From the NCBI GenBank assembly GCA_951406725.2, contig OX597815.1, positions 124,000,001 to 124,064,000 on the forward strand: a stretch of 64,000 bases of DNA, given 5' to 3'. The notes below the pieces were generated by a model that was not told where the DNA came from, did not search any database, and saw only the letters and a program-made list of their open reading frames with translations. Position 1 is the first letter of the stretch. The number at the start of each line of letters is the position of its first letter. Source of the stretch: Octopus vulgaris. Taxonomy: Eukaryota. Both the position numbers and the translations under genes were made by a program. Of the stretch, positions 1-64,000 are shown one piece after another.

Positions 1-677
1 CTGAGTTGAATGTTTTATCACTGAGTTATAAATTAGTGTGTATGATATATATGTCTAAAATCCTAGAATCACATATGGCACTATACGAATCGCTGTAATT
101 GCTGATACCGAGAATAAGGTCTGCTTCGTAAACCGATGATCTAATGCACTCCGATCGCAACCATTCAGTATTACTTTTTTCGTAGTACTTATAAGGCTAC
201 ATTAATGTAACTTCCCTATTTTATAGACGGTGGGAGATTGATTTGAGGGATTTTAGCTGCTATTGCTACAAACTACCAAGAGATTCTCTCATTGGCTCAT
301 GTAACTGAGATACTAATGACACAGAAAGGAACTGAATAAAACAAATTACGTTGGTGTTGGACACTATATAAAGTTGAAAGCAGCGTATTTTACTCCAGCC
401 GACATCATTTCTGCCTACAAATGTCATTACGGTGAACAGGCATGTGGCAGGCCTTTGTTGAATGGGAAACGCAGGCAGGAAATTTAGTGTTTACCGGAAG
501 GAACTGAACATTCCACTCGACATTAAAAGGTCCTATCACGTGCCATCCGACAAAACAGCACTATTATGGCGTGATTTCCTTTCCTTTTTTCTGTCTTTAA
601 CGTCAAAGAATAGTTGTTACGAAAATATTTCCCTGTTACATTGTGCTATTAAATATTTTCCCTCATATACAGTACAT

Positions 678-678
<1 letters not shown>

Positions 679-721
<43 letters not shown>

Positions 722-852
722 ACACATTTATATTTATATGTGTGTGTGCGTGTGTCTGCGCATACACACACATATGTATGTATATGTGTATGTATGTATA
801 CACAGACGTATGTATATACACACACACATATATATGTATATATGTATATATG

Positions 853-914
<62 letters not shown>

Positions 915-1007
915 CATATATATATATATACACGTATATATACATATGTATATGTATATATATATGTGAATGTATACATGTATATATATATACACATATA
1001 CACAGAC

Positions 1008-1101
<94 letters not shown>
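679..1101. repeat. Compound (CA)n/(TG)n/(TA)n microsatellite
   Basis: Directly visible dinucleotide arrays; source of the YIYI/HTHT pseudo-ORFs. Confidence 0.97.
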
Positions 1102-1105
<4 letters not shown>

Positions 1106-1805
1106 AAATATGTGGCAATTATAACTAAAATTCTTTTGTTCGAGATTTGGCTTTTATCATTTTTAGAGATTATTATTATTATTATTATTAAAGGAGGCGG
1201 AAGAGTTTATAACATTAAAACATAGCCGTTGTTATATTTTTTTAGCCCCAGGTCAGATCTGATCAAGAAGACTTCTGATAAAAGGCTTTCCAGCCGGAAC
1301 TAGCTTTTCTTATTCCTACTTACAGTGAACTCGAGATCACATTAACCCTATATGCCACTTCTTTCATAAAACTGTAGGTTGCAAATTGAGGTATATGTAG
1401 CTGCTATTTCTAAGTGGTGTACTGAGCATGCGGAAGTTTTATTATATAATTTATGAATTAGATTTCCTTGTTATAGAGATCGAAATCTGATCATAAATTT
1501 ATAAAAATTTTGAAAGAAGTATATTCTCACCCTCTAAAGCAAACAAAAATTTAAAAAAAGATTGACTATATATGTATCTTTCATTTTAGCATCCAGTTGA
1601 CAGTTCACAGGTAGCCTTCACTCGCGAGCGACTATGGCTTGGTAACATATACCATACTTACACTATTTTAGTTGCTCAGATAGTCAGATGCAGATACAGA
1701 CCTCTACACCCCAACGCAATTTTTGACCCAGCAAAAGATCTAGGATATGATAATCTTTCTCTTCTGAGCATGAAGTACCAACCAGTTGCCTATTTTGCAA
1801 GATAA

Positions 1806-1837
<32 letters not shown>

Positions 1838-2010
1838 ACATGCGCGCGCACACACACACGCACACACACACACACACGCACACGCACACACGCACGCACG
1901 CACGCACGCACATATATATACAAATATAAGATTTATAGGGCTATTATCTACAAATGTACATGTATACAAATATCAGATACATGTAATGCTAAATACATAC
2001 AACGTATACT

Positions 2011-2081
2011 CGGATGTCAAGCGATGCTGGGCGGGGGGGGGGGACAAACACAAACACAAGCATATACTCACACACATACAC

Positions 2082-2140
<59 letters not shown>

Positions 2141-2208
2141 CATACATACATACACACACACACACATATATATATATACATACATATATATATATGTATA
2201 TATATATA

Positions 2209-2264
<56 letters not shown>

Positions 2265-2460
2265 TACACATATATACGACGGGCTTCTTTCAGTTTCCAT
2301 CTACCAAATCCACTCACAAGTCTTTGGTCGGCCCGAGGCTATAGTAGAAATAGTAGAAGACACTTGCCCAAGGTGCCACACAGTGGGACTGAACCCGGAA
2401 CCATGTGGTTCGTAAGCCACTCCTACACCTATGCTTACCACACAGCCACTCCTACGCCTA
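2011..2460 (-). mobile_element. tRNA-derived SINE family A (internal microsatellite), partial copy
   Basis: Reverse complement matches the copy at 50615-51031 (GGAGTGGCTGTGTGGTAAG...GGTTCAGTCCCACTG...CCTTGGGCAAGTGTCTTCTACTATAGCCTCGGG...GGAAACTGAAAGAAGCCCGTCG), with an internal (TA)n/(TG)n tract. Confidence 0.9.
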
Positions 2461-3312
2461 TAATTTAAAATTATACTTTTAAAATTTTCTGTAATTTTAA
2501 ACATTGCCCTTAGAAGTTTTTGGCTTAATCATTTACCCCAGTGTTGATCTTTCAACTTTCTCTGTTTGATTAGAATAAGGAGAGTAAATTTAAAAAATAA
2601 ATATATAGCTAAATAACATAGATTAAAACTAAAAGAAGAAAAATGAAAGAAAATACTATTATAAGAGCGAGAGAATAAGGGAGAGAGGGCAAGAGAGAAA
2701 GAGAAAGAAAAGAGAGAGAGAAAATGATAGCCTAAGCATGAGTGTGAGTGTTAAAAATAGATAGACAGTCATCTGAATAAAGAGAGAATAAAAGGAGAAA
2801 AAATAAATGAAAAATGTGTGATTACATATAATAATATCAGTGACAAATAGACAAATGAACGGAGCGAAAGTACAGTTTTGTTCAGAAAATAAAGATGTCA
2901 GTTTTGTGAATGGTTTATTTTGGCAGTTTGGCGCCATGTCGATAGAATCTTAAATGAATTCAACGTATTGTACGTCTTCTCAGCAGGAGGTCGGTTGTAG
3001 TCTTTACAGACATCAACGACCGGTTCGACACTAGTACCGAATTGTCTAAACTACAAAAATAGGTTCCATCGGACTGGACAAACGGTTGGAGAACGTGACA
3101 ACCTATTTATCTCATTAAAACATGCTTTCGGATTTCTGTTGAGATAAAGTTTTTATTTTAAATATTCCTTGTTATTTTTTCTCCTTTAATTTCAAGACTG
3201 CATGAAATTTATTAGTTTATATTGTTTCTTTCGCAAACGAGATAGCGATTACTGGTTGAAACTCAACATTTCGTTTCCAGTAATCAGCTCAATGTTGAGT
3301 TAAGAAACTTAC

Positions 3313-3370
3313 CATTTTCAAGTTCAATCCTCCTAGTATTAAATCAGTACCACCAAGAGATGCTGCTTAT
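3313..3370 (-). other. Candidate 58-nt non-coding or first-coding exon
   Basis: Minus strand: branch-like GCTAAC, pyrimidine tract TCTTACCTATAACCTTCACAG, exon ending AAAATG, then GTAAGT. Stops in all three frames. Splice signals only. Confidence 0.25.
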
Positions 3371-4639
3371 CTGTGAAGGTTATAGGTAAGACATGTTAGC
3401 GAATACACTGCAGGTTTGAAGTATCGACTCTAATGCTCCTGAATGTTCAGAATCCATTCCAATTTAAACTTTCCAGACTCACAACACACATACAAAGTTT
3501 ATACTGGTAATTAAGCGAGTCAACAGATCGTGGGGCACTAATTTAAATTCCATTTATTGGCAGTGTTCACTCAGAAGGAAATAAATATTCATATTTATGA
3601 AGATTTGTAAAAATACATAGCTAATTATGTGGGCTGTATAGAAAGAAAGTAGGCGCAACGAAGTGGCATCGAGTCTTAGAAAAAAAGAATATCAGGGAAT
3701 AAAGGACAGATTCTTTATAGTTTACGATTTAATATTAATCTGTTTTGATAAGATGCAATACTAATATTGAAGTAGAGTATAGCCATTCGTCACAAACTGA
3801 TATACCATAATAACATACAATATGTGTGTGTGTGTGTGCGCGCGTGTTATATTATACCATGTGTTACTTACTCTTGAATGATTAAAGGCTGAATCGGTCC
3901 CTCGTTGCATGCGAACTGGCGCAAAACAGTTTCGGTCGAAGTATCATAAATCACCTCTTCATATACTGTACAATCTATGCAACCTTAAACATTATGTCCA
4001 TGGTAATATTCAAATAGGCTTTGGAATTAGAAAGTTGTTTGGGCAGAGAGAAGGAAGTATTTCTAGAGGAGGCAAAACAGAGCTCTGTTCAAAAAATTGA
4101 GTGAAAATCCTATTTCCATGGAGTATAGGACAGCAATAGCTATTCTCTTTCCAATGTGCTTACTCCTGTTGATAAAAACTAAAATCTGAAATAAATTTAC
4201 AGGGACATCATCTTATCATAATCAAATAGCAAATTCTCCACTAACAATATGCCGTTCTTCAAGCTGACTGACCATACAGGATAAACGAGCAAAAGTAACT
4301 AGGCATTGTACATATATAAACTTCTTCAGATAGACTGAAGAGCTTTACAAATGACGCTTTATTCATAGCACCCTTTCCCACTCAGCTAGCTTACATATTG
4401 TCTCCACTTAATCTCATTCAAGACGTCTATTTTTATCTCTCACTAACCCTACAATGTCTCGCTCGCGAAGTCCTACACTAACTGCTGCTTCCAATGTTTC
4501 ATAATTTATTTTCTGGTTATGTTTATTTTTACTTGTCGGATGTCGTCTCACAGACGCTCGAAGTAAATGCATGATGTGTGAATCTCACCAGCCGTGAAAG
4601 GCCTGTGTTTAGCATAAGCACTTCTAGTATACATAACGT

Positions 4640-4670
<31 letters not shown>

Positions 4671-4695
4671 TGCATATACATATACACGTTGATGA

Positions 4696-4783
<88 letters not shown>

Positions 4784-5011
4784 TGTATATATATATATAC
4801 ACATATACACACGCATATACATACACATACTAAAACAAAATATATAAGTAGTGTTTATTGCCACTTTAACGTGTGTGTTCACTGAGAACCGGCGATACCA
4901 CTATTTTAACCTTAGGAAGACATCTCCTCCAGCTGGTTATTCACTGCGCTCTCGCACTCGATCGATATTCATTGGAAGCGGGAGAGAACTCCTGTCACCC
5001 TAGCTCAGAGA

Positions 5012-5058
5012 CCACTAAGTCACGTGATTTCGATCTTATTGGATCACTTCAGTGGTGG
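5012..5058 (-). ncRNA. Degenerate minimal hammerhead-like motif
   Basis: Minus strand: ccacca CTGAAG-T GATC caataa GATC GAAA TCACGTGA CT tagtgg. Palindromic stem III; core A9 and cleavage triplet damaged. Confidence 0.45.
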
Positions 5059-5087
5059 GTACTCGTTTGCTAGGCATGGCATTAGTC

Positions 5088-5145
<58 letters not shown>

Positions 5146-5470
5146 TCAATGTATAGTCAATGTATACAGTGTCATATAATCTCTGATCTCGTAACTAGCA
5201 AATCTCTGTTCGAGCCAGAAGCAGTTTACGAACCAAAAGGTATTGTTTATCGCCACTTTGATATGGGAGTTCCCTAGGAACCGACGATACTGATATTTTA
5301 ATGATACTGCTATTACATTATATATTATATTATATTACATATTATATTATATCATATATCATATTGTATGTTATATATATTGCGGAGCCACAGCAGTCTT
5401 ATACTACATCCACATTAAGTAGGATACACTGACATTCAGTGATAATGCTGCATCCGTCGCTAATATCTGA

Positions 5471-5516
<46 letters not shown>

Positions 5517-5574
5517 TATATGCAACAAAAGTGATGCACATATGGTTAGATAGTATTTCTTTTCTTTTATTCTT

Positions 5575-6480
5575 TTGTGTTTCAGCCCACAAGCTGTAGT
5601 CATCCTGGTGCACCTTACTCTAAGCACCTGTTCAATGGCCATTCTTATGCGACTGGCTTTTGGTAAAAGAAGGAGCTCGACATTGCTCTCCTCTTTTGAG
5701 TTTCTTGCCGTAATGTAGGTTCATCTGGGACCTTGGGCAGCAGGAGGTCAAGTTTTTTCTTAAAAACTTCTGTTCTTACTCATGAAGATCCTTCAGATGT
5801 TTTGACAAGGCAATAAATGGCGGTGGGCTCTTGAATTCCAGCTACTGCAGTGCATGGTTCTTACTTTAGACGGGATAATGCAGTAAAGTTCAGTTCAGGA
5901 GCTGGTATAGCTCTCAATGCCAAAGTTTGGTGACAACCCCTCCAGGACCTTCCATACGTATATTATTGCATACCTCTCCCCTCTTCAGTCCAGGGAGTAG
6001 AGATATAGTTCTTTCAGAATTTCTCAGCAACTCAGCTGTTCAATTGATGCAATCTTTCAGGTGTTGTGCAGCTGAACTGCCTGAAAATCCGCTATTAATT
6101 CGACACTGTGGGGTGAACACAGCTGAGAGCAGTAGTCTAGACGTTTGAGTACAAATGTCCTCTATAGAACCAGCATGGTTTTCTGGTCCCTTGTTCTGAA
6201 AGTTCTCAGAATCCATCCCGTCATTCGCCTGTACACTGTCACCATCTTGGTGGTGATATGTACGTGAAACAAGGAATTGTTGCTTATATCAATCCTCAGA
6301 TCACGCAATTCTTGGCCCAAAATATTATTGTTGCGGTATGCGAGTACTAGCTAGCTGATAGCGGAGGGTTTGGAATTTCCCTGCATTAAATTTCGTGTTA
6401 TTTTCTTCAGCTCATTTATATGTGCCATCTAGGTCTTTCTATAGAAGATTAGCATCGGAAATATCCTTGACTGCTTGTGG
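5575..6480 (-). mobile_element. CR1-group LINE, decayed 3' part of ORF2
   Basis: Manual translation gives RRMTGWILRTFRTRDQKTMLVL*RTFVLKRLDYCSQL...LYSL..R.ERY.IIYVWKVLEGL.PNFGI, typical of the CR1/L2 post-RT region; multiple stops. Confidence 0.85.
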
Positions 6481-8009
6481 CTGTCTGTGTAACTGAAGGC
6501 ATGTCCAAAAGGGCCACTATAAGCTGCAGCGGCCCCACTGTCCGTGGAGAGGGCTCTATTGGCTTCTCTCTTTTAAGAAGCCTTGTAACTACTCTCTCAG
6601 TTTTCCGACTATGCCAAGTCCCCGTATTTATATATTTTCAAAATAACTTTCTTTCTCTCCGTCCCTTCATCGTCCCCCACTCTTTCTCTCAGTGCGTGTG
6701 CCTGTCTCCACGTTCTCTCTAATACACGCACACATTTTTAACCCCCCACCCCCACCACATTTATATTCGATTTCCGAAGCTAGTATATTCTGAGGCTCTC
6801 TGCATATAAAAAACAGTAGATTTTACTGATATACTGAATTTTCGATCATCTCTAAAGCAATTACACCTATTTTGTTCTTAGATTTTCGGAAGTACAAAAA
6901 TCATATTTCATTTATCCTATAATGGTAACACGGAAATAATATATTTAGGTAATGTTGCAAGACGGCACAGAAAGGTTACAAATATTTTATTCTTGTGAAT
7001 ACATAACAACTTTTTTTTTACTAAGAAGGGTTTCGTTTTAAATGTCATTTATGATGTATTTGTATTCTGTATTTATAATGGCCACATAACCTGATGAATT
7101 TAATCCACTTAGTGTCAGAAGATGTAAGAAACAAAAGGTTTCTCCTGGAAATGTATGAATTAATAATGTTTTTGGAGTCATTTTACTTTGAATTTGGTAG
7201 AGTGTAAACTGAGGAAGTTTTATTAAAATTACCTTTTATTTCATTGACCTCGCTTCCATGTTTACATCATAAATGTCGCAGTGTTTTAGTCAGTTCATTG
7301 TTTGTTGAGAATGACATTTATTCTCCTTTCTGAAGTAACAAAGAATTTTAAACAAGCAGCTTCTGCAACGCTTTTGTCTGATGTGTTTCCTGTAAATTTC
7401 GCACTATAAGAATCATACCTCCCAAAGAAATGATCAGAGTTCATTTGGCATCTATTTTTATTTCAAACTTGTACGGAATGACCAATTTAGTTTTGCTAAC
7501 ACAAACAACCGAAATTCCTTTTGACTTCAAATTATTCTAATTTTAAAAGGTTAGTGCTAAAAACGATGAAGATTTTATGTACAATACCGTTCGAAAATGC
7601 AAGAACCCTTGCTATAAAAATAACAGTGTTTATTTAAAACTCCTCCGTCTGGCCTGGTTTAGGTACAGAGGCAGAAGTCTGTTCCGGGCAACTAAATATT
7701 TAGATACGACAAAAGAAAAAAATTCGAGTATAATACAACACACGTAATTTAGTGTTCATCTTTTATTACTATTACTTCTGTGTAAATAACTGTTCAAAGA
7801 AATCAAAGAATAAAACAAGACTTTAAGAAACTTATTGAGATTTTGAAATGACGTATCAGAAAACAATCATACATGATTCAGAAAAACAATCAATGTAGTA
7901 ATCAGGATAATTAATACATAATAGATACATTGTTTAATAAACTGAGTCAATTGAATGCCTTCCTCATGTTGAGCATTCCATAAACAAAGCAAATAGTTCC
8001 TGATCTTAG

Positions 8010-8031
8010 ATCATCATCATCATCATCTTCT

Positions 8032-8063
<32 letters not shown>

Positions 8064-8305
8064 TTCTTCTTCTTCTTCTTCTTCTTCTTCTTCTTCTTCT
8101 TCTTCTTCTTTCTTCTTCTTCTTCTTCTTCTTCTTCTTTTGCTTCTTCTTCTTCTTCTTCTTCTTCTTCTTCTTCTTCTTTTCTTTTTCTTCTTCTTTTC
8201 CTTCTTCTTCTTCTTCTTCTTCTTCTTCTTCCCCCTCCCCTTCTCTCCCTCCCCTCCCCTCCCCCTCATCTTCCCCTCCCCCTCCTCTTCCCCCTCCTCC
8301 TCTTC
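8010..8305. repeat. (TCA)n-(TTC)n-(CCCCT)n polypyrimidine tract
   Basis: Visible triplet array grading into C-rich repeats; gives the poly-K/R and poly-L/F pseudo-ORFs. Confidence 0.95.
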
Positions 8306-9000
8306 TAAGTATTTCAAAGCCAACACAAGGCTGGCATTCTTCAGACTGAGTAGAGATCGTTCATACCAATGGAACTAAAACTCGGTGTCTGAAGGGGCTT
8401 CAAAATCGTCGTGGGTTGAACTTATGCTACGTTTCTCATGAAGCCTCGTAACATCTCATGGCGTGAGAGCAAGGCCAAAGAACAATCTTTATAATGAATC
8501 TATAAATCTAGCACCAGTTGCACCAAAATAGATATGTAGTTGTTCAATTAATAGAGCTACGTACTCACTATATCGGATTGTAAGTAGATGAATATTCCAC
8601 ATACAGTTGTACCTTCTGCATTATTTTCAAGTACAATCAACGACACAGCTTGTTGCAAGGCTGGGTCTTAACATTACAGATATAGTACATACAATGGCTT
8701 CCACAGTTCCTGCCTCGCCCTTTTAACTTAAAATGTTTGCATTGACACAGAGGTATAGTAGAAAATACTTTCCACAAGCATATATTAATTCATGTATTTA
8801 TGCAAGTAAATATATATCCAACCTTACTTGTACTTCAAAATCAAGCATGCAGATATGGAGGATGGTTCATGGAAATGACTAATAAGCCACCCATTTAATT
8901 TTTTGTTTACACTTTTACCGTTTTGAAAAGCAGCCCCTTTTTTCAACGGTTTTTCTTATAAGACTGACAGAGATATTTGAGTTTAACCCTAGGCGTTAAG

Positions 9001-9057
9001 AGTCACTGATGAGGATTGAGATGGTTTACATCAAAATCCAAAATCGTCGATCCGACT
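9001..9057 (+). ncRNA. Degenerate hammerhead-like motif (PLE-type)
   Basis: agtca CTGATGA GGATT gagatggtttacatcaa AATCC AAAA TCGTCGAT C cgact. G12 appears mutated to A; near-palindromic stem III. Confidence 0.55.
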
Positions 9058-9196
9058 ATATACGCTTGGGACTTATCCTCTTTTATCAGTCAGTAAGATA
9101 ATACTTAGTGGCTTTTGAGTTGTTTTAACTCTTCTAGCAAAAGTGGTGCTTGTCAGTATCCTCTGTCACTTTTGTGATCCCTCCCTCTCTCTCTAT

Positions 9197-9261
<65 letters not shown>

Positions 9262-9265
<4 letters not shown>

Positions 9266-10049
9266 TGGATGTGTGTATTTTACCCTTGTTTACAATTAAC
9301 ACGGAAAAAATAGATAAACAGTTACCAGGGCAGCAAAAAATCACACAAGTAATAAGGACGTAACAGCCTGTTTATAAAGGTAGAAACTCCGGGTTGATGT
9401 GAAATATTTAGTAAATTAATTTGGTATCTAAAAGACCATAATAAACAATTTAATTTAGATTGGTTAATTCTCTCCATTTCATTCCCATATGATAAAAGCA
9501 AAGAATTCTGCCAACTCTGTAATAGCGAACTATTTTCTATTCTTTTTTCTAAGAATTCCCCTGTAAACACTGTTATAGAGCATGCTTATCGATGTAAACA
9601 TTGGCAGAAACATACCTTTAGTTCATATAAGTGATATCTACCATTATATATAATTTGAATATTGACTTTCTTCTTACATTTCATTTCCACTAGATATATC
9701 TTTTTCCAAGCCTTTAAGCTTTTATTTTAATTCACATATCGCTCTATATTTCTCATTTATTAGTTTTCTGCTTATTTCTTTCCTTTACCCCTCTTCTTTT
9801 TATAGGCTACCTTTGACGTTATATGCTCTAATGGTTTAAAAGAAAAATTTAATAGCGTTTCGTTCACCATTATATACATCCATCACATTCTGTTAAAATG
9901 TCTTATTGATGGGTTTGGTTTCTTTCTTTCTTTGCCTGATGAGAAGATTACATTGTTTTACACCATTTTATTCCTTTGGAATAATACTAATGTTGTCTTT
10001 GAAACATATGTCGGAAGTAAAAGAATTTGAATAATACCTGCGTTTAATT

Positions 10050-10051
<2 letters not shown>
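9262..10051 (+). mobile_element. Penelope-like element 3' fragment (endonuclease C-terminus, 3' UTR, HHR) between (TA)n tracts
   Basis: 9407-9634 reads FSKLIWYLKDHNKQFNLDWLILSISFPYDKSKEFCQLCNSELFSILFSKNSPVNTVIEHAYRCKHWQKHTFSSYK*, matching the PLE pattern SK.IW.LK...W.IL...PY...C.LC..E...C.H. Absent from the ORF track (no ATG). Confidence 0.8.
9931..10017 (+). ncRNA. Type I hammerhead ribozyme, near-intact, long stem II
   Basis: tttgc CTGATGA GAAGATTACATT...AATGTTGTCTTT GAAA CATATG TC ggaag. Palindromic stem III ACATATGT; GUC triplet with predicted cut after 10012. Confidence 0.75.
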
Positions 10052-10118
<67 letters not shown>

Positions 10119-11075
10119 TAGATAGATAGATATACATATATATATATATATATATGTTGTATCGCCAATTGTTATGATGATACTTTTTTTACACTATATC
10201 CGTGTAGTAAAAATAAAGCATGTAAAGAAGAAGGGTAACAACAACATAACAATCCAACAAACCCTCCACGAACTATGCACGAACCAACAAGCGATATTCC
10301 GACAAACTACCAAAAATACACCTTACGACTTCCTGCGATTAACGCCTAACTTCAATTTATAAAAAATCTCACTTGCTTAGTAAATATTTCTTCCAGTAAT
10401 TTATCGTAGTTGTAATATATCTTTAATTTAAAGAAACTTCAAGGTAACCATAGCACGTTTAACATGCTAGAAATAGCAGCGATCGCGTAGTTATTATTGT
10501 AAGGCCATATCAAACAGCCATACCAACAAAATCACTTCTTTCTTTTTTAAATTATACTGGCATATTAAAAAAAATTCCATTTTATCATAAATAAACTTCA
10601 AAGTTATACAGCTATTTTGTCTAATAGCATTTATTCATTCAATAAATAATTTTTTAACATTACGTATATAGAATAAATTGTGAGTTTTGCAAATGGCGAA
10701 TTAAAATCTGAATCAAAAACATTGAAATGAATATAAAGTAAATTGTTATTAATGAAAATAGAGACGAGAGAGTGTGAGAGACTGTTGTAAATGAAAACAG
10801 AAAATTTCACCTGGAACGAATTAATATTGTTTATTAAATCTACTCCGCAGTGAATGCAACGAATATTTAGATTTGTGAAGAACTTGAAGTTCAAATTATG
10901 AATAAACTTCAGAAATCGAAATTGCAAGAAATTTCTTGGCAAATGAATTTATAAAAAAGTTTCCAGACAGTCAAGCCTTTAAAAATTGCTTTCTTTTAGT
11001 AACTGTTACATACCTATTAATAAGCAGCTTTCTCTATTATAATATATATGTATATGCAAACACACACACACACAC

Positions 11076-11111
<36 letters not shown>

Positions 11112-12769
11112 GCACTCACGCACACACACACACGCACGCACACACAGATGATATTGGAACGGATTTTTATGAATATCATATTTCTATTAACACAATATCA
11201 AAATCTACGATGCCTTGCACCCCTGACGACAGTAGAACAATAAATAACCACGAGCCAATGGAGAAGCCTCTATGTAATCGCTGTCTGTTAGAAATAACAG
11301 TGAAAATGGTGGCTAGTGTAGTTTCTGATAGACAAAGAAGACTGTATGGTCATATCTTATGTACTTTTGATTATAGGTTTGCTCGGAATAGTGCTAACCT
11401 CGTATTGATCAAGTCATGCCTGCTCCTTAGGAGAAAAAGTCTATCTTTGTGCAATTTGAGATCAGATTTAGGCACCGATTCCAGTGATGTAAAGTTGCAT
11501 TCTAGATCACAGATATCTCATTTGCCCCCCCCCCCCCATCTCATTCATGTATGTATATTCTGAATATTCTACGTTTGCTACGTTATCCAGGAACATCAGT
11601 ACGGTGACATGTAATACTTGCTGAATTTGCATCGACTTCAGATCTTTCAAACTTCTGCTGATTTTCCCCTGTTGTTTAGTAAATAAATATAAGAAATATA
11701 CAAACTATCATGTTAACCTAGCATGCAAATAAGGAAGAAAACGTGCAAATTTTTATCCTTTATTTGCGCAGGGGTAAATGGAAAGAAAAAAAAATACTGG
11801 TTGCAAACCAAACAAAAATTTAGCCTGCTGAATTTTCTGAATTCTGAATTATCTGAGACACTAAAGACTCGACTTGTCTTACAGATGGAATTCATTGAAA
11901 GAATAAATATGTTACCCGTTGAAGAAAATGGTGTCAAGAATTATCAGAGAAAACTAATTGATGAAGTAATAATCCTTTCTGACAGCAGAATCAGACCGAC
12001 CTTGTTTGTTACTGATTTCCTTCAGTTTATTTGTTTAATATCAGTTTGTGTGGCAGTGGCTGGCAAATCATTTCCACCAAGTCAATAAGATTGTTAAAGG
12101 TCAAGTCAATAGATTGGGCAAAGGTCACAAAACATTACAAAGGTCAGAATCTGCCACGAAGTCATTCTAGCGATAACTAGGTTCCCTTTCGTCTGGGTGT
12201 TGAAATTCTCATAAGGGATGTTGTAAGCATTTTCTTGTATCATATTTACAGTTTATCTTTGTTGTTTATTTTTTAGATTGTGCAGTAACGAAACCAGAAG
12301 CTAATGTTTTGTAATGCTCGACTTATAAATGTATAGCACGCACACATACACACACAGGCATACACATGCATACACACATATACACAAACTCACACACAAA
12401 TAAATATAGATGCATGTGTGTGAGTGCGTGTGTGTGTGTGTGAATATGTATATATGTATGTATGCGAGCGTGTACATACGTGTATGTGTGTATATGAATG
12501 ATTTGTTGGTGGGAAAGTTATTTGGTTATTGGTGAGTGTATAATTAGATGTCTCAAATTATAAAGTCGTTCTTGAATTGGAATTTACGTTGTAATACTGT
12601 ATTAGAATATATTAGAGTGTTTAAGATCTTCAGTAGAAACTAAGAATGCAGATACCCGTCCGAATAATCGCGCGCGCGCGTACTCACACACATTATATAT
12701 ACTAAGATAAGTTTCAGCCATCACATGGAAAAGCGTTTAATGATGTTTCATGGCGTTTCATATTACAGT

Positions 12770-13072
12770 CATTCTATGGCCACCATAGCCCATTCGAGTA
12801 AAACGTTATTGTTTGCAAAGACATATCCAGGTGTAGGTGCCTTATCTTGAATTTGTTGGATGTATTCATCCAGGAACCGTTTGAATGTTACGCGATCTTT
12901 TCTTCCTAGAACAGAGCCAGTTGAGGTGAAATAGTTCTGTCTTATTGTTGTGATGTGAAGCGAGCAGGACTTTTGTTGAGGATGGATAGCAGGGAGAGCA
13001 AGCATTGGGTGAATTTTAAGCTGATGCCATCATCATTTGGGTAATACTGTTGGAATAATTTCTACTTCATAC

Positions 13073-13075
<3 letters not shown>
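12770..13075 (-). mobile_element. CR1-group LINE extreme 3' fragment
   Basis: ORF 12769-13005 contains FKRFLDEYIQQIQDKAPTPGYVFANNNVLLEW, resembling the FK..LD.YL..IPD.P..PGY....NSL C-terminus of CR1-group ORF2. Confidence 0.65.
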
Positions 13076-13118
<43 letters not shown>

Positions 13119-13124
13119 CATGCA

Positions 13125-13220
13125 GGCGCAGGAGTGACTGTGTGGTAAGTAGCTTGCTAACCAACCACATGGCTCCAGGTTCAGTCCCACTGCGTGGCAT
13201 CTTGGGCAACTGTCTTCTGC
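13125..13220 (+). mobile_element. SINE family A, tRNA-like head only
   Basis: GGCGCAGGAGTGACTGTGTGGTAAG...GGTTCAGTCCCACTGCGTGGCATCTTGGGCAACTGTCTTCT, then truncated. Confidence 0.85.
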
Positions 13221-13228
13221 GCCAGATT

Positions 13229-13721
<493 letters not shown>

Positions 13722-14655
13722 TATAGATATACACACACAAATACATGTCTGTGAGCGCATGTGTATTTGTGTGTGTATCTGCGTGGATATGAATGGTTAT
13801 GTATGAATTTGCCTATGTGTATGTGTGTGTGTGTGTGTGTGCGGCCGGCCGAGCGTGTATGTGCGCGTGCAGTCTGTTGCAACAAAATGTCGATCATTTA
13901 TTCATTCCCTACAATATCATTTCATCATTTCTTTAGCAAAACAGGATGTTTTATAAACTTCGCAATTCGTGTGATGTATTTTGTTTGTCAGTATTTAATG
14001 TTGCATTCGTTACATATAAATAGTAGTTAAGTGCTAATTATGGCTTTAACAGTCACGTCACTTCAGTAATTACGTTATTCTGCAATTACTAGATAATTTT
14101 ACTGATGCAAATTGATATGGATTTAAGGGAATGACTTCCGATTAATCTTTTAAAGTAAATCTTAAGAGTGTATATTCTACCCTTTTCTTCGCCTTACTGA
14201 CCCAACATGTTCGCCATTTTTTTATAAGTTACTTCACATAAAGGAATGAAATTCTTTTTCTACGGCAGATTTTTTTCAATATAACGGAACATTACTTTTA
14301 TCGCCGTTGGTTTTAAAGATAACAGCTTAAATTTTGCCTAATTTAAATCTCTGATACTGTTGCGACGCATACGTATTTATGAAATGATCTTTGAAAGTTA
14401 AATATAGAATGACATTGAAACATGTAATTAACAGATCGATACTTAAACCTTTCAGCATGCTATATTGTATGCTATTCCAATATAACTGTACTTGTGAATC
14501 AATTGGAACTTGATTTTATAAACATTTGAAAATTTAAATAATCTACCAATAGCAAGTTGTTCATGAACACACTATCGGCAAAGTGGAATAAATTATGTAG
14601 CCAAAATGATTTAGGATATATTTTTGTATAGCTATAGGCATAAAAGTGCCAGATA

Positions 14656-14889
14656 TTTATTTCTTTATTGCCCACAGGGGGCTAAACATAGAGGAGACAA
14701 ACAAGGACAGACAAAGGTATTAAGCCGATTACATCGACCCAAGTGCACAACTGGTACTTAATTTATCGACCCCGAAAGGATGAAAGGCAAAGTCGACCTC
14801 GGCGGAATTTAAACTCACAACGTAACGACAGACGAAATACCGCTAAGCATTTCGCTCGGCTTGCTAACGATTCTGCCAGCTTGCCGCCC
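14656..14889 (-). mobile_element. SINE family B (tRNA head plus Deu/Nin-like domain), near full length
   Basis: Minus strand GGCGGCAAGCTGGCAGAATCGTTAGC...GCCTTTCATCCTTTCGGGGTCGATAAATTAAGTACCAG...GCAATAAAGAAATAAA. Diverged TSD TAAAAGTGCCAGATATT / TAAAGGTACCATATATT. Confidence 0.88.
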
Positions 14890-15400
14890 TAAAGGTACCA
14901 TATATTGTGTATGTGACAATCTTTATAAAAATTGTGAATTTATCGTGAAGCTTTCATGTGAAATCTCCATATCGATACAGCTAAAACAGATCAAAGTAAA
15001 GAAAAAAAATACGAGGCAGTCCGCTTACCAGTACATAAATACATCTATGGAGAAAGCTGGACAAGAATTGAACTAGATAAAGTATTTCATCGGTCGTTCT
15101 ACCATGTGCATTAAATCCATCTTCATCAAATTATCTGGTATTGTTTTCTTTTCCCAACTTGTCATTAAAAGTAATATGATACATAATCTATCTCAATATA
15201 TTCTTGATCCATATCATATCGATAATGGAGTCAATGAAAGATAAAATCGACATTGGTGAGATTTCATCTCAAAGAATTAAGGAAAACCCAGAAACTGTGT
15301 AACATGTTTATTGTAATTTTGTTCAGTTTCGGCGACCTCTAATGCCTCATCACCTAGATAAATATCATGAATCACTACCTCCCACACACAGACGTACGCG

Positions 15401-15432
<32 letters not shown>

Positions 15433-15618
15433 TGTATGTATGTATGTATGTATGTATGTATGTATGTATGTATGGATGTATGGATGGATGTATATATGGA
15501 TAGATGAATGGAGGGAGGAAGAGAGGGATGCATGCATGTATGTATGTATGTATGTATGTATGTATGTATGTATGTATGTATGTATGTATGTATGTATGTA
15601 TGTATGTATGTATGTATG
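15401..15618. repeat. (TATG)n tetranucleotide arrays
   Basis: Directly visible. Confidence 0.95.
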
Positions 15619-16411
15619 TTCACACCTATGCATATCAGTATGTGTTTAAGTATGTTTATGTATGTCTGATTGCGTGTGGGTTTATCTTTGTTCTGTGTAG
15701 GTGTATAGTTGAATGTGTAAGCATTTCCCACTTAAGTTACATTTTCTTTTCTGCATAAGTACGGTTTATAAATAAAGGAAAAACAAAGAGGAAACCAAGA
15801 TAGATCCAAAAATAGAAAAAAATAGCTGCAAAGAGCAAAAAAGAATGTGAGAAGAAAAATGGAACTCTGATTTGGTGAGCGATAGGAAAGATAATGTAGA
15901 TGGGGATAACAGATTAAAACAAAAACAAAAAACGTTTCACTTTAAAATGGGCTTCTGTTTACGATGGTTATATTAAGGAAATTCTTCGAATATAAACATG
16001 GCCCACAATATAGTAAATGGATGTTGTTCAACAATGATCATGAGAACATTGTTTTGTAAGGTACGTCTCAAGGCGCGTTAACATTGTATGGAATAGTGGC
16101 TATTGTGGTGGCGAGATGACTATATTCATGTGGTCACAATGTGAAGAATCGTATCTCTATAAGGTTATGTGTTTGTATAGATAAGCGAGTGCATGTAGTG
16201 TTCATGTTAAAGGCGGTAGCTGAGATTGCGAGTATGATGATTTAGTAGCTTACATAGAGACAGCAACCGTATATGTGAGGTGTATGTATAGTGAATTGTG
16301 TATCTGTGGATTGCATTGGGAAGTGTGTGACATTTGTGTCATAGACTTTTCAAAGTTATAATGACTATATGGAAGCTGTATGACTCTATAAGGAAAGTTT
16401 AATGTATTTAA

Positions 16412-16602
16412 CCCTTTAGCATTCAATCTACTCCGTCAAATGTAATGCTTATTTATTCACATTGTTTTGAATTGATTATGTATTATCTAGTAGCGTCAAG
16501 ATTTCTATGATGTGATTATTTAAATTTTAGAATGACATTGTAAAGTAGGTGTGAAAGGCCAGAATATTTTGGCCGGATAAGATCGGTTTAAATGCTAAAA
16601 GG
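16412..16602. mobile_element. piggyBac-like MITE
   Basis: TTAA|CCCTTTAGCATT ... AATGCTAAAAGG|TTAC: short TIRs with CCC/GG ends and a TTAA-like TSD; no ORF. Confidence 0.65.
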
Positions 16603-16784
16603 TTACTGTATATCCTTCAGAAATACAAAGTACTGATTTCATAACGACTTTCAAGTCATATATAAAATCAATTTGCAGAAATGTATAATGAACAATTAAA
16701 TATTCAGATACACATTTTCATAGATTATTAGTTGGCGAGTTTGTATGTATGTATGTATGTATGTATGTATGTATGTATGTATGC

Positions 16785-16817
<33 letters not shown>

Positions 16818-16858
16818 TGTATGTATGTATGTATGTCAGGTCACTTTCGAGTGCTACT

Positions 16859-16916
16859 GGTAACATGTAACCCGGTACGACCTGCTGCATTGTCGGGCCG
16901 TCGGCGACTAAACCGG
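16859..16916 (+). ncRNA. Candidate HDV-like ribozyme at RTE 5' end
   Basis: P1 GGTAAC/ATTGTC (imperfect), P2 CCGGT/ACCGG, L3 ACCTGC, P1.1 CC/GG, P4 GCC-GTC-GGC, J4/2 GACTAA (catalytic-C equivalent 16908). P3 imperfect. Confidence 0.55.
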
Positions 16917-17599
16917 CAACCCCACCAAGCTTGCTTCGTGAGGAGGGTGTTTATTAGACACTTTGTGGGATGAAAAACAAAACCCGTCAAATGGCGGAGG
17001 AACTCTTGAGAGTAAACGGCCATCCAGTATGTGTGTAATTATGTATTTACTGTACATCCCCCTTTTCCGCGCTAATTTTATATATTGTATACTTTTTATA
17101 GTTTGTTCATTATATATATTTTATGTATTCCATATTGTACATTTTATGCATATATTGTATATCAATATTTTTTATATATCGTACTTGTTTTTATATCTAT
17201 TTTATCCAGCTTATGGCTGTATCTTGCGCGGGGACATAGAAATAATCGGACTGAATACTCGATCGCGTGGTTAAACCATTGTTAGGGCATCCTTCTAGGA
17301 GAAGGCAACTCAGGTAGCTGGGATAACTCCGACATAAAACCTGACTGCGGCTCAGTGGTTACCGATGATGTTGACTTGTTCTTCTTTTCGGGTTATGGCT
17401 GCTGATGCTTAGTGACTGGGATTTCCTCACTTAAAAAAAAATCTTCTTGCACAGGCACTGTACGATAACAACACTGATTGATTGATTGATTGATTGATTA
17501 ATTAATTAACTAACAAATGATTGTTGATAGCGCTGTGAGTCTCAACTGTAGCCTTAAAAAACAAACAATCAATGATGTACCAAAACAGTATAAAAATAA

Positions 17600-20500
17600 A
17601 TGGCAGCAAGGACTCTGAAACCATATCAGTCGAAAGAGTCTGGTCCGGCAGGGGTCTTCAGAGCATCACAGTCTGAACCCGGCCATCATCGTGCTACTGT
17701 GATTGAATCAAATAGAATATTGAATATTGGCTGTTGGAATGTACGGACACTGCTTGACCGCGAGTCCTCAGAATGTTCTGAACGAAGGACAGCTCTTTTT
17801 GCGAAGGAGCTTCGACGCTATGATCTTGACATCATTGCTTTATCTGAGACGAGATTAGCTGGAAATGGTCATCTTACAGAATCTTGTGGAAAATATACAT
17901 TGTTTTGGAAAGGGAGAGATGAAGAGTTTACAGGAGAGTCTGGAGTGGCATTTGCTGTTAAGACAACTATTGTGGACAAGCTGGAAGAATTCCCAGTCGG
18001 GATTAACGAGCGTCTTATGTCCATGAGAATTACTTTGGTTAAAGGAAAATATGTGACCTTGGTGAGTGTGCATGCTCCAACTCTGTATTCTACTGATGAC
18101 GAAAAAGTTTCTTTCTACAATGCTTTGAAGGGCATTATAAGAAATATCCCTCGGGCAGATAAGTCATCGTACAAGGTGACTTTAATGCTAGAGTGGGTAG
18201 AGATTTTAACAGATGGACTGTAATTGGAAAGCATGGGATGGGAAAGTGTAATAGTAATAGTATGCTTCTGCTACGGATGTGCGAGGAGCTGCGTCTGTGT
18301 GTTATCAATACCATGTTTCAACAAAAGAATAAGTTTAAGATCATATGGATGCATCCTGCATCTAAAGAATGGCAAATTCTGGATTACATCCTTGTTAGGG
18401 TGCGTGACAAACGAGATGTGCAGTGTGTTCGTGTCCTTCGTGGGGCTGAGTGTTGGACTGACCACCGCCTGGTACTTGCAAAAGTGAAATCAATCACATA
18501 ACATAAAATCCGAGCTGCAGGTATTACCCTGCCTAAAAGACTGAATGTTGCTCGTCTTAGGTGTAATAGTGAGAAGAGAACTTTACGAGAGGAAATGAAT
18601 GTTGCAGATATTGGGGAGGATTGGCCGACCCCTAAAATGTCAGTTTATAATATAGGCAGGAAAGTTCTGGGATTGATACAAAGAGAGCATCAAGATTATT
18701 TTAAACAAATGATGAACATGTAGGTGATTTATTGGTTGATAAAAGACTTACTTTGTCACGATATTTATCAGCAAAGCCACAGGAGAGAGATGTGTTGCAT
18801 AGGAAACTCAAGAATGTGAAATAACGTGTGAGGCGGAGGCTCTCTCAGATGAGGGATACGTGGTGGAGTAAGAAGGCTGATGAGATACAAGTGGCGTCGG
18901 ATTCCAATAACACAAAGCTGTTGTATGGTCTCTTGCGAGAAGTTTATTGACCGACTTCTCTGATGACACCACTTCGAAGCAGGGATAGTAAAGAATTTCT
19001 TCGTGATTCACAAGGAATTCTGCGAGGGTGGCAAGAACACTTTGATAAACTTTTGGATCAGCAGTCTGTAGTTAGTGAGGATGTTCTCAATCTCATGTTC
19101 TCAATCTCATGTTCTCAATCTCCACGGCTGTTGGGGAACCACCAATGTTGGAAGAAGTTGCGGTGGCTGTCTCAAGGATGAATAATGAGATGTCTCCGGG
19201 TATGGATGGAATACATGCGGAGTTGTTACAGCATGGTGGTGAGAAACTTCTACAGCAACTTCACTCCTTGTTTGGCAGGATATGGGCTAGTGAATCTGTA
19301 CCTGAGGACTGGAGAGATACAGTAATCGTGGTCTTATACAAGGAGAAGAGCAACAGGAATGATTGTGGTAAGTATAGGGGAATATCATTGCTTTCTGTAG
19401 TAGGAAAGGTTTTATGCAGGGTACTTCTAGATCGTCTGCTGAAACACATTGCAGATCGTGTTCTTCCAGAAAGTCAATCTGGCTTTCGTGAGCGACGCGG
19501 CACTGCTGATGTGTTGTGATCTTCTTAGACATCTTCAGGAGAAGTATATGTAACAGGGTCTGGATTTATATCATGTTTTTGTCGATCTGACAAATGCCTT
19601 TGATACCGTTAATAGAAATGCACTGTGAAAAGTCTTCTAGAAACTTGGTTGTCCTGAAAAGTTCCTTGCTTTGGTTAGGTCTTTTCATGAAGACATGAAG
19701 GGTAGGGTTAATGTTAGAGGCAAAATGTCGGAGCCTATCTCAATACAAAATGGAGTGAAACAGGGGAATATTCTGGCATCGACCCTATTTGCTATATATT
19801 TTGCGATGGTTTTCTGTGTTGCGTTCAGAAATTGCAGATATGGTGTTTACATCCATTATCGAACCTTTGGCAGCATATTTAATATCAGGCGCTTTGCTGT
19901 AAAAACAAAGGTACTTACCTCTATCATAAGAGACCTTTTGTATGCAGATGATTGTGAACTAGTAGCACACAGAGATTATGCACACAGAGATATGCAACAC
20001 ATTTTGAATGCATTCTCTGATGCTTTCACAGTCTCAAGAAAAATGTTGTCATGTACCAACCTCCCCTGGTAAGCAGTATAGTGAATCAAATATCTATGTG
20101 TGTGGTAAACGACTTGGTGTAGTCGATCAGTTTGTCTACCTGAGAAGCACTGTTGATACATATAGCAATTTGGATTATGAAATTCCATACAGAATTAGGA
20201 AAGCAAGTGATATGCAAGAAGACAAAGATAAAGGTGTACAAGGCGCGTGTGCTCTCTTCGATTCTTTATGCCTGCGAGACCTGAGTCACATATCGATACC
20301 ACCTTAAAAAACTGGAACGTTTCCATCTGATGTGTCTCCGACAGATCTATGTCATTAAGTGGGAGGACCGCATCAGTAAACTTAAAATATTGGAAAGCTC
20401 TCGGTGTGAAAGTATAGAAGCTCTTGTGTTGAGGCAAAGGCTCAGATGGAGTGGTCATCTGATCAGGATAAAAGATTCTAGGATGCGAAAACAACTCTTT

Positions 20501-21040
20501 TATGGAGAGCTAGCTAAAGGAGAACGACCTCCATATAAACCAAAAAAGAGGTATAAAGACTTGCTGAAGGTTTCCTTGAGAGATGCTAGCATGGGAGAGC
20601 ATAGCTATTGACCGTAGCAGGTGGAGAAGGATTGTGCATGAAGGGACAGCTACTTTGGAGAAATCTCGTGTTGCGCATGAGAAAGTAAGGAGGGATGTCA
20701 GGAGGATCATCGCTGTTGCACTTCCAGGTGGTAAGGTTCTTCCTATGACGCTGACATGCCTCATTAAAGCTGGATTCATCTTCGTAGTCATAAAGCGAGA
20801 CCGATCATTGACTACCAGGCCGCTGGTGGTGGTGCTACACATCATACTAATCATATCTGTCAGACATGTGGAAGGTAGTGTGATTCGATGGGAGTACTTA
20901 AACGACATGCAAAGGTACATGAAGCCCAATTACTACTACAACCAGCTATTGCCAGTAAAAGTTTTAGCTGCCAATTCTGTACAAGATATTGTAGATCTTT
21001 AGCTGGACTAAAAAATCACATTCGATCGCAGTACCGTTAA
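17600..21040 (+). pseudogene. RTE ORF: AP endonuclease, reverse transcriptase and C-terminal C2H2 fingers (frameshifted)
   Basis: APE motifs CWNVRTL, ALSETR, (G)DFNAR, LDYILV, TDHRLV. RT motifs SPGMDG, YRGISLLS, QSGFR, FVDLTNAFD, GVKQG, LLYADD. RQRLRWSGHLIR. Many stops and frameshifts. Confidence 0.93.
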
Positions 21041-21111
21041 CAGTTAAATCTCGTTAATGGCCATACTCGATAATGAGGGGTAGCCATCATGTATGTGTGT
21101 ATGTATGTATG

Positions 21112-21145
<34 letters not shown>

Positions 21146-21429
21146 TGTATGTATGTATGTATGTATGTATGTATGCATGCATGTATGTATGTATGTATGT
21201 ATGTATGTATGTATGTATGTATGTATGTATGTAGGTAGGTAGGTAGTAGGTATATATGTAAGTAGGTAAATAGGTAGGTATTTATGTATATCTGCATGTA
21301 TGTATGTATGTTTGTATGTTGGTAGGTAGACAGGTAGACAGGTAGGGAGGTAGGTAGGTATGTAGGTAGATACATACATACATGAATAAATATTTAATAA
21401 CATTTTTAGTCATTAAAAAAATGGAACTG

Positions 21430-22480
21430 CATTGGCTAGATGAAGATTAAAGGTTAAATCACACACTGGATATACCCCAAAATAAAGAACTAGTCAGAGA
21501 AAGTAATCACTATCTGTAGAATTAAGGCTTTGAAAAAAGAAAAGTGTAAGATATTCTTGTTGTATGGATGAACGACAAAATGCAACGTAACATGCTATTA
21601 AGCCATCATGTAATAATGGAAAAAACCAGGAATATTTTCAGACACAAGGAGAAGGAGTTAACTGTAGAAGTATACGCAGAGATTTATTTATTAGTTTCAA
21701 ACGACGGCATTACCTACACAGCATGCATATGTCTGGTGAAGCTGTTAGTGTAGAAGCATCTAAAGTGACGGAGGTAATGTTTCAGGAGATACTTCGAGCT
21801 GTTGCGAACGTTTGTTTATTATTCAGAAACGTCGCAATCAATATCAATTATGCCTCTCCCTGTGATTTGAAAATAAAAAATGAACTGAGTGACATTGGAA
21901 GTTTTCATACAATCGTTTATTTTACACATTTGTCCGACCCAAAAGGATTTGATGAAGACATAATCTTTAATCTAAGACATTGCTAGTGACTGATAATTTT
22001 TTAGACCATCCCTTGTATCTCAACACCCTTCAAACCTGTATTTTTGTGGAAATACTATGCCTAACACTCCAAAAATCTTTCTTGATTCAATCTGTGGATC
22101 AGATTACAATTTCTAATATCAGGGTCGACTACATTAGTCGTATATTCAAATAGCTTGTTGAAGAAGCAAATGACCAAGATAAAAAGAGAACCAGATGGCT
22201 ATTGTTAACAATCTATCAAGTTTGTTTCACAAAACTACTATGTCATGAAAGCCATAGATAAGCTCAAAGGATCTTAATTAATTAAAACATGTTCAATTTT
22301 ACCAAAAATTTAGATCGCATTGAGTGACATTATCTGAAGTTATTAAGTGTTTGAATGGTGTGACAACGAATCTCAGAGCTTTCCATTTGTTCAGTGACAT
22401 TTACGATCTTTATCTGAATTTGCGCCACTGCTATAACTAGCCTATCAAGTTGATATCTCTACACTGTTATAATGACTTCG
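21430..22480 (+). pseudogene. pogo/Tigger-like transposase relic
   Basis: ILVVWMNDKMQRNMLLSHHVIMEKTRNIF and FKRRHYLHSMHMSGEAVSV (CENP-B-type HTH), and near 22050-22160 PNT...LIQSVDQITISNIRVDY (DDE_1-like LIQP.DQ). Boundaries approximate. Confidence 0.65.
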
Positions 22481-22548
22481 TTTAGCAGTGTATTTTAAGG
22501 AACGTATCTATACTATTAACCGAGGTGTTACTGAATGTAAATACATCG

Positions 22549-22549
22549 A

Positions 22550-22640
<91 letters not shown>
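22549..22640. repeat. (CTAT)n microsatellite
   Basis: Directly visible. Confidence 0.95.
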
Positions 22641-22737
22641 TTATCTACCTTTCTATATACACACATAGAAGTAGAACGTTGGAATGTGTGCTCAACATCG
22701 CATTGGTGGATAACTAATTTCTTTATTTGTGATTTAA

Positions 22738-22796
22738 GGCTACCATTGGTTTCATGTTAAGAAGAGTGGGAAAGTTTCTGAACAGTTTTTCAAGCC
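22738..22796 (-). ncRNA. Variant hammerhead (UUGAAAA core) in PLE 3' terminal repeat
   Basis: Minus strand: ggc TTGAAAA ACTGTT...AACAT GAAA CCAATGG TA gcc. Stem I GGC/GCC, stem III ACCA-A-TGGT, GUA triplet. Confidence 0.65.
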
Positions 22797-24698
22797 GTGC
22801 ACATGGAGAACAATCTCGTTTCGTTCACGGGATTTCTCGTAAATTCACCTAAGTGAAACAATGAAACAATGAACGCTAATCTATAAGGCATTTTTGGGAA
22901 TTTGTCTCCCTTCGATTTGTCTTTTCGGTAAATTTCTTAATTTTTTTCATTCTTCGTATGATCTTGTTCTGGGCATGGTGTTTTGTACTTGTATGATGGA
23001 GCTTGTTTCTTCTTTGTGTGGAGTTTGTGACATTTCTTCTTTGTTGTGTGAAGTTTGTGTGCTATATGTGCTCATGTATATGGAGGGGCTATCCTGGTAG
23101 GGCTGCCTTTGTTTGTACTTACCCTCGTTCATAGGGGTCTTCTTTAAAGTATCTGAGTGTAAAATATTGCTTATGTATGCAGAGAGAGAAGGTTTCATCC
23201 TTCATATTTAAGATGTCTGTTGATTGAATAATATTTAAATTTTCAGTAATGCAGAGTTCATATATGGTGCCCCGTCATCTCTATTTTTTGGCTTAAGCAA
23301 TAGTTTTCCACTCTATCTGGGGGTTGATTATCCTATCTTCTTTCAATATCCATATTATATTTGAAGGGGATGTCTCATGTTATTTCTGTTTTTCTCTCTG
23401 AATGACGCAAGGTGTTGCGTATACCTTTCCTTGAACGAGTTTCCCATCATTCCGATATATGTCTTTGGTATTCCGTTGGGGTCCATGACCTTGGCCTTGT
23501 ATACGAGTTCTTTCTCGAGACAGTTATTGTTTAGAGGGCATCTATTTGAGGATCTGAAGTTGCACTGGTTTTCTGGGGGTGTTTCTGGTGTGTTTATGTT
23601 TATTGTGATTAAATATTATTGATCCTAGGAGGCAAATATAGCTAACTTTAACAGTGTTTCTGTTGAAGATTTTGTGGTATTTGTGCGAATATGGGAAGTG
23701 GTTGTCTTTTAGTTTTAAGAATTTCCTAGCTACATTCATGCTATAAGGCGTTTTGAACCATAAGATTTTTCTCTGTCTGCGTCTTCTTGGCCTTCTTGAA
23801 GTTGGACCTTTCTAATGCAGCATTATAATATGGAGCGGCTTTTTCAAAAGTGTCTTTGTCAACGAATAAATTGGAAACCCGCCTGCTAATGTTGTTCGTG
23901 GGTGGTTGGAACCTATATCTATGTACGAGGCTTCCTCGTTTTCCTTGCGGTAGGGTTTAAATTTCACCGTGTTAAGATTCATGTTGATGTCTAGGAAGTT
24001 GTAATTGTAGTTCATAGGCTTAGTTGGCTAAATATTTTGCATAATTTTTTCCTTATCCTCTTCTTGTCATGTCCGTTTTTATTGTGTAGTATCCCAGACC
24101 ATCGCCCCTTCCCTTTTTAAGGACATCTAGTATATAAATTAATAATTCCTATTTCCCCTTTTGTGGAACTTATTAATCTACTGCTAGGATTTTGTGTAAA
24201 ATTGTTTTTATGGTCTTTCAGAATTATAAAAGGATTTCGTGGGATAAGCTTTTCTACGTTGCCTTCTATTTTAAACTTCGTGGCTAGATTTTTTGCTTCT
24301 ATATTAATTGAATTATATAGACAGTGCAACTTCAGATCCCCAAATAGTTGCCCTCTAAACAGCAACTGTCACGAGAAAGAACTCGTATACAAGGCCAAGG
24401 TTACGGATCCCAACGGAATACCCAAGACGTATATCGGAATGACGGGATACTCGTTCAAGGAAAGGTAATACAAGTACAAAACACCATGCCCAGAACAAGA
24501 TCATACAAAGTATGAAAAAAATTAAGAAATTTACCGAAAAGACAAATCGAAGGGAGTCAAACTCCAAAAAATGCTTTATAGAGTAGCGTCCCTCGATTCA
24601 CTGTTTCATTGTTTCACTTCCGCGAATTCACGAGAAATCCCGTGAACGAAAGGAGATTGTTTTCCAGAATGGAGGCGAACACCTTTCTCAATATGATC

Positions 24699-24765
24699 AG
24701 CTTGAAAAATTGTTGAAATTCTTGGATATTTTTCCACTCTTCTTAACATGAAACCAATAATAGCC
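24699..24765 (+). ncRNA. Variant hammerhead (UUGAAAA core), decayed inverted copy
   Basis: agc TTGAAAA ATTGTTGA...TTAACAT GAAA CCAATAA TA gcc; stem III damaged relative to the 22738 copy. Confidence 0.5.
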
Positions 24766-24827
24766 TTAATTCACATTTGTGTGTGTGTGTGTGCGAGTGT
24801 ATGTATGTATATATATATATACACACA

Positions 24828-24890
<63 letters not shown>

Positions 24891-25196
24891 TCATATATAT
24901 ATACAAATATATATATATATGTGCGTGTGTGTGTATATGTATATATATGTATATATATATAAACATATATATATATATACCTGTCCTGTACTTAACTGTC
25001 GGGTGTTTACGTATTTTTCACTCGTTGGTGATGTCCTATACTTATACTTAATGTGTATTTTTTATTTATTTATAATCGAACGCCTCGCAGCCTTGTCCGC
25101 AGTAAGTACTTACCTACACACACATATGTATGTTATTATATATATGGGAAAAGAGTCAATGTAGAAAATCCTAAAATAATTTTATAAAAAACATTT

Positions 25197-25232
25197 CAGT
25201 ACCGGTTTCAGTCATTGAGACTTTTTCAACTG
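25197..25232 (-). ncRNA. 36-nt minimal variant hammerhead (U3-A8)
   Basis: Minus strand: cag TTGAAAA AGTC tcaat GACT GAAA CCGG T A ctg. Stems I and II pair perfectly; palindromic stem III ACCGGT; GUA triplet. Confidence 0.7.
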
Positions 25233-25284
25233 TAAGTATGGAAAACAATTAAATTTTAGAAAAATTAATTGTTTTCCATACTTA

Positions 25285-25320
25285 CAGTTGAAAATGTCTC
25301 GATGACTGAAACCGGTACGG
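25285..25320 (+). ncRNA. Second minimal variant hammerhead, 3 substitutions
   Basis: cag TTGAAAA TGTC tcgat GACT GAAA CCGG T A cgg; stem I and stem II each carry one mismatch. Confidence 0.55.
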
Positions 25321-25381
25321 AAATGTGTTTACGGAAATGTGTTTTTTTCATATATATCAACTCGTGTGTTCCTTTTCAACC

Positions 25382-25473
<92 letters not shown>

Positions 25474-26471
25474 CATATATATGTATATATATGAGCATGT
25501 CTTTTACTTCACATGCACTATTAATTTGTGACTAGAGATAATAAATGAAACTCGACAGTTGCAGATCATGAGTTTGGAAGAGATCTTATTTAATTTGATA
25601 CAGATGTATCTATCAGATCTATTGTATTACTCGTTCCAGATTATAGCAAGCAGCAACTGCTTGCTAATAACAAACTGAGCGTTTAACTCATGGCATCGAC
25701 GCTTGGAACATACCGTTAACGGTTTCTGTATACCAGAGGAACACATTTCCATCAGCCATTATTACTTCAATAACATTGGTAGTTTTTATATTTCCTAAAG
25801 TTCATATTAGACAGACCAAAGCAATTGTAAAACGACAACATTGTAACTTATAAATGTGCTAAAATATTTAGATGCATATATTAGAAACGCTCATACACGA
25901 GCATGCATTCAATGCAATCAATTACATGTAAAAACACAAGATAAAATGCAAAATAGAATTCACATAAACATAAGTATATGCAATGGACCAAGTGTACTAC
26001 ATTAAAAAGTGGTTCTACAGCATTAGCTGAACATCCAAATACATGCAAAAGTAGGAAAAATTAGATATAAATATCAAGCTCTTCTACAAGTGTGTAAGGA
26101 GATTTTATCAACGCGCAGGATTCTCGAATAAAGAATCCAGCGTGCAAAGGAAACAAATCAGAACATCGATTCCACAGACTCTCACCAGGGAATCTTTGAA
26201 CTGAGTGACAAAACAACCAATATCTTTGGTGAAATACTGGAAAGCAAGAAGTTCCTAGAAGAGCCAACACTAAAGCGTGGTTTCAATCACTTGTTATAAA
26301 CGGCTCATACCCCTTTTTTGTAGGGTGGATATTTTTGGTGACCAGCATAGAACAAACGATAAACTGCAACAAACCAATTCTGGGATATAATTTCAAATCC
26401 TTCTGCTAATGACATTGGGGAAATAAATAAATGTCGTAATGTCTCATATTCTTTCCCAACATACATGTGAC

Positions 26472-26534
<63 letters not shown>

Positions 26535-29269
26535 GACCCAATTAAGCTAAATGTTAAATATTTGGGAAAACAAAACATTCTTCCTGCTTAACGATTCATA
26601 AGTGAAGAACCACTGTCATTTAACAACTCCCACATTACTAATACTTTATTTTAAAGTATTTCTTATATTTTTCAGAATATTCCTATGAATATTTCTGCTA
26701 AAACGTCATTTTGTGTTCATGTCTGAATGTATGCATTGCGTATTTTGTGTATATTATTTTATTACCACAAACAATTACATTCACCTAAATGCTCACACAT
26801 AAATAGAACGACCAACACATATGTAGCCCTCCAATTACAACATTGAACACTGACGTTAAACCGTGAAAATACGCATTAGGAAAAAACAATCTGAAAATAA
26901 AATTATCGTTGGTAGAGAAGTTTTGTTAGGGTCTGATAACATCCCATCATGCAGTATTGCTCGCATCATGTTACGTCACTTAAAACCTACAATCATTTTA
27001 CATAGACATTCACTGAACACTCAAAGATTGGATGTTGGTAAGTCGCTGGTGACTCTAATACTATTCATGCCCAGTTGAAATCCAAAGATGATAACGCAAC
27101 GTCTGATTATTAGATAAATGAACCGACGTAACATGAGATTGCTAGAGTCTGTTTAGATAGAGCAGAGTTAGAGAAAGCAATGAGTATCTACAGAAATAGG
27201 TTTATTCTCAACTAATGCTTTATTTATTTGCTGGTCATTTATTTATTTTCACAAAAAGAGAACTATTTTTCTTTATCATTGGATCAAAACGAACGAATAT
27301 CTTCGGAAGTACTAGTTTTTTTGTGGGGAAAATCAACAGTGAATTAAAGTGTACATTAAGTGGTGAAATCTGGGAAAGGCAAACATCTCTTCCTGTTGGA
27401 ATGTCAGCAATTACATAATCTTTTTTAACTAAGTCAATAAAACGACTAGAAAATTAACCTTTTCGTGTGTAATTTTGTTCCTGACAGCGGTAATTATGAT
27501 CACCGAGAGTCGGGTAGATAGGCTTTAATTCACTTTAATTCACTGTTGATTTCCCCCACACAAAAAAAAACAAGCACTTCCGAAAATTTGAAATAAAGTA
27601 TTAGTTGAGAATAAACCTAGATACTCATTACTTTCTCTAAGCTCAGTATAAATACTAAATACATACTATGAATAAGTGCTATAAAATGAAGTAAGGTACG
27701 TTGAGAACCTATTTCACTTCACTGAAGTAGTTAATGCTTTTACGGATAGCCTGGTGGTTGTAAATTTCACGTTCTCCCCCATGCTTGTCTCGAATCGGCA
27801 ACAAGACTCAACCCTCCTGTGTATGCTGAATGGTATCAATGGGAAAGAAGGGGAGAGAGACATGGAGAGAAGAGGAGAAAAAAAGAAAAGCGGAAAAAAA
27901 GAAGAGAGGACTTTAGCACTTATTTGCCTGAAAACACTTCTTACCTAGTATTCGAAAAGGTAAATTTTTCTTTGAAGAATTAACTGGGAATTTTCAAGGC
28001 GAATACTCAATCCAGTCTTTCTTTAGTAGTAGTTGTTTTTATGGGTTGTTATAGCGTTCGTCTGAGGAAAACGAAAATTTGAAATAACACTTGGCGATTA
28101 ATCGATATACAAAAAATTAAGGCAAAAAGAAAATATTATGGGACAAGTGACTATTAGTAATTTTACAAGTAACACTGATTTTTTCCCATGTTGTAATAGA
28201 CGCCAATATATAGTTGGTAAATATTTTAGCTAAATAATATTATGAGTGAATTCTGTTAGTAACCAACACAAAGCCACGTATTTATTCTGAAGGGCATATT
28301 GTATTGAATCAATTCTAGTGCATGTTTGATATCACAGAACGGTCTCCAGATTCAATTATCATTTTGAAAAATAGATCAGTTCCGATGCGTTTACAACTTT
28401 ATTACTGTGTCGCAAAAATTCAATGCCAATTGCATTCTTCTAAATGTTGACATAATACATAGTTTATGTCAACCTTATTTTAAAAATAGCTTCTTAAATT
28501 AAATAAGTCTGAAGAGACACAATCAACCGTGTTCAATATTGCAAAAGTTTCGAAAAAAGAAAAAAATGTATCTATATAAAAATAATCAAAGGTGCCTTCT
28601 GTCGTACGATAGTTATTTCATCGATTGTGAGTTTGTGAAAAAATATATAGTCGACTTTCACGGGATAAACTCAGGTCCTTTTAAGACAAAACGAAATACT
28701 GTGCGCTATTTTGTAAAGTGTTGATAAGTTTTTCTCTTACTGAACGAAGACTATCTTTCGTGTTGATTGGAATTGTGTATGATCAACTGAGTTAACTTCA
28801 ATATATTAATAGTGTTTATTTTCACAATCCCGGAGGGAGGAAACAAAATGTCAGATCCGGTGGGATTTAAAAATGTTAAGGACATATTTAAACCCAGGAA
28901 TGCCTATATTCTCTACAACTTCTTGTAATCCACTTTCATTTTATGGGTCACACTAAGTTTGGAATAATGTAACACTTTTGGGAGGAGGAATCAATCGATT
29001 AAATCGTTTCCATTATGAAATAGGTATTCATTTTAATCAACCTCAAATATTGAAAAGACAAAAGCGACTCAAATAGAATTTAAACCGAGAAAATAAAGGA
29101 ACAAAAATTTCCCTCAAAGCATTTAATTATATTATCACCTTAATCTTTTGATAACATTAGAAACAGATTTGCAGGCGATTATCAATTAAAGATTATAAAT
29201 AATTCCAGAACGTATGTTATTATATTCTAGTAGAAAAAATATAGTAATTTATTAATTTGCTCCCTAAAT

Positions 29270-29455
29270 ATTGGCTTCAAATTTTGGCCAGCAATTTCGG
29301 GGAGGGGATGAGTCGATTACATCGACCCCAGTGTTCAACAGATAATTATTTTATCGATTCTAAAAGGGTGAAAGGCAAAATCGACCACAGCGGAATTTGA
29401 ACTCAGAGCGTAAAACGGACGAAATGATGTTATGCCTTTTTCCCGGCGTGCTAAA
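29270..29455 (-). mobile_element. SINE family B, diverged copy
   Basis: GATTACATCGACCCCAGTG...GAAAGGCAAAATCGACC...GAATTTGAACTCAGAGCGTAAA matches the other family B copies. Confidence 0.8.
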
Positions 29456-30001
29456 ATTTCCCCAGAAATATTGATTGCCTGTTTGTCTCAGTGAATTATC
29501 GATTGGTTCGTTGGACAAATCTGTGAGCTCAAATATTCAACGGGCTATTATTAGATAAAAGTGTATAATAAAAAGCATCTAGATGGTCCCGGGAATGTCA
29601 AATTCCAAAACGAATTAACTTTGCAGCTTATAAATCCTTGTGACGGGAAACTTGTAGTACTGAGTTTGCACCAGGCAAACCGAGTTCTTGAAATGGTTTT
29701 ATTACACGAATTGTAGTGTTTTCACTCAACGTAAGCTTCATTTTCCTTTCTCTAAACTTACCATGGTCCAGCACTTCCGATCATAAAACAATATTATTAT
29801 CAAAATTATATCGAATGACTAGAGAGAGAGTGTGTGTGTGGGGGGGAGAGAGAGAGTGAAAGAGGGAGAAAGAAAGAGAATGAGAGATACTAAGTATGAG
29901 AAGGAGGCTGAGGGAAATATCAGGCTGAAGACAAAAACATTTCAAACGTTACTAGATGTTACAAAAGAAATAAAAAAACATACACCAACAACAAGCATAT
30001 A

Positions 30002-31621
30002 CAGTTGCGGCCAAAATGTTCAGAACGGCATTGTTTTCGCCAGAAAAGTAGATATAAGTTTTTATCAAAGTTGTTTTATATTCTATAACTTTCACAGACA
30101 ATAAATACGATATTAATTGTTATTGTCTGAGATTTTGGTGTAATTTGAGAGGATAATACAAAAGTTATGGATGATTTAGTGATTTACTGCAAAACCCATG
30201 GAGGCCAAAGTGATCAGAACAGTTGCTTTTACTCCATGTTTTAGTATATTTAACCGGTGAACTCTAATGTTTTGAATTTGTTTACGTGACGGTTCGTTTA
30301 CTAAACATTAGTAAGAATATCTGCAGTGTACTTTGTTAATATAATGCCACTTACTCCGTTATCAATTCGTCAGCAGATTATTAAGCTTCGAAAGAAGGAT
30401 AATTTAAGTATTGGGTCTATTGCAAAGATTGTTAACAAGTCAAAAAGTGTTGTTCACGGTATTCTTAAGGTCTTCGATGATTGTGTTTCGTGTGAAGCAA
30501 GAAAGTCTACAGATAGGCCAAGAAAAATGACCAAGAGAGAAGATCGTGCTATGGTAAAGTTGGTTAAAAAGGATAGATTTAAAACTGCTGCTGCTGTTTC
30601 TCGGGAAATGAGCATTGTACTGAAGAAAACGTTATCTCGAAAAACCTGTCTCATCGTTTAGTTGGACATAACCTACAAGCAAGATCACCAGCAGTAAAGC
30701 CACTGGTTAGCTCCAAAAATAAAAAGTGTCGTCATACCTTTGCAACCGAACATGTGTTGTGGTCTCAAGAAAAATAGCAAACGGTGCATTTCAGTGATGA
30801 ATCTAAGTTTATGTTATTTGGCTCAGATGGGAAAAGGTACGTTCGTTGAAAAGTAGGTGAAAAATTGTCGCCTAAATGCCTTAAGACTAAATTCGGTAGA
30901 GGAAGTGTCATGGTTTGGGGGGTGATATCTGGAGATGGTGTGGGCCCTTTGGTGCGATTACATGGAAAGGTAAATGCAGGAGTTTATAAACAACTTGTAA
31001 AAGATCATGTCTTGCCTGTGTTGAGAAATTCAACTAAGCGACCACCCATATTCATGCAGGACAATGCCCCATGTCACAAGGTTAAGGTGGTCATGAACTT
31101 CCTCAAGGCTGAAAAGGTTATTATTATGGATTGGCCTGCTCAAAGCCCAGATCTCAATCCTATTGAAAATGTGTGGAATATTCTAGGAGAACGTTTGAAA
31201 GCCAGAAATCCTAAAACAACCGAGCAGTTATGGAATGCCCTTCAGGAAGAATGGAATAAGATCACCTAGCAAGAAATTGAAAATTTAATTTCCTCATGCA
31301 GTCGAAGATGTCAAAGTGTGATTGAAGCTAAAGGGCTTCACACTAAATATTAACTAATTCCAGTATTCTCTGTCATTTTTGATTATTTTGTTATTTTTTT
31401 CAACCGTTCTGATCATTTTGGCCTCCATGGGTTTTGCAGTAAATCACTAAATTATCCATAACTTTTGTATTATCCTCTTAAATTACACCAAAATCTTAGA
31501 CAATAACAATTAATATTGTATTTATTGTCTGTGAAAATTATAGAATATGAAACAACTTTGATAAAAACTTATATCTTCTTTTCTGGTGAAAACAATGCCG
31601 TTCTGAACATTTTGACCGCAA

Positions 31622-31623
<2 letters not shown>
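30002..31623 (+). mobile_element. Tc1-family DNA transposon with ~220-bp IR/DR-type TIRs
   Basis: TA|CAGTTGCGGCCAAAATGTTCAGAACG (30002-30224) is inverted at 31401-31623. Each TIR has outer and inner GGCCAAA.TG.TCAGAAC repeats. Right terminal G/TA is lost into (CT)n. Confidence 0.95.
30344..31353 (+). pseudogene. Tc1 transposase DD34E, frameshifted with stops
   Basis: HTH N-terminus, FSDES, VMVWG, FMQDNAPCH, WPAQSPDLNPIENVW; I count 34 residues between the D of QDNA and the E of PIEN. Confidence 0.93.
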
Positions 31624-31662
<39 letters not shown>

Positions 31663-31689
31663 TCTTCTCTCTCTCTCTCTGTCTCTCTC

Positions 31690-31773
<84 letters not shown>

Positions 31774-31809
31774 GTTGGATGATGACCTTTTGGCCATGCC
31801 CTTCAAGAA

Positions 31810-32260
31810 CAGTTAGATTAATGTTATCAACATTCTGCATAGGTTGTTTCAAATCGCTGATTTCAGAAAAGGGATGTGAAAAGAAAGAATTTTAGAGGGC
31901 CGGCATTCTGAGAAGAAAGAACTGAGTAGTAGTTAGTGAGAACGTGAATGGGTGGAGTGATGGAGACGAGAGAAGCAAATGAACTGAGATTGCTTGAGCG
32001 GATGGGGCATAACACCAGTAAACTCCGTGGAGCAGAGGCCACTAAAATACTGGTAGAAAAGGTAGAGATAGAATACAGCATATTTGTGTGCCTGAGATCG
32101 GAGTGCGTTTGTTAGTGACTCTATACCAGTCAGATGTATGGCATTTCTCTGGATGTCAGTGTGTTTTGTAGCCCCCAGATGAGGGAGCAGTATTCTATCA
32201 TGTGTCTCACCTGAAATTTGCAGCAAATTAGTAGTTGTTGAAACCTGATACATTATCTAG
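31810..32260 (-). mobile_element. Jockey/CR1-group LINE 3' relic
   Basis: IQRNAIHLTG..LTNALRS.AH...LFYQYFSGLCSTEF resembles the IQR.A.RL...SL.HRR...LFYRYF.G.CS.EL post-RT motif. Confidence 0.7.
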
Positions 32261-33696
32261 TCCCGAAGAGAAAGCAAACTCTTTGAGATGCAGAATTAGC
32301 TATGTTTAAACTTTGATAGAATCATAATTGTAAGGAATTTACATGAGAAAACATTCAAAAAATATATTGCTTTAATCGTATTTCTACTAGTTGATTTTTT
32401 TCTTTTTTTTCCCTTAATTTGCTGTTATCAATATGGTTTTGTGTTAGAAGTTACTGCTGCAGGTTGTGTTCCATGTCAAAAATTTAACAATTTCAAAAGC
32501 TGTGGAGATTGCAGTTTGTTCTTTTCACTGCCCTTCGATTAGTTGTTAGCATTGCTTCCGTATCAAATATCCCTTAAGAGTTAAACTGGATAGTTTTGTT
32601 TATATCTAGAAACAAATGCATTAAAGCTGGAATGCCGGGGGTTACATCTAAAGGATAGGGTTTTAACCTTTTTAACATATATCTCTTGTAGACAAAAAAA
32701 TCTTATGAAACAAGATTAAACAAAGTTTCACACAACACCCAGTCTTGATATTTTAAATGTGCGTGAGATATAATAGATAGACTTTAAAAATAAAACGAGC
32801 CATGGAAAAAGGTCTACATGCCTTAATTTATTTACTTATTTTACATTGACACTTTTATGTTAAAGTTACTAAAATAGATAGCGAAGGAAATAGAGAAATA
32901 GCAAGGGGAAAAAGGGCGTATGAGAGGAGGGAAAGAAAGCAAGCAAGTGGAGAGAATTGGTAGGATAATATAGAGATTTTTTTTATTAAGCAAAAGAAAA
33001 AAAGTAGAACAAATAGTTAAGAAAATGGAAAATTCTCATTCAGTAAAATAGGATCATGTTGAAAACGTGAACATATAAAATGTAAGAAATAAAAGAAAGC
33101 AGAAAAAAGGAAATAGTTAAAAAAGAAAAACAAAACAAAAACAAAGCTAAAACACATCCAGAAATCTAAAATTAAGCTGAAACTAAAATTGGCAGAAAGA
33201 AATATTGTTTTGTTTTTCTTGTAAACAATTTGTGTGAAAGAAAGCTTCTCTAAATATTTACTTTACAATCGATCGAAGTGTAGCCGCAAGCACAGCAGAA
33301 TGGTTTGGTCATTCTCAAGTTTGCGAGCCAGTTTCGATATCTTGTTAGAAAGTTTCTAACAAGATACTCATGGCAAAATCATGAAAACCACAAATCCCTG
33401 TCCTCTCCTAAGCCAATAGAAGAGTTAATCGTTTATGGAAGCAGCTAATTGTGACAATTAACTTATCCGTCTGTCTATTTACGCTATATTAATTCATTTG
33501 TTTTGATCATAAACCTTATGTCAACTTTCCTTAGCTTAAGTATCTGGTGATATGTAAGAAAACAAATATTAACTCTCACACTCCGTACACATAATGAGGA
33601 TTGGGATACGCGTACTAAATTATTAAAATGGATCTAACATTAACCGTCTCATTTACCAAAAACACGAAATTTAAATAAGTATTTGATAATAATTAT

Positions 33697-33915
33697 GTTG
33701 GTTTCAAATTTTGGCGCAAGGCTAGCAATTTGGAGGGAGGGACTGAGTCAATTAAACCGATTCTAGTGCTCAACTGGTACTTACTTTTTCGACATCGAAA
33801 GGATGAAATGCAAAATCGACCCCGGCTGCATTTGAACCCAGACCGTAAAGACGGATGAAATGCCGCTAGGCATTTTGTACCTGGTGTGCTAATGATTCTG
33901 CCAACTTGCCGCCTT
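33697..33915 (-). mobile_element. SINE family B
   Basis: Head GGCGGCAAGTTGGCAGAATCATTAGCAC on the minus strand, plus the TTTCATCCTTTCGATGTCG domain. Confidence 0.82.
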
Positions 33916-34905
33916 AGTCTTTGATAATAATTATATTAGCATGCAGATACACATCGGGTTTAGTCTGAACCTATCCACATCCACCCCAATGGTTACAGGG
34001 TCGTTCTTATTTTCAATTTTAATTCTTCTATTCCTTTTTAATCTTCTGCAAAAGTGCACATGTTTCGTTGTTGAACCCAGGGAAATAGAGAGCAACGCAT
34101 GAACTCCTTTTCCCGGTGGCCAACTATCAGGAAACTAGTGTTAAATAAAAAATGCCTGAACAAACCACCAAGTCATTAGATTAACCCGAAATTGTGCTTT
34201 ATAAAGAATAAACGTCAGCGAAATCTTAAAGTGTTCTAGTCTACTGACAATTATAGCAACTATACATGACAAGGTGACCTTCTGTTCCACAAATAAGCAT
34301 GCCAGGTTAAAGAGATTAAGAGATTTTTCTCTGAGGTGGTAAGAAATGTGATGGTGGAAAACAAGGATTTCGGAACAAAGTTGATGACGCGAACAGCAAA
34401 TTATATTTTTATTATTCGAAAGAAATCTTTTTTTTTTTTTTTTTTTTTTGTAATTAGCATTTCGAAAGATTCAAAAATATTAAATAAAAATTAAAAAGAA
34501 AAGTCCTTGAGGATATTCATCTATTCATTAAAACTGTATTTAATTTGAAAAACTGTAATCAAGAGTTCAGAAACTTAAATGACTTTCCCACACTTTTTTT
34601 TTCGTGATATGGGACTTGTGAGATATTTTATGAATGTTTGCGTATGATTTGTATAGTGGTAATGTTAAGTAATGAAAACAGAGTAAAGCGAACCGTTGTT
34701 TCTGTTACTAAGTTCCAGATCATTCTTGGTTGTAATAATCTATCAGAAAAAAAAAAACATTTTAGCTGTTAGCATCTGTTTTTTCTTTTTTTTCATCGTC
34801 AAGTAGATCCTTATTATTTAAGATGGTAGAGTGTGATTCAACGGTTGATTGTGTATGTCTTTGTCCGTGTGTATGCAAATGTATATACATGCGCGTCTCT
34901 CTCTC

Positions 34906-34960
<55 letters not shown>

Positions 34961-34976
34961 GTATATATGTATATAT

Positions 34977-35013
<37 letters not shown>

Positions 35014-35019
35014 TATATA

Positions 35020-36033
35020 CGAGGTGGTGTCAAAAGGTTCCCGGAGTAGTTATGTTTAATAAGCCGTTTTATAAGGCGGCGAACTGGCAGAAACGTTAGC
35101 ACGCCGGGCGAAATGCTTAGCCCTCTGTGTTTAGCCCCTTGTGGGTAATAAAGAAATAGGAGTAGTTATGTTTAATAAAAATAACTTATTTACCTAAGTT
35201 TTAACATAATTTCCTTCCAAATAGTCACCTTGTGCAGCAGAATACTGCTCCCAGTGTTTTTGCTACTTTTGGAATCCGGCCTGGAAGTCGTTTCCCATAA
35301 GCGAGTCGAGAATCTTCTGCGATTCGTTCTGGGTCTCGACAACGTTGTTAAAACGGCAACCTTTGAGTTGCATTTTCATCTTGGAGATGGAAGACCACAG
35401 GTGCTAAATCTGACGAATAGGGTGGGTGCAGAAGCAATTCCATGTTGTTTTTGGTGAGAAACTCGCAAGTGAGGAGAGGTCGGTGACGGTGCACTATCTC
35501 ATGAAGAATCCAATTCTTCATGCTCCACAGTTCCGATCGCTTTTGCCGAATGTCGTCCCTCAAACCCTTCAAAACGTCGCAGTAGAACTCTCGATTGACG
35601 GTCTGGCCCTGGGGCATGAATTTTCGATGTAGAATACCACATTTCCGGGTGTGATGCTCGTGGCAGGTCTTTCAGATCGCTCATAATCTTCCAGGGACTT
35701 TCTCCTGCCTTTAAAGCGCGTGTGCCACTCGAATCCTTGCTTAGAACCCGTTGCCTCGTCACCGTAAGCTTGCCAAAGCATGCTCAATGTCTCTGTAGCA
35801 AACTTCCCAAAGTTTCACGTTGGCTCTCTGTTCCTGTCCACGACAAAATCATAGACTACAGCATACACGTGATCACAAAATGACAATTTTTACAACTTGC
35901 GAAATAAACAGCGACGTCACTCGACACACTGCTTCATGAAGGTCACTGCTAGCTCTCACTCCGCATGCAACTATATGATGCCATCTGTTGGCGCGCTATA
36001 GGAATAGTCAGCGAAGGTTTTGATACCACCTCA
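35020..36033 (-). mobile_element. mariner element, internally deleted, TA-flanked
   Basis: TIRs TA|CGAGGTGGTGTCAAAAGG and TTTTGATACCACCTCA|TA. Minus ORFs AYGDEA..FEWHTRFKGRRKSLED..RSERP and GQTVNREFYC..WILH..HPPYSSDLAP. Confidence 0.9.
35063..35158 (+). mobile_element. Internally deleted SINE B nested in mariner, 20-bp TSD
   Basis: GGAGTAGTTATGTTTAATAA is duplicated exactly at 35043-35062 and 35159-35178; the insert is SINE head fused to tail. Confidence 0.88.
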
Positions 36034-36911
36034 TATATACAAAATCTATATACATGCATGCATGCATATACATAGCACACATACACATACATACATACTT
36101 ATATATGCACACACACGCACACACACATACATGTATATATAACTCACACAAACACACGTATATTTCATACACACATCATCCTTTATTCGATATGCTTCAA
36201 CTGGATGTGTTTCGGATTCCGAATGTTTCCGTATTTCGGAGTGCTTGTATATTTGCATATATAAAATGAGACAGCGTGCGCATGAGAACCTACTCTTAGT
36301 CCACAAGTCATTTACATTTCCTAATACTGCTTCGATATACATTACGAAGGTAGTTAGATATAATTTTTTTCACCATTTCAGTTTCATACGACTAGTTACA
36401 GTTTCACTTTGGGAACTTTTCGATTTTCATTTATTGCACTTCAGTTTGTCAACTACACAAAGTAGGTAAACATTTTTTTTTACCTTTTGTTTATAGAAAT
36501 TTTATCTAACGAAAAGGCAAGCGACTAAAGTAAACGGTCGTTGCTGTTATTGCTGCTAAGTCCCAAATAATTCTTGATCAAATTGCCTATGATTAAAATC
36601 GTTCCGGTCGTGATCATTTTGTCTTTTTTATATCAAGGACTTCATTCTGCTATATAACCTTATTATTCAAGATTGTAGAGTGTGATTCAAAAGAGATATA
36701 GCTGATATTGTTGGATTGCTCTACGACTTCATTTAACTTAGTAGACAGTAATTCGAGGTTGCTTTGATTGCTATTTCTGATAAATTTAGCGACAACGAAT
36801 AGCAATGATTATTGATCTTTTCTAAGTCGCGCATCTCTAGGAAATATTTGATTAATTTTTCTCTTCTTTAACAAAATAACTATCACATTTGAAGATGAAA
36901 AAAGCTAAAAG

Positions 36912-37120
36912 GGCGGTGAGCTGGTAGAATCATTAGCACGCCGGGCAAAATGCCTAGCAGCATTTCGTCCGTCTTTACGCTCTGAGTTCAAAGTCCACTG
37001 AGGTCTTTTTTGCCTTTCAGGGTCGATTAAATAAGTATCAGTTGAGCACTGGGTTTGATGCAATCGACTTAATCCTCACCTAAAATTGATGGTCTTGTGC
37101 CAAAATTTGAAATCAATATT
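36912..37120 (+). mobile_element. SINE family B
   Basis: GGCGGTGAGCTGGTAGAATCATTAGCACGCCGGGC...GAGTTCAAAGTCC...GTGCCAAAATTTGAAA. Confidence 0.82.
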
Positions 37121-37784
37121 TACACGGAAATGCATACAATTCTGTGGGTGAACTAATTCATCTAAAAAGCACTCAGTACATAAAATACAAATATAAATGA
37201 GAAATTTGTAAAAAAAGAAATAAATAAACAGTGAAATCAATCACAATTATGAACATAAAATATGACTTTCTTTGTTTCTGCTTCTCATTCATGACTTTAT
37301 CAAAACGGGATTTTCTTGCAGATTGCGATCCGCAGGTCTGTCGGCGAATTCATGCGATTCCAAGATTGTCTTGATTGACAAAACAGGAATATATATCGGC
37401 GTTTAATTAATGAAATCGGTGTGTCGAACAAAAATTCCTTGTAATAATTATATATATATAGTTATCTTTGTAATTATTATGTACATATATGCGTACACAC
37501 AAACACACATATACATACTTAGGTTTGCGATGACAAAGAGGTATTATTCATATCTAAAATTAGCTAAATATGATATAAGACACGAGAAGTGCAAGTTTGT
37601 AAGTGTCTGAGAAAGTATGCACTGACATACACATTCTTAAATGCACACACACATTATATATACACACGTGTGTGTAGGCTGTATGTTTGTCTGTATGTAT
37701 GTTTGCGTGTGTGCATGTGTGTGTGTGTGTATGCGTGTGGTTGGGTGTGTCTGTCTATGTGTATATGTATATATTTTCCTTTTA

Positions 37785-38030
37785 TCTTTTACTAGTTTCA
37801 GTATTTGGACGGCGGCCATGCTGGGGCACCTCCTCTAAATGTTTAATCGAACAAATCGATCTCAATACTTGTTCTATAGGTTTCTTCTGCCAAACCGTTA
37901 ATATATGGAGACGTAAACAAACCAACATTAGTTGTCAAGTGGTGGGCAGGCACAAACATAAACACTAAGAAAAGAAAACACTCACACATAGATACTGATG
38001 CTTTCTTACCACACGGCCTCACTTGCGCCA
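37785..38030 (-). mobile_element. SINE family A, diverged or deleted copy
   Basis: TTTCAG..TTTGGACGGCGGCCATGCTGGGGCACC and ACGTAAACAAACCAACA match the reverse complement of the family A 3' part. Confidence 0.7.
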
Positions 38031-38044
38031 TTGCGTGGGTATGT

Positions 38045-38120
<76 letters not shown>

Positions 38121-38480
38121 GTCTGTCTGTCTGCCTGTTGTTAGTTCTCCGTCAGTTTGATTGAGGAGTAGTCAGTTAGTCGAGTAACTGAATTATCTGC
38201 TCCTGAATAAGCGCGGGGGGGGGGGAAAGACATTCTGTAGAATACGAATTCCCATGCAGAATCAGCGACACCGTCTGCGCCATGGTTGGTCCTTTGAATT
38301 AAAAGTACAATTCAGCAACAGGCTTCTTCTGTGCGGTTTCTGTCTACAAAAATTTAATCATAAGATATGACTTGATTCGAAGCTACAGAAAAGGACATTC
38401 GCACAATATACCACGCTGTACGATGGAACCCGGAATCCGTAATTGTGAAGCGAACTTCTCAATCATTCGGGCATGCTGCG

Positions 38481-38529
<49 letters not shown>

Positions 38530-38609
38530 ATGTATGTATGTATGTATATGTATGTATGTATGTGTATCTTTTAGTTGTAAATTGCGAATAAGCCCCCTTA
38601 ATAATTCAT

Positions 38610-38708
38610 ATGAGTGGCTGTGTGGTAAGAAGCTTGCTTCCCAACCACATGGCCTCGGGCTGACCAAAGCCTTGTGAGTGGATTTGACAGACGGAGAAGC
38701 CCGTCGTT

Positions 38709-38710
<2 letters not shown>
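38610..38710 (+). mobile_element. SINE family A, internally deleted
   Basis: GAGTGGCTGTGTGGTAAGAAGCTTGCTTCCCAACCACATGG joined to CCTCGGGCTGACCAAAGCCTTGTGAGTGG. Confidence 0.8.
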
Positions 38711-38749
<39 letters not shown>

Positions 38750-40460
38750 ACACGTATATATGTGTATATATACCTATATATACGAGTGTGTGTGTATGTG
38801 TGAGTCCTCGTACATTAACATAATTGAAGAACCCAGAAGATAAACATTGCTTATGTAATAATGTAAAATTGTGAAGAACGCTCTCTCTTTCTTTCTTGTC
38901 TAAGTGGATGCAGCTTTAAACTGACTGAGGAAATTCATTTGCATTCTCTTGCCGCTAAGTGTTACACTCAGGAAGTGAACGTGTGTGCACGTGCATACGC
39001 CGTCGCATCCTCCGCACCAGTCCACCCTCTTGACACGCATATACTCGAGAATACATACATACTTACATATACACGCACACCCATACACATTATAGGCACT
39101 GTATATATGTGCTTCTGCTTATGTGTGTGCGTGTGTGTGTGTGTGTGTGTGTGAGTATGTGTGTACATGTATGTATTTATATATATATATGCTTTCCACC
39201 TATTTATTTAGCTATGTATGTAGTTGTTTGAGCATATTTTGAACACACACACACACACACACACGTGCGCACGCACATGCAAACACAGACGTATGCGTGC
39301 GTATGTATTACTCAATTTTATGTATAGCACTCTTTCTGAAATGAGGGAACTGGTTTCAAACGAAGGAAAGCACCATCATCGGAGTTTGGATAAGAGCAGA
39401 GATAGTTGTTACGTACCAAACATTAAGAAAGTCTTGCCTACTTCACACTCAGGGAGCGGAATGGCAGAGTTGGTAGAATAACAGAGAAAACACCGCGAAG
39501 TATTTTTCCCGGCGCCATATATTCTGGGTTCAAATGTAGCTGTAATTTACTTGTGTGGTAGACTTGTTCCGTGGCCTAGTGTAACAACACCTTGGGTGTC
39601 TTTAGCAATGTTCATATTGATACAATCATTCGGATCAGATCTCAGGTTTGAGGGTATCCATCTTTCACCTGCCGTCTCATAGGCTTCGTAATTGAGGCCA
39701 TGGGACATTGTTCTTTCATCCTGTTTAAACGAAAAAAAAAAGCTTATAGAAGTCACCCAATTCACGGGTTTTATTTAAAGCTAAGTAGTTTCAGGAACCG
39801 AAATGCACTTGTCTTAGTCCCAGATTGTGCCAGAAACATAAGTTAAGTAGATTTTCCGTCGATTTCAACGATGACTATTCCAGTTGCTTCATCAGCTAAG
39901 CTGCCTGCTCAGTATATTTGAGTGCTTTGCTCCTAAGTAAAATAATCATGAAATGGTGTTACAAGGCGGGGCATCTAATTCGCATGTACAATTCAAACTT
40001 CCGCATAACTGTCAACTCAACCAAATTCACGAGGTTAGAGTTGATCTGAGATTTTGGTGAAAGACTCTTACTCAAAGACCATAAAGTCCTGGATCAAGTC
40101 CAAGACTCCATGGTTTGCTAATAGAAAGATATAAGCCAAATATCAATGCACAAATACAGCACGCGAGAAAGGGATTACTAAAACAATCGGATTTAACTAT
40201 TGAATTTGTTTTAAATCCTGTTTTTGAAGAAGAAAAAGCAATCAAATTCCCAATATTTCATGACCCTTTTGCGATGCTACATTCTGCGATTTTCTTCTGA
40301 GGTTATGACATGAGTAGCTTTAAAAGATTGACGGAGTAGGGATATTAATGTTCTAAACTGAACATAGCTGTGTCTTTAATACATCATGTTTAAAAGAGAA
40401 GCTTTCTTCATCAACACCCTCACTGCCCACCCGAACACCACACGTACGCATATATGTGTG

Positions 40461-40540
<80 letters not shown>

Positions 40541-40980
40541 CCTTGGGCGTACGTATGTGTGCGTGTGTGCATATGCCAAAGGATTGCTTATGATATAGCA
40601 TTGCGATAAACTGCCACAAATTTGAAAATTATACTTTTATGAAATAATTTTTCATGTTGGAGCATGTGGATTATCCAATTCTAAGTTCACTATAATCAAA
40701 TTTATAAACTAGGTTCGTTTGCTGAGAGTTTTGTTGAAGTATTAAGGCACATGATCTGTTACAAACTGTTTTATTCGTGCTGAGTTACCCATTTAAATAA
40801 TAAGAACAATAAACTTGATCGTAATGTAGTCAAGATGATCAGGTTTCACTCTTTCAAAAGCTAACAACTTTGATAGCATCAGTCAATAAAGGAACCAAAA
40901 ATATAATACTTCCGAGTCAATCAGTGAAGCTTACGCCAAACTTTTGAAAGGAGTGTTTATTTTACCTCCAAAGATGACCG

Positions 40981-41072
<92 letters not shown>

Positions 41073-41136
41073 ATTAGCATTTTTTAACTTGACTTGTTTT
41101 TCCATATATATCAACTCGTGTGATCCTTTTCAACCT

Positions 41137-41197
<61 letters not shown>

Positions 41198-44100
41198 ACA
41201 CAAACCAAACGACGAATCCCAACTGTACTCACTAGAACATCCGAGTAGATGGAAATAAATTTGAAACAAAAAAAACATAATAAAGATATAAAACAAAGTT
41301 TCAAGTATTTTTCTGAATTTTGATATCAAATTGACTTTGATACAGTCAGCAGAATCTTTCAGTTGAAAAATTTATAAAAAGGAAAGAGCTAAATTGAATA
41401 TCAAGACATGCGCTCTGCTTCCCAATAATTAATCGTTTCAGCTCAAATGTTTATACCTTGTTTTTGTTTACATTATGATCTGAGTGGTTAACTTAAGAAA
41501 ACAATATGGTGGGTGTAACCATTTAACTCATTGATGTTATCTGCCAAAATTGACGCTGAAATTAGAATGATAGTTTATTTCCCCACATATCTGAATCCTT
41601 TTTATCGTTCTTTAGAGAGGAAAACATAAATAAAGCCTCGGAAGTTACATTTTCGTTCAGAATCGAAGAAATTTTCACAGAGTTATCAATTGTTTTATCA
41701 AGAGATTTATACTTGATGAGTGTAGTGTAAATATAATACGGTATCTGAAATGATTTCAAAATCCTTATGCTTTAAATAGATCATAAGTTATGCCTCAAAA
41801 CTGAAATTCCAGCGTCTCTGTGTTTTCATATTAACTGTTTTATTTGCATCTTTCACGCATATTTTTTTCTTTTTTATTAATAGGGTCTTTGTCACACCAG
41901 AATGGTCTGCGGCTAACAACACATTTCTTTGAATTCTTTGATTATTATTATTATTTTTTATTTGAAATGAGCAATCCCTCAGAAATATTATATTATTAAA
42001 CCAACTATGTAAGGAAATTCAATATTTTATCCTTTATTTTCATTTATGGACGCCCACTTACATATTTTTGCCCAACTTCTCATCTGAATTGCATATAGGT
42101 GTTTTTAAACGTTTATATAATAGACCAACAACGCCGTATTCTCTCAAAATAATTTTATTGTCAAGAAATAGAAAATAATTCTTAAAATATTGATTTCGTA
42201 TGCCTAGGCTATAATCCTATGTTTTGCAGAGTTTGTAAATATTCGATTGAATTGTCTCCTTAGTAAATTGCTGATATTATTTCATCAAATTTGAAGAATT
42301 AAAACAAGGTCAACCAATTATAAATTAGAACTCGGATACTTGAGGGCAAATTTTCAATACAAATGCAATATGTCTGCTGCTCTATATTCTGTGATATCAC
42401 CAAATGTTTCTTTTGAGTAGATACAATGATAATCCTTTTGAGAATGTAGTATGGTAAACTGAATTATATGTGTTACATGGCAGAAAGTAAAGCGACCGAC
42501 TTGATACCATAAAGTATCCAGTTAACACGGCTTAGTCGTCGCTCTTAAAATACTGATTTCTATATAAATTGTGGGAAAACAACTGAAAAATTATGCCACT
42601 GATACTTATTACCAGTATAGTCATAACTTAAGTGAAAAAACTCAAGTATTTTTCTAAATAAAATTGAAGGGAATTTACCTACTGTTTCTTTTTTAATTTA
42701 TTGTTTTTTTTTCCAACATTTTTCTCTCCCCGCATCATGAAAAAGAATAGCAGCACGGAGAAACAATGATAAATTTGTAAAAAGGATATTTGTAATTTTA
42801 GGATATACTTTATAAACTAAATCTTTTATACAGATTCCAGTTAAATTGTTTAATTGTTGAACAGAGCTTATTTGAAAAGTTCTGTAAATAGTGAACCAAA
42901 CGAAGGGATCACTATATTTTCCGCATTATTAATATGCAGTATTTAACATGTTGCTGTAAGCTTCAACGTTGGAAAACACAGACAACAACTGGTTGTTAAA
43001 AACCAGCTACTTCCTACTTTTTCCGAAATTTCTGATACTTTGTTACCGTAACTATCGTTTATATGTTTGCTTCTGCCATTGTATTATGCATATAACTTTA
43101 TACTGCAAAGTGCTTGTGTCATTTGCGTAAGTTTGCTAGACATATTTTTCATTCTCTTTGTAACGTCTTGGAGTGTAACACTATTTTTACAAATAGTCTA
43201 ATTGGCATTAACATACACTATATGTTGAGAAAATTTGAAAAATTGAAAGATTTTAAGAATTTGCTATTACGCAAGAAAGAATTGCTTTTAATAGCCATTG
43301 TTTACACTGTGAAATTGAAATTTAGAATATGCTATGGTATTTTATGAAGAGGCGACTGCAATCATATGAAGATATATTCAGTCGAAACATTCTCACCTAG
43401 TTGCAACTTTTATAAATCTCTTTATGAACTTTATATCAGATTGGTATTTATCTTACAAATATTTATCTGACTGCCTATCTATACAAGTATTGCAAATATG
43501 CAAAGAATTCATGACATTGATTATGGCGAAAATTTTGAAGAACTGCATCTTTCATAATTATTGATAATTATCTGTGAGTCTACACTAATTTTCGTGGATA
43601 TAATACGCTCATTCACAGGGATAAGAAAGAACATATGAAAAGAAAAAAAAAAGACATTGAGAGACATTCTACTTCTTATTTGAAATAACTGTAGCATGCG
43701 ATATTTATAAACGAAATTGTAATATTTAAAGTATTCAGTGTTATATTCCTTTTACAAGTCTTAATAACTTATTTTCTTCTATTGCAAATGTTTTAACTTT
43801 ACACAACGCAGACCAGTTCCAGACTTGTAGCCAACTGCTGAAAGCTTTTATCTACAAGAATATCTGACAGCTAACAGATCGCAGCCTGGTATTTGTAAAA
43901 ACAAAGCTTAGGCATTAATCAGTTATTTCCCCAACCCCACTGCTGCATGTGTGGCTCGGGGCAACCGTTTACTGCAGCAGTTTCTCTCTAATTACTTGTA
44001 TTTCATAGACCCTTGCCAGCCGAAGCTGAGAAGCTGCATTTGCTTTCGACAAGAGAAGCTGAATATTGCTTTACATTCGGTCGCTATACTATTCACGACA

Positions 44101-44244
44101 TTCCTTGTAACGACTACAAAAAATTTGAGAATCAATGTCTTACATAAGATAATTTAAATACATATTTTCATTATTTACTGCCAATATAAAAAAATACGTA
44201 TATTATATTTGAATACACCATAGAAGAAAACGAAAATTAATTCG

Positions 44245-44625
44245 ATGGTCGAGAAGCATGCATTGCAACACATGGTTTCACGCTTAGACCCCCTGCGCGG
44301 CACTCTTGACAAATGTCTTCCACTATAGACCCCGGTCGGCTTATGCTTCGTAAGAGAATCTGATCGATAGAAACTGTGTGGAAGCCCGTCGTGTGTGTAT
44401 GTGTGTGAATGTGTACGTAAGTGAGAATATGTGTATGTGTGCGTGCTTGTGTGTGTGTTTATCTCTTAGCGCTTGACAACCGGTATTGGTTTGTTAACGA
44501 CCCCGTAACTTAGCGGTTCAGCATAAAAACCGATAGATTAGGTATTAGACTTAAAATAAGTATTGGGGTCGATTCATTCGACGCAAACCCATCAAGGAGG
44601 CGTTCCAGCACGGCCGAAGTCCAGT
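44245..44625 (+). mobile_element. SINE family A, diverged near full-length copy
   Basis: Same order as 50615: head, GAAGCCCGTCG, (TG)n, GCTTGACAACCG, CCCGTAACTTAGCGGTTC, GGGGTCGATT, CCAGCACGGCCG. Confidence 0.8.
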
Positions 44626-45762
44626 GACTGCAATAAGTAAAGTGAAATGATCCATTCGGCTACATGATTAGCACATTAACATTATACTTCTGGAGAGACA
44701 TAACAAAAATTCATAGTAATTATTAAAAATAATTATTAATTTAAAACTTTACGAAGGATTGACCTGATCGGTAGAGTGTCAGACACAGTGTCTTGCTATA
44801 TTCCTTTACAGCCTTTTATCTTCTGAATTTATTCCCACCGGGGCCAACTTTGTCCCACAACCTTCATGGATCGATAATATAGTGCTGATATCAGTATGAT
44901 CAGTTATACCGCGCTCATAAAATTTGAAACCTTGTACCAATGTTAAGAATTAGTGTTAATCTAAAATATCCGAACATATTTTAAATGAGTAATCTTTACG
45001 AGCAACAACAACAATGACAAAAACAACAAAATCAACATTTACCAGAGAGCTACATCTACATCTACTTAAAATAAATGCTTCAAACATTAAGTATGCAGAT
45101 ATTGGGACAGTTAATGCATAACGATATTAAAGATCTTTCAAACTATACTATATAGCTACACGCAACCTAACACTAATCTACATCATATTATCTTGGTGGA
45201 TAGCCAGGCAGATAACGTATGACAGAACTAACTTAAGAGTCGGTGATTTGTTACCCGTCCCCCGGAGTTGTGTTGTATTCATGACCAAAGCACAACAATC
45301 AAAAATGGTGCAGCCCGCTTGCATGTTTAGCAATGTATGATAGAGGTAAAGCATAGCGCTTTAAGCATCGGAATTACTTTATAACACAGAAGCTTTAGAT
45401 TACTTTGAAATTCCACATATAACTTATAAACATCGGTCTCCACCAGACTGACTTTCATTAGGTGTTCCATATCCAGTGATTTCTACTATTCACTTTTTCT
45501 TTTAAACCGAAGATGAACAACTTGAAATCAATTATGAGCTCCTGATGTGAGCCAAGCTCATAACAGTTGATCTTCTGTAGAAGCTACATAACGCTTCACG
45601 TTGGCAATGCCTTTGAAATAGACATGAATGTGCAGACTTCTATTCCTCTGTCTACTTTAGTCTATCAGGTTAATCTTAATATACATCGACGCATACATTA
45701 CAAAAGTGAAGTAATTGATATGACATTTCTCTTGTTTCGTGCACTTCAAATCTTGCATTAAA

Positions 45763-45906
45763 TATTGGTTTCAATTTTTCAAAATTTCAAATTTCAGAGT
45801 ATGGGGTAAGTCAATTTCAACTGGTACTTATTTTATCGATCCCGAAAGGATGAAAAGCAAAGTTGACCTCTGTGGAATTTGAACTCAGAACGTAAAGACG
45901 GACGAA
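45763..45906 (-). mobile_element. SINE family B fragment
   Basis: CAACTGGTACTTATTTTATCGATCCCGAAAGGATGAAAAGCAAAGTTGACCTC...GAACTCAGAACGTAAAGACGGACGAAA. Confidence 0.8.
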
Positions 45907-47250
45907 AAATAGTTTTACTCCTTCTGTGCATACAATTTCACACCAAACATTAACTGATACAAGTTTGAACTTGCTGGAGATAACTGAATAATTGATCAAA
46001 TATTAAAATAGGAAACTGTAATAAAGAATGTTACACAACAAGAATTAAGCTTCAACAGAGCCGAATCCTCAAGCAGTTTTATCGGTTTCAATATTTGGCT
46101 AAAGCCATTTCATCACACTTTAACTGCTAAAGATGTTGTGAACGTTACATAATATCATTTCTCCTAAATATATAAAAGTGACATTGTGACTGAATCAAGA
46201 AATCAATTGTAGAGAAAGCTTCTGTAATTTTCATGATCAATGATACTCCTCACACAAAACCTGTGGCCTGTTAGAAATCAGTATGGTGGTGGTGGGGGGG
46301 AGCAGTTGGCAAAATGGTATGAGCGTCGGACGAAATATCCTGTTGTATAAGTATATTCGAATTTTAAATCCAGTCGATGTCAGCATTGCCTTTCATTCTT
46401 CTAGTATCGATATAATGAAGTTCCAAAATACTAGTGGGATCAAAATAATCGGCGAATACTATTTCCTGAAAAATTGAAGAACCATGTTAAGAATCAATGT
46501 TAATTGAAAGTATCTGGACATATTTTAAGTGGGAGGACTTCACGAGCTAAGTTTTCTTTTCTTTTGTATTCTTCCTTTCTACTGTACCCAGTTGATAAAA
46601 GGTAGCTAGTCCTATCCTATCAACTAATGCAAACACATACTGAATGATGTGAGGCAGGATAATAAAGCTGCAGGTTGAAGATTGCTAAGTTCTACAATGA
46701 ATTTTCTGTTAAATGAAGCGAGATGTCAGAGAAAAACATGATTTCTTTGATGACCGGAAATTATTTTTTGTTACTTCAAGCATAAATTGCTACTCCGTTA
46801 GACACATTTCTTTTTGGCTAAAACTATAAACATAATGGCATTAATTCAATTAACCTCATTCTTAGACCCGTTTACCTGAATATTTCTTGGAACCAATAAG
46901 GTATTTAGGAAATGCATAAAATTACTTATAACATGTTAACAGATGTAAACAGAAAAAAAGTAAGCACGCACGCACGTACACACACACATACACACACACA
47001 TACATATTTAAATTTCCATTGAACCTTTTATCTTACCGCTGGCACCCGAAGAAAAAGGAAAAAGAACGGAAAAAAAGAAAAGAGAGGAAAAGCAACCCCA
47101 TCCCAGAACTGATATCTTGGAGAGGTCACCATCCTTGACCTCATTTCAATAGAATGGTAAATGACTAAATAAATAAATGAGTGGAAGTCAAAATTGAAGG
47201 GGGGGGGCTTCCACCCCTTCTCTCTACCTATCTATCTGTCCGTCTGTCTG

Positions 47251-47283
<33 letters not shown>

Positions 47284-47294
47284 CCATCTATCTA

Positions 47295-48732
47295 ACTGTG
47301 GGGCCCTGATCAATTTGGATCAATCGAAAGCTTTCGATAGGGTAGACCATCGATACTTGGAGGCTGTCCTCAGAGCGGCTGGTTTCGGTCCCGTGTTCCG
47401 CGATTGGATAGCTGCTTTGTACAGAGGTATCCGTTCGGTAATTCGCGTAAATGTACATCTATCGAGACCTTTCGACATTGCACGTTCGGTCCGTCAGGGA
47501 TGCCCCCTCTCGAGCCATAACTGCGGAAGCTGGCGACTCTGAACGGCATCCCGTTCAGAATGGGATGCGGGGCGAGCGTGTCTGCATACGCGGCCGACAT
47601 CACCGTCACAGTGTCTAGCCACGAGTACATCGAGCTGGTCGGCGAGACACTGAAAGACTACGAAGCGGTGACAGGAGCGAAAATGAACCGGGAAAAGTTA
47701 GTGGGCTTGCGGTTCGGCACCTGTAGAAGCAAGCCCATGCCGTCCGCTAGCGCCTCCGTCGTGGGACACTGAACCGACGGTCCGGTCGAGTTGCTCGGGG
47801 TTTGATCCAGACCTCCAAATGGAGAACTGGAACGAGATAACAAGTAGGGTGGTCACTCTCGCCCGACAATGGGCCGAGAGGAAACTGTCCCTAACAGGTC
47901 GGGCGGAGGTGGCGAACACGTACATCACGTCCGTCATCTACTACCACCTGACTGTCGTGTCTTGTTCCGACCCTACCATCACCAAACTAGAACGCATTCT
48001 CTTCAGCTTCTTGTGGAATGATGCCCCCCGATGGTCAGGCGATCCATTTGCTGTCAACACCCGTTAAAAGGAGGACTGGGCATGCCGTGGTTGATGATGC
48101 GCAGACACGCGCTGAGGCTGCGACATCTCCGGCTCTACGACGGTGAACAGATGTGGTCGCCGTTTGTGAAACACGCTTTCCCGCAGCTCGTCTCCATGAC
48201 CGAACAGCAGTCGTGGATCAAAAAGAGGCCGAAGAAGAGCAAATGGTACCGCGAGTGTCGCGTTGCTCTCAAGCAACAATGCCGTCCCGGGTCGACCTTG
48301 AGCGACTTCAACACAGCATTCTATAGGAGATTAGTGGTGAATGTAGCAAGGATGGCACGTATGAATGACGAAGCCACCTTGAGCATAATTCTATGAACCC
48401 GGAAAAATTTAAAACAGTGAGTTACTTACTTGCAAATAAATGTGTTAACATGTGACATTATTGACCAAGGTTACCGTGGTCTTTTCCGTAGGCTTTTCTT
48501 TCCACAGATAAACCTTATCTACTTCCCTCTTTACACTTTACATCATGATATTTCTGTGATACACGATCCCTATTGATCGTTTTTCCCCTCTCTTTTTACG
48601 ATCCCTTTTGATCGAAAACCTACCTCACTTTTTCTTTTTTATTTTTCTTTTCTTTTTTTCTCCCCAAAAAGAAAAGCTCTACTTTGTAATTTGTCTCCTC
48701 TGTACTCAGCCCTGTGTGACTAATAAATAAAC
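47295..48732 (+). mobile_element. Tx1/L1-clade LINE, 5'-truncated RT fragment plus 3' UTR, between (CTAT)n tracts
   Basis: LINLDQSKAFDRVDH..GFG..WIAALY..SVRQGCPLS; SAYAADITV (YADD variant); LSLTGR..VANTYI; KGGLGMP. GC-rich island; T-rich 3' UTR ending AATAAATAAAC. Confidence 0.88.
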
Positions 48733-48733
48733 A

Positions 48734-48824
<91 letters not shown>

Positions 48825-48838
48825 ATATCTATCTATCT
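48734..48838. repeat. (CTAT)n microsatellite
   Basis: Directly visible. Confidence 0.95.
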
Positions 48839-49078
48839 AGCTCCATTGTTCTGGAATCTCCCCCTTCCCACCAAAAAAAATTATGTTCTCCTCTAAACAA
48901 ACAAAAAATCTGTTTTATATAAAGAAACAACGTGTTTGTACATTCACAAAAAAAAATTTATTTGGCAAGTTTGAAATTCGATCGAAAGCACTAATAATGA
49001 CTAAATAAATTCTTTTTCTAAAATTCTGGCGACCTCCTCTTTTCTCAATATTCAGTATCTGTACACCACTTCTAATAC

Positions 49079-49128
<50 letters not shown>

Positions 49129-50614
49129 TGTGTGTTTGTGTATGTGTGTGTATACATACATACATACATATATGTATATGTATCTTTATCTCTCTCCGTC
49201 TCTCTCTTCATCTGGCTATATGTATGTAAGTGTATGTATGTTTGTATGCATGTTCGTATAGGTAGATAGACAGCTAGTGAACTAAATAGATTGATAGATG
49301 AGTGGCGAGAAATGTAGATGTATTTTTCCATCTGCCACTTTGGGAGAGGCTAGGTGACACCATTCTTTCCTAAACATAGAAAGTGGGGAAATTATTGTCT
49401 TGGAAGTAAGGTGTTCAGCGAGAACCCCAACTTATAGAGCAACGTATAGGTTTTTTTACATCCAAGTGTACACGAATGAGTGAAATATAATAATACACAC
49501 TTATAATTCAATCAACACTGCTGGTGCACTTCTAGTTTCCCTCTTTCTCTGTCTGTCAATCTGTCTGTCTGTCCGTCCGTCCACCTGTCTGTCTGTCTAT
49601 TTATGTATATATATCTTAATGTAAGAGTTGTGAAGCGTATTATAGAAATATATTTTACATAGTGCAAACATTATCTAATATAGAACTCGATACGCTAAGT
49701 GGATAGATATGTTTGAAACATCAAAAGTTTACGGTCATTTTTGAGTTTCGCTCTCACGCACGCGCACGCACACTCACACACACACATATATATATACACA
49801 CATATATGTGTGTGTGTGTAGTGTGTGTGTGTTTGTGTGTGTGAGTGTACATGTGTAGTGTGTGTGTGAGTGTGTGTGTGTGTGTGTGTATGTGCATTTG
49901 TGTGTGTTTTTGTGTGTGTTGGGAGGTGTTCGGAAGTAGAAGAAAGATCGAGAATCTGAATTGTTAACAAAAAGAATAAGGGAAGAGGGTAAGTCGAGAG
50001 GGACAGAGAGAAACAGAAAGAAGGGTGGAGTGAATACAGTGAGACAAAGCGAGTTGCGAGATAAAAAAAAAGCGAGGAGCCCTTTGGAACCTTAGTAATG
50101 CGATTTTCGTGAATGTTTGAAAGGATGTTGTAAACTAATTACTTGGACATATGTTGCCATTTGTATGTTTTAAGAAGTTTTATTGGTGTCAAAGATCATA
50201 ACATGCCTGGCTTTAATAATACTGACACCATCCCAGAGGAAATAAATCACCGAATGTGTGAAGGAAATTCAAATGTTCCGCTATCAGATTCGAACAGAGA
50301 TACCAGTTTAGATCCTCAGTTTAACTGTGTGATAATAAACAACTCAAATCGACGTCTTTGCAACGTGCATATAGAGTCGTTTGAGCGTCAGGCTTGATAA
50401 ACAATCCTTAGAGTTTGATAAAATACCAGACAAATACTGAGTCTTATGTATCGTACAAACTCTTCCCGCCGAAGCTGCTGGCTTTGTGCCTAAACAAAAG
50501 GCAATTCTTTTTATTTAAATATTTACATAATTGCAGTTTTTCTTCATTCTCTCAGTAGCTTACTAGAAAAACAGACTAATTCTTCTTGTATGTTAGTCGA
50601 AAATATATGCTATA

Positions 50615-50783
50615 GACGCAGGAGTGGCTGTGTGGTAAGTAGCGTGCTTACCAACCACATGGTTCCGGGTTCAGTCCCACTGCGTGGCACCTTGGGCAAG
50701 TGTCTTCTACTATAGCCTCGGGCTGACCAAAGCCTTGTGAGTGGATTTGGTAGACGGAAACTGAAAGAAGCCTGTCGTATATG

Positions 50784-50814
<31 letters not shown>

Positions 50815-51031
50815 TTGTGTGTCTGTTTGTCCTCCCAAAATTGCTTGACAACCGATGCTGTTGTATTTACGTCCCCGTAACTTAGCGGTTCGGCAAAAGA
50901 GACCGATAGAACAAGTACTAGGCTTACAAAGAATAAGTCTCGGGGTCGATTTGCTCGACTAAAGGCGGTGCTCCAGCATGGCCGCAGTCAAAATGACTGA
51001 AACAAGTAAAAGAGTAAAGAGTAAAAAGAGA
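50615..51031 (+). mobile_element. SINE family A, full length
   Basis: tRNA-like head with A/B-box-like motifs (TGGCTGTGTGG, GGTTCAGTCCC), CCTTGGGCAAGT core-like motif, internal (TA)/(TG) tract and GAGTAAA-repeat tail. Resembles octopus SINEs from memory. Confidence 0.92.
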
Positions 51032-51542
51032 GTATCGAGAAAGGAGTTTACATATACTACACTAATTGTCATACGTATGTAAATATATTATATTGAACCT
51101 CCGTTATTCGGCGATAAAGATTCAAGCGAACAACCTGTTCGATTGAGACCAATAGGTGCTACAAGATTCCCTTTAATGCTATGTAAATATATTGTGAGAA
51201 GAGCAAACTCATGGATTATTGAAACGAGATAACTGGATGATATTCGCGTAGGATAATATTCCTTGCAAATTAGATTGGTGAATTTTGAACAAAAGTATGT
51301 TTTCATCTGAATTCCTAATGTCATCTACATTTTCTCTCTAAGTTTAAATTCGGTTGATTTCCATTTTAGCTTTTTGTCTCAAATATTACTCAACTATTCA
51401 CGCAAAATTTTACTTCTGTGAAATACTGAAATTATTCAACCTGAGTGAGAAATGGATAGGTTGATTGATTTCAAATCCACTGTTATTTTTTTCTTCGTTT
51501 TGTATAATCTTCGTGTTATCTCATTATACATGTATTAACTTA

Positions 51543-51705
51543 GAGCAGTGAGCTGGCAGAAACGTTACCACGACGGCCAAAATGCTTAGAGTCTGTTCAA
51601 ATTTCCCCGATTACGGCTTTCATCCTTTTGGGGTCTATGAACTGATGTCGATATAATCGACTGTTCCCTCCCTCATAATTTCGGACTCCCAATCTCTAGT
51701 AGAAG
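51543..51705 (+). mobile_element. SINE family B, diverged
   Basis: GAGCTGGCAGAAACGTTA...AAATGCTTAG...GCTTTCATCCTTTTGGGGTC. Confidence 0.7.
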
Positions 51706-51955
51706 GGTTATATATGTGCCAATCTGTATGATGCTCTCCTTTATTCAGTTTGATTGACATGGATATATAAATTTCGCGATTGAGAAAAAACATCAATCAA
51801 GTTGTAAGTAAACATTTAGTGAAAATTCATCAAGCTGGAATGACAATAATGTTTTATGTTCAAATGAAAAGGACGTCATTATTCCGTTTTTTCCCACCAA
51901 TTGGTATGTGACTGCTTTATTGCATTTCCAATCGAAACAAAGGAGTGCCTGTGCA

Positions 51956-51986
<31 letters not shown>

Positions 51987-52179
51987 TGTATGTATGTATG
52001 TATGTATGTATGTATGTATGTATGTATGTATGTATGTATGTATTATGTATGTATGGATGGATGGGTGTATGAATGGTGATACAAACAGGAAAAATAGAAC
52101 TCAAAATAGTATATGTATATTTTATTAATATTTAGCAGAAGTAGCAAACGCACGAAACTCTCGTAGTCTGTTACTTTTG

Positions 52180-52240
<61 letters not shown>

Positions 52241-52242
<2 letters not shown>

Positions 52243-52680
52243 CTCTTTACTCTTTTACTTGTTTCAGTCATTTGACTGCGGCCATGCTGGAGCACCGCCT
52301 TTTATATATATATATATATATCAAGAGAGAGAGAAAATGAGAAATGCAGGTATGGCTGTGTGGTAAAAAGCTTGCTTCCCAACCAACTGGTTCTGGGTTC
52401 AGTCCCACTGCGTGATACCTTGGGCCGACCAAAGCCTTGTGGGTGGATTTGGCTGATAGAAACTGAAAGAAGTGCGCGCGCGCGCATGTGTGCGTGAATG
52501 TGTGTATGTGTGTGTGTCTTTTGGTTTGTGTTTGTCCCACCACCACTACTTAACAACCGTTGCTGGTGTGCTTGCGTCCCCGTAACTTAGTGGTTCGGCA
52601 AAAGAGACCGATAGAATATGTACCAAGCTGGGGGTCGATTCATTCGACTAAAATTTCAACGCAGTCTCATGACTCAAACA
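52241..52680. mobile_element. SINE family A: minus-strand tail (52241-52300) and plus-strand copy (52345-52680)
   Basis: Both segments match parts of the 50615 copy. Confidence 0.82.
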
Positions 52681-52689
52681 GGAGGAGGA

Positions 52690-52977
52690 GGAGCCCCCCT
52701 TCGGTCATGAATGACTATGGGATTGCACCTAGAAAGTTAACCTCCGAGGCACAAGTCCGGGCAAGGTTGTTTTGTGGAAGGCCAGTAGTTGCCCATGCAT
52801 ACCAGTCTTCCCTCTGATGTTATACAAGGGGAAGGCAAAGGCCGATACAGCTTGGCACCATTGATATCGCAACTAATTTCTACAGTGAAATAAAATGTCT
52901 TGCTTAAGAACATAACACGCAGCCCGGTCCGGGAATCGTAACCTCGACGCTCTAACCAATGAGCCATGCGCCTTCAC
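52690..52977 (-). mobile_element. tRNA-derived SINE family C with hairpin 3' tail
   Basis: Minus head GTGAAGGCGCATGGCTCATTGGTTAGAGCGTCG...GATTCCCGGACCGGG; tail GTCATTCATGACCGAAGGGGG. Confidence 0.78.
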
Positions 52978-53141
52978 AATTTATAAATATACTCCCAGAC
53001 AGAAGATAAACAGTTTTTACTTCAAAGATTTTTACTGATATTTGATAAGATGAGATACATTGAAACCGGAAATATTTTCTTTATACAACTTTTAAAATCA
53101 TTTTTATTAAATTCTCTCTTAAACTGAAATGTTTTTGACTT

Positions 53142-53336
53142 CTGTGCTATTTGCACCTATGATATCACAGGCAATAAAAAAACAAGATATATATTCGTGT
53201 GTGTGTATGTGTGCTTGTATGTGTATGTGTGTGTGTGTGTGTGTGATTCCGACTGTTTGGGGAGGAGCACCATGCATGTTTATAATGACATGCATAAAGA
53301 TTATGCAAAAATGTAAACGTGACTCAAACAAGAAAA

Positions 53337-53377
<41 letters not shown>

Positions 53378-54651
53378 TCACACACATGTCATGAGCTTCT
53401 ACATAGTTACTACCAATCAAATTTTACTTACAAATTTCAAATTTCACTATAGTACAAAATATATAGCCAAAATGCCGCATTATGTGTTAGAACCCTGAAC
53501 CATATCACTGTGAAACAAATCTTCTTTATTTTGCGGACGTGGATTTTATGTCAAGACAACTCTATATGGTTTGGCATCTTTGGCAGTCGTCAATACATAT
53601 GATGAACCGCATCTGGTCCTTGAAAGGGATGTGTATCTACAAGATTAAACAATATTATAACACTCAGCTTGGTTTGATTAAAAAAAGAATCTACTTTGTA
53701 GTATTACTATGTTAGTCATATGAAAATGCGATTAAAATATAACAAAAATAATTAGAAGTTGATATTTAGGATTTATAAATGTATTGAAATTACTGAAAAA
53801 CATAGTGGTGCTTGAGTAATTCTTCGGTTTTGATGATGTTAAGTGTTATTAGATTGTCGGTACTTAGTACAGTGTGACTCTTTATCAAAAGGATTTGTTG
53901 ACACGTCTTAAGAGATACAATCTCACAACATGAGTGCTATGCATTATACAAAAAGCTATTACTGCTTGGTATTCTTAAAATATATATAAAAAAAGTAAAG
54001 CTAACTCGTGATTTTCTTTCAGTGTGAAAATGAATGTCATTAGACAAAATTTAAACCATGGAAATCCGAGATTGGTTTGAAAAACTTACAAAGCTGTAAC
54101 ATATACAGCTGAATATTAAAGTATTAACATCAATGTCTATGAAATATAATATATCATAGTACACCTAACTCCATTGAGTTGCGTGTTCTTATGATTCTAC
54201 TTAGTTAAAAGGATAAAGTGTTCAAAATTTTTTTAACATTTCGCTAATTAACTGATAATCTTTCTGTGCAATTTTTTTAACATTTCACTAATTAACTTAT
54301 AATCTCTCTCTTCAAACAGTTCAGTAATTCAGGCATAAAATGAGAGAAAACTAAATCGAGTAATGTCCAGGTTTTTTTCTGATTATTTTGTGTCATTTGT
54401 TACATTTCACTGAAAAATCAAACGGAAATTAAGCCCGAAATTAAAAAAAAAACTCAAACATTGAAATACTTTCTGCTTTCAATTGAATCTTATATATTAT
54501 TTCAATCTAAAAACCTCAACAGAGATAGAAGCGAAAAGGTGGAGTAAATATGGTAACTAACCAGCCATAACGCCGTAGTCTTTACGTTTTTGCATAATCT
54601 TTATGCATGTCATTATAAATCTGCATGGTGCTCCTCTCCAAGCAGTCGGAA

Positions 54652-54709
<58 letters not shown>

Positions 54710-54810
54710 ACATACACATATACACGCACACACATACACACACACACACAAATATATATATATCTTGATTTTTTTTATTGCTTGTGATATCATAGGTGGA
54801 AATAGCACAG
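53142..54810. repeat. Inverted repeat pair (53142-53317 and 54582-54810), each arm with an internal (TG)n
   Basis: CTGTGCTATTTGCACCTATGATATCACAGGCAAT...(TG)n ATTCCGACTG...GCATAAAGATTATGCAAAAA recurs in reverse complement about 1.26 kb away. Confidence 0.9.
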
Positions 54811-55790
54811 GCAATATCTGTCTATATTGAAGGAAGCGGATTTGTTCTTTGTGAAGTGTCATTCTTCATCTGAGGGACATTGGTATTTGGCCTATGTAGT
54901 GGTTTCTGTAACCTAAGTAGGTAATAACATAGATTAAATTTTCAGAGGTACAAGTGAAATTTGATTTTATCTTAAATATGTTATCTTGTTTGTAGTAAAA
55001 TTCTGTACCTTCCAAAAGGCGGGGGTATGTGCACAGTTAGGCTGCCCGCATTTTCCCACTTTGGTTCTGATATAGTCTGGCGCTGGTTAATATTGTTTTT
55101 CAATGATTTCGGTTGCATTTTGCTTTTGATAATTTTGTATGAGCCCAAAATTTTGTTCATTCTCCAGTGAGAATGAGGAGATTTTGGATGATGATGTTGA
55201 ATGCCTCATTGTTTCTTGTGTCGTGTGTAGAGATAGGAACTCGAGTTCCCCCAGTGATTGCGAACCTTGTAATGAGTTATCTAAAACTTAAAATATACCA
55301 TTTATCGCAACAAAAATATGGTATCTCATGTCATTGCTATTTAGAGAACTGGAAAGGGTACTAAGATGATTGTTTTATACTCTGGAACGATATTATGGAC
55401 AAACTCCTGGATTTCAAAATAATACTCAACAATATCAATAGCAACATCAATAGCAATTCACCATGTAACACAGCAATAAACATCTTCCTTTTCTTGACAT
55501 CCTAATTGCAATAGTTAATAACCACATGGAAACGGACATCTTTTATAAACCTACAAATTCAAAACAATACCTATTATTCAACTCATGCCATCCCAAACAC
55601 ATAAAAATTAATATACCTTATAATTTAGCGAAAATAATCTGTACCATAGTTTCCGTGAACTTAAATCAACGCTAATCAGGTGACATTACCCAACATCATT
55701 AAGAGATGATGGGATTAAACGAGTAAAGGAAATAGACATACAAACATTAAGGGAAGTTAACCGAAATACCACACTAGATTTAAAAATAAG
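54811..55790 (-). mobile_element. Penelope-like element (Neptune-like) fragment with inverted RT segment
   Basis: Minus 55230-54811: KCGQPNC..LLEG..NFTCTSENLIYVIT...HYIGQ..LR*RMTLHKEQIR (GIY-YIG). Plus 55230-55790: GTRVPPVIANLVM..WKGY*DDCFILW..LPFLDILI..TDIFYKPT..YLLFNSCHP (RT). Confidence 0.85.
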
Positions 55791-55859
55791 CTGTTGCAAC
55801 CTTTTCAATAGTCGACTATTGAAGAGGGTGCAAGACGCAACGAAAAAGTAAGTAAGTAA

Positions 55860-56348
55860 ATGAGTAACTGTTGAGGAGCTAGCAAAGAAGCTTGGATTTG
55901 GTCATTCAACCATTTATGAACACTTGCACTGGAAAACAAAAACACCGAACATTTTTGGTTTCAAGACGAAAGGTATTCTTCCACCAGGATAATGCTCGGC
56001 CACATACAGCGAGGATGACATTCCAAAGGCTGCAACAGTTTGAATGGGAAACGATGCTCCACTCGCCATATTCGCCGGACATTGCCCCATCTGATTATCA
56101 TTTATTCTGCAGTCTTCAAAACCATTTGGACAGAAAATATATGAATTCTGTAGACGAGGTCAGAACAGTACTGGAAGAGTATTTTTCGTCACGGACAAGT
56201 GAAAGAGTGGCCTTGCATGTCTACAAGATACATGGAAGAGCATTGTAGAAAATGAAGGAGAGGATATTTTAGATTAAAAATGAACATTGTTTATCTTAAT
56301 TTTGAAAAATAAAAGCAGTATAAAAAACCGTATTATTTATGGGATCAC

Positions 56349-56352
<4 letters not shown>
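55860..56352 (+). mobile_element. mariner 3' fragment (DD34D) with right TIR
   Basis: FHQDNARPHT...HSPYSPDIAPSDYHLF; TIR AAAACCGTATTATTTATGGGATCACCCAA followed by TA. Confidence 0.88.
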
Positions 56353-56402
<50 letters not shown>

Positions 56403-56761
56403 TTATAAAATGAGATAGGGGTTGAAAATTCAACTCACCATGGGATAATATATATCCAATATACTGCTAGATAGGTACCCAGCAAGACTAATACATAGAT
56501 GTTAAAAATTGCCAAACAATCAGTTCATCTATTGTATTATATGGGTAAAGGTAATAATATTACCGTAAATTAATACTACAAAATTAGAAAATGGAGAAAC
56601 ATACTTAAATCAATAAAACATCAACTATCAGATGATACCCAATCAATACTTTAATACACCATTACATATCAGTAAAGGCATTATACAAAATATACAGTAA
56701 GAGTAAATAGACAAAGAGATATAAGTATAAAATATCAAATATAATATGTAATTAAATCAAA

Positions 56762-56871
56762 TCTGACAGCTGTTTCGGCAGTGAGGGCAGTCATACCTCA
56801 TTTAACCTATAAGCCATAAAGGCAGGTATAAATGAGGCATTAACAAGGATGCCCCACGGCCTCTTCAGAGA
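56762..56871 (-). ncRNA. Type I hammerhead ribozyme, intact core, 85-nt stem II
   Basis: Reverse complement of 58315-58424. Confidence 0.85.
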
Positions 56872-57209
56872 ATTAAGTTTGTTATAATTGTGAAAAAGAT
56901 TATTTAACCATATACATATAAATATAAAAATATAAAAATGTAAAATATAAAAACTTATACATAAACTTCATAATGCTACACTTATATAATATAATACTCA
57001 TTGGTACAATAATGGAAGGTAAACAGAACAAAATAAAACAAAATATATATCAGTGTATATATTAATATTAATAAGCACCGATATTATACATATTTGGCTA
57101 ATAGTTTAAAAAAAACTAACACATAGGGAGATGAAAAATAATAATTAAAACCATGGTTCAGTTCATAAAATTATAAAGCTATAAAAGTTAATAAAACTAC
57201 TATTAATAC

Positions 57210-57247
<38 letters not shown>

Positions 57248-58314
57248 GATACAGTTATGTTTGCACCAAGTCCATCTTTTCAAGATCGAAATAACTATGA
57301 GTTTAGAAATACTGACCACTAGGTAATGATAATTTAGATTAATTCGATTGGCTATTGGTTTGAAATTTAAATCACAAAAGAAATTATACGGTTGGTTAGT
57401 CAAGGAACGCCAATATTCACACGCGCATCTACAGATTAATCGCACATACACACATAATTATATGTATACACATACACTTATACACATACATAACCACAAG
57501 CAACAACTAGCACATAGATAAACAAAAAGGGAAGCAACTATGCTACCATTTAGTCCTTCAAAATTAAAACTATGCCTCAAATAACGAAAATGATCCACTC
57601 ATGCATTTCATAAAATATTTAATTTAAAGATAGAAATATATTTTTAAATATCAGTTGGGTAAATTAAAATTTATAACACCGGTTTGTTGCATAGTAAACA
57701 TACGGTTGTTAGATTTACCGTAAGTTTGTTATGATTCCAAGTACGCTAAGTTATAAAATATAAAATATATATTAATTTATATATTATAAATAAATCTCTT
57801 ATTTACTTAATAAATTTAATGCCATAATATGCCAGTTTAGGCATTAAATAATAGAAGGGGAAGTACTAATGCAAACGCATATGAGAACATCACAGAAAAT
57901 TTAAAAAAAAATTATATTATAAATACTTAAGATAAAATGTGATAAAATAAATAAGAAGGAATAAATACGAAGGAATAAATACGGTTATACACATATTATA
58001 AGTACAAACCAGTATATATGTATTCATATATTATTAAAATAAAATAAAAATAAATGATAGATATGTATGTATAAAACTACCCTAGTATAAGTAAATAAGT
58101 AAAAAATAAATAGATTAATATTAATATATACACTGATATATATTTTGTTTTATTTTGTTCTGTTTACCTTCCATTATTGTACCAATGAGTATTATATTAT
58201 ATAAGTGTAGCATTATGAAGTTTATGTATAAGTTTTTATATTTTACATTTTTATATTTTTATATTTATATGTATATGGTTAAATAATCTTTTTCACAATT
58301 ATAACAAACTTAAT

Positions 58315-58424
58315 TCTCTGAAGAGGCCGTGGGGCATCCTTGTTAATGCCTCATTTATACCTGCCTTTATGGCTTATAGGTTAAATGAGGTATGACTGCC
58401 CTCACTGCCGAAACAGCTGTCAGA
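58315..58424 (+). ncRNA. Type I hammerhead ribozyme, intact core, 85-nt stem II
   Basis: tct CTGAAGA GGCcGTG-GGGCA...ATGCCTCATTTA...TAAATGAGGTAT...TGCCCtCACtGCC GAAA CAGCTG TC aga. G10.1-C11.1 pair, palindromic stem III, GUC triplet, predicted cut after 58421. Confidence 0.85.
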
Positions 58425-58610
58425 TTTGATTTAATTACATATTATATTTGATATTTTATACTTATATCTCTTTGTCTATTTACTCTTACTGTATATTTTG
58501 TATAATGCCTTTACTGATATGTAATGGTGTATTAAAGTATTGATTGGGTATCATCTGATAGTTGATGTTTTATTGATTTAAGTATGTTTCTCCATTCTCT
58601 AATTTTGTAG

Positions 58611-58664
<54 letters not shown>

Positions 58665-58710
58665 TGTATGTATGTATGTATGTATGTATGTATGTATGTA
58701 TGTATGTATA

Positions 58711-59926
58711 CAGGCATAGCAGAAGTAACTAGACACCTCAGAAAACATCGTTTTATGTTATTCTGATTTGTAAAGGTTTATATTCTTTATTAACTCACAT
58801 CTTTGTTTCAGATTCTATATGTAACTGTTTAACCGCGACATGTGCAAAAGAAGCCTTAGAACTGTCTGAATTTCAAAGAGGCCGTATTGTGGGTCATTCT
58901 TAAGGTGAACACAGAGTAAAATCGCAGAAAACCTTGGGATCTCGCTTTCTACAGTTAATAGAGTGATTGTGCAATTCACCAGAGCGGAGGAGTCCACATC
59001 ACCAGGGCCCTCCGACAGGACCCTTCTCTTTGCTAAGAGAAGTGTAGAGGATAATCCTCGTTGCAAGGCCTCTGACATAGCAGAACAAGTTGATGTCAGT
59101 CCCAGAACAGCTGTCAGGTATCTCCACAAACTTGGTAACTGAGGCAGGGCAGCAAGAAGGAAGCCTCTTCTTCGACCAGCCAACATCAAACGGAGAAAAG
59201 TTTGAGCCAGTGAGATGGTGGAGAGGCCACTAGCAATTTGGGACACTGTCATATTCTCTGGTGAGTTCAGATTTGCTGTATTTCCTGACAGTAGTTGTGT
59301 GTAGGTCTGGAGACTGTGATCAAGAATTTGATGCGAAAAGTTTACAGCCAACAATGAAACACAGCAGTTATTCTATGATGGTCTGGGGAGCAATTTGGAT
59401 CATTGGTTGATCAGAGCTGGTGGAGAGTGAGGGAAACATAAACTCAGATATCTGTCCATATTGCAGAAAGGACTCCTTCTAATCTTCTCTAGTGGTGAAA
59501 TGATTAAAGAAGATTTTTTATGGAAAATAGGGCCTCATGTCACATGGATAAAATGGCCCAAGATTTGTTGAATGAGAATGGCATTAAAAAGCTTCCATGG
59601 CTAAGCCAATCACCAGATATTAACCTTATTGAACACCTCTGGGACATAATGGACGGGACACGTCTTAAAAAGAACAAGAAAGCATCTTCAAAGCCAGATC
59701 TTTTGAGATTACTGCATGAAACTTGGCAAGAAGTTCTGTAGAATATTCATAATCGGATCAGAAACATGCCTAACAGGGTCCTTGCATTGAAAAATACAAA
59801 GGGCATATCTACTAAATATTAAATATTCACATTACAACAATTATTAAATAATTTGAATGTATAATTTCAGAGTTAAAGAAATCTTAATAATTATAAGGGT
59901 GTCTATTTACTTCTGTCATATACCTG
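58711..59926 (+). mobile_element. Tc1-family transposon with short TIRs, decayed transposase
   Basis: TA|CAGGCATAGCAGAAGTAACTAGACACC versus GGTGTCTATTTACTTCTGTCATATACCTG. Remnants ARRKPLL, VIFSGEFRF, MVWGAI, LPWLSQSPDINLIEHLW. Confidence 0.88.
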
Positions 59927-59927
59927 C

Positions 59928-59981
<54 letters not shown>

Positions 59982-60063
59982 ATCTGTCTCTCTCTCTCTC
60001 TCATATATATATGAGAGAGAGAGAGAGAGAGTGAGAGAGAGAAAGAGAATGAGAAAGAGAGAG

Positions 60064-60114
<51 letters not shown>

Positions 60115-60140
60115 AGAACGAGAGATAGATAGATAGATAA

Positions 60141-60420
60141 ATGATGGTAGTCTCTCGTAGTCCGAGGGAACCGGTTCTGCAATTTCTTGCTGAGCAACCA
60201 GCCCAAATGAGTTCTTTTTACTGTTGTATATTAGCTCACTCACCACATCAAAACGACGTGGCCTGTAGTGCGCAGTGATCCACACGTTAGGTGTCGAAGT
60301 GATCATAGAGCAACGTGGGTTGAATTGTTTTGCGTAGGTACACAACACACTACCCGGTCCAGGAATTGAAACTATGATCTCACAATTGTTGGTACAACAC
60401 CCTAACTACTAGGCCATGCA
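60141..60420 (-). mobile_element. tRNA-derived SINE (family C-related head) with RTE-like tail
   Basis: Minus head GCATGGCCTAGTAGTTAGGGTG...TTTCAATTCCTGGACCGGG; tail CTCGGACTACGAGAGACTACCATCAT. Confidence 0.7.
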
Positions 60421-60450
60421 CTCACACACACACACATGTGAATATATATA

Positions 60451-60719
60451 TAAATGCGCCCTTTTAAAACCTAGCCTGGCTCATGGACCCGGTTTCCCGA
60501 TTTTAATGGCGTATGTGTTCCCCAGCGTATGTGTTTCCCAGCGTATGTGTTCTCTAGTCCATCGCAGCGTTACTCATTTTTGCCAGCTGAGTGGACTGGA
60601 GCAACGTGAAATGAAGTGTTTTCCTCAAGAACACAACGCGTCACCCGGTCCAGGAATCGAAACCACAATCTTACGATCATGATGCTGACACCCTAACCAC
60701 TAAGCCACGTGCCTCCACA
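60451..60719 (-). mobile_element. tRNA-derived SINE family C (Meta/MESC-like central domain, tentative)
   Basis: Minus GTGGAGGCACGTGGCTTAGTGGTTAGGGTG...TTCGATTCCTGGACCGGG...GTTGCTCCAGTCCACTCAGCTGGCAAAAATGAGTA. Confidence 0.8.
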
Positions 60720-61373
60720 TGTATATATATACATACATACAGAGAGAGAGAGATAGAAAGAGAGAGAGAGAGAGATGGATAGATTGATAGATAGATGTAG
60801 ATACACATATATGCATACATGCATACGTATGTATGAGTGTGTGTATATATATGGTGTGAAGATGCATACGCACATTCATACACATATATGTATGAATGTA
60901 TGTAACGAAAGAGAGAGAAAGCAGTGTGAGACATACTTATACACGATAAATGCAGACAATAAATGCGAAAACGAGGATATAAATACATAAGCATATGTGG
61001 ATATAGACCCTTCAAACAATTATATCTATGTCTCCTGCTCCAATAGAATTACAATCTCAGAACACATAGTAAATTATACAAGATAACATATGTAAACAAA
61101 TCAAATCTGATACAGAAAATGGCCAATGTTGGAACGAACCTGTCCATATCAATCTATGCAAATATTGATATACAATATGAAGGACAGCTTTTCTTTGAAT
61201 CTTCAAATATAATAGGGTATCTCTCTCTATATATAAATATATGAATGCCTGTGTACGTGTGTATGATGTACGTATGTATGTGGATAAATAACGTGTTGTA
61301 AATAATTATGTACACACATATATATTCATATGTATATTATATAATATATATATATATATGTATATATATATAA

Positions 61374-61433
<60 letters not shown>

Positions 61434-61652
61434 CAATACGGAGCAAATAATTCACGAAAAAATAATTCGCGAAGTTATCACTGACGCTGTTATTATCCAG
61501 TGTAACAATTTAAAAATGATAATAACAAAATCAGTAATATAGGCGATTGCAGGTCCGAAAAGGCATTAAATAGCTGAAGGATTAAAATTAATCAATATAT
61601 ATATATATACTGATTGATACGGAGATGGAGTGTAACTAGAAGCTTTGTGTAG

Positions 61653-61740
61653 CACAACAATCGTTTTGGCTGCTCTAGTGGGTGGGGAACGATGTAATGC
61701 CATCAGATGCATCGCACAGCACAGAGAGCCTCATCATGTG
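61653..61740 (-). ncRNA. Degenerate hammerhead-like motif, long stem II
   Basis: Minus: cac ATGATGA GGCT-CTCT...AGAGCAGCC AAAA CGATTG TT gtg; C3 and G12 mutated. Confidence 0.45.
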
Positions 61741-61925
61741 ACGTAACATACTTCAAAAGTTATAAGATTTACATATTTCGCTCCACGTTTGATGCTTGTG
61801 GTGTTATGGCGTGTTGCTAGCTGTTCACACACAATGTGTTAGAAAATCTCTATAAGAGATGAAAGCAGTAAATATATATTGCGAGCTGGAGTCAACTACT
61901 GCTATCTCTAGCGGATGAGTATCCA

Positions 61926-61966
61926 CTACCGAAGATGACCCTAAAGTGGTCGAAGCTCTTCGGTCT
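61926..61966 (+). ncRNA. Degenerate minimal hammerhead-like motif
   Basis: CCGAAGA T GACC ctaaagt GGTC GAAG...GTC; resembles CTGAAGA-T-stem-GAAA with two core changes and no clear stem I. Confidence 0.35.
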
Positions 61967-62794
61967 CGGGGTCTCGCGGCTGGAAAATGGTAAGGGTTGA
62001 CTATCCTACTTGCAATATATATCAGGTGCAGGTTGTATCAAATAACCAGCTGGAGGAGGCGTCCTCCTGGGGTTAAAAATATCAGTCAGTTGCGTCTGTT
62101 CCTACGGAACAGCCATACTTAAGTGGCTATGATCATTACTTATACAAACACACACATGCACACAAACACATATATATACATACATACATACAAACACGCA
62201 TGTATATATATATCTTAATAATTCTGATGTTCACTCTATACGATCTTTTTACTTCGTTTTTCTATCTTTCTCTCTCTTATTATTTTACCTCCTCTTCTCT
62301 GACCATTCTATCCTATTACTCTGTCGCTCTCTCTCCCTCACTCCACTTCCCTTGCTCACTTGGCTCCCACGTGACTATCGGCCATCTTTCTTTCTTCTTC
62401 TAACTTGTGTTTCTTTCTTTCTCTCTGTTGTAGCTGGAACAAGGAAGACGTGTTCTTGTCTGTCTTCTGTCCAAGCTTGATTTACGCGTTCACCACCACA
62501 GACCTTCCTGTTTGTTTTCACTGTCCTGCTTGTGTTACCAGTTTTGACCCTCCGCAAAATCCCAAATTTTATTTATTTGCTTTGCGGAAGAAACTGTTTT
62601 ATTCAAAACGTATATTGTTGCTAAATACTCGAAATACGAGAGTAGAAAAACAGCCAACAACTGATGGAGGGTCGTTCTTTATGTTGCTTGCCTTGTTTTC
62701 CATTTGTGTCTTTCGTTCGAAAAATAGTCCATATTCCATGTACTCGTATTTCGTATTTTTTGTTGTACACGTTCGTCATGTCTGTGTCCACATA

Positions 62795-62850
<56 letters not shown>

Positions 62851-63953
62851 AAGGGCACAAAATTTTAAGTGGTGTCTCATACATTTCCTAAGATAGCAGT
62901 ATCAGATCAGATCAATGATGTCTTACTCTACGTTGCTTGCGATGATTGATTAAATTTAACAGAGCAAGAAAATGACTTACAACTGTTATTAAGGAAGTTA
63001 CTATTAAGAACCTTGAATGCTTACCCTTGGTCTTCAAGAAAATGATATGAAAGTAAATTGGATGAGAGCTAGAATGGAAACGTTTTCGACGAGGTTCGTT
63101 TTGTCGGAACCTTTATCTATTTCTCTGCAATACACGCCACGTAGATATTAGATAAACTTGTCTAACTCATAAGAATATATTCTAGGATTCTTGAGTGACA
63201 CGCGAAATCCTATATCTAATCACTTTCTCATATAATCAATCCACTGTGTGATAACGATTTAGCAGTTCAAATTCTACACCCGCTTCTTGACAACATTTGT
63301 TCGTTAAACATCTTCACTAGACAGAAACGGGAAACACAACAGGCGTGCGTTGAGTTTAGCGTCACATTTCAAAATTCTTAGAAAAAAAAAACAACAAACG
63401 CAACGGTAAAATTGGGTATGATCTCTTCATTTACAAACACGTTTACTTTTACGCACGTATACCTTATGTATGCGTGTATTGTATGTACTCATGTGTGTCT
63501 ACTTGCATATACAATAAGATATGTATGCATATATGCTTGTATATACACATATATAAGTATATATATATATAGGTGTGTGTGTGTGTGTATGTGTGCGCGT
63601 GTACGTATGTATGCTCACACACATATATAAATGTATATGTAGATAAGTGTATGTGTGTGTGTAGACATGCATACATACATGAAACTCATAAATACTGTTC
63701 TACTATATGCAAACGTTTCAATGGGTGTGGTCTATCTCTATCTCTTTCTCTGTGTGTTTATGTGTGTACCTGTATATGTGTATATGTGTATGTGTGTGTG
63801 CGTGTCTGTGTGTGTATATATATATATATACCTAAATAAACTATCTAGCTATCACTTCTAGCTTTCCTTTTCTTTCTGTTGCACACACAGAGACATACAT
63901 AGATGTATGTATATATAGATATGCATACATACGCACATACACATATACACGCA

Positions 63954-63995
<42 letters not shown>

Positions 63996-64000
63996 CATGT

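What the first reader, a model, noticed from the sequence alone, without database searches (positions are those of the whole stretch)
22738..24765. A coding Penelope element carries a U3-A8 variant hammerhead in both inverted ends
Seen: where a PLE hammerhead is expected, both terminal copies read (G/A)GC-UUGAAAA-stem II-GAAACCAAU(GG/AA)UA-GCC. Established: C3 and G8 form a tertiary Watson-Crick pair, and U3-A8 is a tolerated but rare substitution. Both copies having both changes argues for ancestral covariation rather than decay. Standard CUGANGA searches would score this family as ribozyme-less.
Basis: partly seen in the sequence, partly recalled or inferred. Interest (0 to 1): 0.75.

Follow-up and report, generated by a model that had tools for sequence, protein, structure and literature searches.

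The report
Known-variant hammerhead in decayed Penelope element
Both ends of this broken jumping gene carry a hammerhead RNA motif (likely self-cutting in the ancestral element, untested) in which a core C-G pair is replaced by U-A; the swap is the norm for this family, but it is already published for such elements, so this is a new family of a known thing.

Summary
The motif is real. Both ends read UUGAAAA where CUGANGA is usual, and this is the family state: 89 of 100 listed copies are U3-A8, none C3-G8. The element is a decayed Hydra-clade Penelope-like element: stops, frameshifts and a deleted reverse-transcriptase core, so it is not intact coding. The two ends lie on opposite strands and probably come from one insertion, so they are not independent evidence; the right copy has a broken stem III. 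The swap is well supported across families: related Hydra families, including published Hydra-1_Obim with the same stem III, keep C3-G8. U3-A8 is in print for Penelope elements (Cervera 2014, about 1,300 Schistosoma hits) and in nature (Perreault 2011). What I add: I found no U3-A8 among 26 published Hydra-clade hammerhead rows; the core is combined with a U10.1-U11.1 mismatch; and other families here carry U3-A8 (857 and 2,480 matches) or G3-C8 (4,122). The scan had already noted U3-A8 and G3-C8 families elsewhere in this genome. Cleavage is untested. New member of a known kind.

The parts
22664..24775 (-). Whole insertion: 5'-truncated, internally deleted Hydra-clade Penelope-like element with an inverted 3'-end copy at its 5' side; microsatellites on both flanks
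   Evidence: left bound approximate
22664..22737 (-). Tail of about 74 nt beyond the hammerhead, present in full at this end only
   Evidence: shared with many family copies
22738..22796 (-). Left hammerhead, type I minimal: stem I 3 bp, U3 at 22793, A8 at 22788, extra A, U10.1-U11.1, shortened stem II, GAAA 22753-22750, palindromic stem III, predicted cut after A17 (22741)
23358..23615 (-). Remnant of linker (CxCX5C-type, first Cys pair damaged) and GIY-YIG endonuclease without the CCHH cysteines
   Evidence: translation; family search; no Pfam hit
23795..24000 (-). Remnant of RT end and thumb, frameshifted
   Evidence: 55% identical to residues 396-471 of the related ORF in L086
24138..24305 (-). 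Remnant of RT N-terminal part; the RT core that should follow (about 183 codons) is reduced to 138 nt
   Evidence: 43% identical to residues 158-213 of L086 ORF
24322..24775 (+). Inverted 3'-end copy (inverted pseudo-LTR): endonuclease piece joined to 3' UTR, lacking the equivalent of 22995-23421
   Evidence: arms 92% and 91% complementary
24699..24765 (+). Right hammerhead: U3 at 24702, A8 at 24707; stem I and stem III damaged
25197..25320 (.). Separate insertion of another family: two inverted U3-A8 hammerheads (25197-25232 minus, intact; 25285-25320 plus, stem I damaged)

Best explanation
This is a dead copy of a Hydra-clade Penelope-like retrotransposon whose family carries a minimal type I hammerhead motif with U3-A8 in place of C3-G8, a swap that likely keeps the tertiary Watson-Crick pair and would let the ancestral RNA cut itself slowly as a dimer. 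Shown: element anatomy, broken ORF, family-wide U3-A8, C3-G8 in the nearest related hammerheads. Inferred: the swap was fixed in the family's active ancestor under selection for the catalytic fold; two tandem sense copies would pair through the palindromic stem III, perhaps helped by the element's own protein, and cut after GUA. At this locus the two motifs are on opposite strands and would pair with each other as a long duplex, so they are unlikely to cut.
For: Family counts 89 of 100 U3-A8, 0 C3-G8 (hand count); 0 of 30 copies chosen by the 3' half alone have CUGANGA. Sister Hydra family: 28 of 45 C3-G8, 0 U3-A8, single decays 5 and 6 of 45, so independent decay would give about 1.5% U3-A8. 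Hydra-1_Obim has the same stem III with C3-G8, and 203 C3-G8 motifs with this stem III occur here. Family majority pairs at 3-8 were Watson-Crick in all 5 families counted: U-A three times, C-G, G-C. RNAcofold gives the hammerhead dimer for the left copy and a family copy. U3-A8 and U10.1-U11.1 are each reported as tolerated (PMC3088659 section 8).
Against: No cleavage data. The combination U3-A8 plus U10.1-U11.1 plus a 3-bp stem I was not found tested. Canonical PLE minimal hammerheads are already slow (PMC4209133), and in an anole PLE cleavage was not needed for insertion in vitro (PMC11167929). None of the 32 ends printed stops at the predicted cut site. RNAcofold did not give the full dimer fold for the family 3, 4 and 5 examples. 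No intact family-1 ORF among 150 scored matches. Family counts use exact patterns and only the first 100 matches are listed.
Confidence: 0.72

Rival explanations
1. The U3-A8 motif is a non-cutting relic or a protein-binding signal: the family spread without needing cleavage and the two changes were fixed in one master copy by A+T-biased drift.
For: Hammerhead mutants did not reduce insertion in vitro; both changes (C>T, G>A) are the commonest decays in the sister family; one master copy explains family-wide sharing; insertions run past the cut site.
Against: No family with a mismatched majority pair among 5 counted; G3-C8 (97 of 100) cannot come from A+T drift; U4, G5, A6, A9, GAAA, UH and three stems are kept while stem sequences differ between families.
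Confidence: 0.2
2. Post-insertion decay of a canonical CUGANGA motif at this locus.
For: The element is old and decayed (copies 81-88% alike to the right end).
Against: 0 of 100 and 0 of 30 family copies are C3-G8.
Confidence: 0.02
3. The two motifs at this locus form a working ribozyme pair in a host transcript.
For: The left copy keeps all core letters and can be folded as a homodimer.
Against: Opposite strands; right stem III broken; the arms would form a long duplex (predicted -364 kcal/mol); left stem II shortened and mismatched.
Confidence: 0.05

Closest known systems
U3-A8 minimal hammerheads of Cercyon PLEs, Schistosoma mansoni (Cervera and de la Pena 2014, PMC4209133; main text parts 1-2 of 4, supplement file 2 passages and part 2 read)
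   Same: Type I minimal hammerhead in PLE terminal repeats, U3-A8 core, extra nucleotide after A9, palindromic stem III, dispersed and inverted copies; about 1,300 hits reported.
   Different: Different PLE clade and host; here U10.1-U11.1 rather than G10.1-C11.1, a longer stem II with an inner hairpin, and a 9-nt stem III palindrome.
Hydra-clade PLEs, especially Hydra-1_Obim (Craig et al. 2021, PMC8557442; passages, section 11, supplement passages and part 2 read)
   Same: C-terminal GIY-YIG without CCHH, CxCX5C linker, DKT motif (in family copy L144), microsatellite flanks, U before GAAA, same stem III palindrome as Hydra-1_Obim.
   Different: All 26 Hydra rows of File S2 are C3-G8; this family is U3-A8, with different stems I and II.
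Natural hammerhead core variants (Perreault et al. 2011, PMC3088659; passages and section 8 read)
   Same: U3-A8 covariation and U10.1-U11.1 mismatch both seen in nature and described as tolerated.
   Different: Section 8 lists them as separate variants; here they occur together in a minimal, dimer-type motif.

Membership tests
Penelope-like elements (EN+) | RT followed by GIY-YIG endonuclease | tested here: met
   Remnants in that order, aligned to L086 ORF; no Pfam hit on the six fragments tried
Penelope-like elements (EN+) | Pseudo-LTR, inverted 5'-truncated copy, optional tail | tested here: met
   layout as described in PMC8557442
Penelope-like elements (EN+) | Intact single ORF (autonomous copy) | tested here: not met
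   stops, frameshifts, RT core deleted
Hydra clade | CxCX5C linker, no CCHH in the endonuclease | tested here: met
   translation shows C-N-F-R-x4-C-P-L (second Cys changed in this copy, present in L091) and no Cys between the GIY and YIG equivalents
Hydra clade | DKT motif | tested here: met
   in family copy L144, 78-89% identical to the window element; region absent from this copy
Hydra clade | RWK motif | tested here: inconclusive
   not found in 15 fetched loci searched; present in relatives L092 and, as RWR, L086
Hydra clade | Placement in an RT tree with reference Hydra elements | not tested
   only an endonuclease tree of 39 copies from this genome was built
Hydra clade | Canonical CUGANGA hammerhead | tested here: not met
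   U3-A8 in 89 of 100; described for the clade but not a protein-level defining trait
Hammerhead ribozyme (type I, minimal) | Core U4 G5 A6 A9, G12 A13 A14, A15.1-U16.1, H17 | tested here: met
   both copies
Hammerhead ribozyme (type I, minimal) | Watson-Crick pair at 3-8 | tested here: met
   U-A at sequence level; the tertiary pair itself is inferred
Hammerhead ribozyme (type I, minimal) | Stems I, II and palindromic III | tested here: met
   left copy and family copy fold as dimer; right copy does not
Hammerhead ribozyme (type I, minimal) | Site-specific self-cleavage | not testable with these tools
   needs a bench assay

The most novel reading that the evidence does not exclude
Penelope hammerheads in this genome have swapped the catalytic 3-8 pair repeatedly and independently (U-A in a Hydra-clade family and in a Neptune-type family, G-C in a third), and this family stacks U3-A8 on a U10.1-U11.1 mismatch to give a deliberately weak ribozyme that cuts only when dimerised or bound by the element's protein: a natural rate-tuning series that makes the open question of what PLE hammerheads do directly testable.
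Probability: 0.25. Interest if true: 0.6.

Novelty: new member of a known kind. Interest (0 to 1): 0.3.

Why it matters
The variant itself is known, so the locus is ordinary. The value is practical and comparative: CUGANGA descriptors miss thousands of PLE hammerheads in this genome (4 of 11 descriptor hits in a random 600 kb had U-A or G-C at 3-8), the statement that Hydra elements carry canonical hammerheads has an exception, and the repeated Watson-Crick swaps at a pair that matters only in the active fold argue that catalysis was under selection in PLEs, whose hammerhead role is still described as unclear (PMC8557442).

Tried and rejected
Rfam scan of the window: 0 matches. Pfam on six element fragments: nothing relevant; L086 ORF: 0 families. 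Search for an intact family-1 ORF: longest open frame 363 aa among 150 scored matches, in a distant family. Sequencing runs: no RNA holder listed on record and all runs were contigs; laying contigs gave no start or end signal, which says nothing on cleavage. In one search no change at positions 3 or 8 was among the 40 rows shown (5 not shown), three runs covered; weak, not used as support. A C3-G8 subfamily inside family 5: 6 of 2,480 matches, near what single changes would give, rejected. PLE link of family 5: no PLE frame upstream of the motif in the loci examined; left open. No hammerhead found behind the L086/L091/L093 family. Papers not held: Lunse 2017, Przybilski and Hammann 2007, Hammann 2012, Martick and Scott 2006; Lunse 2017 and Cervera supplement file 1 (not searched) may list further core variants. 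Searches for natural G3-C8 or further U3-A8 reports returned only PMC4209133, PMC3088659 and engineered cases (PMC3884650, PMC11167929).

Full report
Observation. The window holds two inverted arms, 22728-22994 against 24468-24775 and 23422-23567 against 24322-24467. Each ends in a hammerhead-like motif with UUGAAAA in place of CUGANGA. A descriptor that requires stems I, II and a palindromic stem III but leaves positions 3, 7 and 8 free found 2 hits in the window, the left end and a second family at 25229, both U3-A8. The right copy fails because GG>AA breaks stem III and G>A shortens stem I. Rfam found nothing.

The element. On the minus strand lie pieces of an RT N-terminal part, RT end and thumb, a linker and a GIY-YIG endonuclease, broken by stops and frameshifts. 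Against a 506-aa open frame of a relative (L086), the copy jumps from residue 213 to 396 across 138 nt, so about 410 nt with the catalytic RT motifs are gone. The linker is of the CxCX5C type, the CCHH cysteines are absent, a family copy has the DKT motif, and the flanks are microsatellites: the marks of the Hydra clade (PMC8557442 section 11). RWK was not found in family copies. The inverted arm is the 5' inverted copy typical of PLE insertions, and the left end carries a tail of about 74 nt. The host is likely an octopus: the published Hydra-1_Obim hammerhead core-to-cut sequence occurs in this genome.

Are the two copies independent? Probably not. The arms are 91.5% and 91.8% alike; the best other copies among fetched loci reach 86.5, 90.6, 87.1 and 85.6%. 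The test has to be the family.

Family test. The 25-letter 3' half matches 311 places. Of the first 30 by position, 15 have UUGANAA, 0 have CUGANGA, the rest are damaged or deleted; aligned columns give U at 3 in 27 and A at 8 in 21 of 30. With 3, 7 and 8 free there are 166 matches; among the 100 listed I count by hand 89 U-A, 3 U-G, 1 C-A, 5 with A3, 1 U-U, 1 U-C and 0 C-G (two of these rows look like chance registers).

Is it a swap? A sister Hydra family, found through the endonuclease search and separate in an endonuclease tree (39 rows, 24 without an assigned end), has C3-G8 in 28 of 45 and U3-A8 in 0; single decays are 5 U-G and 6 C-A, which would give about 1.5% U-A by chance. It shares the extra letter and the U10.1-U11.1 junction. 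Hydra-1_Obim has the same stem III palindrome with C3-G8, and all 26 Hydra rows of File S2 of PMC8557442 are C3-G8. A search for C3-G8 with this stem III gave 203 matches; none of the 100 listed has the family-1 stem II. U3-A8 is thus likely the derived state (inference; no rooted tree).

Other families. The motif at 25197-25232 belongs to a younger family: 857 exact matches, 100 of 100 listed U3-A8, downstream of a 616-aa stop-free frame with RT and GIY-YIG hits (L139) and a CX2-5CxxC linker, so Neptune-type (Neptune and Nematis not separated). A further family has U3-A8 with G10.1-C11.1 (2,480 matches, 89 of 100 listed; PLE link not shown). Another has G3-C8 (4,122 matches, 97 of 100) behind RT and GIY-YIG frames (L242, L243). 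In 60 stretches of 10 kb at round coordinates the descriptor gave 11 hits: 5 C-G (two are one palindromic locus), 3 U-A, 1 G-C, 1 U-G, 1 U-U; shuffles gave 1, 1, 0. I found these before reading the scan's notes, which already describe G3-C8 and U3-A8 families in this genome.

How it likely works. Shown: sequence, stems, family counts. From papers: C3-G8 is a tertiary pair of the active fold (PMC3884650 passages); U3-A8 and U10.1-U11.1 are tolerated (PMC3088659 section 8); PLE minimal hammerheads cut slowly and as dimers (PMC4209133); an anole PLE hammerhead cut only with protein present and its cleavage was not needed for insertion in vitro (PMC11167929 passages). Computed: RNAcofold folds the left copy, a family copy and the family-2 motif as dimers joined by stem III, but not the right copy, nor fully the family 3-5 examples. 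Inferred: in the active ancestor, tandem sense copies paired through stem III and cut after GUA at a low rate. At this locus the motifs are antisense to each other and decayed, so activity is unlikely. Against a role in defining insertion ends: none of the 32 ends stops at the cut site.

Novelty. U3-A8 in PLE hammerheads is published: about 1,300 hits in Schistosoma mansoni, with the same UUGAAAAA string in the supplement. New here are the family, its clade and the pairing with U-U. Lunse 2017 and other papers that may list such variants were not held. Other papers seen: bioRxiv 10.64898/2026.07.22.740005, PMC6765202, PMC7151607 and PMC13282606, passages only. Verdict: real, new member of a known kind, interest 0.3.

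Noticed in passing
window 25197-25320: Inverted pair of U3-A8 hammerheads of a younger, Neptune-type PLE family (857 exact matches; near-intact 616-aa frame in L139).
   Followed up: yes
L242:609-2344, L243:597-3760 (G000:C1): PLE family with a G3-C8 hammerhead core, 4,122 exact matches, 97 of 100 listed G3-C8; no natural G3-C8 found in the papers searched; already noted by the scan.
   Followed up: partly
L230-L241, L013:475-488: Family with U3-A8 and canonical G10.1-C11.1, 2,480 matches, often as short inverted pairs; carrier element not identified.
   Followed up: partly
L165:8151, L010:1054: Further single descriptor hits with U3-A8 (N7 = C) and 5-6 bp stem I; families not counted.
   Followed up: no
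L086:772-2289, L093, L091: Hydra-type family with long open frames (506 and 399 aa) followed by long microsatellite runs; no hammerhead found within 1.5 kb downstream.
   Followed up: partly
L258-L267; G000:C9:6088638: At least three C3-G8 families share the stem III palindrome of the finding's family, one matching published Hydra-1_Obim; cross-family dimers are conceivable.
   Followed up: no
window 17600-20800: Broken LINE-type element (AP endonuclease and RT pieces by eye, + strand) upstream of the finding.
   Followed up: no
L139:5360-6499: 380-aa frame resembling a PIF1-type (Helitron) helicase, by eye, just upstream of the family-2 element.
   Followed up: no
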